This document shows, piece by piece, positions 1 through 47,939 of a stretch of 47,939 nucleotides of DNA; the stretch's first letter is position 1; the number at the start of each line of letters is the position of its first letter. Source of the stretch: a virus (Duplodnaviria > Caudoviricetes); IMG/VR virus record IMGVR_UViG_3300031953_000030, positions 1 through 47,939 of that record. One strand, given 5' to 3'. The notes beneath the pieces are model-generated. The model was not told the DNA's origin and ran no database searches. It was given only the letters and a program-made list of their open reading frames with translations. Made by a program: the position numbers and the translations under genes.

Positions 1-101
1 ACTACTGTAGAATGGAACGGATATGACGAAACAAAAGTACCGCAACACTCGCAACGGTAAGGTAGGCTACAACACCCCCGAACAGGCGGCGCTGTTTCCT
101 C
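1..101. repeat. Terminal direct repeat, copy 1 (circular assembly overlap)
   Basis: Bases 1-101 are identical to 47839-47939, and the junction falls inside the tail gene cluster. Confidence 0.97.
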
Positions 102-259
102 ACCTCGAACTTGTTGCAGATGTTGCCAAACCTGCACTCCCAGAAATGTTCCGCGCCGGATTCTCTAATGAGAAGCGTGAAGTGGGCACCCAAGAAGAGA
201 AGGAAACAGAAGTGACAAAACCTGTCCAAACCAGTAAGCGCAAGGGTGGTGACAAGTAA
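23..259 (+). CDS. Small hypothetical protein between tail terminator and tail tube genes
   Basis: TAGAAT at 8-13 is 9 nt upstream of the ATG; TAATG overlap with the next gene. Confidence 0.75.
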   Translation: MTKQKYRNTRNGKVGYNTPEQAALFPHLELVADVAKPALPEMFRAGFSNEKREVGTQEEKETEVTKPVQTSKRKGGDK

Positions 260-855
260 TGTCAGATCGACTCCTACGTGCGCACCGCACGCTTCTACTC
301 GTTCCCATCGTAGATGTCGGTGGCGTATCTTACCTACTCGGTGGAACGCAAGCTGCATCAGTGATCACACCACTTGCAACCCCAACTGCAGCCGTTCTAA
401 ACACTTGGAGCGCAGTCGTTGACAACAGCTCCAGCATCTCCGCCATCGGTGGAAACATTAGCTGTGCTGTACTTGATAACGTTGACATCGGACTTTCCGA
501 TTCTGACACTGACGATGAACAGACCATTTGTTCACAGGCTGACGAATCTGAGCCTACGTTCTACAACGTGGATGCTTCACTCACTTTCCAGCGTGACGAG
601 GTTCCTACCGCATCTAACGTCCGCAACCTTGCATGGAACTTGCTCAAGGGTAAGGGTGCTCGCTATGCGATAATCGACCGTGCGTGGGGCGAATTTCTCT
701 CCACTGACCTGTTCGTTGCTGGACAGAAAATTGACATCTATGAGATTGATACAGATAACCTCGTGAATGAGACAGAAGATCAGGCAACCATTAAGGGTTC
801 GCAGAATTCAGTCCCTACCGGAGTTGTCCTTGTCAACGGAACGGTGGCCGCATAA
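259..855 (+). CDS. Major tail (tube) protein, paralog 1
   Basis: Tail-tube-like motifs (NISCAV, SDTDDEQTICS, NLAWNLL) and position upstream of chaperones and tape measure. Confidence 0.75.
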   Translation: MSDRLLRAHRTLLLVPIVDVGGVSYLLGGTQAASVITPLATPTAAVLNTWSAVVDNSSSISAIGGNISCAVLDNVDIGLSDSDTDDEQTICSQADESEPTFYNVDASLTFQRDEVPTASNVRNLAWNLLKGKGARYAIIDRAWGEFLSTDLFVAGQKIDIYEIDTDNLVNETEDQATIKGSQNSVPTGVVLVNGTVAA

Positions 856-1625
856 TGGCTAAAGTATTTTCCAACAAGCGCCGTACCCTTTGGGCGGCAA
901 CCGTGGGTTCCAACCCGTTCGCTGACGAGAAGGCTCCCACCGACGTAGAAATCAACGCAATGTTGAAGTTCTCCGCAGTTACCAAGTGGGATAGCACTGA
1001 CCTTGGCGTTCAGGAGTCTGAGCAGATTGATGACCGTGTTCTTACTGATGAGGGAACTGCGCAACGTGCGGGTTCGGCTCAGTTCGGTGGAACCGTCAAC
1101 TTGCTCACCCCCAAAGACCCTTCTGACATCAATGACCCTTCGGTTAAGGCGGCGGCACTGTTCGCTACCCTGAACATGCGTGAAGAGTTGTGGATTGTTG
1201 AGCGTGTTGTTTCGCTGGCAACTTCGGATGCCGCACCCGGTGACACTGTAACGGTGTACAAGGTGATGACGGATGCCAAGAAGAACCAGACTGAAGGCCA
1301 GTCCTCGTACTCATACACGGTTACCTTGCTTTCGCGTGGCACGCTGCTTCCGCAGTACGTTGTTGCTAATGGCACGACTGCTGGCGCAATCACCTTGACT
1401 GGTTATGCTGCTGGCCCTGCTGCTGGAACATACACATGGGGCAAGGCAACCTATGAGGGTATTGACATCACCAACCTTGCTGATTTCACCGTTAGTGACC
1501 CCGCCATTATCTCTACAACGAGTAACGGAATCGTGAAGGCCATCGCGTCTGGAACCGCAATGCTAACCCCGTCGTACCCCGGCGCGGCGGTTCATATTGG
1601 ATTGTCGTTTACCATACCTGTATAA
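855..1625 (+). CDS. Major tail (tube) protein, paralog 2, with Ig-like C-terminus
   Basis: SEQIDDR, WIVER and GDTVTVYKV tube-like motifs; C-terminal FTVSDPAI..GIVKAIASGTA resembles a Big_2 Ig-like domain. Confidence 0.75.
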   Translation: MAKVFSNKRRTLWAATVGSNPFADEKAPTDVEINAMLKFSAVTKWDSTDLGVQESEQIDDRVLTDEGTAQRAGSAQFGGTVNLLTPKDPSDINDPSVKAAALFATLNMREELWIVERVVSLATSDAAPGDTVTVYKVMTDAKKNQTEGQSSYSYTVTLLSRGTLLPQYVVANGTTAGAITLTGYAAGPAAGTYTWGKATYEGIDITNLADFTVSDPAIISTTSNGIVKAIASGTAMLTPSYPGAAVHIGLSFTIPV

Positions 1626-1633
1626 ACGTGGTA

Positions 1634-1675
1634 TAGAATTGGGGCTGGGCCGAATGGTTCAGCCCCTTTTTCTTT
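1634..1675 (+). terminator. Intrinsic terminator overlapped by a -10 box
   Basis: TAGAAT 1634-1639; stem GGGGCTGGGCC/GGTTCAGCCCC 1641-1666; T-tract follows. Confidence 0.8.
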
Positions 1676-1687
1676 GGAGGAAAACAA

Positions 1688-2350
1688 ATGAGTGAAGAAA
1701 TTACTGATGAAGTAGTTGACAAGATCGTTGAAGATGCACAGGCCGAGTTTGACCTATTTGATGCAGTTGTCGACAGGCCCAAGGTTGAAGATAGTGTTCG
1801 CCTGTTCATGGATGAAGTTACCGGCAAGGCTCTTGGGTATGCTGTCGATGTTCCCAACCCGAACCCCCTCGGCAAGACAATTCGCGAACGCTCTGGTGTT
1901 ATCGGGAAGATTGATGAGCTTGAACCGCTGGGATCAACACTTGCTGAGGATGTTAAGGAACTCGCAGAACTGAAGAAGCAAGCGGCTGACTTGCGCGCGA
2001 AGCTTGTCGCCTCCAGCTTCACGGTCACACTCCGTGCCTTCCCTGAGATCGTGGAGAAGGTGGCAAAGCGTGAGACTCGCAAGAGGTTTATGAAGAAAGG
2101 CGAGAAGAAGTTTGCTGAGGATGTCACCGAGGACGCTGAGCGCTTCTTCCTGCAAAGCCTACTGTCTGCCGCAATTGTGGAAATCAAGCAAGCCAACGGT
2201 GCCACACGATCGAACGTGACAGTTGACGAACTGGAAATCCTACAGTCGAACCTTCCGAAGCCTGAATGGACGCGACTCAATGAGCTTCTTGATGAAGTAC
2301 AGTACAGTGCCAAGATTGCCCACGACGCTGGACAAGACCTAGATTTTTAG
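1688..2350 (+). CDS. Tail assembly chaperone (gpG-like)
   Basis: GGAGG RBS; lies between tube and tape measure genes; ends GAT TTT TAG. Confidence 0.8.
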   Translation: MSEEITDEVVDKIVEDAQAEFDLFDAVVDRPKVEDSVRLFMDEVTGKALGYAVDVPNPNPLGKTIRERSGVIGKIDELEPLGSTLAEDVKELAELKKQAADLRAKLVASSFTVTLRAFPEIVEKVAKRETRKRFMKKGEKKFAEDVTEDAERFFLQSLLSAAIVEIKQANGATRSNVTVDELEILQSNLPKPEWTRLNELLDEVQYSAKIAHDAGQDLDF

Positions 2351-2775
2351 TCTCGTACTTGTCGTGGATTCCCGGCAACAAGTACGTTCCCTATATCCGG
2401 GCCGCAATGAGTTGGGGGCTTAGGCCAACCGCGATTCTGCTTGAACTGAAGAAGCCGCAAGGCCGGTGGTCTGTCATGGATCACCGGCTTGCTGCCGCAC
2501 TCTCGGTGGTTGACTCGGAGAAGACTTCTGGTGGCTACCCGATGTTCATTGCTGAGTCTGATGAGCGTGTGCAGTGGCGTGAGGTGCGCACCGAGGACAA
2601 TGGTGCCGCTATGCTAGAAAGGCTTGAGAGTACCCGCCGAGAGAAGAAAGATTATAAGCCCGAACATGGTGTCACCTACTATGCCGAACCGTACCTTGAT
2701 GAGAAGGATGGCAAGTGGCCTACTCGCAAAGAGTGGATGGTGGAGCAGGAGGAGAAACGCAAGATGCGGGACTGA
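2344..2775 (+). CDS. Tail assembly chaperone extension (gpGT-like), probably reached by -1 frameshift
   Basis: The -1 frame from T TTT at 2344 is open (FLVSYLSWIPG...) to 2775; no RBS before TTG 2359. Confidence 0.7.
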   Translation, partial: FLVSYLSWIPGNKYVPYIRAAMSWGLRPTAILLELKKPQGRWSVMDHRLAAALSVVDSEKTSGGYPMFIAESDERVQWREVRTEDNGAAMLERLESTRREKKDYKPEHGVTYYAEPYLDEKDGKWPTRKEWMVEQEEKRKMRD

Positions 2776-2828
2776 ATGCGGTAGAATGGTTTCTACTGTG
2801 ATAACTATTTTCTTGGTGGTGGAACCTA

Positions 2829-5800
2829 ATGGCTGATCAAGAATCTAAAGTACGCATAGTTGTCGAGGTTAGCGATGCCGAACTTAATGACCTAGTAAGG
2901 TCACTTGGCCTACTTGAACAAGAGGCTGGAGCTTCCGGCAAGGCGGTTCGTAGTCTTTCCAAGGATGCGATTGCCCTATCCAAGGGCGAGGCTGGCGCGA
3001 GCGCCGCCACCAAGTCCATGAATACCAACCTAACTGGTGCAACAAAGAACCAGCAGGGGTGGAAGACTGCGCTGGATGACAGTAACGGTTCTCTTGCGCG
3101 TTCGCGTTACGCACTGTACGATGTAGCGCAAACATATGGCGCAATCTCGGCCGCACTTCTTGGTGTATCAATTCTAGCAATCAAGGTTGGTGCAGACTTT
3201 GAGAAAGCATTCACTCAGGTCGAGCGTACAACGCTCACAAGCTCTGGTGCGCTCGTTGGCAACATTGATCAGATTCGTGAATCCCTCGTCAACCTGTCAA
3301 CCGAGATGCCGGTTGCGTTCGATGAGCTTTCTAGTATTGCTTCTGTTGGTGCCCAGATTGGTCTACCAACTGAGAGCCTTGCAAAGTTCACCGAGGTAGT
3401 TGCAAAGTTCTCCGCCATCACCGGCGTATCGGTTGAAAGTGCAGCGCTCTCGTTTGCAAGCTTGGCTGCCGTAACTGGCGTTGCCGCTGAAGACTATGAC
3501 AAACTCGGCTCGGCCATTGCGCTTGTTGGTGTAAACTCTCGCGCCACTGAAGATCAGATACTTTCCGTTTCCAAGGAAATCTCTAACCTAACAAGCAAGG
3601 CTGGGTTTAGCACCGAAGAGGTTATCGGGCTTGCTGGCGCAATGGCTTCATTGAACATTGCTCCGGAGCGTGCACGAGGAACACTAGGACTCTACTTTGG
3701 TGCACTGAACACTGCTATCGCTGAGGGTGGAACCGCAATGGCGAAGTTCTCCACCATTGCTGGCATCTCCTCCGAGAAGATTGAACAGCTTGTTCGTTCA
3801 GGTAAGGGCGGTGAGGAGATTTTCTCTGGGTTCCTCAAGGGGCTTGGCGATCTTGACAACGTTCAGGTCACTCAAGCCCTTGATGACCTAGATTTGTCTC
3901 AGTTGCGTGCCGCTGACTCTCTCGGCCGACTTGCTTCGCAGCAGAAAATCTACAACAGCACTCAGGCTGATGCCCAAAAGGGGTTCACTGAGGGAATCTT
4001 CCTTGACCAAGCGTATGCGCTCATTCTTGATGACCTGAACTCGCAGTGGAAGATTCTCATCAATAGCCTAAACGCTCTTGTTGAAGAGCTGACTGGTGGC
4101 CTCGTGCCCGGTCTTGCTGGCGCGATTGGCTTGCTATCTCAGTTTGTCAACTGGATGCGCGAAATTGGCGAGAGCACTACTGCTCAGGTTATCAGCCGAA
4201 CTGCTTTGGCGCTCTCCGTAATGGCTGGTACCCTTATTGCGTTCAAGGCCATAGCAGCACTCGCTACAGCTTCCACGTATGCCCTCGTAACCGCCAACAC
4301 CGCTCTAGCAGCACAGGGCACTAGCCTTGGACTCTGGGGCCTTGTTAAGACGATGTTCCAGTTCGGCAACTACAGTAGGAATGCCGCAGTCCAGTCTCGT
4401 GCTGCCGCTAGTGGCGTGGGTGTACTTGGCGCTACGTCCGCCACCGCATCGGTTGGGGTCAGTCGCTTGAGCGGTGCGCTTCTAGGGCTTGGTCGTGCCA
4501 CTGTTGTTTTCGGAATCCTGCAACTGGCGATCAGCCTAGTGTCTGACTTCCGCGGTACGATCCTGAACCTTCTCGGTCCGCTAAACGCTGTTGCCGAAGT
4601 TGGTTACAAAGTGTACGACAGCATTATCGGTGTCATGCGTGCGGTTTCGCAGGCCATGGGTGTATTTGGCGGGTTCGTCAGTTCCGGTGCAGACAACTTT
4701 GAGAAATTTACTCAGGCAGGGCGCAATAACCTTGCCGCAATGAACAAGTGGGCAAACAGCTTACCACAGGCCAGTAAAGCGGCTTCCGGTCTGGAGAATG
4801 CCAGTTACGACCTGAGCGATTCCCTTACCAATGTTGCCGACACCTCTGCGGGCGCATCGAGTGGCATTGACGACGTTGGCGGCGCTGCCGCTGGTGCTGC
4901 GGCGGAAGTGCGCACACTCGTTGACTACGCCTCAGACCTTAGCGGTGTATTCTCGCGCGCGTTTGATATTCGCTACGGCTCGCAGTCCTCTATGGACTCA
5001 GTTACTAGCGCATGGCGCGACTTGAACGATGAGATGGATGACTACAGGCGTAAGACTCGGGAACTTTCCGCAGACCGCAAGGTTAAGCAATACTTCCTTA
5101 GCGTGGCTGAAGCTTATGGTGACACATTGCGTGCCGGTGTTCTGCGTTCCGAACTTGAGGGTATTGATAAAGACCTAGCCGTGGCAACCGCTGGCGTGTC
5201 CACGGAGTTGAAGGGCAACTCTGTTGCGGCAGTTGAGAACCGCAAACGTGTAACTGACCTAGTTTCTGGCTATGAAGATTACATTGTCAAACTGGCGGAG
5301 TCCGGCGCAACGCAATCCGAGTTGACTACTGCTGTTGCACGCTCGAAGGCAAGCTTCCTTGCTCAGGGTGTAGCCTTGGGGTACTCTGCCGCACAGTTGA
5401 AGCCATATGTTGCTGGTTTCGATGATATGATCAAGATTATTGCTAGGGTCCCGCGCAACATTACGGTTAGCGCAAACACTGACCCAGCACTTCAGGCATT
5501 GGCGGAGTTCGCTGCCAGAGCTACAGCGCAGGCAGGTAAGACGTATAGCGGAGGCACCATAACTGCCCCAAGAATCTCTGGCGGGAGTGCACTGTCTTGG
5601 TCTGAGTGGACCAAGGCACACGTTCAGGGAATCTCAGCATCAGCATCAGCATCCGCATGGAACACATACCTCGCTAACGCCCGCTGGCGCTACAACCAGT
5701 ACGCTTCCGGTTTCCGTGGGTATGCCAGTGGTGGTTCCGTTGGCTACACGGGCAATGGTGGCAAGTATGAACCAAAGGGTGTTGTTCATGGTGGAGAGTT

Positions 5801-6086
5801 TGTCTTCACCAAAGAGGCAACCCAGAAGGCTGGTGTCGGAAACCTATACGGCATGATGAATGCTTTTGAGCGCGGTCGCGGAATGTACAGTGGTGGCGCG
5901 GTAACCCCAACAGTGAACAGAGGTGGTGGCGGTGGCAGTAGCGGGCCTCAGATTGTTCACCTGTCCCCAGAAGACAGAAGCCTTCTGGCTCGTGCTGGTG
6001 ATATAAGATTGTACCTTGATGGTAGACAGGTTGCACAGTCAGGTTGGAACAACACCGTCTCGGCTGCACGGAGAGAGAGTAACTAA
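2829..6086 (+). CDS. Tape measure protein
   Basis: 1085 aa, Ala-rich and helical; TP901-type core (DFEKAFTQVERT); C-terminal GYTGNGGKYEPKGVVHGGEFV motif. Confidence 0.95.
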   Translation: MADQESKVRIVVEVSDAELNDLVRSLGLLEQEAGASGKAVRSLSKDAIALSKGEAGASAATKSMNTNLTGATKNQQGWKTALDDSNGSLARSRYALYDVAQTYGAISAALLGVSILAIKVGADFEKAFTQVERTTLTSSGALVGNIDQIRESLVNLSTEMPVAFDELSSIASVGAQIGLPTESLAKFTEVVAKFSAITGVSVESAALSFASLAAVTGVAAEDYDKLGSAIALVGVNSRATEDQILSVSKEISNLTSKAGFSTEEVIGLAGAMASLNIAPERARGTLGLYFGALNTAIAEGGTAMAKFSTIAGISSEKIEQLVRSGKGGEEIFSGFLKGLGDLDNVQVTQALDDLDLSQLRAADSLGRLASQQKIYNSTQADAQKGFTEGIFLDQAYALILDDLNSQWKILINSLNALVEELTGGLVPGLAGAIGLLSQFVNWMREIGESTTAQVISRTALALSVMAGTLIAFKAIAALATASTYALVTANTALAAQGTSLGLWGLVKTMFQFGNYSRNAAVQSRAAASGVGVLGATSATASVGVSRLSGALLGLGRATVVFGILQLAISLVSDFRGTILNLLGPLNAVAEVGYKVYDSIIGVMRAVSQAMGVFGGFVSSGADNFEKFTQAGRNNLAAMNKWANSLPQASKAASGLENASYDLSDSLTNVADTSAGASSGIDDVGGAAAGAAAEVRTLVDYASDLSGVFSRAFDIRYGSQSSMDSVTSAWRDLNDEMDDYRRKTRELSADRKVKQYFLSVAEAYGDTLRAGVLRSELEGIDKDLAVATAGVSTELKGNSVAAVENRKRVTDLVSGYEDYIVKLAESGATQSELTTAVARSKASFLAQGVALGYSAAQLKPYVAGFDDMIKIIARVPRNITVSANTDPALQALAEFAARATAQAGKTYSGGTITAPRISGGSALSWSEWTKAHVQGISASASASAWNTYLANARWRYNQYASGFRGYASGGSVGYTGNGGKYEPKGVVHGGEFVFTKEATQKAGVGNLYGMMNAFERGRGMYSGGAVTPTVNRGGGGGSSGPQIVHLSPEDRSLLARAGDIRLYLDGRQVAQSGWNNTVSAARRESN

Positions 6087-6937
6087 TGGCTGAAGGAATG
6101 TGGTTCGGAACCCGCAATAACATGCGATGGATCAAAGCACCCCAAGTCGGTATGCCCTCGGCCAAGTCCGGTCGCTACAGCGACGCTGAGTACATCAATG
6201 GTGGCGCGTTTGCGCAATCCTCCACAGCGTCACACAAAAACTATCGCATGACGTGGGAATCTGCCACCCGCGATCAGGTGCGCCCCATCATGGATTACCG
6301 TGATGGACTTTACGGGAATGGCCCGTTTTACTGGTGCGACCCTATTGCTATGCAGTACAATCTTCTCCCGCAATGGCTTGCATCCCCCTTTCAGGGACTT
6401 GACGATGGACTTATCCTGACCGGCAAGGATGCTCGCGGCGAGCCTGTTGACACGCCTGCAAATATCCTCAACTACCCGACACAGAGTATTCGCTACACGG
6501 TTGCGGCAAGTGACCCGGTGAAGAAGGTTTGGGTTCCCATCCCCAGCGGATATACTTTGTGGGTTGGTGCTCATGGGCAGGATGGCACTGGCGGTACAGT
6601 TGTTGCCACCCCCACTACTGGACCTACCACCACTGGCACGGCGGTCAACTTGACTTTGCTTTCAGTTACGTCCACTACTCGCGTGAATCAGTCTTTCGAT
6701 GGTGACACTTACGGTGGAGTTTTGGTCAGCCTTGGTGGTGTCGGAACGGTAACGCTGTCCGGCATCATAGTTCAGGTATTTAAGACTGGCACCACACCGC
6801 CCACTGGTGACTTTATCTCAGGTCAAGGCCACTCGGGTTGCTCCTTCAGCGGATGGCCGGACTACACCCCGTACAGTGCCGCACTGGACATTGTTGGCCT
6901 TGTGGCGGAGTTTGTAGAAACTGAAGGGTGGGCGTAG
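6086..6937 (+). CDS. Minor tail protein (distal-tail-like)
   Basis: Directly after the tape measure gene with TAATG coupling; beta-rich. Confidence 0.75.
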   Translation: MAEGMWFGTRNNMRWIKAPQVGMPSAKSGRYSDAEYINGGAFAQSSTASHKNYRMTWESATRDQVRPIMDYRDGLYGNGPFYWCDPIAMQYNLLPQWLASPFQGLDDGLILTGKDARGEPVDTPANILNYPTQSIRYTVAASDPVKKVWVPIPSGYTLWVGAHGQDGTGGTVVATPTTGPTTTGTAVNLTLLSVTSTTRVNQSFDGDTYGGVLVSLGGVGTVTLSGIIVQVFKTGTTPPTGDFISGQGHSGCSFSGWPDYTPYSAALDIVGLVAEFVETEGWA

Positions 6938-6941
6938 CCGT

Positions 6942-8549
6942 ATGGCTGTTGAGGTAGAGGTTGTCGGAAACGGCAAGTTCAAAGGCTCACGCTCCAACAT
7001 ACTCAAATACTCGGTAAACGAGGATGCTACACCGACACGTCCGGGTGACTTTAGCGGCGGAACCGGGACTGTAGACTTCTCGGCCAGTGAAGTAACTGGG
7101 TACAAAGGCTCTACCCTGTTGATGAATGACACCATCAACCTGTCCGACACTGGTTCCGGCACAACAACTGGCAAGGTTGATTCGCTTACGATAGAGAACG
7201 GAGTTGTTAGCGTTTCCGGCCTTAGCCGCCTTGAACTATTGAACGCTTCTGCCAACATTCCCCTAGTGGACGGCACCCTTGACTCGGTTGTCCGCCAAAT
7301 TCTTGCGCTTGCTGGGATCACCACGGGTATCGTAATTGATACTGCAATTCAGTCAACGCCCGTGCGTGGTCGCGGTGGCGAGAAAAGTTATTGGCTTTTC
7401 CTGAAGGAACTGTGTGCTGCATATCAGGTAGAGATTTCACTTGTCAGCAACAATGTTGTTGTTCGTGGGTTGCGTCAGCGTAGTGCCTTTACCGGGAAGA
7501 TTGAGTCACAGTCTTACTCTGTCGGTAACGGTGATCTTGCGCGCAACATTGAGGTTGCATACTACAACTACCAGACCATAAGTAGCGCACTCGTCTATCC
7601 GTATGGTGGCTGGACTTCTGATGTTGATGTTTTTCAGGTTGATGCTAGCGAGTCTAGGACAATAAACATCCCCGTTGACGTGAACATTGCTTCTCTGTCG
7701 CAACCAACAATGGTTTCATCGGTAGCACGGGATTATTCTGGGCCGACAAGCGTTTATGCTATTGCCGGGAACGATGGCCTACCGATTGCCCCCGCACTGT
7801 GGGCGGATAACGGTGGCTCGCTGTCTGTTTCTATTGGGGAAGATCGCGAGAGTATTGACGTAAAAGTCAGAGGTATGTACCTAGCCGAGTACGCTCCATA
7901 CCAGATTGCCATGTCCTCTGGTCCCTCAGATTACTACTCCAGTTTACGTCTTATTGGCTCCGGTACTGGGTTTACCCGTAAGACTGTGATTGTTCCAACA
8001 GGCGTTCCAGCGAGTAAAACCTCCACCGACTTGGGTACAACTATTGACAACCCGTTCATTAGCTCCAAGGCCGCAGCGCAGTCGGCAGCCTTACTTGCCG
8101 CGGGGAGTCTTGCCTCGGCGGAGCAGTCTATTCGGATTACCGCCACGTTCATAAACCGTGCTACCGAGAGCGGCAGCTACGTCTACCCACTTTTCTCAGA
8201 CTACAACGCTACGGCGGCTGGAACAACATTTGCGGATTTTGCTACAACATGGTCAGGTCAGACCTTTGCGCAGTTTGATGATGCCCAGTTTGCTCTTGTT
8301 CAGGAACAGTTTGCCAACCAAGTTTTTGGAAACGTTGCTGGCGCAAGGATTAGGTACGGTGATGCCGTGTACCGTATACGCTCTGCCACGATTAGCGAGG
8401 ATGGCATCACATCTGCCACGGCGGAGACTGATACAATATTCTCTGACTTCGATACCGCGTGGTCCGGTAAGACTTTTTCGCAGTTTGATTCGCACTTTGC
8501 TGGACTAAAATTTGAGGACTATTCGATGATACCGTTGGCTAAACCATGA
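6942..8549 (+). CDS. Minor tail / baseplate hub protein
   Basis: Synteny; internal repeat F.DF...WSG.TF.QFD near the C-terminus. Confidence 0.7.
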   Translation: MAVEVEVVGNGKFKGSRSNILKYSVNEDATPTRPGDFSGGTGTVDFSASEVTGYKGSTLLMNDTINLSDTGSGTTTGKVDSLTIENGVVSVSGLSRLELLNASANIPLVDGTLDSVVRQILALAGITTGIVIDTAIQSTPVRGRGGEKSYWLFLKELCAAYQVEISLVSNNVVVRGLRQRSAFTGKIESQSYSVGNGDLARNIEVAYYNYQTISSALVYPYGGWTSDVDVFQVDASESRTINIPVDVNIASLSQPTMVSSVARDYSGPTSVYAIAGNDGLPIAPALWADNGGSLSVSIGEDRESIDVKVRGMYLAEYAPYQIAMSSGPSDYYSSLRLIGSGTGFTRKTVIVPTGVPASKTSTDLGTTIDNPFISSKAAAQSAALLAAGSLASAEQSIRITATFINRATESGSYVYPLFSDYNATAAGTTFADFATTWSGQTFAQFDDAQFALVQEQFANQVFGNVAGARIRYGDAVYRIRSATISEDGITSATAETDTIFSDFDTAWSGKTFSQFDSHFAGLKFEDYSMIPLAKP

Positions 8550-9178
8550 CATTAGAAACCCCTCCAGACCCAAAACTTGAACCCCAATCGCAACCGTGGG
8601 GCAGGTGGGTATCGCGTAGCATCTCGGGGCTACTATCTTCTATTGTAAATACCACCGCTAGCCTGAGAAGGCTTACGGCTGATACTGCCGCGAACTTCAA
8701 CCGGCAACAAGCCCAGATCAGAGCCATGCCGCTACCAGTAATTGCGGAATCCAGTTTCACTAGTTTTGCAATGGCTGGTGGGTTCCTCGACATCAGCAAC
8801 ATTGCCGTACCTGCAAACAAGACCAAAATGAGTGTTGTCGCTATCGCTACCCTGATCGCCCGCGATGTAACCTCTGGCGGGGTTGCCAGCTTTACTGGCG
8901 GTTTCGTTATTGAGGCTCAAGATTCTAGCGGAGGAGGATCGCTGGTAACTTACTGGCAGCAGAACGGAACAAAAATTGGGTCAACCAAATTCCCGGCAAC
9001 ACCACTGACCGGAACATCGAACAGTCTGGTGATCCCATTTTCCACCAGTTATAGCGCCCTAACCCCCGGCAGCATTCTCAAGATGACGCTGCAAGCCGGT
9101 AGCAATAATGCGGCAGCGTTCTCATCAAGCGCGGACAATCAGGCAATAATTTCTGTTCAATACACTTTCTTTGAATAG
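8546..9178 (+). CDS. Minor tail protein
   Basis: ATGA overlap; N-terminal PQSQPWGRWV plus coiled coil, typical of actinophage minor tail proteins. Confidence 0.65.
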   Translation: MTLETPPDPKLEPQSQPWGRWVSRSISGLLSSIVNTTASLRRLTADTAANFNRQQAQIRAMPLPVIAESSFTSFAMAGGFLDISNIAVPANKTKMSVVAIATLIARDVTSGGVASFTGGFVIEAQDSSGGGSLVTYWQQNGTKIGSTKFPATPLTGTSNSLVIPFSTSYSALTPGSILKMTLQAGSNNAAAFSSSADNQAIISVQYTFFE

Positions 9179-9206
9179 CCCCAATACCTGATAGAATTGG
9201 ATAACC

Positions 9207-9641
9207 ATGCCAGCAAATACAAGCCCAGATAACATTGTCTACCCCGTATCAACAGACCCGGTAGCGCCACTTGAAAGCGTGTTTGCTTCAATGGCAACAA
9301 GCGTTCAGACCGCGCTCAACTCTAAGGCCAGCACCACTGATACCGGGTGGATAGTACCGACACTGAACGCCGGGTGGACAAACAGCGACATGATCGCCTA
9401 CAGGCGACTCAACGGCGTGGTCTACATTCGGGGGTCCGGGGCATCTATAGGTGCGACAGCAGCCGCCTTTGCCCTCCCTGTGGGGTTTCGGCCCGATGTC
9501 AACAGGTCGTTTTTTCTGGATAGCGTCGGCTCCCCCGTCCGGTCAGCGATTACAGCGTCAAGCGGGAATGTGGGGCCGGTTGCAGCGGCGTCACTTGCCT
9601 CGCTTAGCTTCGGCGGCACCCCCGTATTCATTGCAGCGTAA
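9207..9641 (+). CDS. Minor tail / fibre (receptor-binding-like) protein
   Basis: DTGW..YRRLNGVVYIRG..FALPVGFRP head-domain motif; TGATAGAAT promoter upstream. Confidence 0.7.
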   Translation: MPANTSPDNIVYPVSTDPVAPLESVFASMATSVQTALNSKASTTDTGWIVPTLNAGWTNSDMIAYRRLNGVVYIRGSGASIGATAAAFALPVGFRPDVNRSFFLDSVGSPVRSAITASSGNVGPVAAASLASLSFGGTPVFIAA

Positions 9642-9697
9642 TACCCCTCTGCCCGCTACATGAGGGGCTTTCCACAAAATCTAGTTAGGAGATTGGC

Positions 9698-10489
9698 ATG
9701 GCTGTCTGGCCAAACGGTTTGAAGACGCGCCCGACGCTGTCGTCGCTCTGGAAAGAGTACAGCGGCGTTTACGCCAAGGATCATTGGGGCTTCGACACGT
9801 ACGGGTTCAGGTACAACTGCGCTATCGCTGCCGGGGTTATCGTCAAGATCGGCTACAACACTTTCGGCGGTGGCGGCCATGAGGTTTACCTCAAGCTCGA
9901 TGGTAGCGGCGACATCATTCTCTACTATCACAACGCAGCCGACTTGCTCGTCGTTGTAGGCCAGCGAGTGGTTGCCGGGCAACGTCTCGGCATCCAAAGC
10001 AATAGCGGCAAGACCTACGGAATCCATCTGCACCTAGAGGTGTGGCTGGGCGGCTACCGCTCGCGCCGCACTGACCCATTGCCCTACATCACAAAACTCG
10101 TCGGCACGTCGCCTGCGAGTGATAGCAGCACACCCCTACCTACAATGGAAGAGAGCGCTAACATGCGATCAATCAAGCACGCCACCACTGGGGAGCACAC
10201 GCTCGTTGGTGAATTTACAACAACCAAAATGAACTCCGCCTTCGCCAACGACGCAGCACAGGTATGGAACGCCGACAAGCAACACGAAGTACTTGACGAC
10301 GCAAGCTACAAACGCGTCACCTACCTAGCCGAAGAGCAGGGCCGCAAGCTTCACCTTGCTATGGCAAACGCAGCAGAGGCGGCAGTTACCAAGGCATTGG
10401 CGGGGCTACCAGTCAGCAGCGCAAAGGTGCCCACCGCGAAAGAGATTGCTATTGCTTTTGTTGCCGAGATGAAACTACCCGGCAACTAG
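9698..10489 (+). CDS. Endolysin, M23 peptidase domain
   Basis: HWGFD (HxxxD), YYH and HLHLE (HxH) motifs; first gene of the lysis cassette. Confidence 0.9.
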   Translation: MAVWPNGLKTRPTLSSLWKEYSGVYAKDHWGFDTYGFRYNCAIAAGVIVKIGYNTFGGGGHEVYLKLDGSGDIILYYHNAADLLVVVGQRVVAGQRLGIQSNSGKTYGIHLHLEVWLGGYRSRRTDPLPYITKLVGTSPASDSSTPLPTMEESANMRSIKHATTGEHTLVGEFTTTKMNSAFANDAAQVWNADKQHEVLDDASYKRVTYLAEEQGRKLHLAMANAAEAAVTKALAGLPVSSAKVPTAKEIAIAFVAEMKLPGN

Positions 10490-10502
10490 GCAGTGTAAGA
10501 CA

Positions 10503-10967
10503 ATGCCAATCGACCGAACCCGCTCCCCAACACTGATGTCCGTGGCCTACGGGCTGACTGTTGTGCATGGTATTTTGACGCTGCTTGCGCCATCAATCTA
10601 CGTGCAGAACGTTCTCGGTGTCGGAATTGTGTACCTCTACGGCACATCCTTCATATTGGGGGGAATTGTGGGGCTGTATGCAACACTGAAACCTAATTTC
10701 AAAATTGAGGGTGTTGTACTGTGGCCCCTAGCTGGTGCTTACGGTCTGTATGCAATTGCCTTATGGGTTCTTTTTGCAGACCAAACGGCAAAAGGCATCG
10801 GCACCACCTCCCCTTACGCCATAATCGACATTGCAGCCACTTATGGCCCTTCGCTAGTGTCTACGCTAGCTTGCGTCCTCATGGCATGGAAGGCGCTATA
10901 CTTGGCTGGGGTGATGGAACACTATGTGAGGGAAGCGGCGGGTCGTAAAGATGCAGGAATCATATGA
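10503..10967 (+). CDS. Membrane protein (about 4 TM), lysis cassette
   Basis: Four hydrophobic segments; follows the endolysin. Confidence 0.7.
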   Translation: MPIDRTRSPTLMSVAYGLTVVHGILTLLAPSIYVQNVLGVGIVYLYGTSFILGGIVGLYATLKPNFKIEGVVLWPLAGAYGLYAIALWVLFADQTAKGIGTTSPYAIIDIAATYGPSLVSTLACVLMAWKALYLAGVMEHYVREAAGRKDAGII

Positions 10968-11313
10968 TTTTGCGCCGCTAGTCGGCCTCGCAATAACTGC
11001 CCTAATTTCCGTAGTAACTGGTGCTGCTGGTGCCCAGTTTATCGCCGGAATGTTCGCATCCAAGCGCGGAGTGAGGGGTGACGAACTGAAGCGGGAAGAG
11101 AACAGTACCGCAAGATTCAATGCCATCTTTGCAGCACAAGATGTTATGATCAACAAGCAAGGCGAGCAGGTGGACACTCTAATGGAGCAAGTCGGAAGCC
11201 TGAAGGCTGAGATGTCTAAAATCCAGAGGCAACTTATGGCTGGAGATAATTACACCAGAAGGTTGATTGCACTACTGGATGAGCATACAATTGAACCACC
11301 CCCACGTGACTAA
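10951..11313 (+). CDS. Membrane-anchored coiled-coil protein, lysis cassette
   Basis: N-terminal TM, coiled coil, PPP tail. Confidence 0.7.
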   Translation: MQESYDFAPLVGLAITALISVVTGAAGAQFIAGMFASKRGVRGDELKREENSTARFNAIFAAQDVMINKQGEQVDTLMEQVGSLKAEMSKIQRQLMAGDNYTRRLIALLDEHTIEPPPRD

Positions 11314-11348
11314 TATGGGGAACAAGCAAACAGAAAGAGGATTTGTCT

Positions 11349-11543
11349 ATGGTTAACAAGATCAACGAATACCGGAAGGCTATTGCAGCTTTCCTTGTCC
11401 CCGCACTCGTGGCGCTTGCTGGCGCGCTTGCTGATGGTGCCATCTCCGCACAAGAGTGGGTTAGCATCGCTATTGCAGCACTCGGCACGTCGCTCGCCGT
11501 TGGCGCTATTGCCAACAAGAGTGCCGCTGGTGACACCCTTTGA
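11349..11543 (+). CDS. Holin (2 TM)
   Basis: YRKAIAAFLV..DG.IS..EW..IA.AALG pattern; AGAGG RBS. Confidence 0.8.
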   Translation: MVNKINEYRKAIAAFLVPALVALAGALADGAISAQEWVSIAIAALGTSLAVGAIANKSAAGDTL

Positions 11544-11617
11544 GCGGTGGGAATGACTACGAAGTTCCGATGGACCCCAATGACTTGGTGGAAGATTCTA
11601 CGTCTTGTTGCCAGTAA
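11540..11617 (+). CDS. Putative 25-aa acidic micropeptide MSGGNDYEVPMDPNDLVEDSTSCCQ
   Basis: TTGA overlap with the holin stop; below the ORF-track cutoff. Confidence 0.45.
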   Translation: MSGGNDYEVPMDPNDLVEDSTSCCQ

Positions 11618-11650
11618 CGGGTAAAGATAGCGAATAATGGAAGATTGAGG

Positions 11651-11694
11651 TAAAATAGCCACCGGGCTACAACTCGGTGGCTATTTGCTTTTCT
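11651..11694 (+). terminator. Intrinsic terminator overlapped by a -10 box
   Basis: TAAAAT 11651-11656; stem AAATAGCCACCG/CGGTGGCTATTT 11653-11686; then GCTTTTCT. Confidence 0.75.
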
Positions 11695-11707
11695 GGAGGG
11701 AGCGCAA

Positions 11708-12478
11708 TTGACGAATGTAAACAATAGGATCGACCCGGCGGTATATGGACTCCACGCTGGTGATGAGGTCTACTTCTACGTTGGATTCACTACAAAGAAC
11801 TCTGACAACAGGCGCTATGAACATATCTATCGAGCGCGTTCCGGGCACGCGGCGGCGGTGTATGACAGGATCAGAGAGATAGGACTGGCCAATCTGTGCG
11901 TTACTGATCTTGTGAAGATTTCAGACGTGTCCAGCGGAAAGCGTGTCGAGGCTGAGAAGATTAAGGAGTTGATCGACCTAGGGTTTCCCATCAGGAACAC
12001 TTTAGGCCGCGACGGAGTTCCCGACTCTCTGCCCGAAGAGATGCGGAGTACGATGGCATCCACGCGGCGTGGCAAGGCTACTTGGATAAAGGGCAAGACT
12101 GGCGAAGATGCTGGGTGGACCGATTCGCGCCGTTTGGCGATGTCTGAGAGTGCTAGGATTAGGGCAGAAAATAGGGAGCCTAAGCATGGCACTAAGAATG
12201 AGTACAGCCTGCATAGTTGCCGTTGCGACTTGTGCTTTTCAGCCGCTCGCAACCCTAAGGCAAAGGCTCAGACTCACGGGAGATACCTGTACAAGCGTGA
12301 TCGCTGTCGGTGCGAGGTCTGCGTGAAGGCTAACCGCGACTATCTCAACAAGTGGTACGCCGAAAAAGCTCGCCTCCAGCGGGAATCTAGCAATTATAGA
12401 AAGGGGTACGCAGAACCCCCAGTGCTTATTCAGGCTGGGGGTTTTGTCATGCCTTGGGCCAATACGCTTGGATCGTAG
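11708..12478 (+). CDS. GIY-YIG family homing endonuclease with C-terminal Cys/His repeats
   Basis: VYGL...YVGFT, R..EH and conserved E; NUMOD-like RGK..WIKGK; two HG..Y...CRC..C repeats; GGAGG RBS with TTG start. Confidence 0.75.
   Translation: MTNVNNRIDPAVYGLHAGDEVYFYVGFTTKNSDNRRYEHIYRARSGHAAAVYDRIREIGLANLCVTDLVKISDVSSGKRVEAEKIKELIDLGFPIRNTLGRDGVPDSLPEEMRSTMASTRRGKATWIKGKTGEDAGWTDSRRLAMSESARIRAENREPKHGTKNEYSLHSCRCDLCFSAARNPKAKAQTHGRYLYKRDRCRCEVCVKANRDYLNKWYAEKARLQRESSNYRKGYAEPPVLIQAGGFVMPWANTLGS
12413..12445. terminator. Hairpin terminator between the convergent arms
   Basis: AACCCCCAG/CTGGGGGTT stem just past the stop of the minus-strand resolvase gene. Confidence 0.7.
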
Positions 12479-12956
12479 GCCGGTGCACGAGCGTATTCTT
12501 CATGTAGTAGATAAGGTGTTTCATGGCCGAGTTTGCGTCATCTGCATCGGGTTGCCCTACGGTCTTGCCAGTACTCCACAAGCCTTGCTCTTTCAGGAAC
12601 GCATCGTTGGCTTGTTTGCGTGTGGGGTAGCCGCGCTTTCCCACGATGAGTTGGCATCCGGCTCGTTGCCACCGCTTGTCTGTGTAGTCGGTTGGCATGA
12701 GTCCGTGCTGCATGAGTGCCGCTTCTATCCGTACAGGCTCAATAGTTTCGGCGGTGTGGGAGAACCCATCATTGCTGAGCGGCACAAAGCGTTCGCATAC
12801 TAACAGTCCGCCTATCTTCTTTAGTTCAGCATAGTCAGGGTGCCCAAGGAACTGTCGACGCTCAAGAATATGTAACGGCTTATCGAGCCAAAACTCAGCC
12901 ACCACCATGCCGGTTGATACTCCGGGGTCAATGGCGGTTATCAGTCGGCTACCCAT
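12447..12956 (-). CDS. RuvC-like Holliday junction resolvase
   Basis: AIDPGVSTG, CERF and DANSAMKH RNase H-fold motifs. Confidence 0.8.
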   Translation of the reverse strand: MGSRLITAIDPGVSTGMVVAEFWLDKPLHILERRQFLGHPDYAELKKIGGLLVCERFVPLSNDGFSHTAETIEPVRIEAALMQHGLMPTDYTDKRWQRAGCQLIVGKRGYPTRKQANDAFLKEQGLWSTGKTVGQPDADDANSAMKHLIYYMKNTLVHRPTIQAYWPKA

Positions 12957-13107
12957 TTGGGGTAAACCCGACTCTGCTACCTACGCCTTCCATTTTCTCC
13001 ACATTTGGCAGGTGCACCTTCCTCCACCTGTCCAGCACTCGGCCCGCACCCCAGAGTGCGTGGATTTCTATGTTGGCACCGTTCGGCAGTGTTTCGCTAA
13101 TCTTCAA
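12949..13107 (-). CDS. Hypothetical protein, 52 aa (MKISETLPNG...)
   Basis: GAGGAGG RBS with TTG start; fills the gap with overlaps at both ends. Confidence 0.55.
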   Translation of the reverse strand: MKISETLPNGANIEIHALWGAGRVLDRWRKVHLPNVEKMEGVGSRVGFTPNG

Positions 13108-13510
13108 AAAGTACCTCCTCATCTTTCACAACAATGTCGAACCATTCTTGGAACGCACCATATTTGTCCATAAACTTACGTCCGGGCATGAAGTTTGTCT
13201 TGCCATCATCATCTTCCCATACAATCCCAACAGGGTCGTAGGTGAGTGCGTCAACGAATGATCCACCGTTCCATACTGCCTGAAACCATACTCCGTCAGT
13301 CCAGCACACAAGGAATGTGAACTTGGAAACCTTCTCAGGCTTCTTCACGCCAGCGTTCGGGCCTGTCTTGTTTGGTTCCGGCTGGGATCGTACTTCCGAT
13401 TGACGGATTGAGGTCATCCATCCAGCGGCCACGCAACGTTGGTGAAGCTTCTTGGCTTTCGCTGGGATGTCTTTCTCTTCTGCCCAGTCTGCCCAGACTA
13501 TTTCACTCAA
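13097..13510 (-). CDS. Hypothetical protein
   Basis: ORF in the operon; start uncertain (13510 or 13543). Confidence 0.65.
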   Translation of the reverse strand: MSEIVWADWAEEKDIPAKAKKLHQRCVAAGWMTSIRQSEVRSQPEPNKTGPNAGVKKPEKVSKFTFLVCWTDGVWFQAVWNGGSFVDALTYDPVGIVWEDDDGKTNFMPGRKFMDKYGAFQEWFDIVVKDEEVLFED

Positions 13511-13856
13511 AGCGCACGCTCGATACTGTCTCTTCAGGCTCAAGTTCGGTCACTTCGGCACCGAACCATTCTGATAGTTTCTCGGTGAATCCACTGTGTG
13601 GGTGTTCCGTTTCGCCTAGTGCCCAGAGTAGTTTTTGTGCCATGTCGGCGGGGGATTCTGCGATCACTGATTCGCAGAGGAACGGTGGGTTATCTTTGTG
13701 GCACAGGACGCGACCGGGCTGGCCGTGGACGGCTTTTACGGGCTTTACCTTATAAGGCAACCCGGCACGTTCTTTTGTGGCCCGTATGGCCTGTAGGAAC
13801 CGTTCCGGCATTGCGCCTTCAGGGGAGTATAGGTAGAGCGGTCTGATGTCATCCAT
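13503..13856 (-). CDS. Hypothetical protein
   Basis: GGGAGG RBS before ATG 13856; coupled to the primase stop. Confidence 0.65.
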   Translation of the reverse strand: MDDIRPLYLYSPEGAMPERFLQAIRATKERAGLPYKVKPVKAVHGQPGRVLCHKDNPPFLCESVIAESPADMAQKLLWALGETEHPHSGFTEKLSEWFGAEVTELEPEETVSSVRFE

Positions 13857-16233
13857 TGATTGCCTCCCATTTCCCATCCTTATTGTTCTCTTTAATAAGT
13901 TTCTGCTGCATCAGCGACTTCGTAACATTATCCAACTGGAAACCCATATCCTTGAACTGACGGTACGTTTCAGCCTTACTCACACTCTCACGCTTCTGAA
14001 CAAACTGGAGAACCTTATCAAGCTGTGCAGTCCAATCGTTCGATGCGACACCCTCCATCAGCTTTATGAGGTTGGGAACCCACTCTTCGGCAGCACGAAC
14101 AGCAACAAGAACATCATCAACCTCAATAAGTTTTGAACCACGAGACATCGCAATAAGCGCAGCACACTTCCACATACTAATACCCATACGCAACATTGAT
14201 GGCTCAATCATGCTTTGCGCAAGAGCGTGCCCAGCATACGGAACAAACAAGTCACGGCGAGCCTTAGACAACCGATCTCGTGCTTCAGGTGTTTGACGTA
14301 TCGGGTGCGGTTGCATATCAAAACGTGACAGACGCAACGTGGTTACATGATGCTGCAACTCGGAAGACATCGCCTTCACGTAAGGGTCATAACCTAACGA
14401 AATCTCATCATCATCCTGCTCGGCAGTCTCAAGCGACTGTGCGGTAATGTTACGCGGGTTACCGAAGTAGGGGATGAAGCGAGCAATGAAACCATCCTCC
14501 ACCTGACCGCGAGTGAGGGAACCCATGATCTTTTCGGGAACACCCATCAGCCACACAACAAGGTAACCCTTGGCGGACTTGCCACCATCTTCGTCACCGA
14601 TTCTTAGACGGCCAGAAATGCGTCCCTCATACCAGTCGGTAATCTTTTGCTGCAACCCAGAAGAGTAACCACCCTTTTGAGACATGCGGTCAAACAGTTG
14701 ATCACCTTCGTCAAGGTTGAAGAATGTTGTCTCACCGTCACGTTCAATCATCTTCTTGTGCATTGCCTCCGGTGAAGGGTCACCGCCAATGTCAACACCG
14801 TCAAAGATTGATCCTAGAACGAATCGCAATGTGGACAGGAGTTGGTTCTTGCCTTCACCTTTACCGGATGTTGTTTGACCCATTGGCATAACGTACAGGT
14901 TCAACCCCAAGCCTCCGGGTGTTCCCTTCTTGGGCACAACACCGATGTTGCCAAATACGAGCGATAGGAGTGTCCATGCGTTTGCTCGGTGGTAGGGCAG
15001 GTTTGGTGTTTCTTCCCGCAGACCTGCAACGTACTGGTACTTGTCAATGAAGTTGGGCATGAAGCGTAGGCGTTCACGCTCGTCATCGGTCAACAGCGAG
15101 TGTTCCACCCCGGCCGTTGCTGGTGATTCTTCGAGCGGTTCGTAAGCTACAACTTCATTCCACACGTCGGCAACGTGCTCGGCAACGTTCTGTTGCGAGT
15201 GCCACACGAATGACATAATCTCTTGCCGGTCAGCACCAGCGTTGTACATTGTCTGGATGAGGGCGCGACGGTTTGAGTCTGAGACTTCCTTGTCACCCCA
15301 GAAGTAATCCTCCACACCATCAATACGTTCGATGATGTCTGTCATCTGAGACTTGGGTAGTTCGTCAGGCCATGCATGTCCACCGGCACGGCGTACTGCA
15401 CCAGCTATTGCGTCATCAAGTTCTTTACGGTATTCAGAAGAATTATATGGCGGCTTCACCCATGTTGCTTCAATAGTTTTCAAAGCCCACTCGATACCAG
15501 TGTGACCCTCAGCGCCCAAACGCACAATATGGTACGTGGTTCGCAGAACGTCATCGTGGTTGAACTTCTCACGCGGCATACGCTCAATGGCTGCACGCAC
15601 AGTCTCGGTGGGATCACCAGTGGGCAGTGTCGAAAGCCAGTCCCCGATGTCGCCACCAAAACCTTCGTGGTCAATATCATCAGTTTTGCGGAGCGCTTCG
15701 ATCCATGCTTCGGGGAGCATTTCAAAGTCATCAGGTGAGGGCATTCCCCACATTGGCTCGCCTTCAGCGTCAAACCACTCGTACTGCGCCCCGGTGCGGG
15801 GGTGGAATGATGGTGCAACTACGGCGTAGCGGTGTGAGCGTTGAACAATTTCTACATTGCTAGAGAGGCGACTGATCGCCTCGTACCCTTCGGGGACAAT
15901 GAAGAAGTGTTGGCGTGATGGTGACTCTTGGCCGCGTGCCGTGGAGGACGGTGTTACTGGCAGTGGGCCATGCTTAGCTTCCCACTCTGCTAGGTCTTCT
16001 GCACCCTTTTTGTCCTCGTAGTGGTCTACGTCAATGGAAATCCAACCGTTTGGTCGTAGTGCTACGTTTGCGTCCGTGTAGCGTTCATCCTTGAGCCAGT
16101 GTGCGATCTTGTCAGCGGTGACGGTGCCTTCACGTCCCGTTGCGCCTTTGGGAATTCCCGTCTTTGTTAGTACCGGAATTGGCTCAAACCCTAGTGAGAG
16201 GTAGTCCAGTGCGGACTCTTTGAATGCGCTGAT
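13849..16233 (-). CDS. Bifunctional primase/polymerase (Prim-Pol) fused to a helicase-like DUF3987-type domain
   Basis: ISIDVD, RQHFF and YAVVAPSFHP prim-pol motifs; Walker A GQTTSGKG; LDEG; start probably ATC 16233 (ORF track gives 16314). Confidence 0.88.
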   Translation of the reverse strand: MSAFKESALDYLSLGFEPIPVLTKTGIPKGATGREGTVTADKIAHWLKDERYTDANVALRPNGWISIDVDHYEDKKGAEDLAEWEAKHGPLPVTPSSTARGQESPSRQHFFIVPEGYEAISRLSSNVEIVQRSHRYAVVAPSFHPRTGAQYEWFDAEGEPMWGMPSPDDFEMLPEAWIEALRKTDDIDHEGFGGDIGDWLSTLPTGDPTETVRAAIERMPREKFNHDDVLRTTYHIVRLGAEGHTGIEWALKTIEATWVKPPYNSSEYRKELDDAIAGAVRRAGGHAWPDELPKSQMTDIIERIDGVEDYFWGDKEVSDSNRRALIQTMYNAGADRQEIMSFVWHSQQNVAEHVADVWNEVVAYEPLEESPATAGVEHSLLTDDERERLRFMPNFIDKYQYVAGLREETPNLPYHRANAWTLLSLVFGNIGVVPKKGTPGGLGLNLYVMPMGQTTSGKGEGKNQLLSTLRFVLGSIFDGVDIGGDPSPEAMHKKMIERDGETTFFNLDEGDQLFDRMSQKGGYSSGLQQKITDWYEGRISGRLRIGDEDGGKSAKGYLVVWLMGVPEKIMGSLTRGQVEDGFIARFIPYFGNPRNITAQSLETAEQDDDEISLGYDPYVKAMSSELQHHVTTLRLSRFDMQPHPIRQTPEARDRLSKARRDLFVPYAGHALAQSMIEPSMLRMGISMWKCAALIAMSRGSKLIEVDDVLVAVRAAEEWVPNLIKLMEGVASNDWTAQLDKVLQFVQKRESVSKAETYRQFKDMGFQLDNVTKSLMQQKLIKENNKDGKWEAING

Positions 16234-16313
16234 TGTGGCCTCCCATCGTTTGTTGCGAAAGTTTAGTGTACCTGAGTCTCGATTCTGTTCACATCGGTAA
16301 GCCATGGAAGGCA

Positions 16314-16348
16314 ATGCCCCGCCACCCGATACGGGAGTGGCGGGGCAT
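16314..16348 (-). terminator. Hairpin terminator after ssb
   Basis: 12-bp stem ATGCCCCGCCAC/GTGGCGGGGCAT. Confidence 0.7.
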
Positions 16349-16403
16349 CTTGTTGCAAGGTGCTACGCGGTTGGTTCCATATGTTCAGGGGACTCTTCGT
16401 CCA

Positions 16404-16703
16404 CTAGAACGGACTTTCATCAGACGTTGCAGCTTCACTCAGCACTTTGGCTTCCGACTTGTTGATGGTGCGCTTGATGGTGTGACGGACTTCGCCCTCT
16501 TTTTCCCACTGGTCAACCTTGTCGCCGTGGATACCGTTCACCTGAACTTGTGCGCCTTCTGCGAGTCCGTGTTCGTTCTCGAAGAAAGCTGACCAACGCT
16601 TAGTGAAATCTTTGCCGTCAATCTGCCACTTCTCGGTGACTTCTGCGCCCTTGCCGTTGAAAAACGTTCGGGTTACTTCACCCTTTACTGTTACAAATGC
16701 CAT
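16404..16703 (-). CDS. ssb: Single-stranded DNA-binding protein
   Basis: OB-fold-like; acidic tail SDESPF. Confidence 0.85.
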   Translation of the reverse strand: MAFVTVKGEVTRTFFNGKGAEVTEKWQIDGKDFTKRWSAFFENEHGLAEGAQVQVNGIHGDKVDQWEKEGEVRHTIKRTINKSEAKVLSEAATSDESPF

Positions 16704-16937
16704 CTACTTCTCCTCCTTATATCGTGCTTCTTGAATTTTGCTAGATCGCCAAGAGTAACCCTCGACGTAAACGAATGCCTCATATCGCGGCTTGAACCAT
16801 TCAGAATCCTTATCCAAGAACCTCTCATGGGCCATGCCATCTTTGTAAGCGGGATATATGTTATCAAACTCCCCGCTATCGAGAATTAGAATCTGCTGTC
16901 CCGCTTCAATCTCATCTACCTTATAGATTCTACGCAT
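16704..16937 (-). CDS. Hypothetical protein
   Basis: ORF with GAGGGG RBS. Confidence 0.65.
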   Translation of the reverse strand: MRRIYKVDEIEAGQQILILDSGEFDNIYPAYKDGMAHERFLDKDSEWFKPRYEAFVYVEGYSWRSSKIQEARYKEEK

Positions 16938-16952
16938 TTCCCCAACCCCTCT

Positions 16953-17843
16953 CTACCAATTTACCTTATCAGGTTCCCGCGATTTCCGCAGAGCCTTCAC
17001 CTCCGCCTTACCCGAGTGCGCCTGAGCATACCCCAGAAAGACACTATACAACGCCGGGATGTCCTCAGCCTCAACCTCAACCAAATCCCAAAACGCTGGT
17101 GTAATACTACCAGTCAAAGGGTCAGCATAGGAAGGGCGAATATGAAGAAACCCACGCTTCTCCGGTTTCGGCAGAATAACCTTACGCCAGAACGTGACGT
17201 GCTTCTCTTTTGTCTCCCAATCAGTGTACGCAAACTTTGGTGACGCATCCGGGTGATCCTCGTCACACTCAACAAGACCATACTCGGATGACTCCAAAGC
17301 CGCCAACTGGTACTCGTGACCATCCCACAGGTTCTTGGAAGTCTTCAAGTCAAGAAGCCACAGCACGCCATCAATGTACCCGTAGAAGTCTAACGTACCC
17401 GCATGACGGCCACTATCGCTCCACACAGTTGTTTCCACATGGGCGGCCTCAACCTTGTGGGCTTCAAGAAATAGATTCCACTGAGCAACACACTGTATTA
17501 CTTCTTCATCCCACAGTTCTGGGTAGTTCCAGCCGCCTTCAAGGTCAGCTTCCACCCAGTTGTGTACTGCTGTGCCAATCTCGGCACGTTCGTCACGGAA
17601 ATCGTTGTGCTTGAACCGTGCACCTTGGAACGTTGCATCCGCCGTGCGGGTCAAAGCGAAACTTGGGTTTGTGGCAAAAAACCACGCCACGCGGTCAGCA
17701 GACCACTGTATTAGGTTGTCCTTGTTTTCCCCTTTGAGGATCGTGGTGACGGATGCAGCCGTTTCGTCTGTAAACGGGTTCTTGTAGTAGCGGCCATCAT
17801 CCTGCTTCTCTGAATAGTAGGAGGCTAGCTTGGGGGCGCTCAT
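16953..17843 (-). CDS. PD-(D/E)XK exonuclease (Cas4/RecB-like)
   Basis: SVTTIL, GTAVH, AGTLD, LLDLKTSK and QLAAL motifs. Confidence 0.88.
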   Translation of the reverse strand: MSAPKLASYYSEKQDDGRYYKNPFTDETAASVTTILKGENKDNLIQWSADRVAWFFATNPSFALTRTADATFQGARFKHNDFRDERAEIGTAVHNWVEADLEGGWNYPELWDEEVIQCVAQWNLFLEAHKVEAAHVETTVWSDSGRHAGTLDFYGYIDGVLWLLDLKTSKNLWDGHEYQLAALESSEYGLVECDEDHPDASPKFAYTDWETKEKHVTFWRKVILPKPEKRGFLHIRPSYADPLTGSITPAFWDLVEVEAEDIPALYSVFLGYAQAHSGKAEVKALRKSREPDKVNW

Positions 17844-18049
17844 ACCTCGTCTACCCCTCCCAGCCAAGGTGTGCTGGCAGGGCAAAGGCGCATTGCTGCC
17901 TGACGCATGGAAGATTGCACGTTATTCATCCCCGGCTTGCCGTTCAACTTTTTCGCATCCTCCACAAGCCAATAGGCCAGTTTAGTATCCGTAAGTTTGG
18001 AATGATAAGTACCGTCCGTTAGCGAGTTCATGTCGCTGTAGTCAGGCAT
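17840..18049 (-). CDS. Hypothetical protein
   Basis: TAATG and ATGA coupling at the two ends. Confidence 0.6.
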   Translation of the reverse strand: MPDYSDMNSLTDGTYHSKLTDTKLAYWLVEDAKKLNGKPGMNNVQSSMRQAAMRLCPASTPWLGGVDEV

Positions 18050-18723
18050 TACGCTACTTCCCCAGTGTTCAGGTGGGTCAACCAAGCACCAAGGCGTACT
18101 GCATCATCCTTCCACGATGCCGAATCCTCCGTGTGGAAATACTCGTTACCCTTGGCAATAATTCCAGCCGCAGACTTTATGCCCAACTTTGCCGCAATCT
18201 CCTTCTTCAGCGGGGCAACCTCAGCAGTAACCTTAGCCACCGCAGTAGCCTCAGCACGCTTCTCAGGCGGTGTCGCGGCTGGAGCGTCAGGAGCCTTCAA
18301 CGCAGCCTCCTCCACGGCGGTCTCCGAGATAAGGAACGCACGCTGCAAAGCATTCTTCAAAGCAAACGTAGACGCAATGTTCGGCGCAACAGCAGTACCC
18401 GTTGCCATGCCACCACCCGTACCAGAGATGGTCACCTCTGATCCGTCTTCGATGTGGATAATGCGGTACTTGCCCTCGATGATGAGGAACGATGTGCGTC
18501 GGCCGTCAGCACCAGTAAGGATTTCATCAGAAACAACAGTCTCGTTGGGGATCATAATAAGACCTACCTCAACAAACTTCTTCTTCACCTCATCAGCAAT
18601 ATCCTTCGCCGTGATGTACTTCTTGCCACCCATGTTGCTCGGAAGCTGCCCGGCAGCATCAACCTGCATGGACTTCAGTACTTCAGCAAACGCTCCGTAG
18701 ACTTTCTTCACCGAATCAGTCAT
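18049..18723 (-). CDS. ERF-family ssDNA annealing protein (recombinase)
   Basis: KY..AKDI, G.G and ASTFALKNAL...FLI ERF-like motifs; adjacent to the exonuclease and ssb. Confidence 0.75.
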   Translation of the reverse strand: MTDSVKKVYGAFAEVLKSMQVDAAGQLPSNMGGKKYITAKDIADEVKKKFVEVGLIMIPNETVVSDEILTGADGRRTSFLIIEGKYRIIHIEDGSEVTISGTGGGMATGTAVAPNIASTFALKNALQRAFLISETAVEEAALKAPDAPAATPPEKRAEATAVAKVTAEVAPLKKEIAAKLGIKSAAGIIAKGNEYFHTEDSASWKDDAVRLGAWLTHLNTGEVA

Positions 18724-18766
18724 CAGTTACCTCCTAAGTTGTAGGCCACACTTCGTGGCAAGAACA

Positions 18767-18795
18767 AACTTACCGAACCCGGCAAGCAGTGTCAA
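18767..18795 (-). promoter_or_regulatory. Sigma-A-type promoter for the recombination genes
   Basis: TTGACA-17 nt-TAAGTT on the minus strand. Confidence 0.8.
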
Positions 18796-19052
18796 GCAGT
18801 GTCAGGAAACTTATCAACAAAAAGTTTCCCACCCCACACCCCAGATGCGGCAGGATCAGCCTTACCATAATTCCGGCACGCCAACAGGATTGGGCAACCA
18901 GAACACAACTCTTGCGCCTCTTCATCGCTTGTTGCATTCTCGAAACGCCTAGACCTGCCAACACAGTTCGGTTCCCCAACCAGAATTGCGTCCCCCAACG
19001 CAACCGCAGCGCGTGTCTTACTCAATCTTTTCACAGCCAATAGTGCCCCCAA
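18792..19052 (-). CDS. whiB: WhiB-family transcription factor
   Basis: C...C..C.....C plus GVWGG; TGTTACAAT 10 nt upstream of the TTG. Confidence 0.8.
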   Translation of the reverse strand: MGALLAVKRLSKTRAAVALGDAILVGEPNCVGRSRRFENATSDEEAQELCSGCPILLACRNYGKADPAASGVWGGKLFVDKFPDTA

Positions 19053-19093
19053 TGAATAGCGTATTGTAACACTACACGCTGGGGGCACGTAAA

Positions 19094-19717
19094 TCAAGAC
19101 AGACGTACCGGCTTGGCGAAAAGTGTCGAAGATGCAGACTTCGTTACCCAAATGACAGCGGCCGGGGCAGTTGCGGAAAGAACAACGCCAGCCCAAGTAT
19201 CCGGTGACACAAAATTCCACTCATGGAAAGACAGGGTGTGATAAGCGTTACCAAGGATCGCAATGGAACTAAACACGACGAGTCCCCAGAAGTCTCCGGC
19301 CGCTGTCACTTGCCCACCCGTTTCGGTGGCTCGTGAGGAACGAATCACGTAGTTGACAGTGAAGTACCCAATAAGCACTTCAATGAACCCGAAGAACATA
19401 TACGCCATCCACCCGGCAGACAACCCAACGAGTGCGGAAATGCTTGTGATCCCATTGAAACTAATCACGCCACTGGTAATGACCGCAATGGTGCCCAGCA
19501 CGAGCGCCACCGTAAGGGTCTTATTGGTATCCGGCTGTACGGGTACGGCACGTTTAGCCTCTTGGCGCTCGTAACGTTCCTTGATGCGATCCTGTTCCTC
19601 TTGGCGGCGTGCAGCTTGCACCTTCATGGGGTGGTTGGGGTTGCCCGGCTTTGGGCCACGCTTTTTCCCGGCCGGGTGGTTCGCCTTGGACTTATTGAGT
19701 TCGGTTACGTTGCTCAT
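19094..19717 (-). CDS. Membrane protein, DUF2637-like
   Basis: Four TM segments with ISF, GNAYH and ATAP motifs. Confidence 0.65.
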   Translation of the reverse strand: MSNVTELNKSKANHPAGKKRGPKPGNPNHPMKVQAARRQEEQDRIKERYERQEAKRAVPVQPDTNKTLTVALVLGTIAVITSGVISFNGITSISALVGLSAGWMAYMFFGFIEVLIGYFTVNYVIRSSRATETGGQVTAAGDFWGLVVFSSIAILGNAYHTLSFHEWNFVSPDTWAGVVLSATAPAAVIWVTKSASSTLFAKPVRLS

Positions 19718-19965
19718 TCGTCACCTCCAAGTAGGTTGATCCTTGCCTCAAGTAAGTTGATCCTTGCCTCAAGGCGCTTGATATACTTCTCGTCATATTC
19801 CATAGTCAATTGTGCGTTTTCCAGAGTGTCAGCTAGACGCGTCAGTAGCGACTCCATCAGTTTACCGGGTCCACCCGCGAGGAACGGACCAGCCAAAGCT
19901 CGCGCTTCTTCAACCAGCGCATCCACAACAAGTGCGTCAATAATCACATCATTCTCACTACTCAT
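19714..19965 (-). CDS. Hypothetical coiled-coil protein
   Basis: ATGA overlaps; contains a 21-bp tandem duplication. Confidence 0.65.
   Translation of the reverse strand: MSSENDVIIDALVVDALVEEARALAGPFLAGGPGKLMESLLTRLADTLENAQLTMEYDEKYIKRLEARINLLEARINLLGGDE
19728..19773. repeat. 21-bp tandem duplication encoding LEARINL twice
   Basis: CAAGTAGGTTGATCCTTGCCT and CAAGTAAGTTGATCCTTGCCT. Confidence 0.9.
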
Positions 19966-20222
19966 TCGTCACCCCCCGCAAGTCCATTCTTTGCCATATT
20001 GATAAGCTCCTCACGGACGTAACCCTCCATCGGGTACTCGTCCTGCAAGCTTTCCAGTATATGAAGAACCGTGTTCAGGTTGGTGCGCACCTGATTGTTG
20101 ATAAGCTGCTCCGCGTAATGCTCGATAGGGGTGCGCTCGTCGTATTCAAGCCGATACTTCCAGTCATCAAAGTCAAGAATCGGGTTGACAATATCCCCTT
20201 TTACCACATCGTAGTCAATCAT
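19962..20222 (-). CDS. Hypothetical protein
   Basis: GGGAGG RBS. Confidence 0.7.
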   Translation of the reverse strand: MIDYDVVKGDIVNPILDFDDWKYRLEYDERTPIEHYAEQLINNQVRTNLNTVLHILESLQDEYPMEGYVREELINMAKNGLAGGDE

Positions 20223-20227
20223 GTAAA

Positions 20228-21700
20228 CTACCTCCCTCTCTTCGCGGCATTGTTCTGCAACGCCTGTTCAATAAGTGTATCCAAAACATCAAGATCATAG
20301 GTGTCATTTGCCATAATCTTTGTAATACTCACAGGGTACTCCTGCCCCTGTCGCCACACCCGTCCGATGGCCTGCTGCGTAAGGTAATCCATACCTTCAA
20401 CCTCTGAAAGAATCGTAACATCACGCGACACATGCTGCAACCCATCCAAACCAATTCCTGCCGCCTGCGTTGTGCAAACAAGATGAGTTACCTCACCACT
20501 AATGAATGCTTCCTTGCGTATAGAACGCTCCGCATGAGACTGTGCTCCCGTGTACGATACTGCACCGGGAATGCGTGCCGCAACGTTCTCGGCAAACTTC
20601 TGCGAATCCGTAAAGATAACGTGCGGTCGTCCACCGGTTTCCTCAATCAACTCTTTTAGCTCATCGAACTTGGAAGATTTCCCTCCCGGTTTGAAATCCA
20701 CAACACCATCCTCGCGGATAGCGAACTCGCCCAAGGCAACCTGTCGTAAACGGATACGCATAGTCACATCAAGCTCGACCACCAACGGGTTGTCCTCAAT
20801 CCATGTCACCATGTCATCAACAATCTCGTCATACATGCGACGCTGCACAGGGTGAAGATCAACCCAACGCACATCAACCCCCGGCATAACCCCAAGGGTG
20901 GACTCCAGACGACCGTACGCGGGAAGGGTGGACACGAACATTCCCGGCTCAAGCTCACCCGCAGTGTACTTCTTCTTGTTGAAAGCAAAATGGTCGTACT
21001 CACTCTTCAGGTACGTGTCACAGAAGAGGAGAAAGTTTGTGGTCACAACGTTCGGCCAAATACAATATGCCGGTGCCCACATACCAGTCAGCTTCGCACC
21101 AAACCAGTCAGCAGACAAGCCAACCTTCAGGCCCGCCTTCGCATCACGGAACGTTTTGAATGAGCGCCCCTTGCGGTCGGCAACCATCTGCACTTCATCG
21201 TACACAAGGACATCGAACGGGTGCTTACGCCAAACCTTATGCTGTTTTGCCTTCTTTACTGGCTTACCAGTCTTCTCGCTCAGGATCGGTTGCCCGTCAG
21301 GTGCCAACTGTTCTTGCAGCTCCCAGTCAAGGCGTTGGAACATTTCACGGGAAAGAAAAAACCACCCCTTGTCGCCATTCAGCAACTTTCGTAAAGTTTC
21401 TTTTTCATCCTTGTTACGGTTCGATGCACGCTGCAAGGTTATCTCACCATTCGACTGGCGGTGGACTGTACCCAACCAACCATCAGCCTTCCCAGCACGC
21501 TCATTGATGATACCAAACGTGCCGGGAGGTGCAACAATCAGAACCCGCTCAGCCCACACCCGAAGGGCAGACTCCACAGCAATCAACGTCTTACCGCGAC
21601 CAGTAACGTGACCGCCAAGGTAGCCGCCCGAAGTTGTGCCGGTGGCTTTGTCAATCTCAAGTTCTTGGTGTTCGTCTGGAATCATCGGTTGAAATGTCAA
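20228..21700 (-). CDS. SF2 (SNF2-like) DNA helicase
   Basis: TGRGKT, YDEVQ, GLSA, GIGLDGLQ and QAIGRVWRQGQ motifs. Confidence 0.92.
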   Translation of the reverse strand: MTFQPMIPDEHQELEIDKATGTTSGGYLGGHVTGRGKTLIAVESALRVWAERVLIVAPPGTFGIINERAGKADGWLGTVHRQSNGEITLQRASNRNKDEKETLRKLLNGDKGWFFLSREMFQRLDWELQEQLAPDGQPILSEKTGKPVKKAKQHKVWRKHPFDVLVYDEVQMVADRKGRSFKTFRDAKAGLKVGLSADWFGAKLTGMWAPAYCIWPNVVTTNFLLFCDTYLKSEYDHFAFNKKKYTAGELEPGMFVSTLPAYGRLESTLGVMPGVDVRWVDLHPVQRRMYDEIVDDMVTWIEDNPLVVELDVTMRIRLRQVALGEFAIREDGVVDFKPGGKSSKFDELKELIEETGGRPHVIFTDSQKFAENVAARIPGAVSYTGAQSHAERSIRKEAFISGEVTHLVCTTQAAGIGLDGLQHVSRDVTILSEVEGMDYLTQQAIGRVWRQGQEYPVSITKIMANDTYDLDVLDTLIEQALQNNAAKRGR

Positions 21701-21755
21701 GGCTGTGTACCTGCTTTCTTCAAATCAAGGCTGTGGGGTTTAGTTGGCGTGCATC

Positions 21756-21836
21756 TTACGAGAAGTCAGCGTTGTTGTGCGTAAAAAGCTCCAGCCCCTT
21801 CGCCTTGGCAACCGCGATCTCTTCTAACGCCACCAT
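21756..21836 (-). pseudogene. Relic of an HNH-AP2 endonuclease C-terminus
   Basis: AVAKAKGLELFTHNNAD versus AVAKAKRLELFTHNYAD in the 27065-27715 protein. Confidence 0.7.
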
Positions 21837-22597
21837 GCACCACCCTTCCGTGTCAAAAACTTACGAACAAACAGTAGGCCAAGACCAGCCGCAAACAGCA
21901 GTCCAGCCATAATAAACCCAGCCGTATCGTTGCCTCCAGTGTACGCAAGCTCCTTCGCCTCCATAACGGGGACAACGGGAGAACTTAGAACACCCTCAAC
22001 AGGCTTCACGACATCAACAGCACGGGACTCCTTCTCGGCGGAAACTTCAGGAACCACTTCAGGCTCTACAACATCCACCGGGCACGTCTCACCAAAGTCA
22101 ACCTCTGGGCACGGGTTATCCCCTACGCATGAGGTCGGATCGCCGTACTCGTTGAGCCAGCCGGGAACAGTGCCCTCGCCACAATTCATGATTGGTGCGG
22201 TGTATGGGGGCTCCTCGACTGTGGGTGATTCTTCGGCTGGCGGCTCGTCCACTGCCGGAACCTCAACAACTGGCTCTTCGGCTACGGGCTCCTCCACTTC
22301 TGTCGGAGTCTCTTCTTCGACCGCTGGTTCCTCAGAAGGTGGCTCAACGGACACCACAGGGGCAGGACATCCACCCGCCGGGGCAGGAATCAGATCGCCA
22401 TGCCCGTCATGCGCGGACAATGCCGGGGCCGCGATCTCAATGCTCACCCACGGATTAGTTTCGCCTCCCGTGGCATGGCAGATAACAACCTTCTCCTGCC
22501 CCGTCGCAATGGCCGCACTAGCCCCAGCAAAAACAAGACCAAAAACAAGACCAAAACTAACAACAACAGCGGCCATCCCGCCAATAAACTTACGCAT
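21824..22597 (-). CDS. Secreted, sortase-anchored (LPXTG-like) surface protein
   Basis: Signal peptide; KVVICHATG..NPW motif; Pro/Glu-rich linker; LAYTG, TM and basic tail; GGAGG RBS. Confidence 0.8.
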   Translation of the reverse strand: MRKFIGGMAAVVVSFGLVFGLVFAGASAAIATGQEKVVICHATGGETNPWVSIEIAAPALSAHDGHGDLIPAPAGGCPAPVVSVEPPSEEPAVEEETPTEVEEPVAEEPVVEVPAVDEPPAEESPTVEEPPYTAPIMNCGEGTVPGWLNEYGDPTSCVGDNPCPEVDFGETCPVDVVEPEVVPEVSAEKESRAVDVVKPVEGVLSSPVVPVMEAKELAYTGGNDTAGFIMAGLLFAAGLGLLFVRKFLTRKGGAWWR

Positions 22598-22853
22598 CAA
22601 GCATACCTCCCAAAATCTCATCAACCCAGTTCTCGGCACCATCAAACGAATCAAACTCTTTTTGCTGAACCGAACCATCATCAGGCAGGTGAATGCCAAC
22701 CTCATAATCCCCATTACGCAGAAGGATCGGAAACACATCAATCCACATATCGTAACGGTCACGCAAAACATCCTCAAGCTGGCCGCACTCCTCCCACAAC
22801 CAATCAATGCTAGGCGAGTCAGACGCAAGTACAGCCTCTTGTTCCCAATCCAT
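22590..22853 (-). CDS. Hypothetical acidic protein
   Basis: GGGAGG RBS before ATG 22853. Confidence 0.65.
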   Translation of the reverse strand: MDWEQEAVLASDSPSIDWLWEECGQLEDVLRDRYDMWIDVFPILLRNGDYEVGIHLPDDGSVQQKEFDSFDGAENWVDEILGGMLDA

Positions 22854-22872
22854 AATAAACCTCCCTCTCTCC

Positions 22873-22895
22873 AAAACTTGTTACCTATAACCTAC
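22873..22895 (-). promoter_or_regulatory. 23-bp conserved motif, copy 1
   Basis: GTAGGTTATAGGTAACAAGTTTT; 22/23 identical to 25120-25142; directly upstream of an RBS. Confidence 0.75.
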
Positions 22896-23050
22896 TTGCG
22901 TCCACGCCTAAAGTCAAGAGAATCTCTATGAATATTCCTACGTTCGTCGCCTTTGCCGACAACGCTAAACACACCGTCGCCCACATACTCCACAATACGC
23001 ACATAACCAAACTTGGTATGTGCAAATCTAGGATAAGTTTCAATCCTCAT
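22892..23050 (-). CDS. Small hypothetical protein
   Basis: MRIETYPRF...; coupled to its neighbours. Confidence 0.6.
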   Translation of the reverse strand: MRIETYPRFAHTKFGYVRIVEYVGDGVFSVVGKGDERRNIHRDSLDFRRGRK

Positions 23051-23348
23051 TAGAAGACCACCCCTCCCGAGACAACCGCAACTTCTTCGCCTCGGCATCA
23101 GCCGCACGACCAACCTCATAAGCCCACTCATCAAACAATTCATCCGACGCAACACGGTGCGTCCGGCACCCCTTCACAAACGACTCCTCGGCCTTACCCC
23201 GAGTGTAGTCAACGACGAAAACAAACTCAGTTACGCCGGGGTGTTTCGGAAACTGTTGCTCCGCGTGCAAAGACGCTTGCTCCCACTCAAACAAATGCGA
23301 CCCCGGCTTACGCGGCTTGAACGCCGGAAGTGTTACCGGGTCAGGCAT
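23040..23348 (-). CDS. Hypothetical protein
   Basis: ORF with TGATG coupling. Confidence 0.65.
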   Translation of the reverse strand: MPDPVTLPAFKPRKPGSHLFEWEQASLHAEQQFPKHPGVTEFVFVVDYTRGKAEESFVKGCRTHRVASDELFDEWAYEVGRAADAEAKKLRLSREGWSSNED

Positions 23349-23509
23349 CAGTCCACATCTTTCTCCACATACTCAATCCAACAAAGAGGGTAAGACTCCT
23401 CAAGCCCACGATCAGACGCATCCTGCATTGAATAAAAAGTTGCGACAACATAACCGGCAGTAGCACCACCAGTCTCCCGGTGATCCTTGCGACAAATAGC
23501 CTCAATCAT
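23348..23509 (-). CDS. Small hypothetical protein, 53 aa (MIEAICRKDH...)
   Basis: GGAGGAG RBS; stop/start overlaps at both ends. Confidence 0.6.
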   Translation of the reverse strand: MIEAICRKDHRETGGATAGYVVATFYSMQDASDRGLEESYPLCWIEYVEKDVD

Positions 23510-24177
23510 CACTCCTCCCCAAACTCATCATCATCAGCAAACGCCGCATCAGACATTTCAAGGTACTCCTTCGAGCCAACCTCAATCGGACGACGCTTCG
23601 TGCGCTCCGCCAAAAACGCCTCAGAATCATTACGGAACTCCGTACCACCCAAAGGCAGAACCTCATCCGCAACAAAATCTGTCGTATTAGCAAGGACATA
23701 ATCAAAAATCAGTTGCCAGCTACGGTCAATGATCGGCTGGTCAATCGGAGCAACAGATCTTGCAGTAAGACGCAGCGGGTCAAAGTCGAAATCAACGCTA
23801 AGGCCAGCAGGCGTTACAAGTGCATAATTCTTAGTCCCCATCACATAAAGGTTCTTGTCAAGACTCTCATCCTCAAAGACATACGCCTTACGAGTCACCA
23901 CCGCAACCTCATCACGTGCCGATAGCGTAGCCTTCACGCCATAAACCCTGTTCGGATTCTGCGTACCCAGCCCAATCGTATGAACATGACGCGGACGAAC
24001 ACCATTCCGCAAAGCATCAGCAATCGCAGCATCAGTCAACGCCGCAGCCGGTGCCACCAAAGTCCGCTCCAAATCTGCTGCACGCTGCCGCGCCAATTCA
24101 GAAGCCTTGCGCTCCACCTCCAAAGCATCCTCAACAGCCTTCAAAAACTTATGGTCATTACTCACCGGATTAGCCAT
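23509..24177 (-). CDS. Hypothetical protein
   Basis: 222-aa ORF in the operon. Confidence 0.7.
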   Translation of the reverse strand: MANPVSNDHKFLKAVEDALEVERKASELARQRAADLERTLVAPAAALTDAAIADALRNGVRPRHVHTIGLGTQNPNRVYGVKATLSARDEVAVVTRKAYVFEDESLDKNLYVMGTKNYALVTPAGLSVDFDFDPLRLTARSVAPIDQPIIDRSWQLIFDYVLANTTDFVADEVLPLGGTEFRNDSEAFLAERTKRRPIEVGSKEYLEMSDAAFADDDEFGEE

Positions 24178-24312
24178 TCAACTACCTACCTTCGTCTTGT
24201 TTACAGAAAATGTTTGTTCCCCACAGCGCCCACACCGGAATGCGATCAGATCGAACGACACCGTTACGGGTCGCCAACGGGTATGACCAAAAATGCGACA
24301 CAGAACGCTCAC
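24178..24312 (-). CDS. Small Zn-finger protein (DUF1660-like)
   Basis: MSVLCRIFGH...CGRCG; GTGA overlap. Confidence 0.6.
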   Translation of the reverse strand: MSVLCRIFGHTRWRPVTVSFDLIAFRCGRCGEQTFSVNKTKVGS

Positions 24313-24872
24313 TGGGTGCCTTCCGTGACCTCATCAGGGGGTACGTCTTCCCATTCGCCAACGCTTCGACGTTGCGCCCAGAACCCGTCATCGAGTACGG
24401 GCATCGCTTCGAAGATTGCGTCCGGCTGCGATCCGCCACGCTCAATGCGGCGGCGATACTCCCATTCAGGCGCTACCGGCTCGACAATCTCAACTGTGAT
24501 CCCGCGTTCATTTGCGCGATCCAACAGTTGATCGATCATCTGTTGAGTCTTCCCAGACTTCCGCGAGTGAACAGCAAAAGTAACCCTTGTCGGCTCTACC
24601 GGGGCGGGGAGACGGAAACCCGCCACGAGGATCGCATCAGCCAAAGTTTCATCGTTGCTCTTGGTGATTGTTTCCAATGACGTGGTACGATTCGACCAGT
24701 CGCGGAATACCTTGTATAAAGCTTCCCGTTCGTTCTCGGTCGGTACGGTGACAGCCTCCAAAGCATCCAGAACGTCTCGATACAGGTTAAGATCAACCGA
24801 ATGCACAGGATTGTTGGTGACAGCCGAGAGGTTGCGCTGTGCCTCCACAATCAGGTCGGTGATGTCACGCAT
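24309..24872 (-). CDS. Hypothetical protein
   Basis: ORF in the operon. Confidence 0.7.
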   Translation of the reverse strand: MRDITDLIVEAQRNLSAVTNNPVHSVDLNLYRDVLDALEAVTVPTENEREALYKVFRDWSNRTTSLETITKSNDETLADAILVAGFRLPAPVEPTRVTFAVHSRKSGKTQQMIDQLLDRANERGITVEIVEPVAPEWEYRRRIERGGSQPDAIFEAMPVLDDGFWAQRRSVGEWEDVPPDEVTEGTQ

Positions 24873-25104
24873 CGTTGTTCCCTTCGTTCAGTTGTTCGCG
24901 GATAGCGGTTGCGACCGAGTGGGACACCCAATATTCCGAGAAATTGGTTTCCGCAATCGCAGCGTCCTTCTCAATTTGGTCGGCACGTACCGCAGCATCG
25001 TGGGCAGCCAGCCAGCGGTCAAACATGCGAAGCAGGTCGCCCGAAAGCCAGTTGCGGATGTCGTCTCGCTCGTCCAAATATTTCGCCTTGTCACTCACTA
25101 TCAA
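24865..25104 (-). CDS. Hypothetical protein (FDRWLxAHD family)
   Basis: Motif shared with 35410-35649. Confidence 0.7.
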   Translation of the reverse strand: MIVSDKAKYLDERDDIRNWLSGDLLRMFDRWLAAHDAAVRADQIEKDAAIAETNFSEYWVSHSVATAIREQLNEGNNDA

Positions 25105-25119
25105 ACCTCTTTCCTCTCG

Positions 25120-25142
25120 AAAACCTGTTACCTATAACCTAC
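25120..25142 (-). promoter_or_regulatory. 23-bp conserved motif, copy 2
   Basis: GTAGGTTATAGGTAACAGGTTTT. Confidence 0.75.
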
Positions 25143-25169
25143 CAATAAACAATACAAAACACAAGAAGT

Positions 25170-25661
25170 CTAGTCGGAAGAAATACCAAACTCTTTACGG
25201 GCTGCCTCGAAAACATCGTCAGACATATCGTGCTCGAAAAAGTGGAGCACCTTCTTCGCCGTTACCGCAACCGGCGCGAGAGGCGTGAATGGGATAAATC
25301 GCTGAGGATCGCCAAGCTTCACTGGATTGCCGCCCGCGTGATTGATGAGCAGCTTTCCGCTTGCGTCAACCTCAACAGGGAACACAGATTCCGCTAGTTT
25401 GTCGAACGCAAGATACCAGCCCGGTTCCATAGGGATCACCACGGCAGGTTTTGCCGGAACAAAGAGAGTCCACACCGTGTTCGTGATGTGCAAAGAACCC
25501 GGAATGCCACTGACAAGCAAAGCAATCGCGTGCACCTCGGCGTTCGAAAACCTGTGGCAATTTATAATCTCACCGTCGAGTACGTTGTCTCCGCGTACCA
25601 CCCTCACCTGATCGCCAACTGCGACCTTTGACCAGTCCTCTTGTACGACCCAGTCAGTCAT
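25170..25661 (-). CDS. Hypothetical protein
   Basis: MTDWVVQEDW...; coupled to the upstream gene. Confidence 0.7.
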   Translation of the reverse strand: MTDWVVQEDWSKVAVGDQVRVVRGDNVLDGEIINCHRFSNAEVHAIALLVSGIPGSLHITNTVWTLFVPAKPAVVIPMEPGWYLAFDKLAESVFPVEVDASGKLLINHAGGNPVKLGDPQRFIPFTPLAPVAVTAKKVLHFFEHDMSDDVFEAARKEFGISSD

Positions 25662-26037
25662 CTTGCCCCTCTCGCTTGATTCGCTTGTAAACTTCCCCGG
25701 CACGCGCTAGGGCATCACCCCACGTTTCCCCTCGATCTTGCGAAACCTGCGCTGAACGCAAAACAAGACACTCAGGACCATCAATGTCGCCTAGATCGTA
25801 TCTATCGAATGCAACGCGAACAGTGAACGAGTTGCCGCTAACCTCACTCCCGGCAATCTTCACAAAAGCTTCTGGCGCAAGTCGCTTAAAAACATGCCCC
25901 GCAATGCATGAGGGGGAGCCGTTAGCATCCGAGTAGAAGCAACCGTCGTGTACATCCTTGTAGATGTAATCTTCCTTACCGGCAACAATATCACGCAGCG
26001 TTGCCATGACCTCGTCAACGTTCAGAACTTCACTCAT
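25654..26037 (-). CDS. Hypothetical protein
   Basis: AAGGAGG RBS; C.Y....PSCIAG..AQ..QD.G.TWG.A motif common in actinophages. Confidence 0.75.
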   Translation of the reverse strand: MSEVLNVDEVMATLRDIVAGKEDYIYKDVHDGCFYSDANGSPSCIAGHVFKRLAPEAFVKIAGSEVSGNSFTVRVAFDRYDLGDIDGPECLVLRSAQVSQDRGETWGDALARAGEVYKRIKREGQDD

Positions 26038-26053
26038 TCCCCGTCCTCCTTCT

Positions 26054-26461
26054 CTAGTGGCTCTTCAAGACTTCACGCAACACGGCATCAACGAGTATTG
26101 CACTTTTGTCGGATAAGTAAATACCTCCGTTACCCTCTAGCTGCACCTGCGCCCAGTACGACACCTTCTCGTATGATGAGTAGGGTCCACGCACCCGCCC
26201 CTGTAGCTCAGGTGTCGCCAACTTCACAAGTGCAACAGCAGCCGTTTCGTAACGCACCGTAATAGTACCCCCACCCTTGTGGTCGTACTCCCCGTAACCA
26301 CCCTTGTGGTCCTCCGAGAACGTTACGACAGCATATCTGGGGTCAGCATCAACGTCGATGCTATCCACCCAGTCCAGAAACCCTGTCGCGCTGCCTAGCA
26401 GACTACGTACACGCTCCAGTAGGTCTGGTGTTGGTGTGAAGCTAATCGTTACCTCAGACAT
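26054..26461 (-). CDS. Hypothetical protein
   Basis: GGAGGGG RBS before ATG 26461. Confidence 0.7.
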   Translation of the reverse strand: MSEVTISFTPTPDLLERVRSLLGSATGFLDWVDSIDVDADPRYAVVTFSEDHKGGYGEYDHKGGGTITVRYETAAVALVKLATPELQGRVRGPYSSYEKVSYWAQVQLEGNGGIYLSDKSAILVDAVLREVLKSH

Positions 26462-26639
26462 TTTGGGTGGCCCCCTCCCCTGTGGGCATAATCTCGGATG
26501 GAAGAATCTCAACACCGTTCTGACACCATGCTTGATCCCACCGAATGTTCAACCCGAGAGAGCTGATGCAGGTATCGCACACATCAAACCCGTATCGCAC
26601 AATGCGGTTGTGCTTCCCGCTTGATAAAACATCAGACAT
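26454..26639 (-). CDS. Small hypothetical protein
   Basis: GGGAGG RBS; CxxC. Confidence 0.55.
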   Translation of the reverse strand: MSDVLSSGKHNRIVRYGFDVCDTCISSLGLNIRWDQAWCQNGVEILPSEIMPTGEGATQNV

Positions 26640-27078
26640 CTTTTGCATCCTCCCGCTCGTTGTTGTCGAACATTGATCGGACAGACTCAACAACCAAATC
26701 TCGGATACTGTCAAAACCTAAGCCAGCAATAATCTCGCCAACCCTTTCGTCAATCAAGTGCCGGTGAGCAGTAACCGAATCATTCAGCAACTCTTGACCC
26801 ACGCTACGATTATTGTAGCGGTCAGCCTCACGGAACAAGCTGTAACTGCTCATCTCGCCAATTACCTTCACTACCTTGTCGGCAATGATGCGTTCAACCT
26901 TCTTGCCCCCTAGCGCAAACCCTTCTTCAACGAGCGCAAACACTGTCGCATATCCAATGTTGTCCAGAATGGTTTCAGCGCGACCCTTTTTCGCCTGCTC
27001 CCGCATCTCTGAACGGAATGCTTCGATGGCTAATTCACGTTTCGTTTCCTCGTCTAGCTCGTACTCAAAACTGCTCAT
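26632..27078 (-). CDS. Hypothetical protein
   Basis: GGGAGG RBS. Confidence 0.7.
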   Translation of the reverse strand: MSSFEYELDEETKRELAIEAFRSEMREQAKKGRAETILDNIGYATVFALVEEGFALGGKKVERIIADKVVKVIGEMSSYSLFREADRYNNRSVGQELLNDSVTAHRHLIDERVGEIIAGLGFDSIRDLVVESVRSMFDNNEREDAKDV

Positions 27079-27715
27079 CTTGATCCTCCCTTTTCGTAGT
27101 TGTGCGATCGGCGTAGTTGTGGGTAAAAAGCTCTAAGCGTTTCGCCTTAGCAACAGCCCCGGCTTCCTCGGCCGTTTCAAACAACCCGAGATAGTGCTGC
27201 TTGCCACTATCTGTGACCATCGCACGCCACCGCTCATTCTTCTTGTCCCAGTACGCACCACGGACACCCGAACGGCCAACCCTAGCGGCACCCTTGCGGT
27301 TCTCACTGCTCTGCTTACTCGTGACCGCAATCAGATGTTCTGGCCGAACACACGCATGAGTCTCGCAAATGCGTTTAATCATAAACCCCTCGGGTATCGC
27401 ACCGTACGCAAGCTCGTACGCAATACGGTTGGCACGCTTTTTACTCCCGCCGACGCTAACCTGCCCGTAGCCTTCCTTGTCCTTACCTGCGGTCCATACC
27501 CAGCACTCGCCAGACTTGTCTGTGTGTGCCTCCATACGCTCCGATAACGTCTTACGGCTTGATAGCCGCGTAAGAGGTTTTCTTACTTGCTGTTGTGCGT
27601 AGTGGTCAATGCATAGAGCATTCGAGTAGACCGGATGATCGCATCCCTCAAACGCGCATGCGACCAGTCTTTCATTAGCCGATTCTAATACTGCTTGCTG
27701 TGTCATTCCGGTCAT
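27065..27715 (-). CDS. HNH homing endonuclease with AP2 DNA-binding domain
   Basis: CWVWT..GYG..RIAYE..C....CVRPEHL; AP2 SGVRGAYW..WRA..HYLGLFET; AAAGGAGG RBS. Usual His positions read N and R, so it may be degenerate. Confidence 0.85.
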   Translation of the reverse strand: MTGMTQQAVLESANERLVACAFEGCDHPVYSNALCIDHYAQQQVRKPLTRLSSRKTLSERMEAHTDKSGECWVWTAGKDKEGYGQVSVGGSKKRANRIAYELAYGAIPEGFMIKRICETHACVRPEHLIAVTSKQSSENRKGAARVGRSGVRGAYWDKKNERWRAMVTDSGKQHYLGLFETAEEAGAVAKAKRLELFTHNYADRTTTKREDQDEQF

Positions 27716-27751
27716 TCTCAAGCCTCCTTTTGGGCAGCTATTCTTCTTGCC

Positions 27752-28138
27752 TGTGGATAACATTGTAACTCATGTAACCCCCCATGTCAACGTTATGTAA
27801 GGAACTAGTAATCACTTGCAGTAATCCAATCAGGTTATTCCCCTAAATCGCTATCTGGATTATATTTATATTATAGCGATATAATCCGTATATATATCTT
27901 CACGGATAAGCCTATGTGGTCGAGGCAAGTGATTACTATCTGGTCGAATAAAAACATATCTGGCAAAAATAGGGAAAGTCTGAGTCTGAGACGTTTGCAG
28001 GGATTTTGTTCGACAGCTAGGTACCCCCTTAAGATTAAAGCCTATCTAGTATATATATATTTATATAGAAATAGGCTTATTTGGAGGTAGGGGGTAGCTC
28101 CACCGAACCTTAGAGTTTACCTCAAGAAGTTATCCACA
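27752..28138. other. Putative replication origin
   Basis: AT-rich and ORF-free; nested inverted repeats; perfect DnaA boxes TGTGGATAA 27752-27760 and TTATCCACA 28130-28138. Confidence 0.6.
27762..27790 (-). promoter_or_regulatory. Near-consensus sigma-A promoter
   Basis: TTGACA-17 nt-TACAAT on the minus strand. Confidence 0.88.
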
Positions 28139-28184
28139 AGGTGCAAAGTGGCCGCAGTAAGGAAAATACCAACAACAATTGTCA

Positions 28185-28385
28185 TCAGATTTTGCCATCC
28201 TCAATCTCAATCTGAGGCACAACGTCTTTCACAAGACGCACCACGCTAGAGCCAGAGAAAGACATCCCCCGCAAAACGACCTGCTGAAAGAAGACTCCTC
28301 CCATCTGAGTCAAAATAGTCTGACCCTCCTTGATGTTCTCCCGCTTGATAATCGGAAACTGTGCTGCGTACTCTTCGATATTCAT
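28185..28385 (-). CDS. Small hypothetical protein
   Basis: GAGG RBS. Confidence 0.55.
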   Translation of the reverse strand: MNIEEYAAQFPIIKRENIKEGQTILTQMGGVFFQQVVLRGMSFSGSSVVRLVKDVVPQIEIEDGKI

Positions 28386-28495
28386 AACGTGTCCTCTTCC
28401 CTATCTCAGTAGCCCTCTAAGAGCTTTTCCTGTACTACGTGTGCCCTAGTGCGGTTTTGAACCTCAACGTCTTAGAACGTCACTAGGGCTTTGTG

Positions 28496-28846
28496 CTAAC
28501 GCTCCTTGGAGAGCCAGAAAAGCTCCCGATTGAGATCGTCGTTCTGTTCCTCAAGGGCGGTTATGGTGCCCCTGAACGTTTCAAGCACCGACTTGAGCAC
28601 CAATTTGAGGCTTGACACGGCAACCCCAGCCTCCTGGCGTGCCTGAGTTGCCGTGTCAAGCTTTGTTGTCAGATCGGTATGCTCTTGGGAAAGTTTACGG
28701 ATGGTCTTGGAATGCTCTCTGAGGGCTTGCGCCGTAACGTCGAGCTTGGCTCTCAGCTCATCATTCTCTGCAATGAGTTCCTGCTTGAGTCGGATGTCTG
28801 TCGCGAGCAGTGTTGCTGCCGTTATTAGTGCCTGTGTTGTTGTCAT
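28496..28846 (-). CDS. Coiled-coil hypothetical protein
   Basis: GGAGG RBS; heptad pattern. Confidence 0.7.
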   Translation of the reverse strand: MTTTQALITAATLLATDIRLKQELIAENDELRAKLDVTAQALREHSKTIRKLSQEHTDLTTKLDTATQARQEAGVAVSSLKLVLKSVLETFRGTITALEEQNDDLNRELFWLSKER

Positions 28847-30434
28847 GCTTTACCTCCGTAGTAGAAACCAATAAAGAACGAACCTGTGACGATCAGAAAC
28901 AGCGAACCCCACACGAAAATCGCATCCAACGTATCTAAAAATTCAATCATTTTGTACCCCTTCCGTAGTGACCAATAGCGAACATGACCGCGCCGACAAC
29001 TATGAGCAGTCCCCAAGCTTGCGTAGTGAGCTCGATCATTCTGAGCCCTCAAAGTCGTCGCGGAACCAGAAGCCCTTGGCGAATGCTTTGGGTGTCATGC
29101 CGGACTCTTTGCCGTCTAGTGTGACGAATTGACCGTTAGCGTCTAGTTTCATTGTGAGCTTCCTCCGCTTCTGCGTTGTCGCGCATCTTTTCGAGTAGTT
29201 CGATTGTGGTGTATTCCGAGTCAAGCCCTAGGTACTTGAGGCGGTGGATTTGTGCGTCGATGGCGTATGACGTTTGGTTGTCGTTCAGTTCATCCCCTAG
29301 CACGTCAATGCGCTTTTGGGCATCCCCTAGTTCGTCATGCTGAGCCTCAAGCTCTCCCTGCGTCTCTCTGAGTTCCTGCTCTGCATCTTCGTACATGGCA
29401 TGCAGTTCCTCAATCTGCTCTAGCGCGGCATCCAAGGCACCCTGTAGGAGCCTTGTTCCCTCCGAGGGGTAATCATCCACTGCGCTATATGATGCGTCCA
29501 GCGCCTCTTGTAGCGCTTCTGAGTAGTAATCCATGATCTAAACCTCTTTCCATGTCTGAAAAACATCTGTCCGATTGAGTGAGTTCATCGTGACCGCGAG
29601 CGCCTGTGCTTTCCTGAGGCCATAGGTGCCGGGGTGGAGTTTGCCTGTGAGTCTGTTGCGCACTCGGTAGTTCATAGTGACCCCATTGAGAAGTGGATGG
29701 GATAGTGAGCGGAACACCCGCAGGTGCACTTGGTTGGCGCTTGGTTGGCAACGTGAGCCGTTGCTGGCATGGGAGGGTACATTAGTTGATCCCTCCGAAT
29801 TGTGCCCGTGCGCTGAACTTACTGGCGCGTGCTTCGTGGCGTACCGTGGTACGCTCCCGATCCTGCATGCGGCGCTCTGCATATACGGTGTGTGCTTCTT
29901 GTGACATGCGAGTCATCTTCTTCATTGTGATCAGTCCTTAGTTCATTGTTGCGGTGGCCGATTTGCCCCCAGTGCCACACCCTGCGAGAGAGTATGACGA
30001 GTGGGAATCGGTTACAGCTCGATTAGGTTGCCATCCTGTAGCTCAGCGTCCACCCAGTCATTGAAGCCACAGCGGTACGCGATAGGGTCAACCTCACGCA
30101 GCGCCCGTGAGGCCTGATATTCCATGCCCGCGATCATGGCAGGCTCGTGGCACTCGTTCAGCATGTCATCGAAGCGCTTATGCAGGTCGTAGTCCGTGAG
30201 GCCGTTGCCGTCTGTATCGGTGTATTCGTAGTTCATGATGATCAGCCCTTAGATAGTGGGTAGTTGGATAGTGACCGGAGCGCGTACCGGCTCCGGGGTG
30301 ATGGGGGCTAATGCACCGATAAGGGCAGTAGCTACAATGAGGGCCACACCTACGGCCGTTAGACGTAGGCCGGTGCGATAGGTTGCGTAACGCATTGCGT
30401 TACGCATGTTGCTCGCTTCCCTTGCTTTGTTCAT
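28843..30434 (-). other. Cluster of tiny coupled early genes (e.g. 29538-29675, 29672-29782, 29782-29925, 30012-30236, 30249-30434)
   Basis: Chain of short ORFs joined by ATGA/TAATG overlaps; several are single-TM peptides. Confidence 0.6.
29136..29534 (-). CDS. Acidic coiled-coil hypothetical protein
   Basis: GAGG RBS; heptad pattern. Confidence 0.7.
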   Translation of the reverse strand: MDYYSEALQEALDASYSAVDDYPSEGTRLLQGALDAALEQIEELHAMYEDAEQELRETQGELEAQHDELGDAQKRIDVLGDELNDNQTSYAIDAQIHRLKYLGLDSEYTTIELLEKMRDNAEAEEAHNETRR

Positions 30435-30440
30435 GCCATT

Positions 30441-30470
30441 AGTCTATCAGGGCAGATAGGGAATACACAA
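30441..30470 (-). promoter_or_regulatory. Leftward leaderless promoter
   Basis: TGA-TAGACT 6 nt upstream of ATG 30434. Confidence 0.65.
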
Positions 30471-30682
30471 TAGGGGTTACCAAACCGTTACATATACCCC
30501 CATGCCCCCAAGCGGGGTACACCCCGATCCACCCCCGGCACGCCACGCAAGCACACGCCACTACAGCAACACACGCAAGTTGTCAATACCCCAGAATTGG
30601 GGGTAGGCAAAGAACTCATATTGTGGTAGGTGGCGGGGGCGCTTTAGGGATGGCTCAGATGCATATGGTGTACTCAGTTTTT

Positions 30683-30711
30683 TTGCTTTTCTCAAAAATA
30701 TATGGCATAAT
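30683..30711 (+). promoter_or_regulatory. Rightward leaderless promoter
   Basis: TTGCTT-17 nt-CATAAT (TGG extended), 6 nt upstream of ATG 30718. Confidence 0.7.
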
Positions 30712-30717
30712 TGGAGA

Positions 30718-31566
30718 ATGATTGATTCTAAAAATTTTTGTGTTGTAGAAAAATGCGAGAACCCTGCGGCTAGGCATGTCTGCAAGAAGCATCAGGTCGA
30801 TATTCGTCTCGGGCGCTTGGAGGCTGAGCCGGGTTGGGGTGTTAGGCGTAATCCTAATTGTTCGCGGGGTGGGTGTGATTGGCCTGCCGATTCGCGCAAG
30901 GATGGTGCGCTGTGTCATACGCATCGTCGGCAGCCACGTGGGACCGGATCGGTTCGCCCGAAGCTACGAAGGGGTGAGAAGTCTGAGGTGTGCATTGATG
31001 GTGCATGCCTGAATCCCCCAGCTAGTAGGAATCTTTGCTTCCGCCATTACCAATACCATATTTCCGGTAGACGACTTCCCGAGAAGACCCCCTGTGGGCA
31101 TGAGGGGTGCGCGATCATGACACGCAAGGGTCACTGCGGGAAGCACATGTACCAGTTCGAGAAGTACGGCCTTACTTGGGACAATCGCGCGCCTGATGCC
31201 GTCAGGCTGGCAAGGCACGAATTGAAGCCCGTGTGTCTTGTTCCACTTTGCGTGACCAAGGCGAACAGTATTGGCGTTGGCCTATGCCCGGCGCATAATG
31301 GGGCTAGGGGGAAGCTAAGCGTGGATGTGGAGCACTACCTGCGGCTGATGGCGGTGAAGTCATGTGAGATGTGTGGTGACAAGGTTCCTTTGGCTACGGA
31401 TCACGATCATTCGTGCCATCCTGAAGACGGCAAGAAGATGTGTGAAAAGTGCATTAGGGGGCGTATCTGTCTTTTTTGCAACTCTGCTTTGGGTTTTTTG
31501 AGGGATGATCCGGGCCGTGCGCGTATGGCGATTACGTATTTGGAGGCGTTTCAGGCCAAGTCCTGA
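30718..31566 (+). CDS. Endonuclease VII-family homing endonuclease with N-terminal Cys/His repeats
   Basis: CEMC..DHDH..RGRICLFCNSALG..D..AITYL; about five C-x4-C...C..H repeats. Confidence 0.88.
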   Translation: MIDSKNFCVVEKCENPAARHVCKKHQVDIRLGRLEAEPGWGVRRNPNCSRGGCDWPADSRKDGALCHTHRRQPRGTGSVRPKLRRGEKSEVCIDGACLNPPASRNLCFRHYQYHISGRRLPEKTPCGHEGCAIMTRKGHCGKHMYQFEKYGLTWDNRAPDAVRLARHELKPVCLVPLCVTKANSIGVGLCPAHNGARGKLSVDVEHYLRLMAVKSCEMCGDKVPLATDHDHSCHPEDGKKMCEKCIRGRICLFCNSALGFLRDDPGRARMAITYLEAFQAKS

Positions 31567-31622
31567 GTTGTTCACTCCTGACTCTTGTTCAGTTCCGTTG
31601 AACTTGTGTATTTTTTGAACGT

Positions 31623-31694
31623 CCTAAATTTTTTTCGCTCAATCCCTTGTTTTCCCGCCGTTGATCACGTAGGCTTGCCTTCTATTTGAGGAGG
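31623..31694 (+). promoter_or_regulatory. Promoter/RBS cassette, copy 1
   Basis: CCTAAATTTTTTT; TTGTTT-17-TAGGCT; TTCTATTTGAGGAGG. Confidence 0.75.
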
Positions 31695-31699
31695 TTTTT

Positions 31700-31759
31700 A
31701 TGTCTAGCATTTCTTTCGGTACCGATCCTTCTAATTCTGATTGCGGGGCGGACCTGTGA
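31700..31759 (+). CDS. 19-aa micropeptide
   Basis: GAGGAGG RBS; MSSISFGTDPSNSDCGADL. Confidence 0.45.
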   Translation: MSSISFGTDPSNSDCGADL

Positions 31760-31854
31760 GGTGGTTGTGGTATACGTTTGTCAATGCTTGCATGATTGTC
31801 GCGGGGTTGCTTGTGGTTGTGATTGTTTTGTATAACGCTACGAGTGGGTTGTGA
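31756..31854 (+). CDS. 32-aa single-TM micropeptide
   Basis: GTGA overlap; MRWLWYTFVNACMIVAGLLVVVIVLYNATSGL. Confidence 0.5.
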   Translation: MRWLWYTFVNACMIVAGLLVVVIVLYNATSGL

Positions 31855-31863
31855 GAACGTGTT

Positions 31864-31935
31864 CCTAAATTTTTTTCAAAAACCCTTGCCCATCTACTCC
31901 ACCCCTGCTAGTCTGGTGTTCTATTTGGAGGAGGG
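31864..31935 (+). promoter_or_regulatory. Promoter/RBS cassette, copy 2
   Basis: CCTAAATTTTTTT; TTGCCC-17-TAGTCT; TTCTATTTGGAGGAGG. Confidence 0.75.
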
Positions 31936-31940
31936 TTCTG

Positions 31941-32240
31941 ATGAGTTCTGATAAGTTGCATGGCGTGGTGTCAGCGGTGAGTAAGCTGGAGATGGAGGTT
32001 GAGGCAGAGAGTGCTGCTCGGCACTTTTTTGGGCACGAGTGTGTCTCTGTGGAGCTGTCTGAGGCTCGGCTGGATGATAGGGATATTTACCCTTACGGTG
32101 GCTATGCGTCTGAGGTTTTGTCTTTTTCTGCTGATTTTGTTGCTCGTGTTGAGCATTCTTTTGATGCATTTGACGTGCTATCCGGGGTTCGTTTGTGTGA
32201 TGTTTGCGGTATTCATTCTGATTATTTGGAGGTTGTGTGA
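31941..32240 (+). CDS. Hypothetical protein
   Basis: GGAGGAGG RBS. Confidence 0.7.
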   Translation: MSSDKLHGVVSAVSKLEMEVEAESAARHFFGHECVSVELSEARLDDRDIYPYGGYASEVLSFSADFVARVEHSFDAFDVLSGVRLCDVCGIHSDYLEVV

Positions 32241-32521
32241 TGGGTGATATGCCTGTTTATTCTTTACTTGAGGCTCAGGAGGCTATGGAGTCGCTTGAGG
32301 TTGCTGTTCAGGATGCGATTGCTGCCGCGTTGAATATTTATGCGGCCGATTATGTTGGGAGGTTGTGTGAGATTAATGACGATGTTGATTCGACTCGTTT
32401 TGCTTTTTTGTTGGTCGCCCAGTTGGTTGCCGACCCTAATGTTGTGTTCTATCCGACTCCTTACTCGATGCACGAGGCTTTGGGTGCCGTGTCGAAGAAG
32501 GTGGTGCTTCGTGAGGGCTAA
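32237..32521 (+). CDS. Hypothetical protein
   Basis: GGAGG RBS; overlap with the previous gene. Confidence 0.7.
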   Translation: MMGDMPVYSLLEAQEAMESLEVAVQDAIAAALNIYAADYVGRLCEINDDVDSTRFAFLLVAQLVADPNVVFYPTPYSMHEALGAVSKKVVLREG

Positions 32522-32702
32522 GGTGCAGGATATCTACAATGCTGTTCAGCGTAAGTGTGCTCTTGAGCTACTGTGGGATGGTGAGCCGGTTGATGAGGCT
32601 CGTACCCCTGCGCATCAGGCAGGTCTTACGGCGGTCTATCTTGCGGGTTATGCTGATTGTGAAGAAGATTTTGCTGAAATTGACGAGTTTAGTGGTGTTT
32701 GA
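32511..32702 (+). CDS. Small hypothetical protein
   Basis: GTG start overlapping the previous gene. Confidence 0.55.
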   Translation: MRAKVQDIYNAVQRKCALELLWDGEPVDEARTPAHQAGLTAVYLAGYADCEEDFAEIDEFSGV

Positions 32703-33190
32703 TGTCTGATGTGAAGAGTGTTGGCGCAGTGTTGCGGTCTTGTGCTACGCACCACGATCATGGTGATGGCTGGACGTATACTCGCAGGACTGGGATTCGT
32801 CACATTCGGTATGCGAACGACTTTACGGGCCGTAACAAGTTGTGGAGTCGCCTTAAGTTCACGGCGCGTGGTCTTGCTAGTCTCGGTAAGCGCTCTTGGT
32901 TCCGTCCGCGCACCATTCGCGAGTGGTACTGGTCGATAATTTCAACGATCAGGGTTCGCATGTTGCCGGATGATCATTTGCCTGATGGGATGGTGGGCGG
33001 TGCGATTGTGCATTGGGAGGAGGATGGCGAGTATATTGAGCTTGTCGGGCCGACTGTTGGCGTGAAGGTTGCAGATTTCCTAGAGGGCGATCCGAGTAAC
33101 CCTTTTGCTATTGCTATTGCAGAAGAAATTGAGCGGGTACACCGTCTTGGTGTGACTCGGAGAGATAAAGAAGGTGATGATGATGAGTAA
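32699..33190 (+). CDS. Hypothetical protein
   Basis: ORF in the operon. Confidence 0.65.
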   Translation: MMSDVKSVGAVLRSCATHHDHGDGWTYTRRTGIRHIRYANDFTGRNKLWSRLKFTARGLASLGKRSWFRPRTIREWYWSIISTIRVRMLPDDHLPDGMVGGAIVHWEEDGEYIELVGPTVGVKVADFLEGDPSNPFAIAIAEEIERVHRLGVTRRDKEGDDDE

Positions 33191-33494
33191 TGATATTGCG
33201 GAGTGGTCTGCTGTTACTGAGTCTGGTGCTAAGTACATTCGTTATGGTGGGTATGTTGAGCGTTGGCGTGATGGTAGCCGTGTTGGTGTTATTCGTGTGT
33301 GGACGTGCTTGACGGCGACAGTGCCTGACGAGGAGTTGACCGTGGCTCCGTGGGGTGCTGAGAGTGAGGTCACTGAGTGGGAGCCGTTGACTGTTCCTGT
33401 GGTTGGTCGTCGGATGTATTTTGCTGGGCGTGAGGAGTGGCGTTTGTCTACGGCTGTGGTTGAGTTTACTGTTGGTGACGGTGTTGACTCGTAG
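33174..33494 (+). CDS. Hypothetical protein
   Basis: TESGAKY...STAVV motif seen in small actinophage proteins. Confidence 0.7.
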   Translation: MMMMSNDIAEWSAVTESGAKYIRYGGYVERWRDGSRVGVIRVWTCLTATVPDEELTVAPWGAESEVTEWEPLTVPVVGRRMYFAGREEWRLSTAVVEFTVGDGVDS

Positions 33495-33526
33495 AATGTA
33501 ACTTTTAGGTAACGGTGCTTGTTTTG

Positions 33527-33567
33527 GCCCGGCGCTCCGACTATTGTTGGGGTTGCCGGGCTTTTCT
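33527..33567 (+). terminator. Intrinsic terminator
   Basis: GCCCGGC..GCCGGGC stem with TTTTCT; TAGAAT at 33492-33497 upstream. Confidence 0.75.
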
Positions 33568-33594
33568 GCTTGGCGGACTGGAGGAGGAGGGTAA

Positions 33595-34149
33595 GTGAGT
33601 AAAACTATACTCGTGGATATCGATGGAACGCTTGCAAACTGGGGAGCACATTGGGATTGGCACTTGGATACTTACTTTGAGCCGTGGCAGACTGCGCGTA
33701 TTCCGCGCCACGCGGAGCAGAGAACCTTTGACTTGACGGCTGGGTTGGACTTTGATGAGAGGCAGATTGTTGAGCAGGTGATGGCGTGGCCTGAGTTCTA
33801 CGCCAACGTGCCAATGATAAACGGTGCATGGCTGGGGCTGCGTAGGCTAGAGTCTGCCGGGCACGACGTGTTCATCTGCACCTCCCCGTGGCTACCGAAT
33901 GAGACGTGCGCTTCGGACAAGTTGGAATGGGTCGAGAGTCGGTTCGGCGCTGGCTGGGCGGAGCGCACGATTATTACTAAGGATAAGACAATGGTTAATG
34001 GGGATGTTTTGATTGATGACAAGCCGGAGGTGAAGGGGTTGTGTAATCCGTCGTGGGAGCATATCCTGTTTGATCAGCCCTACAATCAAGAGGTTGTTGG
34101 TAAGCGTCGGATCATGTCTTGGTCTGACTTTGATGCGGAGGAGATTTAG
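33595..34149 (+). CDS. 5'(3')-deoxyribonucleotidase (HAD, NT5C-like)
   Basis: VDIDGTL, ICTSP, K..W, DVLIDDKP and FDQPYN motifs. Confidence 0.92.
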   Translation: MSKTILVDIDGTLANWGAHWDWHLDTYFEPWQTARIPRHAEQRTFDLTAGLDFDERQIVEQVMAWPEFYANVPMINGAWLGLRRLESAGHDVFICTSPWLPNETCASDKLEWVESRFGAGWAERTIITKDKTMVNGDVLIDDKPEVKGLCNPSWEHILFDQPYNQEVVGKRRIMSWSDFDAEEI

Positions 34150-34150
34150 G

Positions 34151-35254
34151 ATGGCTAGACCAGCTATGGGAATAGGGAGAACAGAGTACGACAAGGCTTC
34201 GTTCGTTACCGCGCTTGAGAACCCCATTGCCTTCCCGGGGGACTACGTTGATGGAACCACGCAAGCGAAGAAGCGTGTTGAGGACTTTGATACCACTGGA
34301 GCCGTCTCTGTCGAGCAGATTCAGGCCGTGGCTGACGCTGGCAAGAACCTTGGCTACCGCTCGCCCGAGGAGGTGCGTACTACGTCCTCTACTGGTGGTC
34401 AAAAGGGAACAAAAGGAAGTGATAAGATAGAGACATGCCAAGAAAAGAACCCGCACCACCAGCAAAGTGCCACCCCGAGCGCCCCCGGAAGCTTGCCGAT
34501 GGGACATGCGATAGATGCTACGCCAGAGAGCGATACCGAAGTAACCCAGAATCCCGCGAGCGCACAAAGGCAGTCGCAAGGAAGAGCTGGCATAAGCGGA
34601 ACCCGGAACTCACCCCAGAGCAGAAGAGAGTCAGGCTCGATAGAAGGAGCGAAAGATATGCCACTGACCCTGAGTACAGGCGGAAACTCCAATCTACACT
34701 CCTTGAGCGGAAAGTCGGAATCACCCTTGACCAATATGACCGGATGCTTGAAGAACAAGGAGGAGGCTGTGGGATATGCGGAAGAATGCCAAGCGCAGAT
34801 AGAAGGCTCGCCGTTGACCACTCGCACGTCAGTGGGAGCGTCAGGGGACTCCTCTGCTCCGGCTGTAACACAGGGATTGGCCTCCTCGGAGATTCGGCTG
34901 ACACCATCAGGCGAGCAGCAGATTATCTCGAAGAGCACAACCGGAGGGCTCAAGCAGGTTAAGCCGTCTCGCCACGATTTAATTCCGAGTGGTGCCTTGG
35001 ATGCTCTTGCACGGCACTACGGGGCTGGGGCAATTAAGTATGAAGATAACCAGTGGCGTAAGGGTTACGAGTGGGGTAAGTCGTATGCGGCTTTGCAACG
35101 GCATTTGAATGCGTGGTGGGGTGGGGAGGATTTGGATGAGGAGACTGGTTCTTCTCATATGGTGGCGGCTGCGTGGCATTGTTTTACGTTGTTGACGTTT
35201 ATTGATGAGTTTCCTGAGTTTGATGATCGGTTCAAGAAAGAGGAGGGCGAGTGA
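34151..35254 (+). CDS. dATP/dGTP diphosphohydrolase-like (DUF5664) protein with a 183-codon in-frame insertion
   Basis: EVRTTSSTGGQKGTK...RHDLIP..GAIKY..NQWRKG..RH...GEDLDEETG..H..AAAW; GGAGGAG RBS. Confidence 0.85.
   Translation: MARPAMGIGRTEYDKASFVTALENPIAFPGDYVDGTTQAKKRVEDFDTTGAVSVEQIQAVADAGKNLGYRSPEEVRTTSSTGGQKGTKGSDKIETCQEKNPHHQQSATPSAPGSLPMGHAIDATPESDTEVTQNPASAQRQSQGRAGISGTRNSPQSRRESGSIEGAKDMPLTLSTGGNSNLHSLSGKSESPLTNMTGCLKNKEEAVGYAEECQAQIEGSPLTTRTSVGASGDSSAPAVTQGLASSEIRLTPSGEQQIISKSTTGGLKQVKPSRHDLIPSGALDALARHYGAGAIKYEDNQWRKGYEWGKSYAALQRHLNAWWGGEDLDEETGSSHMVAAAWHCFTLLTFIDEFPEFDDRFKKEEGE
34415..34963 (+). mobile_element. Homing endonuclease insertion (promoter plus EndoVII ORF)
   Basis: 549 bp; interrupts the conserved GQKGTK|P.R.DLIP junction; A/purine-rich against T-rich flanks. 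Confidence 0.8.
34435..34962 (+). CDS. Endonuclease VII-family homing endonuclease nested in another frame
   Basis: GITLDQYDRMLEEQGGGCGICG..LAVDHSH..VRGLLCSGCNTGIG..D..AADYL. Confidence 0.92.
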   Translation: MPRKEPAPPAKCHPERPRKLADGTCDRCYARERYRSNPESRERTKAVARKSWHKRNPELTPEQKRVRLDRRSERYATDPEYRRKLQSTLLERKVGITLDQYDRMLEEQGGGCGICGRMPSADRRLAVDHSHVSGSVRGLLCSGCNTGIGLLGDSADTIRRAADYLEEHNRRAQAG

Positions 35255-35409
35255 TGAGTACTACAGATGAAATAGCGCGAATGATTCAGGCAGCGGAGCT
35301 AATCGAGAATGGTGAGCCGTTTGACAACCTCGCCGTGGCGAGACTACTGCGCGTTGTCGCAGCGTGGCAGGTATCCAGCAAGGTTGAGGCTGCTCTGGGT
35401 GGTGAGTGA
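35254..35409 (+). CDS. Small hypothetical protein, 51 aa
   Basis: TGATG coupling; GGAGG RBS. Confidence 0.55.
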   Translation: MSTTDEIARMIQAAELIENGEPFDNLAVARLLRVVAAWQVSSKVEAALGGE

Positions 35410-35649
35410 GTGATGGCCCCCAGGGATGAAGCTTTCATCATGCAGATGGCCGAAGAGGTTGTTGAGCACGGGCGCATCCTGTACACGCCGACGACTGACT
35501 GGGTACGGATTATGGTTGGTTACGCCATGACAACGGCAAGGGATCGCACTAAGCCAGTGGAGGTAGCACGCGCAGAAGGCTACGAGTGGTTTGATCGTTG
35601 GCTAACCGCGCATGACCACGACGTTGCAAAGACTCAGCAAGTGGTGTAG
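35410..35649 (+). CDS. Hypothetical protein (FDRWLxAHD family)
   Basis: Motif shared with 24865-25104. Confidence 0.65.
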   Translation: MMAPRDEAFIMQMAEEVVEHGRILYTPTTDWVRIMVGYAMTTARDRTKPVEVARAEGYEWFDRWLTAHDHDVAKTQQVV

Positions 35650-35657
35650 TGTGTTAC

Positions 35658-35739
35658 TTGTTCGTGTTGTTCCTTTCCTGTTGTTGTTTGTTGCATTGAG
35701 GCCGGTGGCCCCCATAAGGGGTTGCCGGTCTTTTTCTTT
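35658..35739 (+). ncRNA. Candidate small RNA with anti-RBS sequence
   Basis: Promoter TTGCAA-17-TAGTGT (35624-35652); U-rich body with TTCCTTTCCT; terminator 35700-35739; no ORF. Confidence 0.55.
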
Positions 35740-35811
35740 ACTCAAATGGTTGTTTTGTCAATAAAGCTGTGTAATGATTGGTTTATGGCAAACGAAACAG
35801 GAGGTTCTAAA

Positions 35812-35964
35812 ATGCAGGTATCTTTCAAGAAGCCCTCAGAGGGTGAGCAGTTCAGTGCGTACATTGGTGCAGACGATGTGGCGGCAATTCAGTTCCGTCA
35901 ACTCAACTCGGGCGAGTTTCAGATTCGTCAAGGAATGCAGGCGTGGGCAGCGGTTACAGTCTGA
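35812..35964 (+). CDS. Small hypothetical protein
   Basis: AGGAGG RBS. Confidence 0.6.
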   Translation: MQVSFKKPSEGEQFSAYIGADDVAAIQFRQLNSGEFQIRQGMQAWAAVTV

Positions 35965-36116
35965 TGGCTGAGCCGACTGGCGATTGGATTGCTTCCGATA
36001 TGGAGGTGAGTCACAGGTTGATGGAGAAACTAATCTCCAATTACGGGCTGAAGGAATCGGACTTCGGCGGCACAGTGGAGGTCGCTACCCCAGAGCGGAA
36101 GGGTTCTGGACAATGA
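35964..36116 (+). CDS. Small hypothetical protein
   Basis: TGATG and ATGA coupling. Confidence 0.5.
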   Translation: MAEPTGDWIASDMEVSHRLMEKLISNYGLKESDFGGTVEVATPERKGSGQ

Positions 36117-36244
36117 TTGACTCCAACCGTTACCTTGGCGAGGGTTGTGACCCTTGCAAGGAGGACAGTAGCGAGACTGTTCCGCACGACTACGAAGACC
36201 CTTATTGCATTTGGCACGATGAAGTGTACGGAGAGGATAACTAA
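36113..36244 (+). CDS. Small Cys/His-containing protein
   Basis: ATGA and TAATG coupling. Confidence 0.5.
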   Translation: MIDSNRYLGEGCDPCKEDSSETVPHDYEDPYCIWHDEVYGEDN

Positions 36245-36561
36245 TGATTCTGGTAAGACGTGAAGTTGAAGGCAAGACCTTCCTGCAAGACGTGGAGGGT
36301 GAGCGTTTACTTGTCACCCACGCACCTGTTATGGCGTGCGAGACATATTTTTGTGTCATCCATAATCCGTCCGACAATGTGATGTCTGATTTTCCCATGA
36401 ACTGGCGTGGAGATCGTGGCATCATGGAACGTATTTGTCCTCACGGTGTTGGGCACCCAGACATTGACTCCGCTGCACGCTTTGACCGTATGGGGATGAG
36501 TCAAGTGAATACTCACGGTTGCTGCATGGACGGTTGCTGTGCAGAAATAGAAGAGGACTGA
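36244..36561 (+). CDS. Hypothetical Cys/His-rich protein
   Basis: C...C.IHNPS..MERICPHGVGHPD..HGC.DGCC phage motif. Confidence 0.75.
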   Translation: MILVRREVEGKTFLQDVEGERLLVTHAPVMACETYFCVIHNPSDNVMSDFPMNWRGDRGIMERICPHGVGHPDIDSAARFDRMGMSQVNTHGCCMDGCCAEIEED

Positions 36562-37827
36562 ATGAGTTTGCTGGAAAATAGTGACTATATTGCCGACCTT
36601 GAATCGGGGAAGTACAACACCGAGATTGCAAAGTTCTGGGAAATCGGTGAAGCATCTGTACGTAGGCACCGAGACAAACTGAGCATCCCACGCCAAGAAG
36701 AAGAGAAAGAGGCTGGCGCTGAGGAGTCTGACGACAAAAAGGGTGGTGAGTCTTTCTGGCGCAACCCGGATGGAACTCTTGACTACCGAATGTTCTCAGA
36801 ACGTGTCTGGACGCGTCAAGACCACGAGAACTTCATGCGCGAGTCGGGTACTGACCCGGATACGATGACGTTCTCTGTTGGTTGGACTTCGCGGCCGGGT
36901 GGCGGCGTGTGGAATAAGATCAACAACGTCAAGCTAAAGGATTCGCCTGAGGCGGCAGCAATCTCGGAGATTGATTGGGCCGAGAAGTCTAAGTTCATTG
37001 AGGGTTTCACTTACATTCCAGCGAAGCGTGAGTTCCTTGTTGACTCGGCCATGCTGCAACCCACTGATGAGCAGTGGGGCAAGACTGACTATGCTGGTGG
37101 CACGCCGGAGACTGAGGAGCGTGTTCTTCAGTCGTATTCGTCCTTTGTGGACTACATTAAGGAGTACCGGCCTCGGCAGGTGTTGTTGGCTCGCACGGGT
37201 GACGGTATTGAGAATACGTGTTCTACCGGATCACAGCGGGACACAAACGATTTGGATGTTCCGCACCAGTTGGTGCAGTCATTCAAGATGGACTTGCAGG
37301 GTGTCTCCATGATTGCCCCGCACGTTCAGGAAGTGTTTGATGCACGGGTTACATCGAATCACGGTCGCTGGCGTACGGGGATGAAGGCTGATGCTGGTAA
37401 TCCTCACGCTGACTTTGGTATTGGTGTCGGTCGCCAACTTGAGTTGACGCAGAAGACGTTGGACGTGTTGCCGAACGTGAAGTTCTTGTTCCCTGAGGCT
37501 CTTATGGAGTCGATGACGGTGAAGTTGGATACCGTGTCGTTTGGTATGGTGCATGGGCATCAGGCTGGTGGGCCGGATAAGATGGGTGACTGGTGGGGCA
37601 AGCAAGACCATGGCCGTATGCCCACGTGGGAGTCTGACTACTTGTTGGTGGGTCATTGGCATTCGTACCGGAAGTACCAGTCTGGTGATGGTCGTTGGGT
37701 TATTATTGGGCCTGCGTCTGATCCGGGTTCGTCGTGGTTTTCCAACTTGAAGGGTGAGCGTGCTACGTCGGGCATGTTAGCTATGTGCTTTGAGGGTAAG
37801 AAGCACCGATTTGAGGAAATACTCTAA
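36562..37827 (+). CDS. Calcineurin-like metallophosphoesterase (Mre11-like) with N-terminal HTH
   Basis: TDEQWGK, GDGIEN, SNHG, HGH and GHWH motifs. Confidence 0.85.
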   Translation: MSLLENSDYIADLESGKYNTEIAKFWEIGEASVRRHRDKLSIPRQEEEKEAGAEESDDKKGGESFWRNPDGTLDYRMFSERVWTRQDHENFMRESGTDPDTMTFSVGWTSRPGGGVWNKINNVKLKDSPEAAAISEIDWAEKSKFIEGFTYIPAKREFLVDSAMLQPTDEQWGKTDYAGGTPETEERVLQSYSSFVDYIKEYRPRQVLLARTGDGIENTCSTGSQRDTNDLDVPHQLVQSFKMDLQGVSMIAPHVQEVFDARVTSNHGRWRTGMKADAGNPHADFGIGVGRQLELTQKTLDVLPNVKFLFPEALMESMTVKLDTVSFGMVHGHQAGGPDKMGDWWGKQDHGRMPTWESDYLLVGHWHSYRKYQSGDGRWVIIGPASDPGSSWFSNLKGERATSGMLAMCFEGKKHRFEEIL

Positions 37828-37844
37828 CCTGCTATACTGAGAAC

Positions 37845-37914
37845 ATCAACACCGGCCCCCTCTGCTTGCGACAGACTTCATGTCAATGGCAAGTCAAGGG
37901 GCCGGTTTTCTTTT
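37845..37914 (+). ncRNA. Candidate ~70-nt structured RNA / branched terminator
   Basis: TGC-TATACT 37833-37838; closing stem ACCGGCCCC/GGGGCCGGT enclosing two small hairpins; T-tract. Confidence 0.4.
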
Positions 37915-38004
37915 GTCTACAGGTAACTTTACCTGACTGCGTTTCTAGGTAATTTGTGTACACAGTCCCCATTGTGTACACAATTGTTCACCGTACAGCG
38001 AACA

Positions 38005-38315
38005 ACAGTATCTTGCTTTGTATCGCTATAGGGATACTTTTCAAGTAATGTCATAATTGGTCCGATTGCGGACTCATTATGCTATGTTGCCAAAACCATA
38101 CCGTTAGTGGTATTGTTTTGGCATGCCCAGTCGTTACGACTTCTGGGAGAGAACAGATCATGGCTACGTGTACATGGTTAGGACGTGAGGTTGGCGTGGG
38201 CATCAACGTAAGAACGAAAGCAAACGCGCTGGATGGTTGGGCGCGGAACTCTTCGAATTTGCTTTCGTCGCCAACCATTACGGAATCCGTAACTATCAAC
38301 TCTGAGTTGGTAGTT
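38005..38315 (+). ncRNA. Candidate ~300-nt structured ncRNA
   Basis: Dense run of nested stems with G-U pairs favouring the + strand. Confidence 0.5.
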
Positions 38316-38337
38316 GCCCTACCTGTATACTTGAGCA

Positions 38338-38841
38338 ATGCACCTTTCAAAACTTGACCAACAACTGCTGAAGTCGGCAGTATCAGAGAAACGGTCAGCC
38401 GTAGAACTGTCACGAGCGGTAAAAGGTGTCATCACCCCAGAGCAAGCCCTACTCCGCCTGAAAGAACTACTAGACGCATCCAACCCACTCTCCGAAGCGG
38501 AAGAGCGTCGCCTTCTCATCCTTGACGCACGCCGTGTCATGGGCATCCTGAACGAGTTTGTTGAAGCCGGGGACATGCAAGCCATCGGAGAATACCGACG
38601 CTTCCTGAAGGACGTGGGGGAGCGTTTGGATAAGGCACAAGTCAACGTGGATGCAATCTCCACCAAACTTACGAACGCTTACGCACAGATCATGTCCTCT
38701 GCTATCAGCGCGGCCTTTGAAAGAATGCCAGAAGCGTTGTTGCAGCGCGGTGTTAGCGTTGACATGATCGAGATTGAGGGAGTGTTCCAAGAGGTACTAC
38801 CCGCCGTCGTGAGTCGCCTTGAGGGGCACACTGAAGAATGA
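38338..38841 (+). CDS. Terminase small subunit (putative)
   Basis: Helical protein overlapping terL (ATGA); TATACT 6 nt upstream. Confidence 0.65.
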   Translation: MHLSKLDQQLLKSAVSEKRSAVELSRAVKGVITPEQALLRLKELLDASNPLSEAEERRLLILDARRVMGILNEFVEAGDMQAIGEYRRFLKDVGERLDKAQVNVDAISTKLTNAYAQIMSSAISAAFERMPEALLQRGVSVDMIEIEGVFQEVLPAVVSRLEGHTEE

Positions 38842-40475
38842 TTGACAAGGTAAGTCAAATCCTGCCCGGAGTCCTTGGGCAACTGCAACAACAGACTAAG
38901 CGGAAACGTTACCGCGAAGACCCAGTGCTGTGGGTTGGCGAGTATTTGGGTATGCAACTCTGGTCTAAGCAGAAGGAGATCCTGTACTCGATTCGCGACA
39001 ATCGGAACACTGCCGTTGCTGCCGGTCATTCTGTGGGGAAATCTCATGTTGCGTCTATCGCTATGGCGTGGTGGGTTGATGTTCACCCGTGGAATGCGCA
39101 AGATACCTTCATTGCGTCCACCGCACCCTTCCAAGATCAGATCACCACGATTCTGTGGGATAACCTACGCTCCATCCATGCACTCTCTCGCCAACGCTTC
39201 AGGGACGGCATAGTAGACCACGAACTACCCGGTTATATTACTTCCACAAACTTGTGGAAACTGGACTCTGGTGAAACTATTGGGCAGGGACGTAAACCAC
39301 CAGACGGACGCGAAGATGCTGGTTATCAGGGCAAGCACGCAACGTACCTGTTTGCTGTCGGTGATGAGGCTGCTGGACTGTCCAGTGGCATGATTGACGC
39401 GCTCGGCAACATCTCCACTGGTGAGTTCAACCGTCGTCTGCTAATCGCTAACCCTACTGACCCGAACTGTGCAATGGCGAAGTTGTGGGATAAGCCTGAT
39501 GGTGAATCAACGTGGAACCTGATGCACATTAGTGTGTTGGATTCCCCAATGATCACCAAAGAGGAAGGCTTTGACCTTGACAAGGCTGGTGGCATGTCCG
39601 GTATGGACTATGTTGATCAGGCACGTCAGGATTGGGGTGAGGATGACCCGCGTTACATTGCTCGCGTTCTCGGCCAGTGGTCGTTTGAGTCTGGTAACAC
39701 TATCTACATGGAGACTGAGCTTGCCAAAGCCGTAAACACGGTTGTTCTTCCCGACCCTGATGGTATTCCTGAGTTAGGTGTTGACATTGCTCGCATGGGT
39801 AGTGACAAGTCGTTTGTGTACAAGATTGAGCATGGTCAGGTTTGGGAAACTGACCCTGAGACGAACACGCCCACTGTGCCTACAGAGAAGATGGGTGTGC
39901 GTGCGCGTTTGGTTGACTCGTGGAGCAAGGCACCGCTGACTGGTGACGACCCGAAGAACCTTGGCTCTGCTGAGCGCATTCACGGGTTGGCGCTGGAAAT
40001 GGGTGTCAAGATTGTCAAGATTGACGCATCTGGTATTGGTGGCGGTGTCATTGACGGCCTTGCCACGCTCAATAAGGACAACCGTTACATCGTTGTGGAA
40101 ATCTTTGGTGGCGCAGCGCCATCGGATAAGCGTGAATATCTAAATGCTCGCGCTGAAGGTTTCTTTGACCTGAAGACTCGTTTCCGTGGTGGCCTTATTG
40201 ACCTTGATTCTCAAGATGATAAGTTGCTTGACGAAATGCGCGGAATGCTGTATGAGCATACCGATAAGGGGCAGATTAAGGTTGAGGCTAAGGATTCGAT
40301 GAAGCGCCGTGGCAAGGCGTCACCTGACCGTGCCGACGCGCTCTGGTATGCGTGCTTTGATGCTCGTGAACTCATAAACCCTACTTCTGAGTCTTTGCAG
40401 ACTGGTGATCGTGTCATGTATGATCCTTACGACTACACTGGAATGAGTTTTGAAGGCGCTGGCCTCCCGGTCTGA
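38838..40475 (+). CDS. terL: Terminase large subunit
   Basis: LWSKQ Q-motif, AGHSVGKS Walker A, VGDEA Walker B, ANP, GVDIARMGSD, SPDRADA. Confidence 0.96.
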   Translation: MIDKVSQILPGVLGQLQQQTKRKRYREDPVLWVGEYLGMQLWSKQKEILYSIRDNRNTAVAAGHSVGKSHVASIAMAWWVDVHPWNAQDTFIASTAPFQDQITTILWDNLRSIHALSRQRFRDGIVDHELPGYITSTNLWKLDSGETIGQGRKPPDGREDAGYQGKHATYLFAVGDEAAGLSSGMIDALGNISTGEFNRRLLIANPTDPNCAMAKLWDKPDGESTWNLMHISVLDSPMITKEEGFDLDKAGGMSGMDYVDQARQDWGEDDPRYIARVLGQWSFESGNTIYMETELAKAVNTVVLPDPDGIPELGVDIARMGSDKSFVYKIEHGQVWETDPETNTPTVPTEKMGVRARLVDSWSKAPLTGDDPKNLGSAERIHGLALEMGVKIVKIDASGIGGGVIDGLATLNKDNRYIVVEIFGGAAPSDKREYLNARAEGFFDLKTRFRGGLIDLDSQDDKLLDEMRGMLYEHTDKGQIKVEAKDSMKRRGKASPDRADALWYACFDARELINPTSESLQTGDRVMYDPYDYTGMSFEGAGLPV

Positions 40476-40491
40476 TAAACTAGGGCACACA

Positions 40492-42057
40492 ATGGCAAAT
40501 AAAGCGATCAGTTTAGTCGAAACTCAGGCAGAAGTAGACCGGAAGATGCTTGAGGAAACCCTCAAGTCTGTTCATTCCGAGTTGCAGAACCGTGGATTCG
40601 AGAACGAACTCCTACAAGAGAAGCTGTCAAACCTTGACCTGATGATGGACAATCAGGGCTGGTCGTCTGTCTCCGAGTACAAAGAGGATGGGCCAGACTT
40701 GGCTCAGGTGAAAAAGTCTTCTGGACAGATTCGCAACCTCATGGCGTTGAACCCGTGGATCAAACGCGGCTTCCGCCTCCGATTCAACTACATCATGGAA
40801 GATGGTGTACACCGCGACAACCTACCAACCGCGCCCAAGACTCGTACTGGTGGGCGCGACCTCCGCAGCACGCAGCCCGACGTGCAGGAACGCCTAGAAA
40901 ACCCCATAAACCAACGCAACTTCTTCGGGCCAGAAGCTTTGGATCAGCGCGAGGGCGCTTTCTATTCCGACTCGCAAGCTCTTTACATCGGTGATGATGG
41001 CGACTACACTTTGCGTGCACTGCCTTTATCTCAGATTACTGCCGACTACCGCAACCCGGATGACGGTTCAGAGATTTGGGCGTACCGTCGCACTTGGCAA
41101 CATTACCCACAGGGCACGACCAGCCCGACAGATAAGCACGAGTGGATTTTCTGCAACATCTTCTTTGATAAGAAGACTGACAGCATTAGCCTGAACGGTA
41201 AGTCTGAGACTGTTGCCGCCAACAAGCGCGTCTTTGGCCGTACCGTAAACGCACAGACAGGTTGGGCCTACGGAATCCCTGACGCCCTCCCCGCCATCGC
41301 GTGGGTGAAACTGTACCGCGACTTCCTTGTTAACGGTTACACTGTTACAGCTTCGATGGCACAGATTTGGGCACAAGCCAAGAATCAGTCGAAGGCTGGC
41401 GCAGACTTGGGAGTTGCCGCACTGAACAAGGGTGGTGCTGGCAAGGTTGCCGTCACAGGTGACGGAAACACACTCACCCCGCTATCCACTGCTGGTCACG
41501 CCTACGACTTCGAGAAAGGCAACCCGCTCATTGCGGCTGCCGCTACCGCCGTCGAGGTTTCCGCCATTGCGATCACCGCAGACACATCGGCTGCTGGTTC
41601 CTCATACGGTTCCGCACAAACACTCGACCCGCCCACGCGCCTTGCAATGGAGTCGCGCCGTGACATCCACGTGAGCCTTGAGGTTGAGGTTCTGAGGTGG
41701 ATGGGTGCAGACGCACCAAAGGTTTGGTTTACTCCGTACACTGACTCCACCGAGATTTACCGAGAGATTCAGGCAATTGTCCTCAAGTGGACTACTGGAC
41801 TGTACACTGCTGAAGAGGCTAAGAAGGAATTTGAGGCTCTTGCTGGTCGTTACGGTGAGGTTACAATTCCTGACGGAATCCTCCTGCCCAACAACGAGAA
41901 GTCTTTGGCTCGCAAGGACATTGATACTGACGGTGCTGGAACTAGTGCCGTTGACCAGAGTGGAGACTTGGGCACCGGCGCACCGGGTCAGGGCAAGAAC
42001 AGTCCTGCCGGTGCTGGTACTGGGTCGAACGACACGAGGACTGATACACTCACCTAG
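40492..42057 (+). CDS. Portal protein
   Basis: Follows terL; NPWIKRG and YGIPD motifs; about 520 aa. Confidence 0.88.
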   Translation: MANKAISLVETQAEVDRKMLEETLKSVHSELQNRGFENELLQEKLSNLDLMMDNQGWSSVSEYKEDGPDLAQVKKSSGQIRNLMALNPWIKRGFRLRFNYIMEDGVHRDNLPTAPKTRTGGRDLRSTQPDVQERLENPINQRNFFGPEALDQREGAFYSDSQALYIGDDGDYTLRALPLSQITADYRNPDDGSEIWAYRRTWQHYPQGTTSPTDKHEWIFCNIFFDKKTDSISLNGKSETVAANKRVFGRTVNAQTGWAYGIPDALPAIAWVKLYRDFLVNGYTVTASMAQIWAQAKNQSKAGADLGVAALNKGGAGKVAVTGDGNTLTPLSTAGHAYDFEKGNPLIAAAATAVEVSAIAITADTSAAGSSYGSAQTLDPPTRLAMESRRDIHVSLEVEVLRWMGADAPKVWFTPYTDSTEIYREIQAIVLKWTTGLYTAEEAKKEFEALAGRYGEVTIPDGILLPNNEKSLARKDIDTDGAGTSAVDQSGDLGTGAPGQGKNSPAGAGTGSNDTRTDTLT

Positions 42058-42126
42058 AGTAGTATGGGTAAAGCCCCGCGCAGTAGAAGCTGCCGGGGCC
42101 GTGAACGACCGAAAGGAGTCGATAGA

Positions 42127-42732
42127 ATGAGTGTACCAGAAAAGCAGTGTTCGGTGAATGGCTGCGATAAGGCAGTCAGACTGGCTGGCATGTGTGGAGC
42201 GCACCACCAGCGCAAGACGCGTGGAACTGACATGAACGCCCCCATGCGGGTGTGGCTGGATACGCCACCGGGAGAGTGCTCAGTTGATAATTGTAAGAAT
42301 ATTTCGGACGCTAAAGGAACCAAGGCGGTGTGTGCAATGCACAGGGGGCGCATGAGCCGGAACGGTGGATATACTATAACGAGAATGCAGCAGGGCGCGA
42401 GGCTTACTTGTACCATTCCGGGCTGCGTTAGGGCGTATAGGTCATCTGGTATGTGTAATTCGCATAACGTGAAGTCTAAGACATACAGTATCTCTTGCAT
42501 GCAGATGGCGATGCTCTACGGAGACGGAAGCTGCGACTCCTGTGGAGGGGTGCCCGAGAAGGACTTGCATATAGACCACGATCATAACTGTTGCGCTGGG
42601 GCCAAGTCTTGTGGGGCTTGTGTTCGCGGGGTGCTTTGCAGTAGGTGCAATATTGGGCTAGGGTGCTTCTCGGACTCTCCTGATAAACTTAGCGCCGCAA
42701 TGCGATACTTAGAACGCAATCTGATACCCTAG
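42127..42732 (+). CDS. Endonuclease VII-family homing endonuclease
   Basis: AAAGGAG RBS; three Cys/His repeats; HIDHDH..VRGVLCSRCNIGLG..AMRYL. Confidence 0.88.
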   Translation: MSVPEKQCSVNGCDKAVRLAGMCGAHHQRKTRGTDMNAPMRVWLDTPPGECSVDNCKNISDAKGTKAVCAMHRGRMSRNGGYTITRMQQGARLTCTIPGCVRAYRSSGMCNSHNVKSKTYSISCMQMAMLYGDGSCDSCGGVPEKDLHIDHDHNCCAGAKSCGACVRGVLCSRCNIGLGCFSDSPDKLSAAMRYLERNLIP

Positions 42733-42782
42733 TTGCATGGTGTTGTCAATACCTGAATACTTTTAGTGTAGAATCGTTACCA

Positions 42783-43661
42783 ATGGCTAAGTTACTTGTT
42801 GAGTCAACCTCCGTACCCACTGCGACCAAGGAGGGTCGCTGGCGTGCAACCCTGTTGACTCCCGGCGTAGGCACCTCGGGAACCTACAGCGAAGCACTCC
42901 TCAAAGAGTTCGGCCCGTCCGCACTCCGCAAGGGCGCAAAGTCGTTCGTCACCCACAACCGTCTTGAGAACGGTGAACCCGACCCGTTCCAGATGTGGGG
43001 CTTCCTCGCAGAGGACGCATACTACGAAGAAGGCGTTGGCCTTGTTGGTGAGATTGAAGTTCTCCCATCATGGCGCGACCGCGTATCCGAGGTTGCCCCG
43101 CACACAGCGCTGAGCATTTACGTCATGGGTGAAGCCGACAAGGACGGTAACGTCACTAGTTTTGATGAGGACGCGCAGAATGGCGTAGACCTTGTTTCTT
43201 ATCCGGGGCGACCCGGTAGCGGACTCGTGGAGAAACTTTACGAGAGCGCAAAAAAGGATTCCGTCGAACCCTCGGTGGAAGTTATGAAGGAGAATGAAGT
43301 GGAACTGAAGGAAATGAAGGAGGCACTTGCAGAGGCTAACACCGCTCTTGTAACTGCTCTCGTTGAAGCCCTGAAGCCCTCCGCACCCGCCGAGGGTGAG
43401 GTTGACTTCGCTGCTGTCGCTGAGACTGTAGTGAAAGAATCAAGCCTCACTGCCAGTGCGCGCGCTCGTATTTTCGAGTCGGTAAAGAGTGGCCTGAAGG
43501 TCGAAGATGCAATCGCATCGGAAAAGAAGATCGCTGACGAGTATGAAGCCAAGTTCAAAGAGAACAAGGCTGAAGAGGCTCACGGTCGCATTGTTCAGGA
43601 GAACGCCGACAAGGATTATTCCATGTCAGCTTCGCTCGGATTCGCTAAGGCAGGAGCATAA
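42783..43661 (+). CDS. Capsid maturation protease / scaffold
   Basis: TPG.G.SG.YS and VDLVSYPGRPG, helical acidic C-terminus; position before the capsid gene. Confidence 0.8.
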   Translation: MAKLLVESTSVPTATKEGRWRATLLTPGVGTSGTYSEALLKEFGPSALRKGAKSFVTHNRLENGEPDPFQMWGFLAEDAYYEEGVGLVGEIEVLPSWRDRVSEVAPHTALSIYVMGEADKDGNVTSFDEDAQNGVDLVSYPGRPGSGLVEKLYESAKKDSVEPSVEVMKENEVELKEMKEALAEANTALVTALVEALKPSAPAEGEVDFAAVAETVVKESSLTASARARIFESVKSGLKVEDAIASEKKIADEYEAKFKENKAEEAHGRIVQENADKDYSMSASLGFAKAGA

Positions 43662-44029
43662 TGGCTACGAACGAGATTTACCGGGATGCAGATAGCCTCT
43701 CGTATGTTGTTGAATCGACTATTGTGTCGGGCGACCTTGTCCTTTTCGCTTCGGGACTAGTTGGTATTGCTGAAACTGACGCTACACTGCGTGAAGATGG
43801 AACGTACCAAGCAACGGTTCGCACCGAAAAGGGTGTTTGGGCAATTCCTTACGGTGCCGCTCTCGCGACCCCGTATGTTACAATCTATGCCGCCTCAACC
43901 CCGGTCGCCGGGAAAGGCGTAAAGGGAACACTGAGTGTCCTCCCAACCGGCAACACACCCATTGGAACCGTGTACCTCCCCAAGTCCACCACTACTGGCG
44001 GCGTAGCATATGTAAAGGTTGGTATCTAA
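43661..44029 (+). CDS. Head decoration / cement protein (DUF2190-like)
   Basis: SGDLV..GLVGIAETD..G.W motif; between scaffold and capsid genes. Confidence 0.7.
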   Translation: MATNEIYRDADSLSYVVESTIVSGDLVLFASGLVGIAETDATLREDGTYQATVRTEKGVWAIPYGAALATPYVTIYAASTPVAGKGVKGTLSVLPTGNTPIGTVYLPKSTTTGGVAYVKVGI

Positions 44030-45156
44030 TGTCTACCCGTAAGCAAATCATCGAGAACGCCGTAGCGCGTATCGAAGAAACCGCCAACAAGCGACAGATT
44101 GAAGCATCCAAGCTTTATGTTGGTGCCAAGCAGGGCGACATGTCCGCGCAGACCAAGCTTCGTGAAGGAATCTCCACCTCGGACATTCCTGCACTGCTTA
44201 CTCCTGCCGTCAACATCGAGTTCCTTGCTAAGTATGCTGAGCAGGTAACTGTTTGGGATCAGATCGCTGAGCAGTATAATGCACGCACCATGGGCGACAT
44301 CAACTACGGTGACTTCGACTTCGACACGTCAGAGCTTCCTCCGACGAACGATGGCGACGCTTATGTTGGCGCTGGACTCCCCGGTGTAGCCGAGTACGCT
44401 GAGTACCCCGCAGTGAAGTTCACTACGGAACAGCTCACTGCTGAACTCCGCAAGAGTGGTGTTCGTCTTCGCGTATCGTGGGAAACCATGGTCAAGACTG
44501 GCGACTTCGACATGATCAGCCGTTCAACGAGTGCTTTTGCTCGTTACGCTGCTGAGCAGGAAGATGTCACGCTTGCTAAGCAGTTCGTTGGAACTACCGC
44601 TGCGATCAACGGTGCCTTCACGAACCTTGCTGGCAACACTGCGTTGACTCTTGAGTCGCTTGCTGCTGCTAAGACGCTTTCGCGTGCCGCTACCGTTGGT
44701 GGCCGTCGCGTGAACGCTCGCTCGTTCGCACTGGTAACTGGTGGCGCACTTTCCGATCAGGCTGCACAGCTTCTTGGTATCAAGAATGTTCAGCGCACTG
44801 CTGGTGGCGATGTTTATGACATCAGCCCCGCCAATGGTGACGTTTCGCCGGTCAACTTCTGGGCCTTGGATCAGGTTGGTGGATACACCACACCGGGCGC
44901 TACAGACGGTTACTGGTTCCTCGTCCCGCAGGGCACCGCTCGCCCCGCATTCCTTGAAGTATTCCTTGAGGGCCACCGCGCTCCTGAGGTTACCATCAAG
45001 GACAGCGGCCACTTCTACTTCAACGGTGGCGAAGTTCCTGCACGTCAGGGTTCGTTCCGTGAAGATGATGTTGAGACTCGTGCTCGTCACGTAGTTCAGG
45101 CAACCTTGTTTGAGGCTGCTGGAATCATCGAATCTGATGGTAGTGGTATTGCGTAA
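44029..45156 (+). CDS. Major capsid protein
   Basis: ISTSDIP, PGVAEYAEYP, K.G.R...SWE and DDVETRARH; followed by a terminator. Confidence 0.9.
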   Translation: MSTRKQIIENAVARIEETANKRQIEASKLYVGAKQGDMSAQTKLREGISTSDIPALLTPAVNIEFLAKYAEQVTVWDQIAEQYNARTMGDINYGDFDFDTSELPPTNDGDAYVGAGLPGVAEYAEYPAVKFTTEQLTAELRKSGVRLRVSWETMVKTGDFDMISRSTSAFARYAAEQEDVTLAKQFVGTTAAINGAFTNLAGNTALTLESLAAAKTLSRAATVGGRRVNARSFALVTGGALSDQAAQLLGIKNVQRTAGGDVYDISPANGDVSPVNFWALDQVGGYTTPGATDGYWFLVPQGTARPAFLEVFLEGHRAPEVTIKDSGHFYFNGGEVPARQGSFREDDVETRARHVVQATLFEAAGIIESDGSGIA

Positions 45157-45170
45157 CTAGCACCTAGCAA

Positions 45171-45209
45171 ACACAAAGCCCCTCCGGTTATCCGGTGGGG
45201 CTTTTGTGT
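45171..45209. terminator. Bidirectional terminator
   Basis: ACACAAAGCCCC..GGGGCTTTTGTGT between convergent genes. Confidence 0.85.
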
Positions 45210-45227
45210 TGTAGAATGGTGGTGCGA

Positions 45228-45548
45228 CTAACCTCCGGTCGCACCCATAGCGCGGAGGGGTGTTGAGTCTTTAGATTCCACCCCTTCTCGCTCCTTCTCT
45301 CGTCTGATTCGTGAGCGTTCTTTTGCGCTGAGTCCGCCGAAGATCCCGTGGCTTACTGAGAGTACATCACTACTTGCTTCGTCTTCCATTGCTTTGTTGA
45401 GGCATATTTTCTTGACTGGACATGTTGCGCATATTCTTATGGCGTGCTTGTTTATTTCAGTCCAGCCGCCGTTCTCTGAGAACCACATATCTGGGTCGTA
45501 TTCAGCGCATGCCGCGTCTAAGCGCCAATCGTTTGGTGCGTCTGTCAT
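45228..45548 (-). CDS. whiB: WhiB-family transcription factor
   Basis: WRLDAAC..DPDMWF..ICATCPVKKICL..GIFGGLSAKER. Confidence 0.93.
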   Translation of the reverse strand: MTDAPNDWRLDAACAEYDPDMWFSENGGWTEINKHAIRICATCPVKKICLNKAMEDEASSDVLSVSHGIFGGLSAKERSRIRREKEREGVESKDSTPLRAMGATGG

Positions 45549-45793
45549 TTGTTAACCCCTCGCTCCACTTGCAGCCTGTAATCCAGTGGCAGGTCCTTTA
45601 CTTCGAGTACGCTTCCTTCGGTCTTTACCGTGATGCGCGTGGATATCTTGTTCTCTCCCTTGATTGCAAAATCTGAGCGGTTCACCCAGATTGCAGACAA
45701 TAAGCCCTCAAGCGCGTTGCCGTCCCGAACAACAATTACCCGGCACCCCACGTCTGAAACATTAAGTTCTGAAACCTCTATCTCTATCATCAT
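45545..45793 (-). CDS. Small hypothetical protein
   Basis: AAGGAG RBS; ATGA overlaps. Confidence 0.65.
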   Translation of the reverse strand: MMIEIEVSELNVSDVGCRVIVVRDGNALEGLLSAIWVNRSDFAIKGENKISTRITVKTEGSVLEVKDLPLDYRLQVERGVNK

Positions 45794-45957
45794 TTGTCTC
45801 CTTTTGAGTGCAGTGTAAGTGTTTCCAAAAATTCGAGCCTCCGCCTGTCGGTTTGCCCAGATTGGAGAACTACGGTTCCCGGTGTTGGTCGCACTCCGAT
45901 AACTTTCCACGTCAAGATGCTATTGCCTATGCGAACGTAGTCGCCCATTTCGATCAC
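45790..45957 (-). CDS. Small hypothetical protein
   Basis: VIEMGDYVRIG...; start uncertain. Confidence 0.6.
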   Translation of the reverse strand: MIEMGDYVRIGNSILTWKVIGVRPTPGTVVLQSGQTDRRRLEFLETLTLHSKGDK

Positions 45958-46028
45958 CTGTAGTCGCCCATTTCGCTCCATTCCATAGAATCCAAACCCA
46001 CCCACCGAACACGGTAGAATGGTTGATT

Positions 46029-46478
46029 ATGGCAGTCTACCCAGAGGGCAATCCCGGCGCAAGCCCCATTGCAGTATCCACAGAAGTCGGCAAGCTACGA
46101 CTCATCGTAAACGACACCACAGGCGTACCGTATGACCCGGTAACGGCTGGCTTTGCGAACTACGGTTACTTCTCCGATGCTGCCCTAGAAACTTTGCTAG
46201 AGCAGGCTGCTGGGGACATTATGCTTGCGGCCGGTTACGCCTACCGCAACATTTCTGCCATCCTCATTCTGGAATCTCGGAACATCACCACTGATGATCT
46301 GAAGATTCAGACAGAGAACCGTGCGCGTGAGTTCCGCCTACTTGCAGATTCGATGATTGCCGATGCCAACAGCAACCTCGCCGCGTTCGACTACTGGGCA
46401 CTCACTGGTGGATCGCAAGACTATGACAATTCCGAGTTTGCCCCGTACAATTACTTCGGGAACTACGGGGTGGTGTAA
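46029..46478 (+). CDS. Head-to-tail adaptor
   Basis: VGKLRLIVND..YFSD..L..LL motif. Confidence 0.8.
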   Translation: MAVYPEGNPGASPIAVSTEVGKLRLIVNDTTGVPYDPVTAGFANYGYFSDAALETLLEQAAGDIMLAAGYAYRNISAILILESRNITTDDLKIQTENRAREFRLLADSMIADANSNLAAFDYWALTGGSQDYDNSEFAPYNYFGNYGVV

Positions 46479-46904
46479 GTGGGTCTGCCACTGATTGCAA
46501 CGTCGTGGGAGGATGAGATTGCCGAGTCTGCCGCAACAGAGTTCAAGTGTGTCATTGACATTGTTGACCCCAACAGTTCCACGACGACAGCTTACGATCC
46601 GGTTACTGGCACGGGCGGGGAGTCAACGCCTACAGTGATTGGTGCTGGCATTGCGGCGCGTGGACAGCACATTCGTACACCGCGCTGGGAGCAAACAACT
46701 TATGATGCGTCCGCGTACAGGAACTACAGGTTCCAGATCGCAATGGCCGACTCTCCGGCGAGCATACCTAAAGGCTTTCAGGTTATCGTGAAGTCTAACC
46801 CGCGTGATCTTTCCCTTGTCGGCGTTCCGTTTACCATTCAGGCATCCACAAACTCTTCCAATGCCGCTGTGCGTACTCTTGAGACTTTGGGGGCTGCAAC
46901 GTAA
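46479..46904 (+). CDS. Head-to-tail stopper
   Basis: YDPVTG motif; synteny. Confidence 0.7.
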   Translation: MGLPLIATSWEDEIAESAATEFKCVIDIVDPNSSTTTAYDPVTGTGGESTPTVIGAGIAARGQHIRTPRWEQTTYDASAYRNYRFQIAMADSPASIPKGFQVIVKSNPRDLSLVGVPFTIQASTNSSNAAVRTLETLGAAT

Positions 46905-47335
46905 TGGTATCCGGTGTGACGTGGACTGTGCGGCCACTCTCTATTAGCGCAAGGATCATCAAGCGGGTTGACTCCACCCGTGACGAACTTGAACAGCTCG
47001 TTGAGGGCGTAGTAAAGGATGGCGCTAACGATATGCGCCGGTTCATCCTTGAAGCCGTCACTAGGACTGGTGAAGCTCGCGCGGCTGCTGGCGATGGTGT
47101 TTCCGGACGTTACGAAATCGGAACGATGTACGACGCTGTCGGATCAGACGTTCAGCGCAGCGGGGATCGTATCGTTGGAGAGTTCGGCTGGCTCGAAGAA
47201 GTGCTCAAATACTACCTGTACCAAGAACAAGGCACCTCACGTCTTGAAGCAATGCACGCACTCCAAAAAGCATGGATCAACGCCTCCGAAGAGTTCCAAG
47301 CGCAAGTCAACGACATTCTTAGGAGAAACTTTTGA
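46904..47335 (+). CDS. Neck protein (HK97 gp10-like)
   Basis: GRYEIGTM..YYLYQEQGT motif. Confidence 0.75.
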   Translation: MVSGVTWTVRPLSISARIIKRVDSTRDELEQLVEGVVKDGANDMRRFILEAVTRTGEARAAAGDGVSGRYEIGTMYDAVGSDVQRSGDRIVGEFGWLEEVLKYYLYQEQGTSRLEAMHALQKAWINASEEFQAQVNDILRRNF

Positions 47336-47805
47336 GCAACTTTGACGGCTACGCAGAGGGCACGCTCTTCCTTGACCGGCTGAAAGCGAACGTGGCCGGT
47401 GGCCGCGTGCATACCCTAATGCCAGACGACACCCAGATTGAGAAGTTCACGGACAGCACGGTGAAACCATTTGTTGTGTTCCGCTACGGGACCCCAGTGC
47501 GCACACGCAGTGACAGAACACTTGCCGGTGAACGCCTACAGCCACACCGTATGCCCATCACCATCGGATCGTATGCAGGAACCCTAGACTTGGCGCGACA
47601 GCAAACCGCACATATCATGGATTTAATGCTGGACTGGCGAGCGAACAGCAACTCCAGCGCCTTCATCACTGACGGCGGGGATAGTTTTTCAGAACGGGAA
47701 GCAGCCAACACGCCAACACGTTTCGCTGACCTAATCTACGGTTCAATCGTTGTAAACATGGCACCCAACCCCGCAAACGTTGAACCCCCTGTCGGCCTAC
47801 CATAA
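47332..47805 (+). CDS. Tail terminator protein
   Basis: KPFVVF motif; lies before the tube genes. Confidence 0.7.
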   Translation: MSNFDGYAEGTLFLDRLKANVAGGRVHTLMPDDTQIEKFTDSTVKPFVVFRYGTPVRTRSDRTLAGERLQPHRMPITIGSYAGTLDLARQQTAHIMDLMLDWRANSNSSAFITDGGDSFSEREAANTPTRFADLIYGSIVVNMAPNPANVEPPVGLP

Positions 47806-47838
47806 CCAGCGCACTAAAGCAAGCAGATTGTACCGCAA

Positions 47839-47939
47839 ACTACTGTAGAATGGAACGGATATGACGAAACAAAAGTACCGCAACACTCGCAACGGTAAGG
47901 TAGGCTACAACACCCCCGAACAGGCGGCGCTGTTTCCTC
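47839..47939. repeat. Terminal direct repeat, copy 2 (circular assembly overlap)
   Basis: Identical to bases 1-101. Confidence 0.97.

Follow-up and report, generated by a model that had tools for sequence, protein, structure and literature searches.

An Endonuclease VII (EndoVII) gene lies out of frame inside a phage DUF5664 gene, at a K|P junction, and its last codons, when read in the host frame, spell a recoded version of the very motif that the insertion splits. We consider it fairly probable that ribosomes read through this element and its motif patch, yielding an unspliced enzyme of 367 amino acids. As judged from the sequence, the DUF5664 domain is complete downstream of the insert because the 3′ end of the nuclease gene rebuilds the split motif, and because the motif is rebuilt beside the rest of the domain, a loop of 183 residues inside the first motif need not be tolerated. 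The dual-coded motif patch is the new part of this arrangement, the read-through strategy itself having been published in 2025 (PMC11855218). Our searches of the open-access literature turned up no description of an EndoVII insertion into DUF5664, nor of a motif repaired by dual coding.

The host gene (34151..35254; this and all other features of the locus are on the + strand) was identified in the window, by which we mean the whole stretch of 47,939 nt that was analyzed, a 47.9-kb phage record. It belongs to the DUF5664/dATP-dGTP diphosphohydrolase family (PF18909), is preceded by a strong Shine–Dalgarno (SD) sequence, GGAGGAG (34137-34143), and reads as 367 amino acids without a stop, the frame remaining open across the insert, as the first-pass annotation of this DNA had stated. 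Public annotation calls it as a 367-aa protein on four contigs and as a 172-aa protein starting at M196 on one fragment of 1132 nt. From 5′ to 3′, the gene consists of a variable N-terminal extension (residues 1-72; 34151..34366), which is different in the related phage L001 and missing from many homologs; the native motif EEVRTTSSTGGQKGTK (34367..34414), which the insert separates from its domain; the insert itself (34415..34963); and the DUF5664 helical body (34964..35254). Compared with the empty allele of L001, the native motif is identical at 37 of 48 nt and the helical body at approximately 90% of nucleotides, and the downstream domain has 93% protein identity.

The PF18909 match on the host protein covers residues 264-360 (104 bits; cut-off 27) and begins inside the insert, and the complete DUF5664 domain corresponds to residues 256-360. 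The invariant DUF5664 columns are retained, and on the basis of the PF18909 match and these conserved residues, the protein is a predicted dATP/dGTP diphosphohydrolase. For the DUF5664 homolog of phage Wayne, dNTP pyrophosphohydrolase activity has been described as demonstrated (PMC12884076). No solved-structure relative of DUF5664 was found by sequence or with Foldseek, and the best VIA-align candidate was 2p06 (Z 7.3; rmsd 4.9 over 82 residues). In several other members of the family (P0023, P0025, P0027, P0035, P0036, P0039, P0045, P0148, and P0150), the DUF5664 domain is duplicated internally, with one copy degenerate. A WhiB gene in the window points to an actinobacterial host for the phage, and the sequencing runs that contain the locus carry the label brine metagenome.

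The mobile insert measures 549 nt, or 183 host-frame codons. Its dissection in the first-pass annotation into a 20-nt leader, an EndoVII ORF in another frame, and a single final nucleotide agrees with our reading of the ORFs. The leader (34415..34434) is free of stops in the host frame, whereas the other two frames are closed, the nuclease frame by TGA TAA (34420-34425) and the remaining one by TAG at 34428; it also contains an SD-like stretch ending 11 nt 5′ of the nuclease ATG, which is a long spacing. The nuclease gene (34435..34962) encodes 175 amino acids of the EndoVII/DHHRN type in frame 3 relative to the host, its ATG beginning at the third base of a host codon and its TAA being followed by 1 nt of insert. 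The only Pfam family that it matched was PF02945 (Endonuclease_7; E 3e-23). All of the DHHRN residues (D128, H129, H131, R137, and N145) and both CX2C pairs (C112/C115 and C141/C144) are present, and the catalytic residues of the nested nuclease are intact; its exact sequence was absent from the protein collection searched. Two features near or within the nuclease gene were rejected: a sigma-70-like site at 34898-34926 was at chance level (2 found vs 1.2 expected), and a weak hairpin around the nuclease start was not significant (z -1.63). Elsewhere in the window, at 11708-12478, 27065-27763, 30718-31566, and 42064-42732, there are two EndoVII genes, one HNH-AP2 gene, and one ORF with no Pfam match that looks, by eye, GIY-YIG-like. 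The phage is rich in free-standing nucleases.

The first-pass annotation had placed the 549-bp insert of 183 codons precisely at K|P and had proposed a search among homologs for empty alleles joined there, and such alleles were found. In L001, a related phage with 80–90% nucleotide identity, the empty allele reads EEVRTTSSTGGQKGQK|PSRHDLIP (...TGGQKGQK|PSRHDLIP), joined at K|P. A second empty allele, on a contig in runs X1/X2 (which may amount to a single data set or be the source itself), skips 553 nt and has 4 letters between, a net shortening of 549. An assembly artefact as the origin of the insert was ruled out, since both junctions of the occupied allele are spanned by single contigs with 0 differences, in X4 and in X1/X2. 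Pieces of the occupied allele were matched exactly in all eight runs (seven studies), with no variants inside the insert, and L001-type sequence was present in the same eight runs at approximately 60–220x the depth of the occupied allele, a ratio of depth that does not equal the share of cells. Empty and occupied alleles therefore occur in the same metagenomes. The L001-type phage also has 595 other letters at window positions 33584-33637, just 5′ of the NT5C gene, and this difference is another variable insertion.

A same-strain empty allele was looked for and not found, so that the case for homing is the patchy distribution, which may point to it; the related occupied alleles are known from proteins. 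No EndoVII match was found in the flanks of 80 DUF5664 loci (the best 80 of 337), and the complete genome of L001 had no match to the nuclease. Searches of viral contigs with the nuclease, alignment A2, P0096, and two junction patterns returned no other occupied-allele DNA, L192 and L193 being rejected as occupied alleles. Among metagenome contigs, only the window's own record (L026) matched; genome contigs contained no occupied allele, their four pattern matches being attributable to chance; no GenBank phage record covers the insert; and a protein search with host residues 80-290 gave none among 1183 candidates.

The patch occupies 34916..34963, where the last 15 codons of the nuclease gene read AADYLEEHNRRAQAG-stop in the nuclease frame and QQIISKSTTGGLKQVK in the host frame (residues 256-271). 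QQIISKSTTGGLKQVK is in register with the native motif, and the two copies share only 22 of 48 nt. The residues S, T, G, G, K, and K are kept in the rebuilt motif, and its off-consensus residues are Leu for Gln/Glu and Gln for Gly. With a motif matrix built from 51 distinct natural motifs (the anchor was matched in 74 of 80 loci), the rebuilt motif scored 17.8 and the native motif 57.6. The rebuilt motif is weak by natural standards, as 50 of the 51 natural motifs scored higher in a leave-one-out comparison (median 49.4). None of the synonymous open recodings of the tail reached 17.8 in two sets of 83,735 and 66,884 (mean about -30, sd 11–12), and the native and rebuilt motifs were the only ones to do so among the 56,278 stop-free six-frame 16-mers of the window. 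The rebuilt copy is predicted to form the β-hairpin of the domain, with pLDDT values of ~72 in the full protein and 83–87 in the domain alone. The rows of the homolog alignment sat on the rebuilt copy, which biases these models; they indicate that the patch is compatible with the hairpin, not that it is preferred over the native copy. Downstream of the left junction, 22 of 27 nt differ between the occupied and empty sites, and at the rebuilt right junction, 13 of 27 nt upstream and 3 of 27 nt downstream differ from the L001 empty site. The recoded junction likely protects the occupied allele from the nuclease.

Protein sequences suggest that the patch recurs in four database DUF5664 proteins and one nuclease. 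P0024 and P0028 begin with ...SGEQQTISESSTGGLKQVK|LERFDLIP, and P0026 and P0096 begin with ...SGERPSTSATGGRKNVK|NQRFDLIP. Among 207 DUF5664 proteins, only the window's protein, P0024, P0026, and P0096 fitted all 13 EndoVII motif positions in the shifted frame, in each case just 5′ of the motif, and P0028 shares the tail; the next best fit was 10/13 (47,368 windows). The nuclease P0002 (48% identical) ends in DGWSQAS, whereas the window nuclease ends in NRRAQAG. The P0002 tail fits codon positions 2-3 of the window at seven of eight sites, compared with at most four of eight for 107 other tails. For the best achievable motif score, it ranked first among 109 tails (31.5, followed by 23.0), this being a permissive measure by which two unrelated tails (23.0 and 22.9) beat the window's own (22.1). 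Between the conserved YL and the stop, the nuclease tail varies in length among three lineages, while the motif stays anchored at the junction. The annotated starts of P0024, P0026, P0028, and P0096 lie inside the nuclease, and their host frames may be closed upstream of these starts; the longest contig of P0024 is 11.9 kb, and the contigs carrying P0026 and P0028 measure 808 and 1420 nt.

Other members of the family depart from the usual motif region in different ways. P0092 has a different Ser/Thr-rich insert of ~150 aa after AAKY, which is bracketed by cysteines and has a shifted-frame EndoVII fit of 10/13; it is possibly a second, independent invasion of the DUF5664 family. P0033, P0108, P0114, and P0135 have the atypical motifs TGGRKNLK and TG[GA]RKEVK, with a poor nuclease-tail fit (4/6), and could be either patch relics after nuclease loss or plain variants.

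The open host frame had been attributed to codon choice in the nuclease gene, and the codon counts given were accurate: all 14 Leu codons are CTY, all six Val codons are GTY, the three ATG codons are followed by C, and the single ATA by T. The accompanying rule, that host-frame stops arise from NTA or NTG followed by A or G, fails for NTG followed by G (TGG encodes Trp and is no stop). A value of 3e-7 derived from the Leu and Val counts was discarded as a test of stop avoidance, since most such codons could be NTG without creating a stop. Given the nuclease protein and the codon use of the phage, the chance of an open host frame was 0.036 (2.85 stops expected); it was 0.0013 with uniform codons, and over the opening 75 codons of the nuclease alone it was 0.24. 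In 40 other genes, none of 4307 overlapping 175-codon windows was open in the equivalent frame. The comparison with the window's two other EndoVII genes, which the first-pass annotation had suggested, pointed in the same direction: these have 10 stops each in that frame, and CTY/GTY make up 16 of 37 and 9 of 22 of their Leu and Val codons. Furthermore, the +1 frame was open over a 90-codon core in only one of 73 non-nested EndoVII genes (from the best 80 of 603).

The host-frame product of the insert is also poor in hydrophobic residues, with 23 of 160, compared with 50 ± 5 in open recodings (0 of 1500 as low); over the first 75 nuclease codons, there are 7, compared with 19.8 ± 3.4 (1 of 1500). 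Relative to 78 free EndoVII genes, regressed on GC content, the depletion reaches only z = -2.4, and one of 38 GC-matched free EndoVII genes was equally poor in hydrophobics. All eight nested EndoVII elements fall below the regression line (z -0.1 to -2.4). Overall, the open frame moderately exceeds chance. AlphaFold gave pLDDT values mostly <50 over the insert, whose host-frame product is predicted to be disordered; the earlier description of the insert as a disordered linker therefore holds for most of its length, with the exception that PF18909 starts inside it.

Among the ways in which the host enzyme could be made, read-through is the likeliest and an internal start is its main rival. Read-through is supported by the length of the insert, an exact multiple of three, by the confinement of the leader stops to the other two frames, by the strong SD of the host gene, and by a hydrophilic, open host frame that extends 5′ of both candidate internal starts. 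In the rival explanation, the element and patch are the same, but the enzyme is produced mainly from an internal start (GTG 207, M170, or the ATG that relatives have in DHDH), so that the nuclease and host genes form an overlapping cassette that provides a new 5′ end, with read-through in a minor role; we regard this as distinctly less probable but worth serious consideration. The entire domain lies within residues 256-360 and many homologs start with M-x-EVRT, and a self-contained domain with a rebuilt motif therefore keeps an internal start viable, a start of this kind being among the conditions that the first-pass annotation had named as refuting its interpretation. The two candidates in the window are M170 (34658..34660; SD -8.0 kcal/mol) and the GTG at residue 207 (34769..34771; SD -11.4 kcal/mol), and the annotated starts of four related proteins fall within the nuclease, three of them at an equivalent ATG in the His-Asp codons of DHDH. 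However, the SD strength ahead of GTG 207 was equalled by 65 of 1500 and 194 of 1500 recodings under two nulls, the latter obtained by shuffling the codons that the gene itself uses; 5′ of GTG 207 and M170 alike, the frame stays open and its product hydrophilic; and short calls can be artefacts of fragments, as in the 172-aa call of the window's own gene on a 1132-nt piece, which becomes 367 aa on full contigs.

It is improbable that the host gene is dead or irrelevant, with the open frame and the look-alike motif being by-products of codon use in the nuclease. An open-frame probability that is only 0.036, the status of DUF5664 as an accessory gene, and a T-poor codon use that could come from a foreign genome would all fit this explanation, but the patch score exceeds those of all synonymous recodings, the patch is kept across lineages whose nuclease tails vary in length and sequence, the downstream domain retains 93% protein identity to L001, and the equivalent frame is open over the 90-codon core in just 1 of the 73 non-nested EndoVII genes.

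Least probable of all is that the insert is removed from the RNA or skipped by the ribosome, as an unrecognised intron or a gene-60-like hop with the motif duplication as a remnant: two same-phase registers would indeed place a T at the end of the 5′ exon and a G at the end of the insert, and the final AAG of the insert is one base off the preceding AAA codon, but nuclease coding takes 528 of the 549 nt and leaves 21 non-coding nt, Rfam gave no match (0 at E <= 10), the insert RNA is less structured than 20 of 20 shuffles (folding z = +2.4), the motif copies are only 22/48 nt alike, an open hydrophilic frame would be superfluous, and there is no host-frame stop anywhere in the insert, including after the take-off codon, where a T4 gene 60-type bypass has an immediate stop as well as a matched landing codon. 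The first-pass annotation was thus right in seeing no intron structure, and equally in seeing no intein termini, given that the insert starts with G, ends with K, is followed by P as the +1 residue, and has no Hint match.

Under the read-through explanation, which we prefer, the ribosome would translate the host frame straight through the insert, producing a floppy N-terminal arm followed by a complete domain, and the nuclease would be weakly translated from an ATG of its own, which follows the 20-nt leader and its two in-frame stops. The nuclease would then cut empty DUF5664 alleles of co-infecting phages near the codons of TGGxKxxK|P, and repair would copy the element into the cut allele; the occupied allele departs from the empty site at each of its junctions, which would confer immunity to self-cleavage. 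We infer the steps of homing, cleavage, and expression from sequence. A broader idea, about which we are evenly divided, is that this is a cut-and-rescue drive, in which an EndoVII family homes into TGGxKxxK and brings along a recoded, cleavage-resistant version of the motif, overprinted on its final codons, the off-consensus Leu and Gln being the price of immunity and the rebuilding of flanks being general (together with the ShiLan case considered below). If this were true, dual-coded rebuilding of flanking motifs would constitute a third way into conserved motifs, besides splicing and splitting. The patch would explain how a nuclease can enter the middle of a motif without splicing and without killing the host protein, a question left open by the ShiLan paper. 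For annotation, the consequence is that either one long host protein is called and the nuclease is missed, or the host start is placed inside the nuclease. The locus also offers a small test system, with a published DUF5664 enzyme assay (described in PMC12884076), a domain of ~110 aa, and both alleles in the same samples.

Nested EndoVII ORFs were also sought elsewhere, as had been proposed. After three duplicates were dropped from the best 80 of 603 loci, 77 distinct loci remained, of which four lie inside host genes that stay open: L109 (terminase), L123 and L137 (helicases), and L178 (intein). Out-of-frame EndoVII genes without an intein were also found in the helicase of Gordonia phage Malisha gp71 (L010) and in a terminase (L023). 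The terminase- and helicase-nested genes at L109 1244-1921, L123 1414-1974, L023 1291-1884, and L010 1962-2456 have no intein ends. In L109, L123, and L023, cysteines occur near both ends of the host-frame insert and perhaps form a metal clasp that closes the loop, and in L010 and L123, the nuclease tail overruns the conserved RVLI/KILLT strand of the helicase. The helicase-nested EndoVII of L137 (1372-1950) is in the +2 frame, the sole +2 case among 86 loci, and lies near the site used in Malisha gp71. At L021 551-2410 (Malisha gp71; also Squiddly), an unannotated out-of-frame EndoVII lies inside the annotated helicase, and these cultured phages provide an accessible test system. In L129, L012, and L155, the +1 frame of EndoVII is stop-free from its 3′ part into the next gene, running 493, 234, and 160 codons, respectively, beyond the nuclease stop.

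The first-pass annotation had presented a splice-free, dual-coded insert as a previously unknown strategy; the splice-free dual coding stands, but the same layout has been described for an HNH nuclease in a phage methylase (PMC11855218). In that study (Arsenault, Gosselin, Gogarten 2025), an HNH gene is hidden in frame 3 of the methylase (ShiLan domain/Pacc40 gp60), starts 18 nt into the insert, and ends in TAAC, and the 11 residues that open the insert look like the 11 that follow the site, which the authors took as a weak sign of a group I intron. The window element appears to be the same kind of hidden insertion with a different nuclease family. Both have a frame-3 nuclease in an accessory phage gene, starting 18 nt (ShiLan) or 21 nt (here) into the insert and ending in TAA plus one base, and in both the host frame is open, intron and intein features are absent, and the host-frame product is disordered. 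A look-alike of the flanking motif also overlaps the HNH start in ShiLan gp65 (SYEPVCVAVKP vs TAFEPIVVARKP), a duplication that we confirmed. On the other hand, the partners there are HNH and a methylase, whereas here they are EndoVII/DHHRN (PF02945 only) and DUF5664, and the copy here lies at the 3′ end and is of the upstream motif, a mirror image of the ShiLan arrangement. In the available text of that paper, the resemblance is not tested as dual-coded repair.

EndoVII-like nucleases in frame 3 have also been described inside inteins (Gosselin et al., 10.1101/2025.01.02.630785), as has a dnaX intein whose nuclease is out of frame and whose host frame stays open (10.64898/2026.09.14.751524), and we confirmed an out-of-frame nuclease inside an intein in the Angelicage terminase. 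The frame-3 inteins resemble the window element in nuclease family and open host frame, as far as described (10.1101/2025.01.02.630785), but inteins rescue the host by protein splicing, whereas the window insert has no splicing domain. F-CphI, a phage nuclease of the DHHRN family, is described as cutting a conserved gene in nuclease-free relatives (PMC6083498), and all the catalytic and zinc-binding residues of that family are present in the window nuclease; F-CphI has a free-standing gene and owes its protection to an intron next to it, whereas here the insertion and the recoded junction would protect. Aeh1 mobE in nrdA and T4 mobA at gene 60 are likewise intron-less nucleases in important parts of a gene, but according to the source (PMC2988022), they split the host into separate coding regions, whereas the window gene keeps one ORF with the motif rebuilt. 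In fungal mitochondria, free-standing nucleases similarly come with a duplicated piece of atp9, atp6, or cox1 (PMC7487136); the copies described there are near-identical DNA beside the ORF, whereas the window copy is only 22/48 nt alike and is overprinted on the codons of the nuclease.
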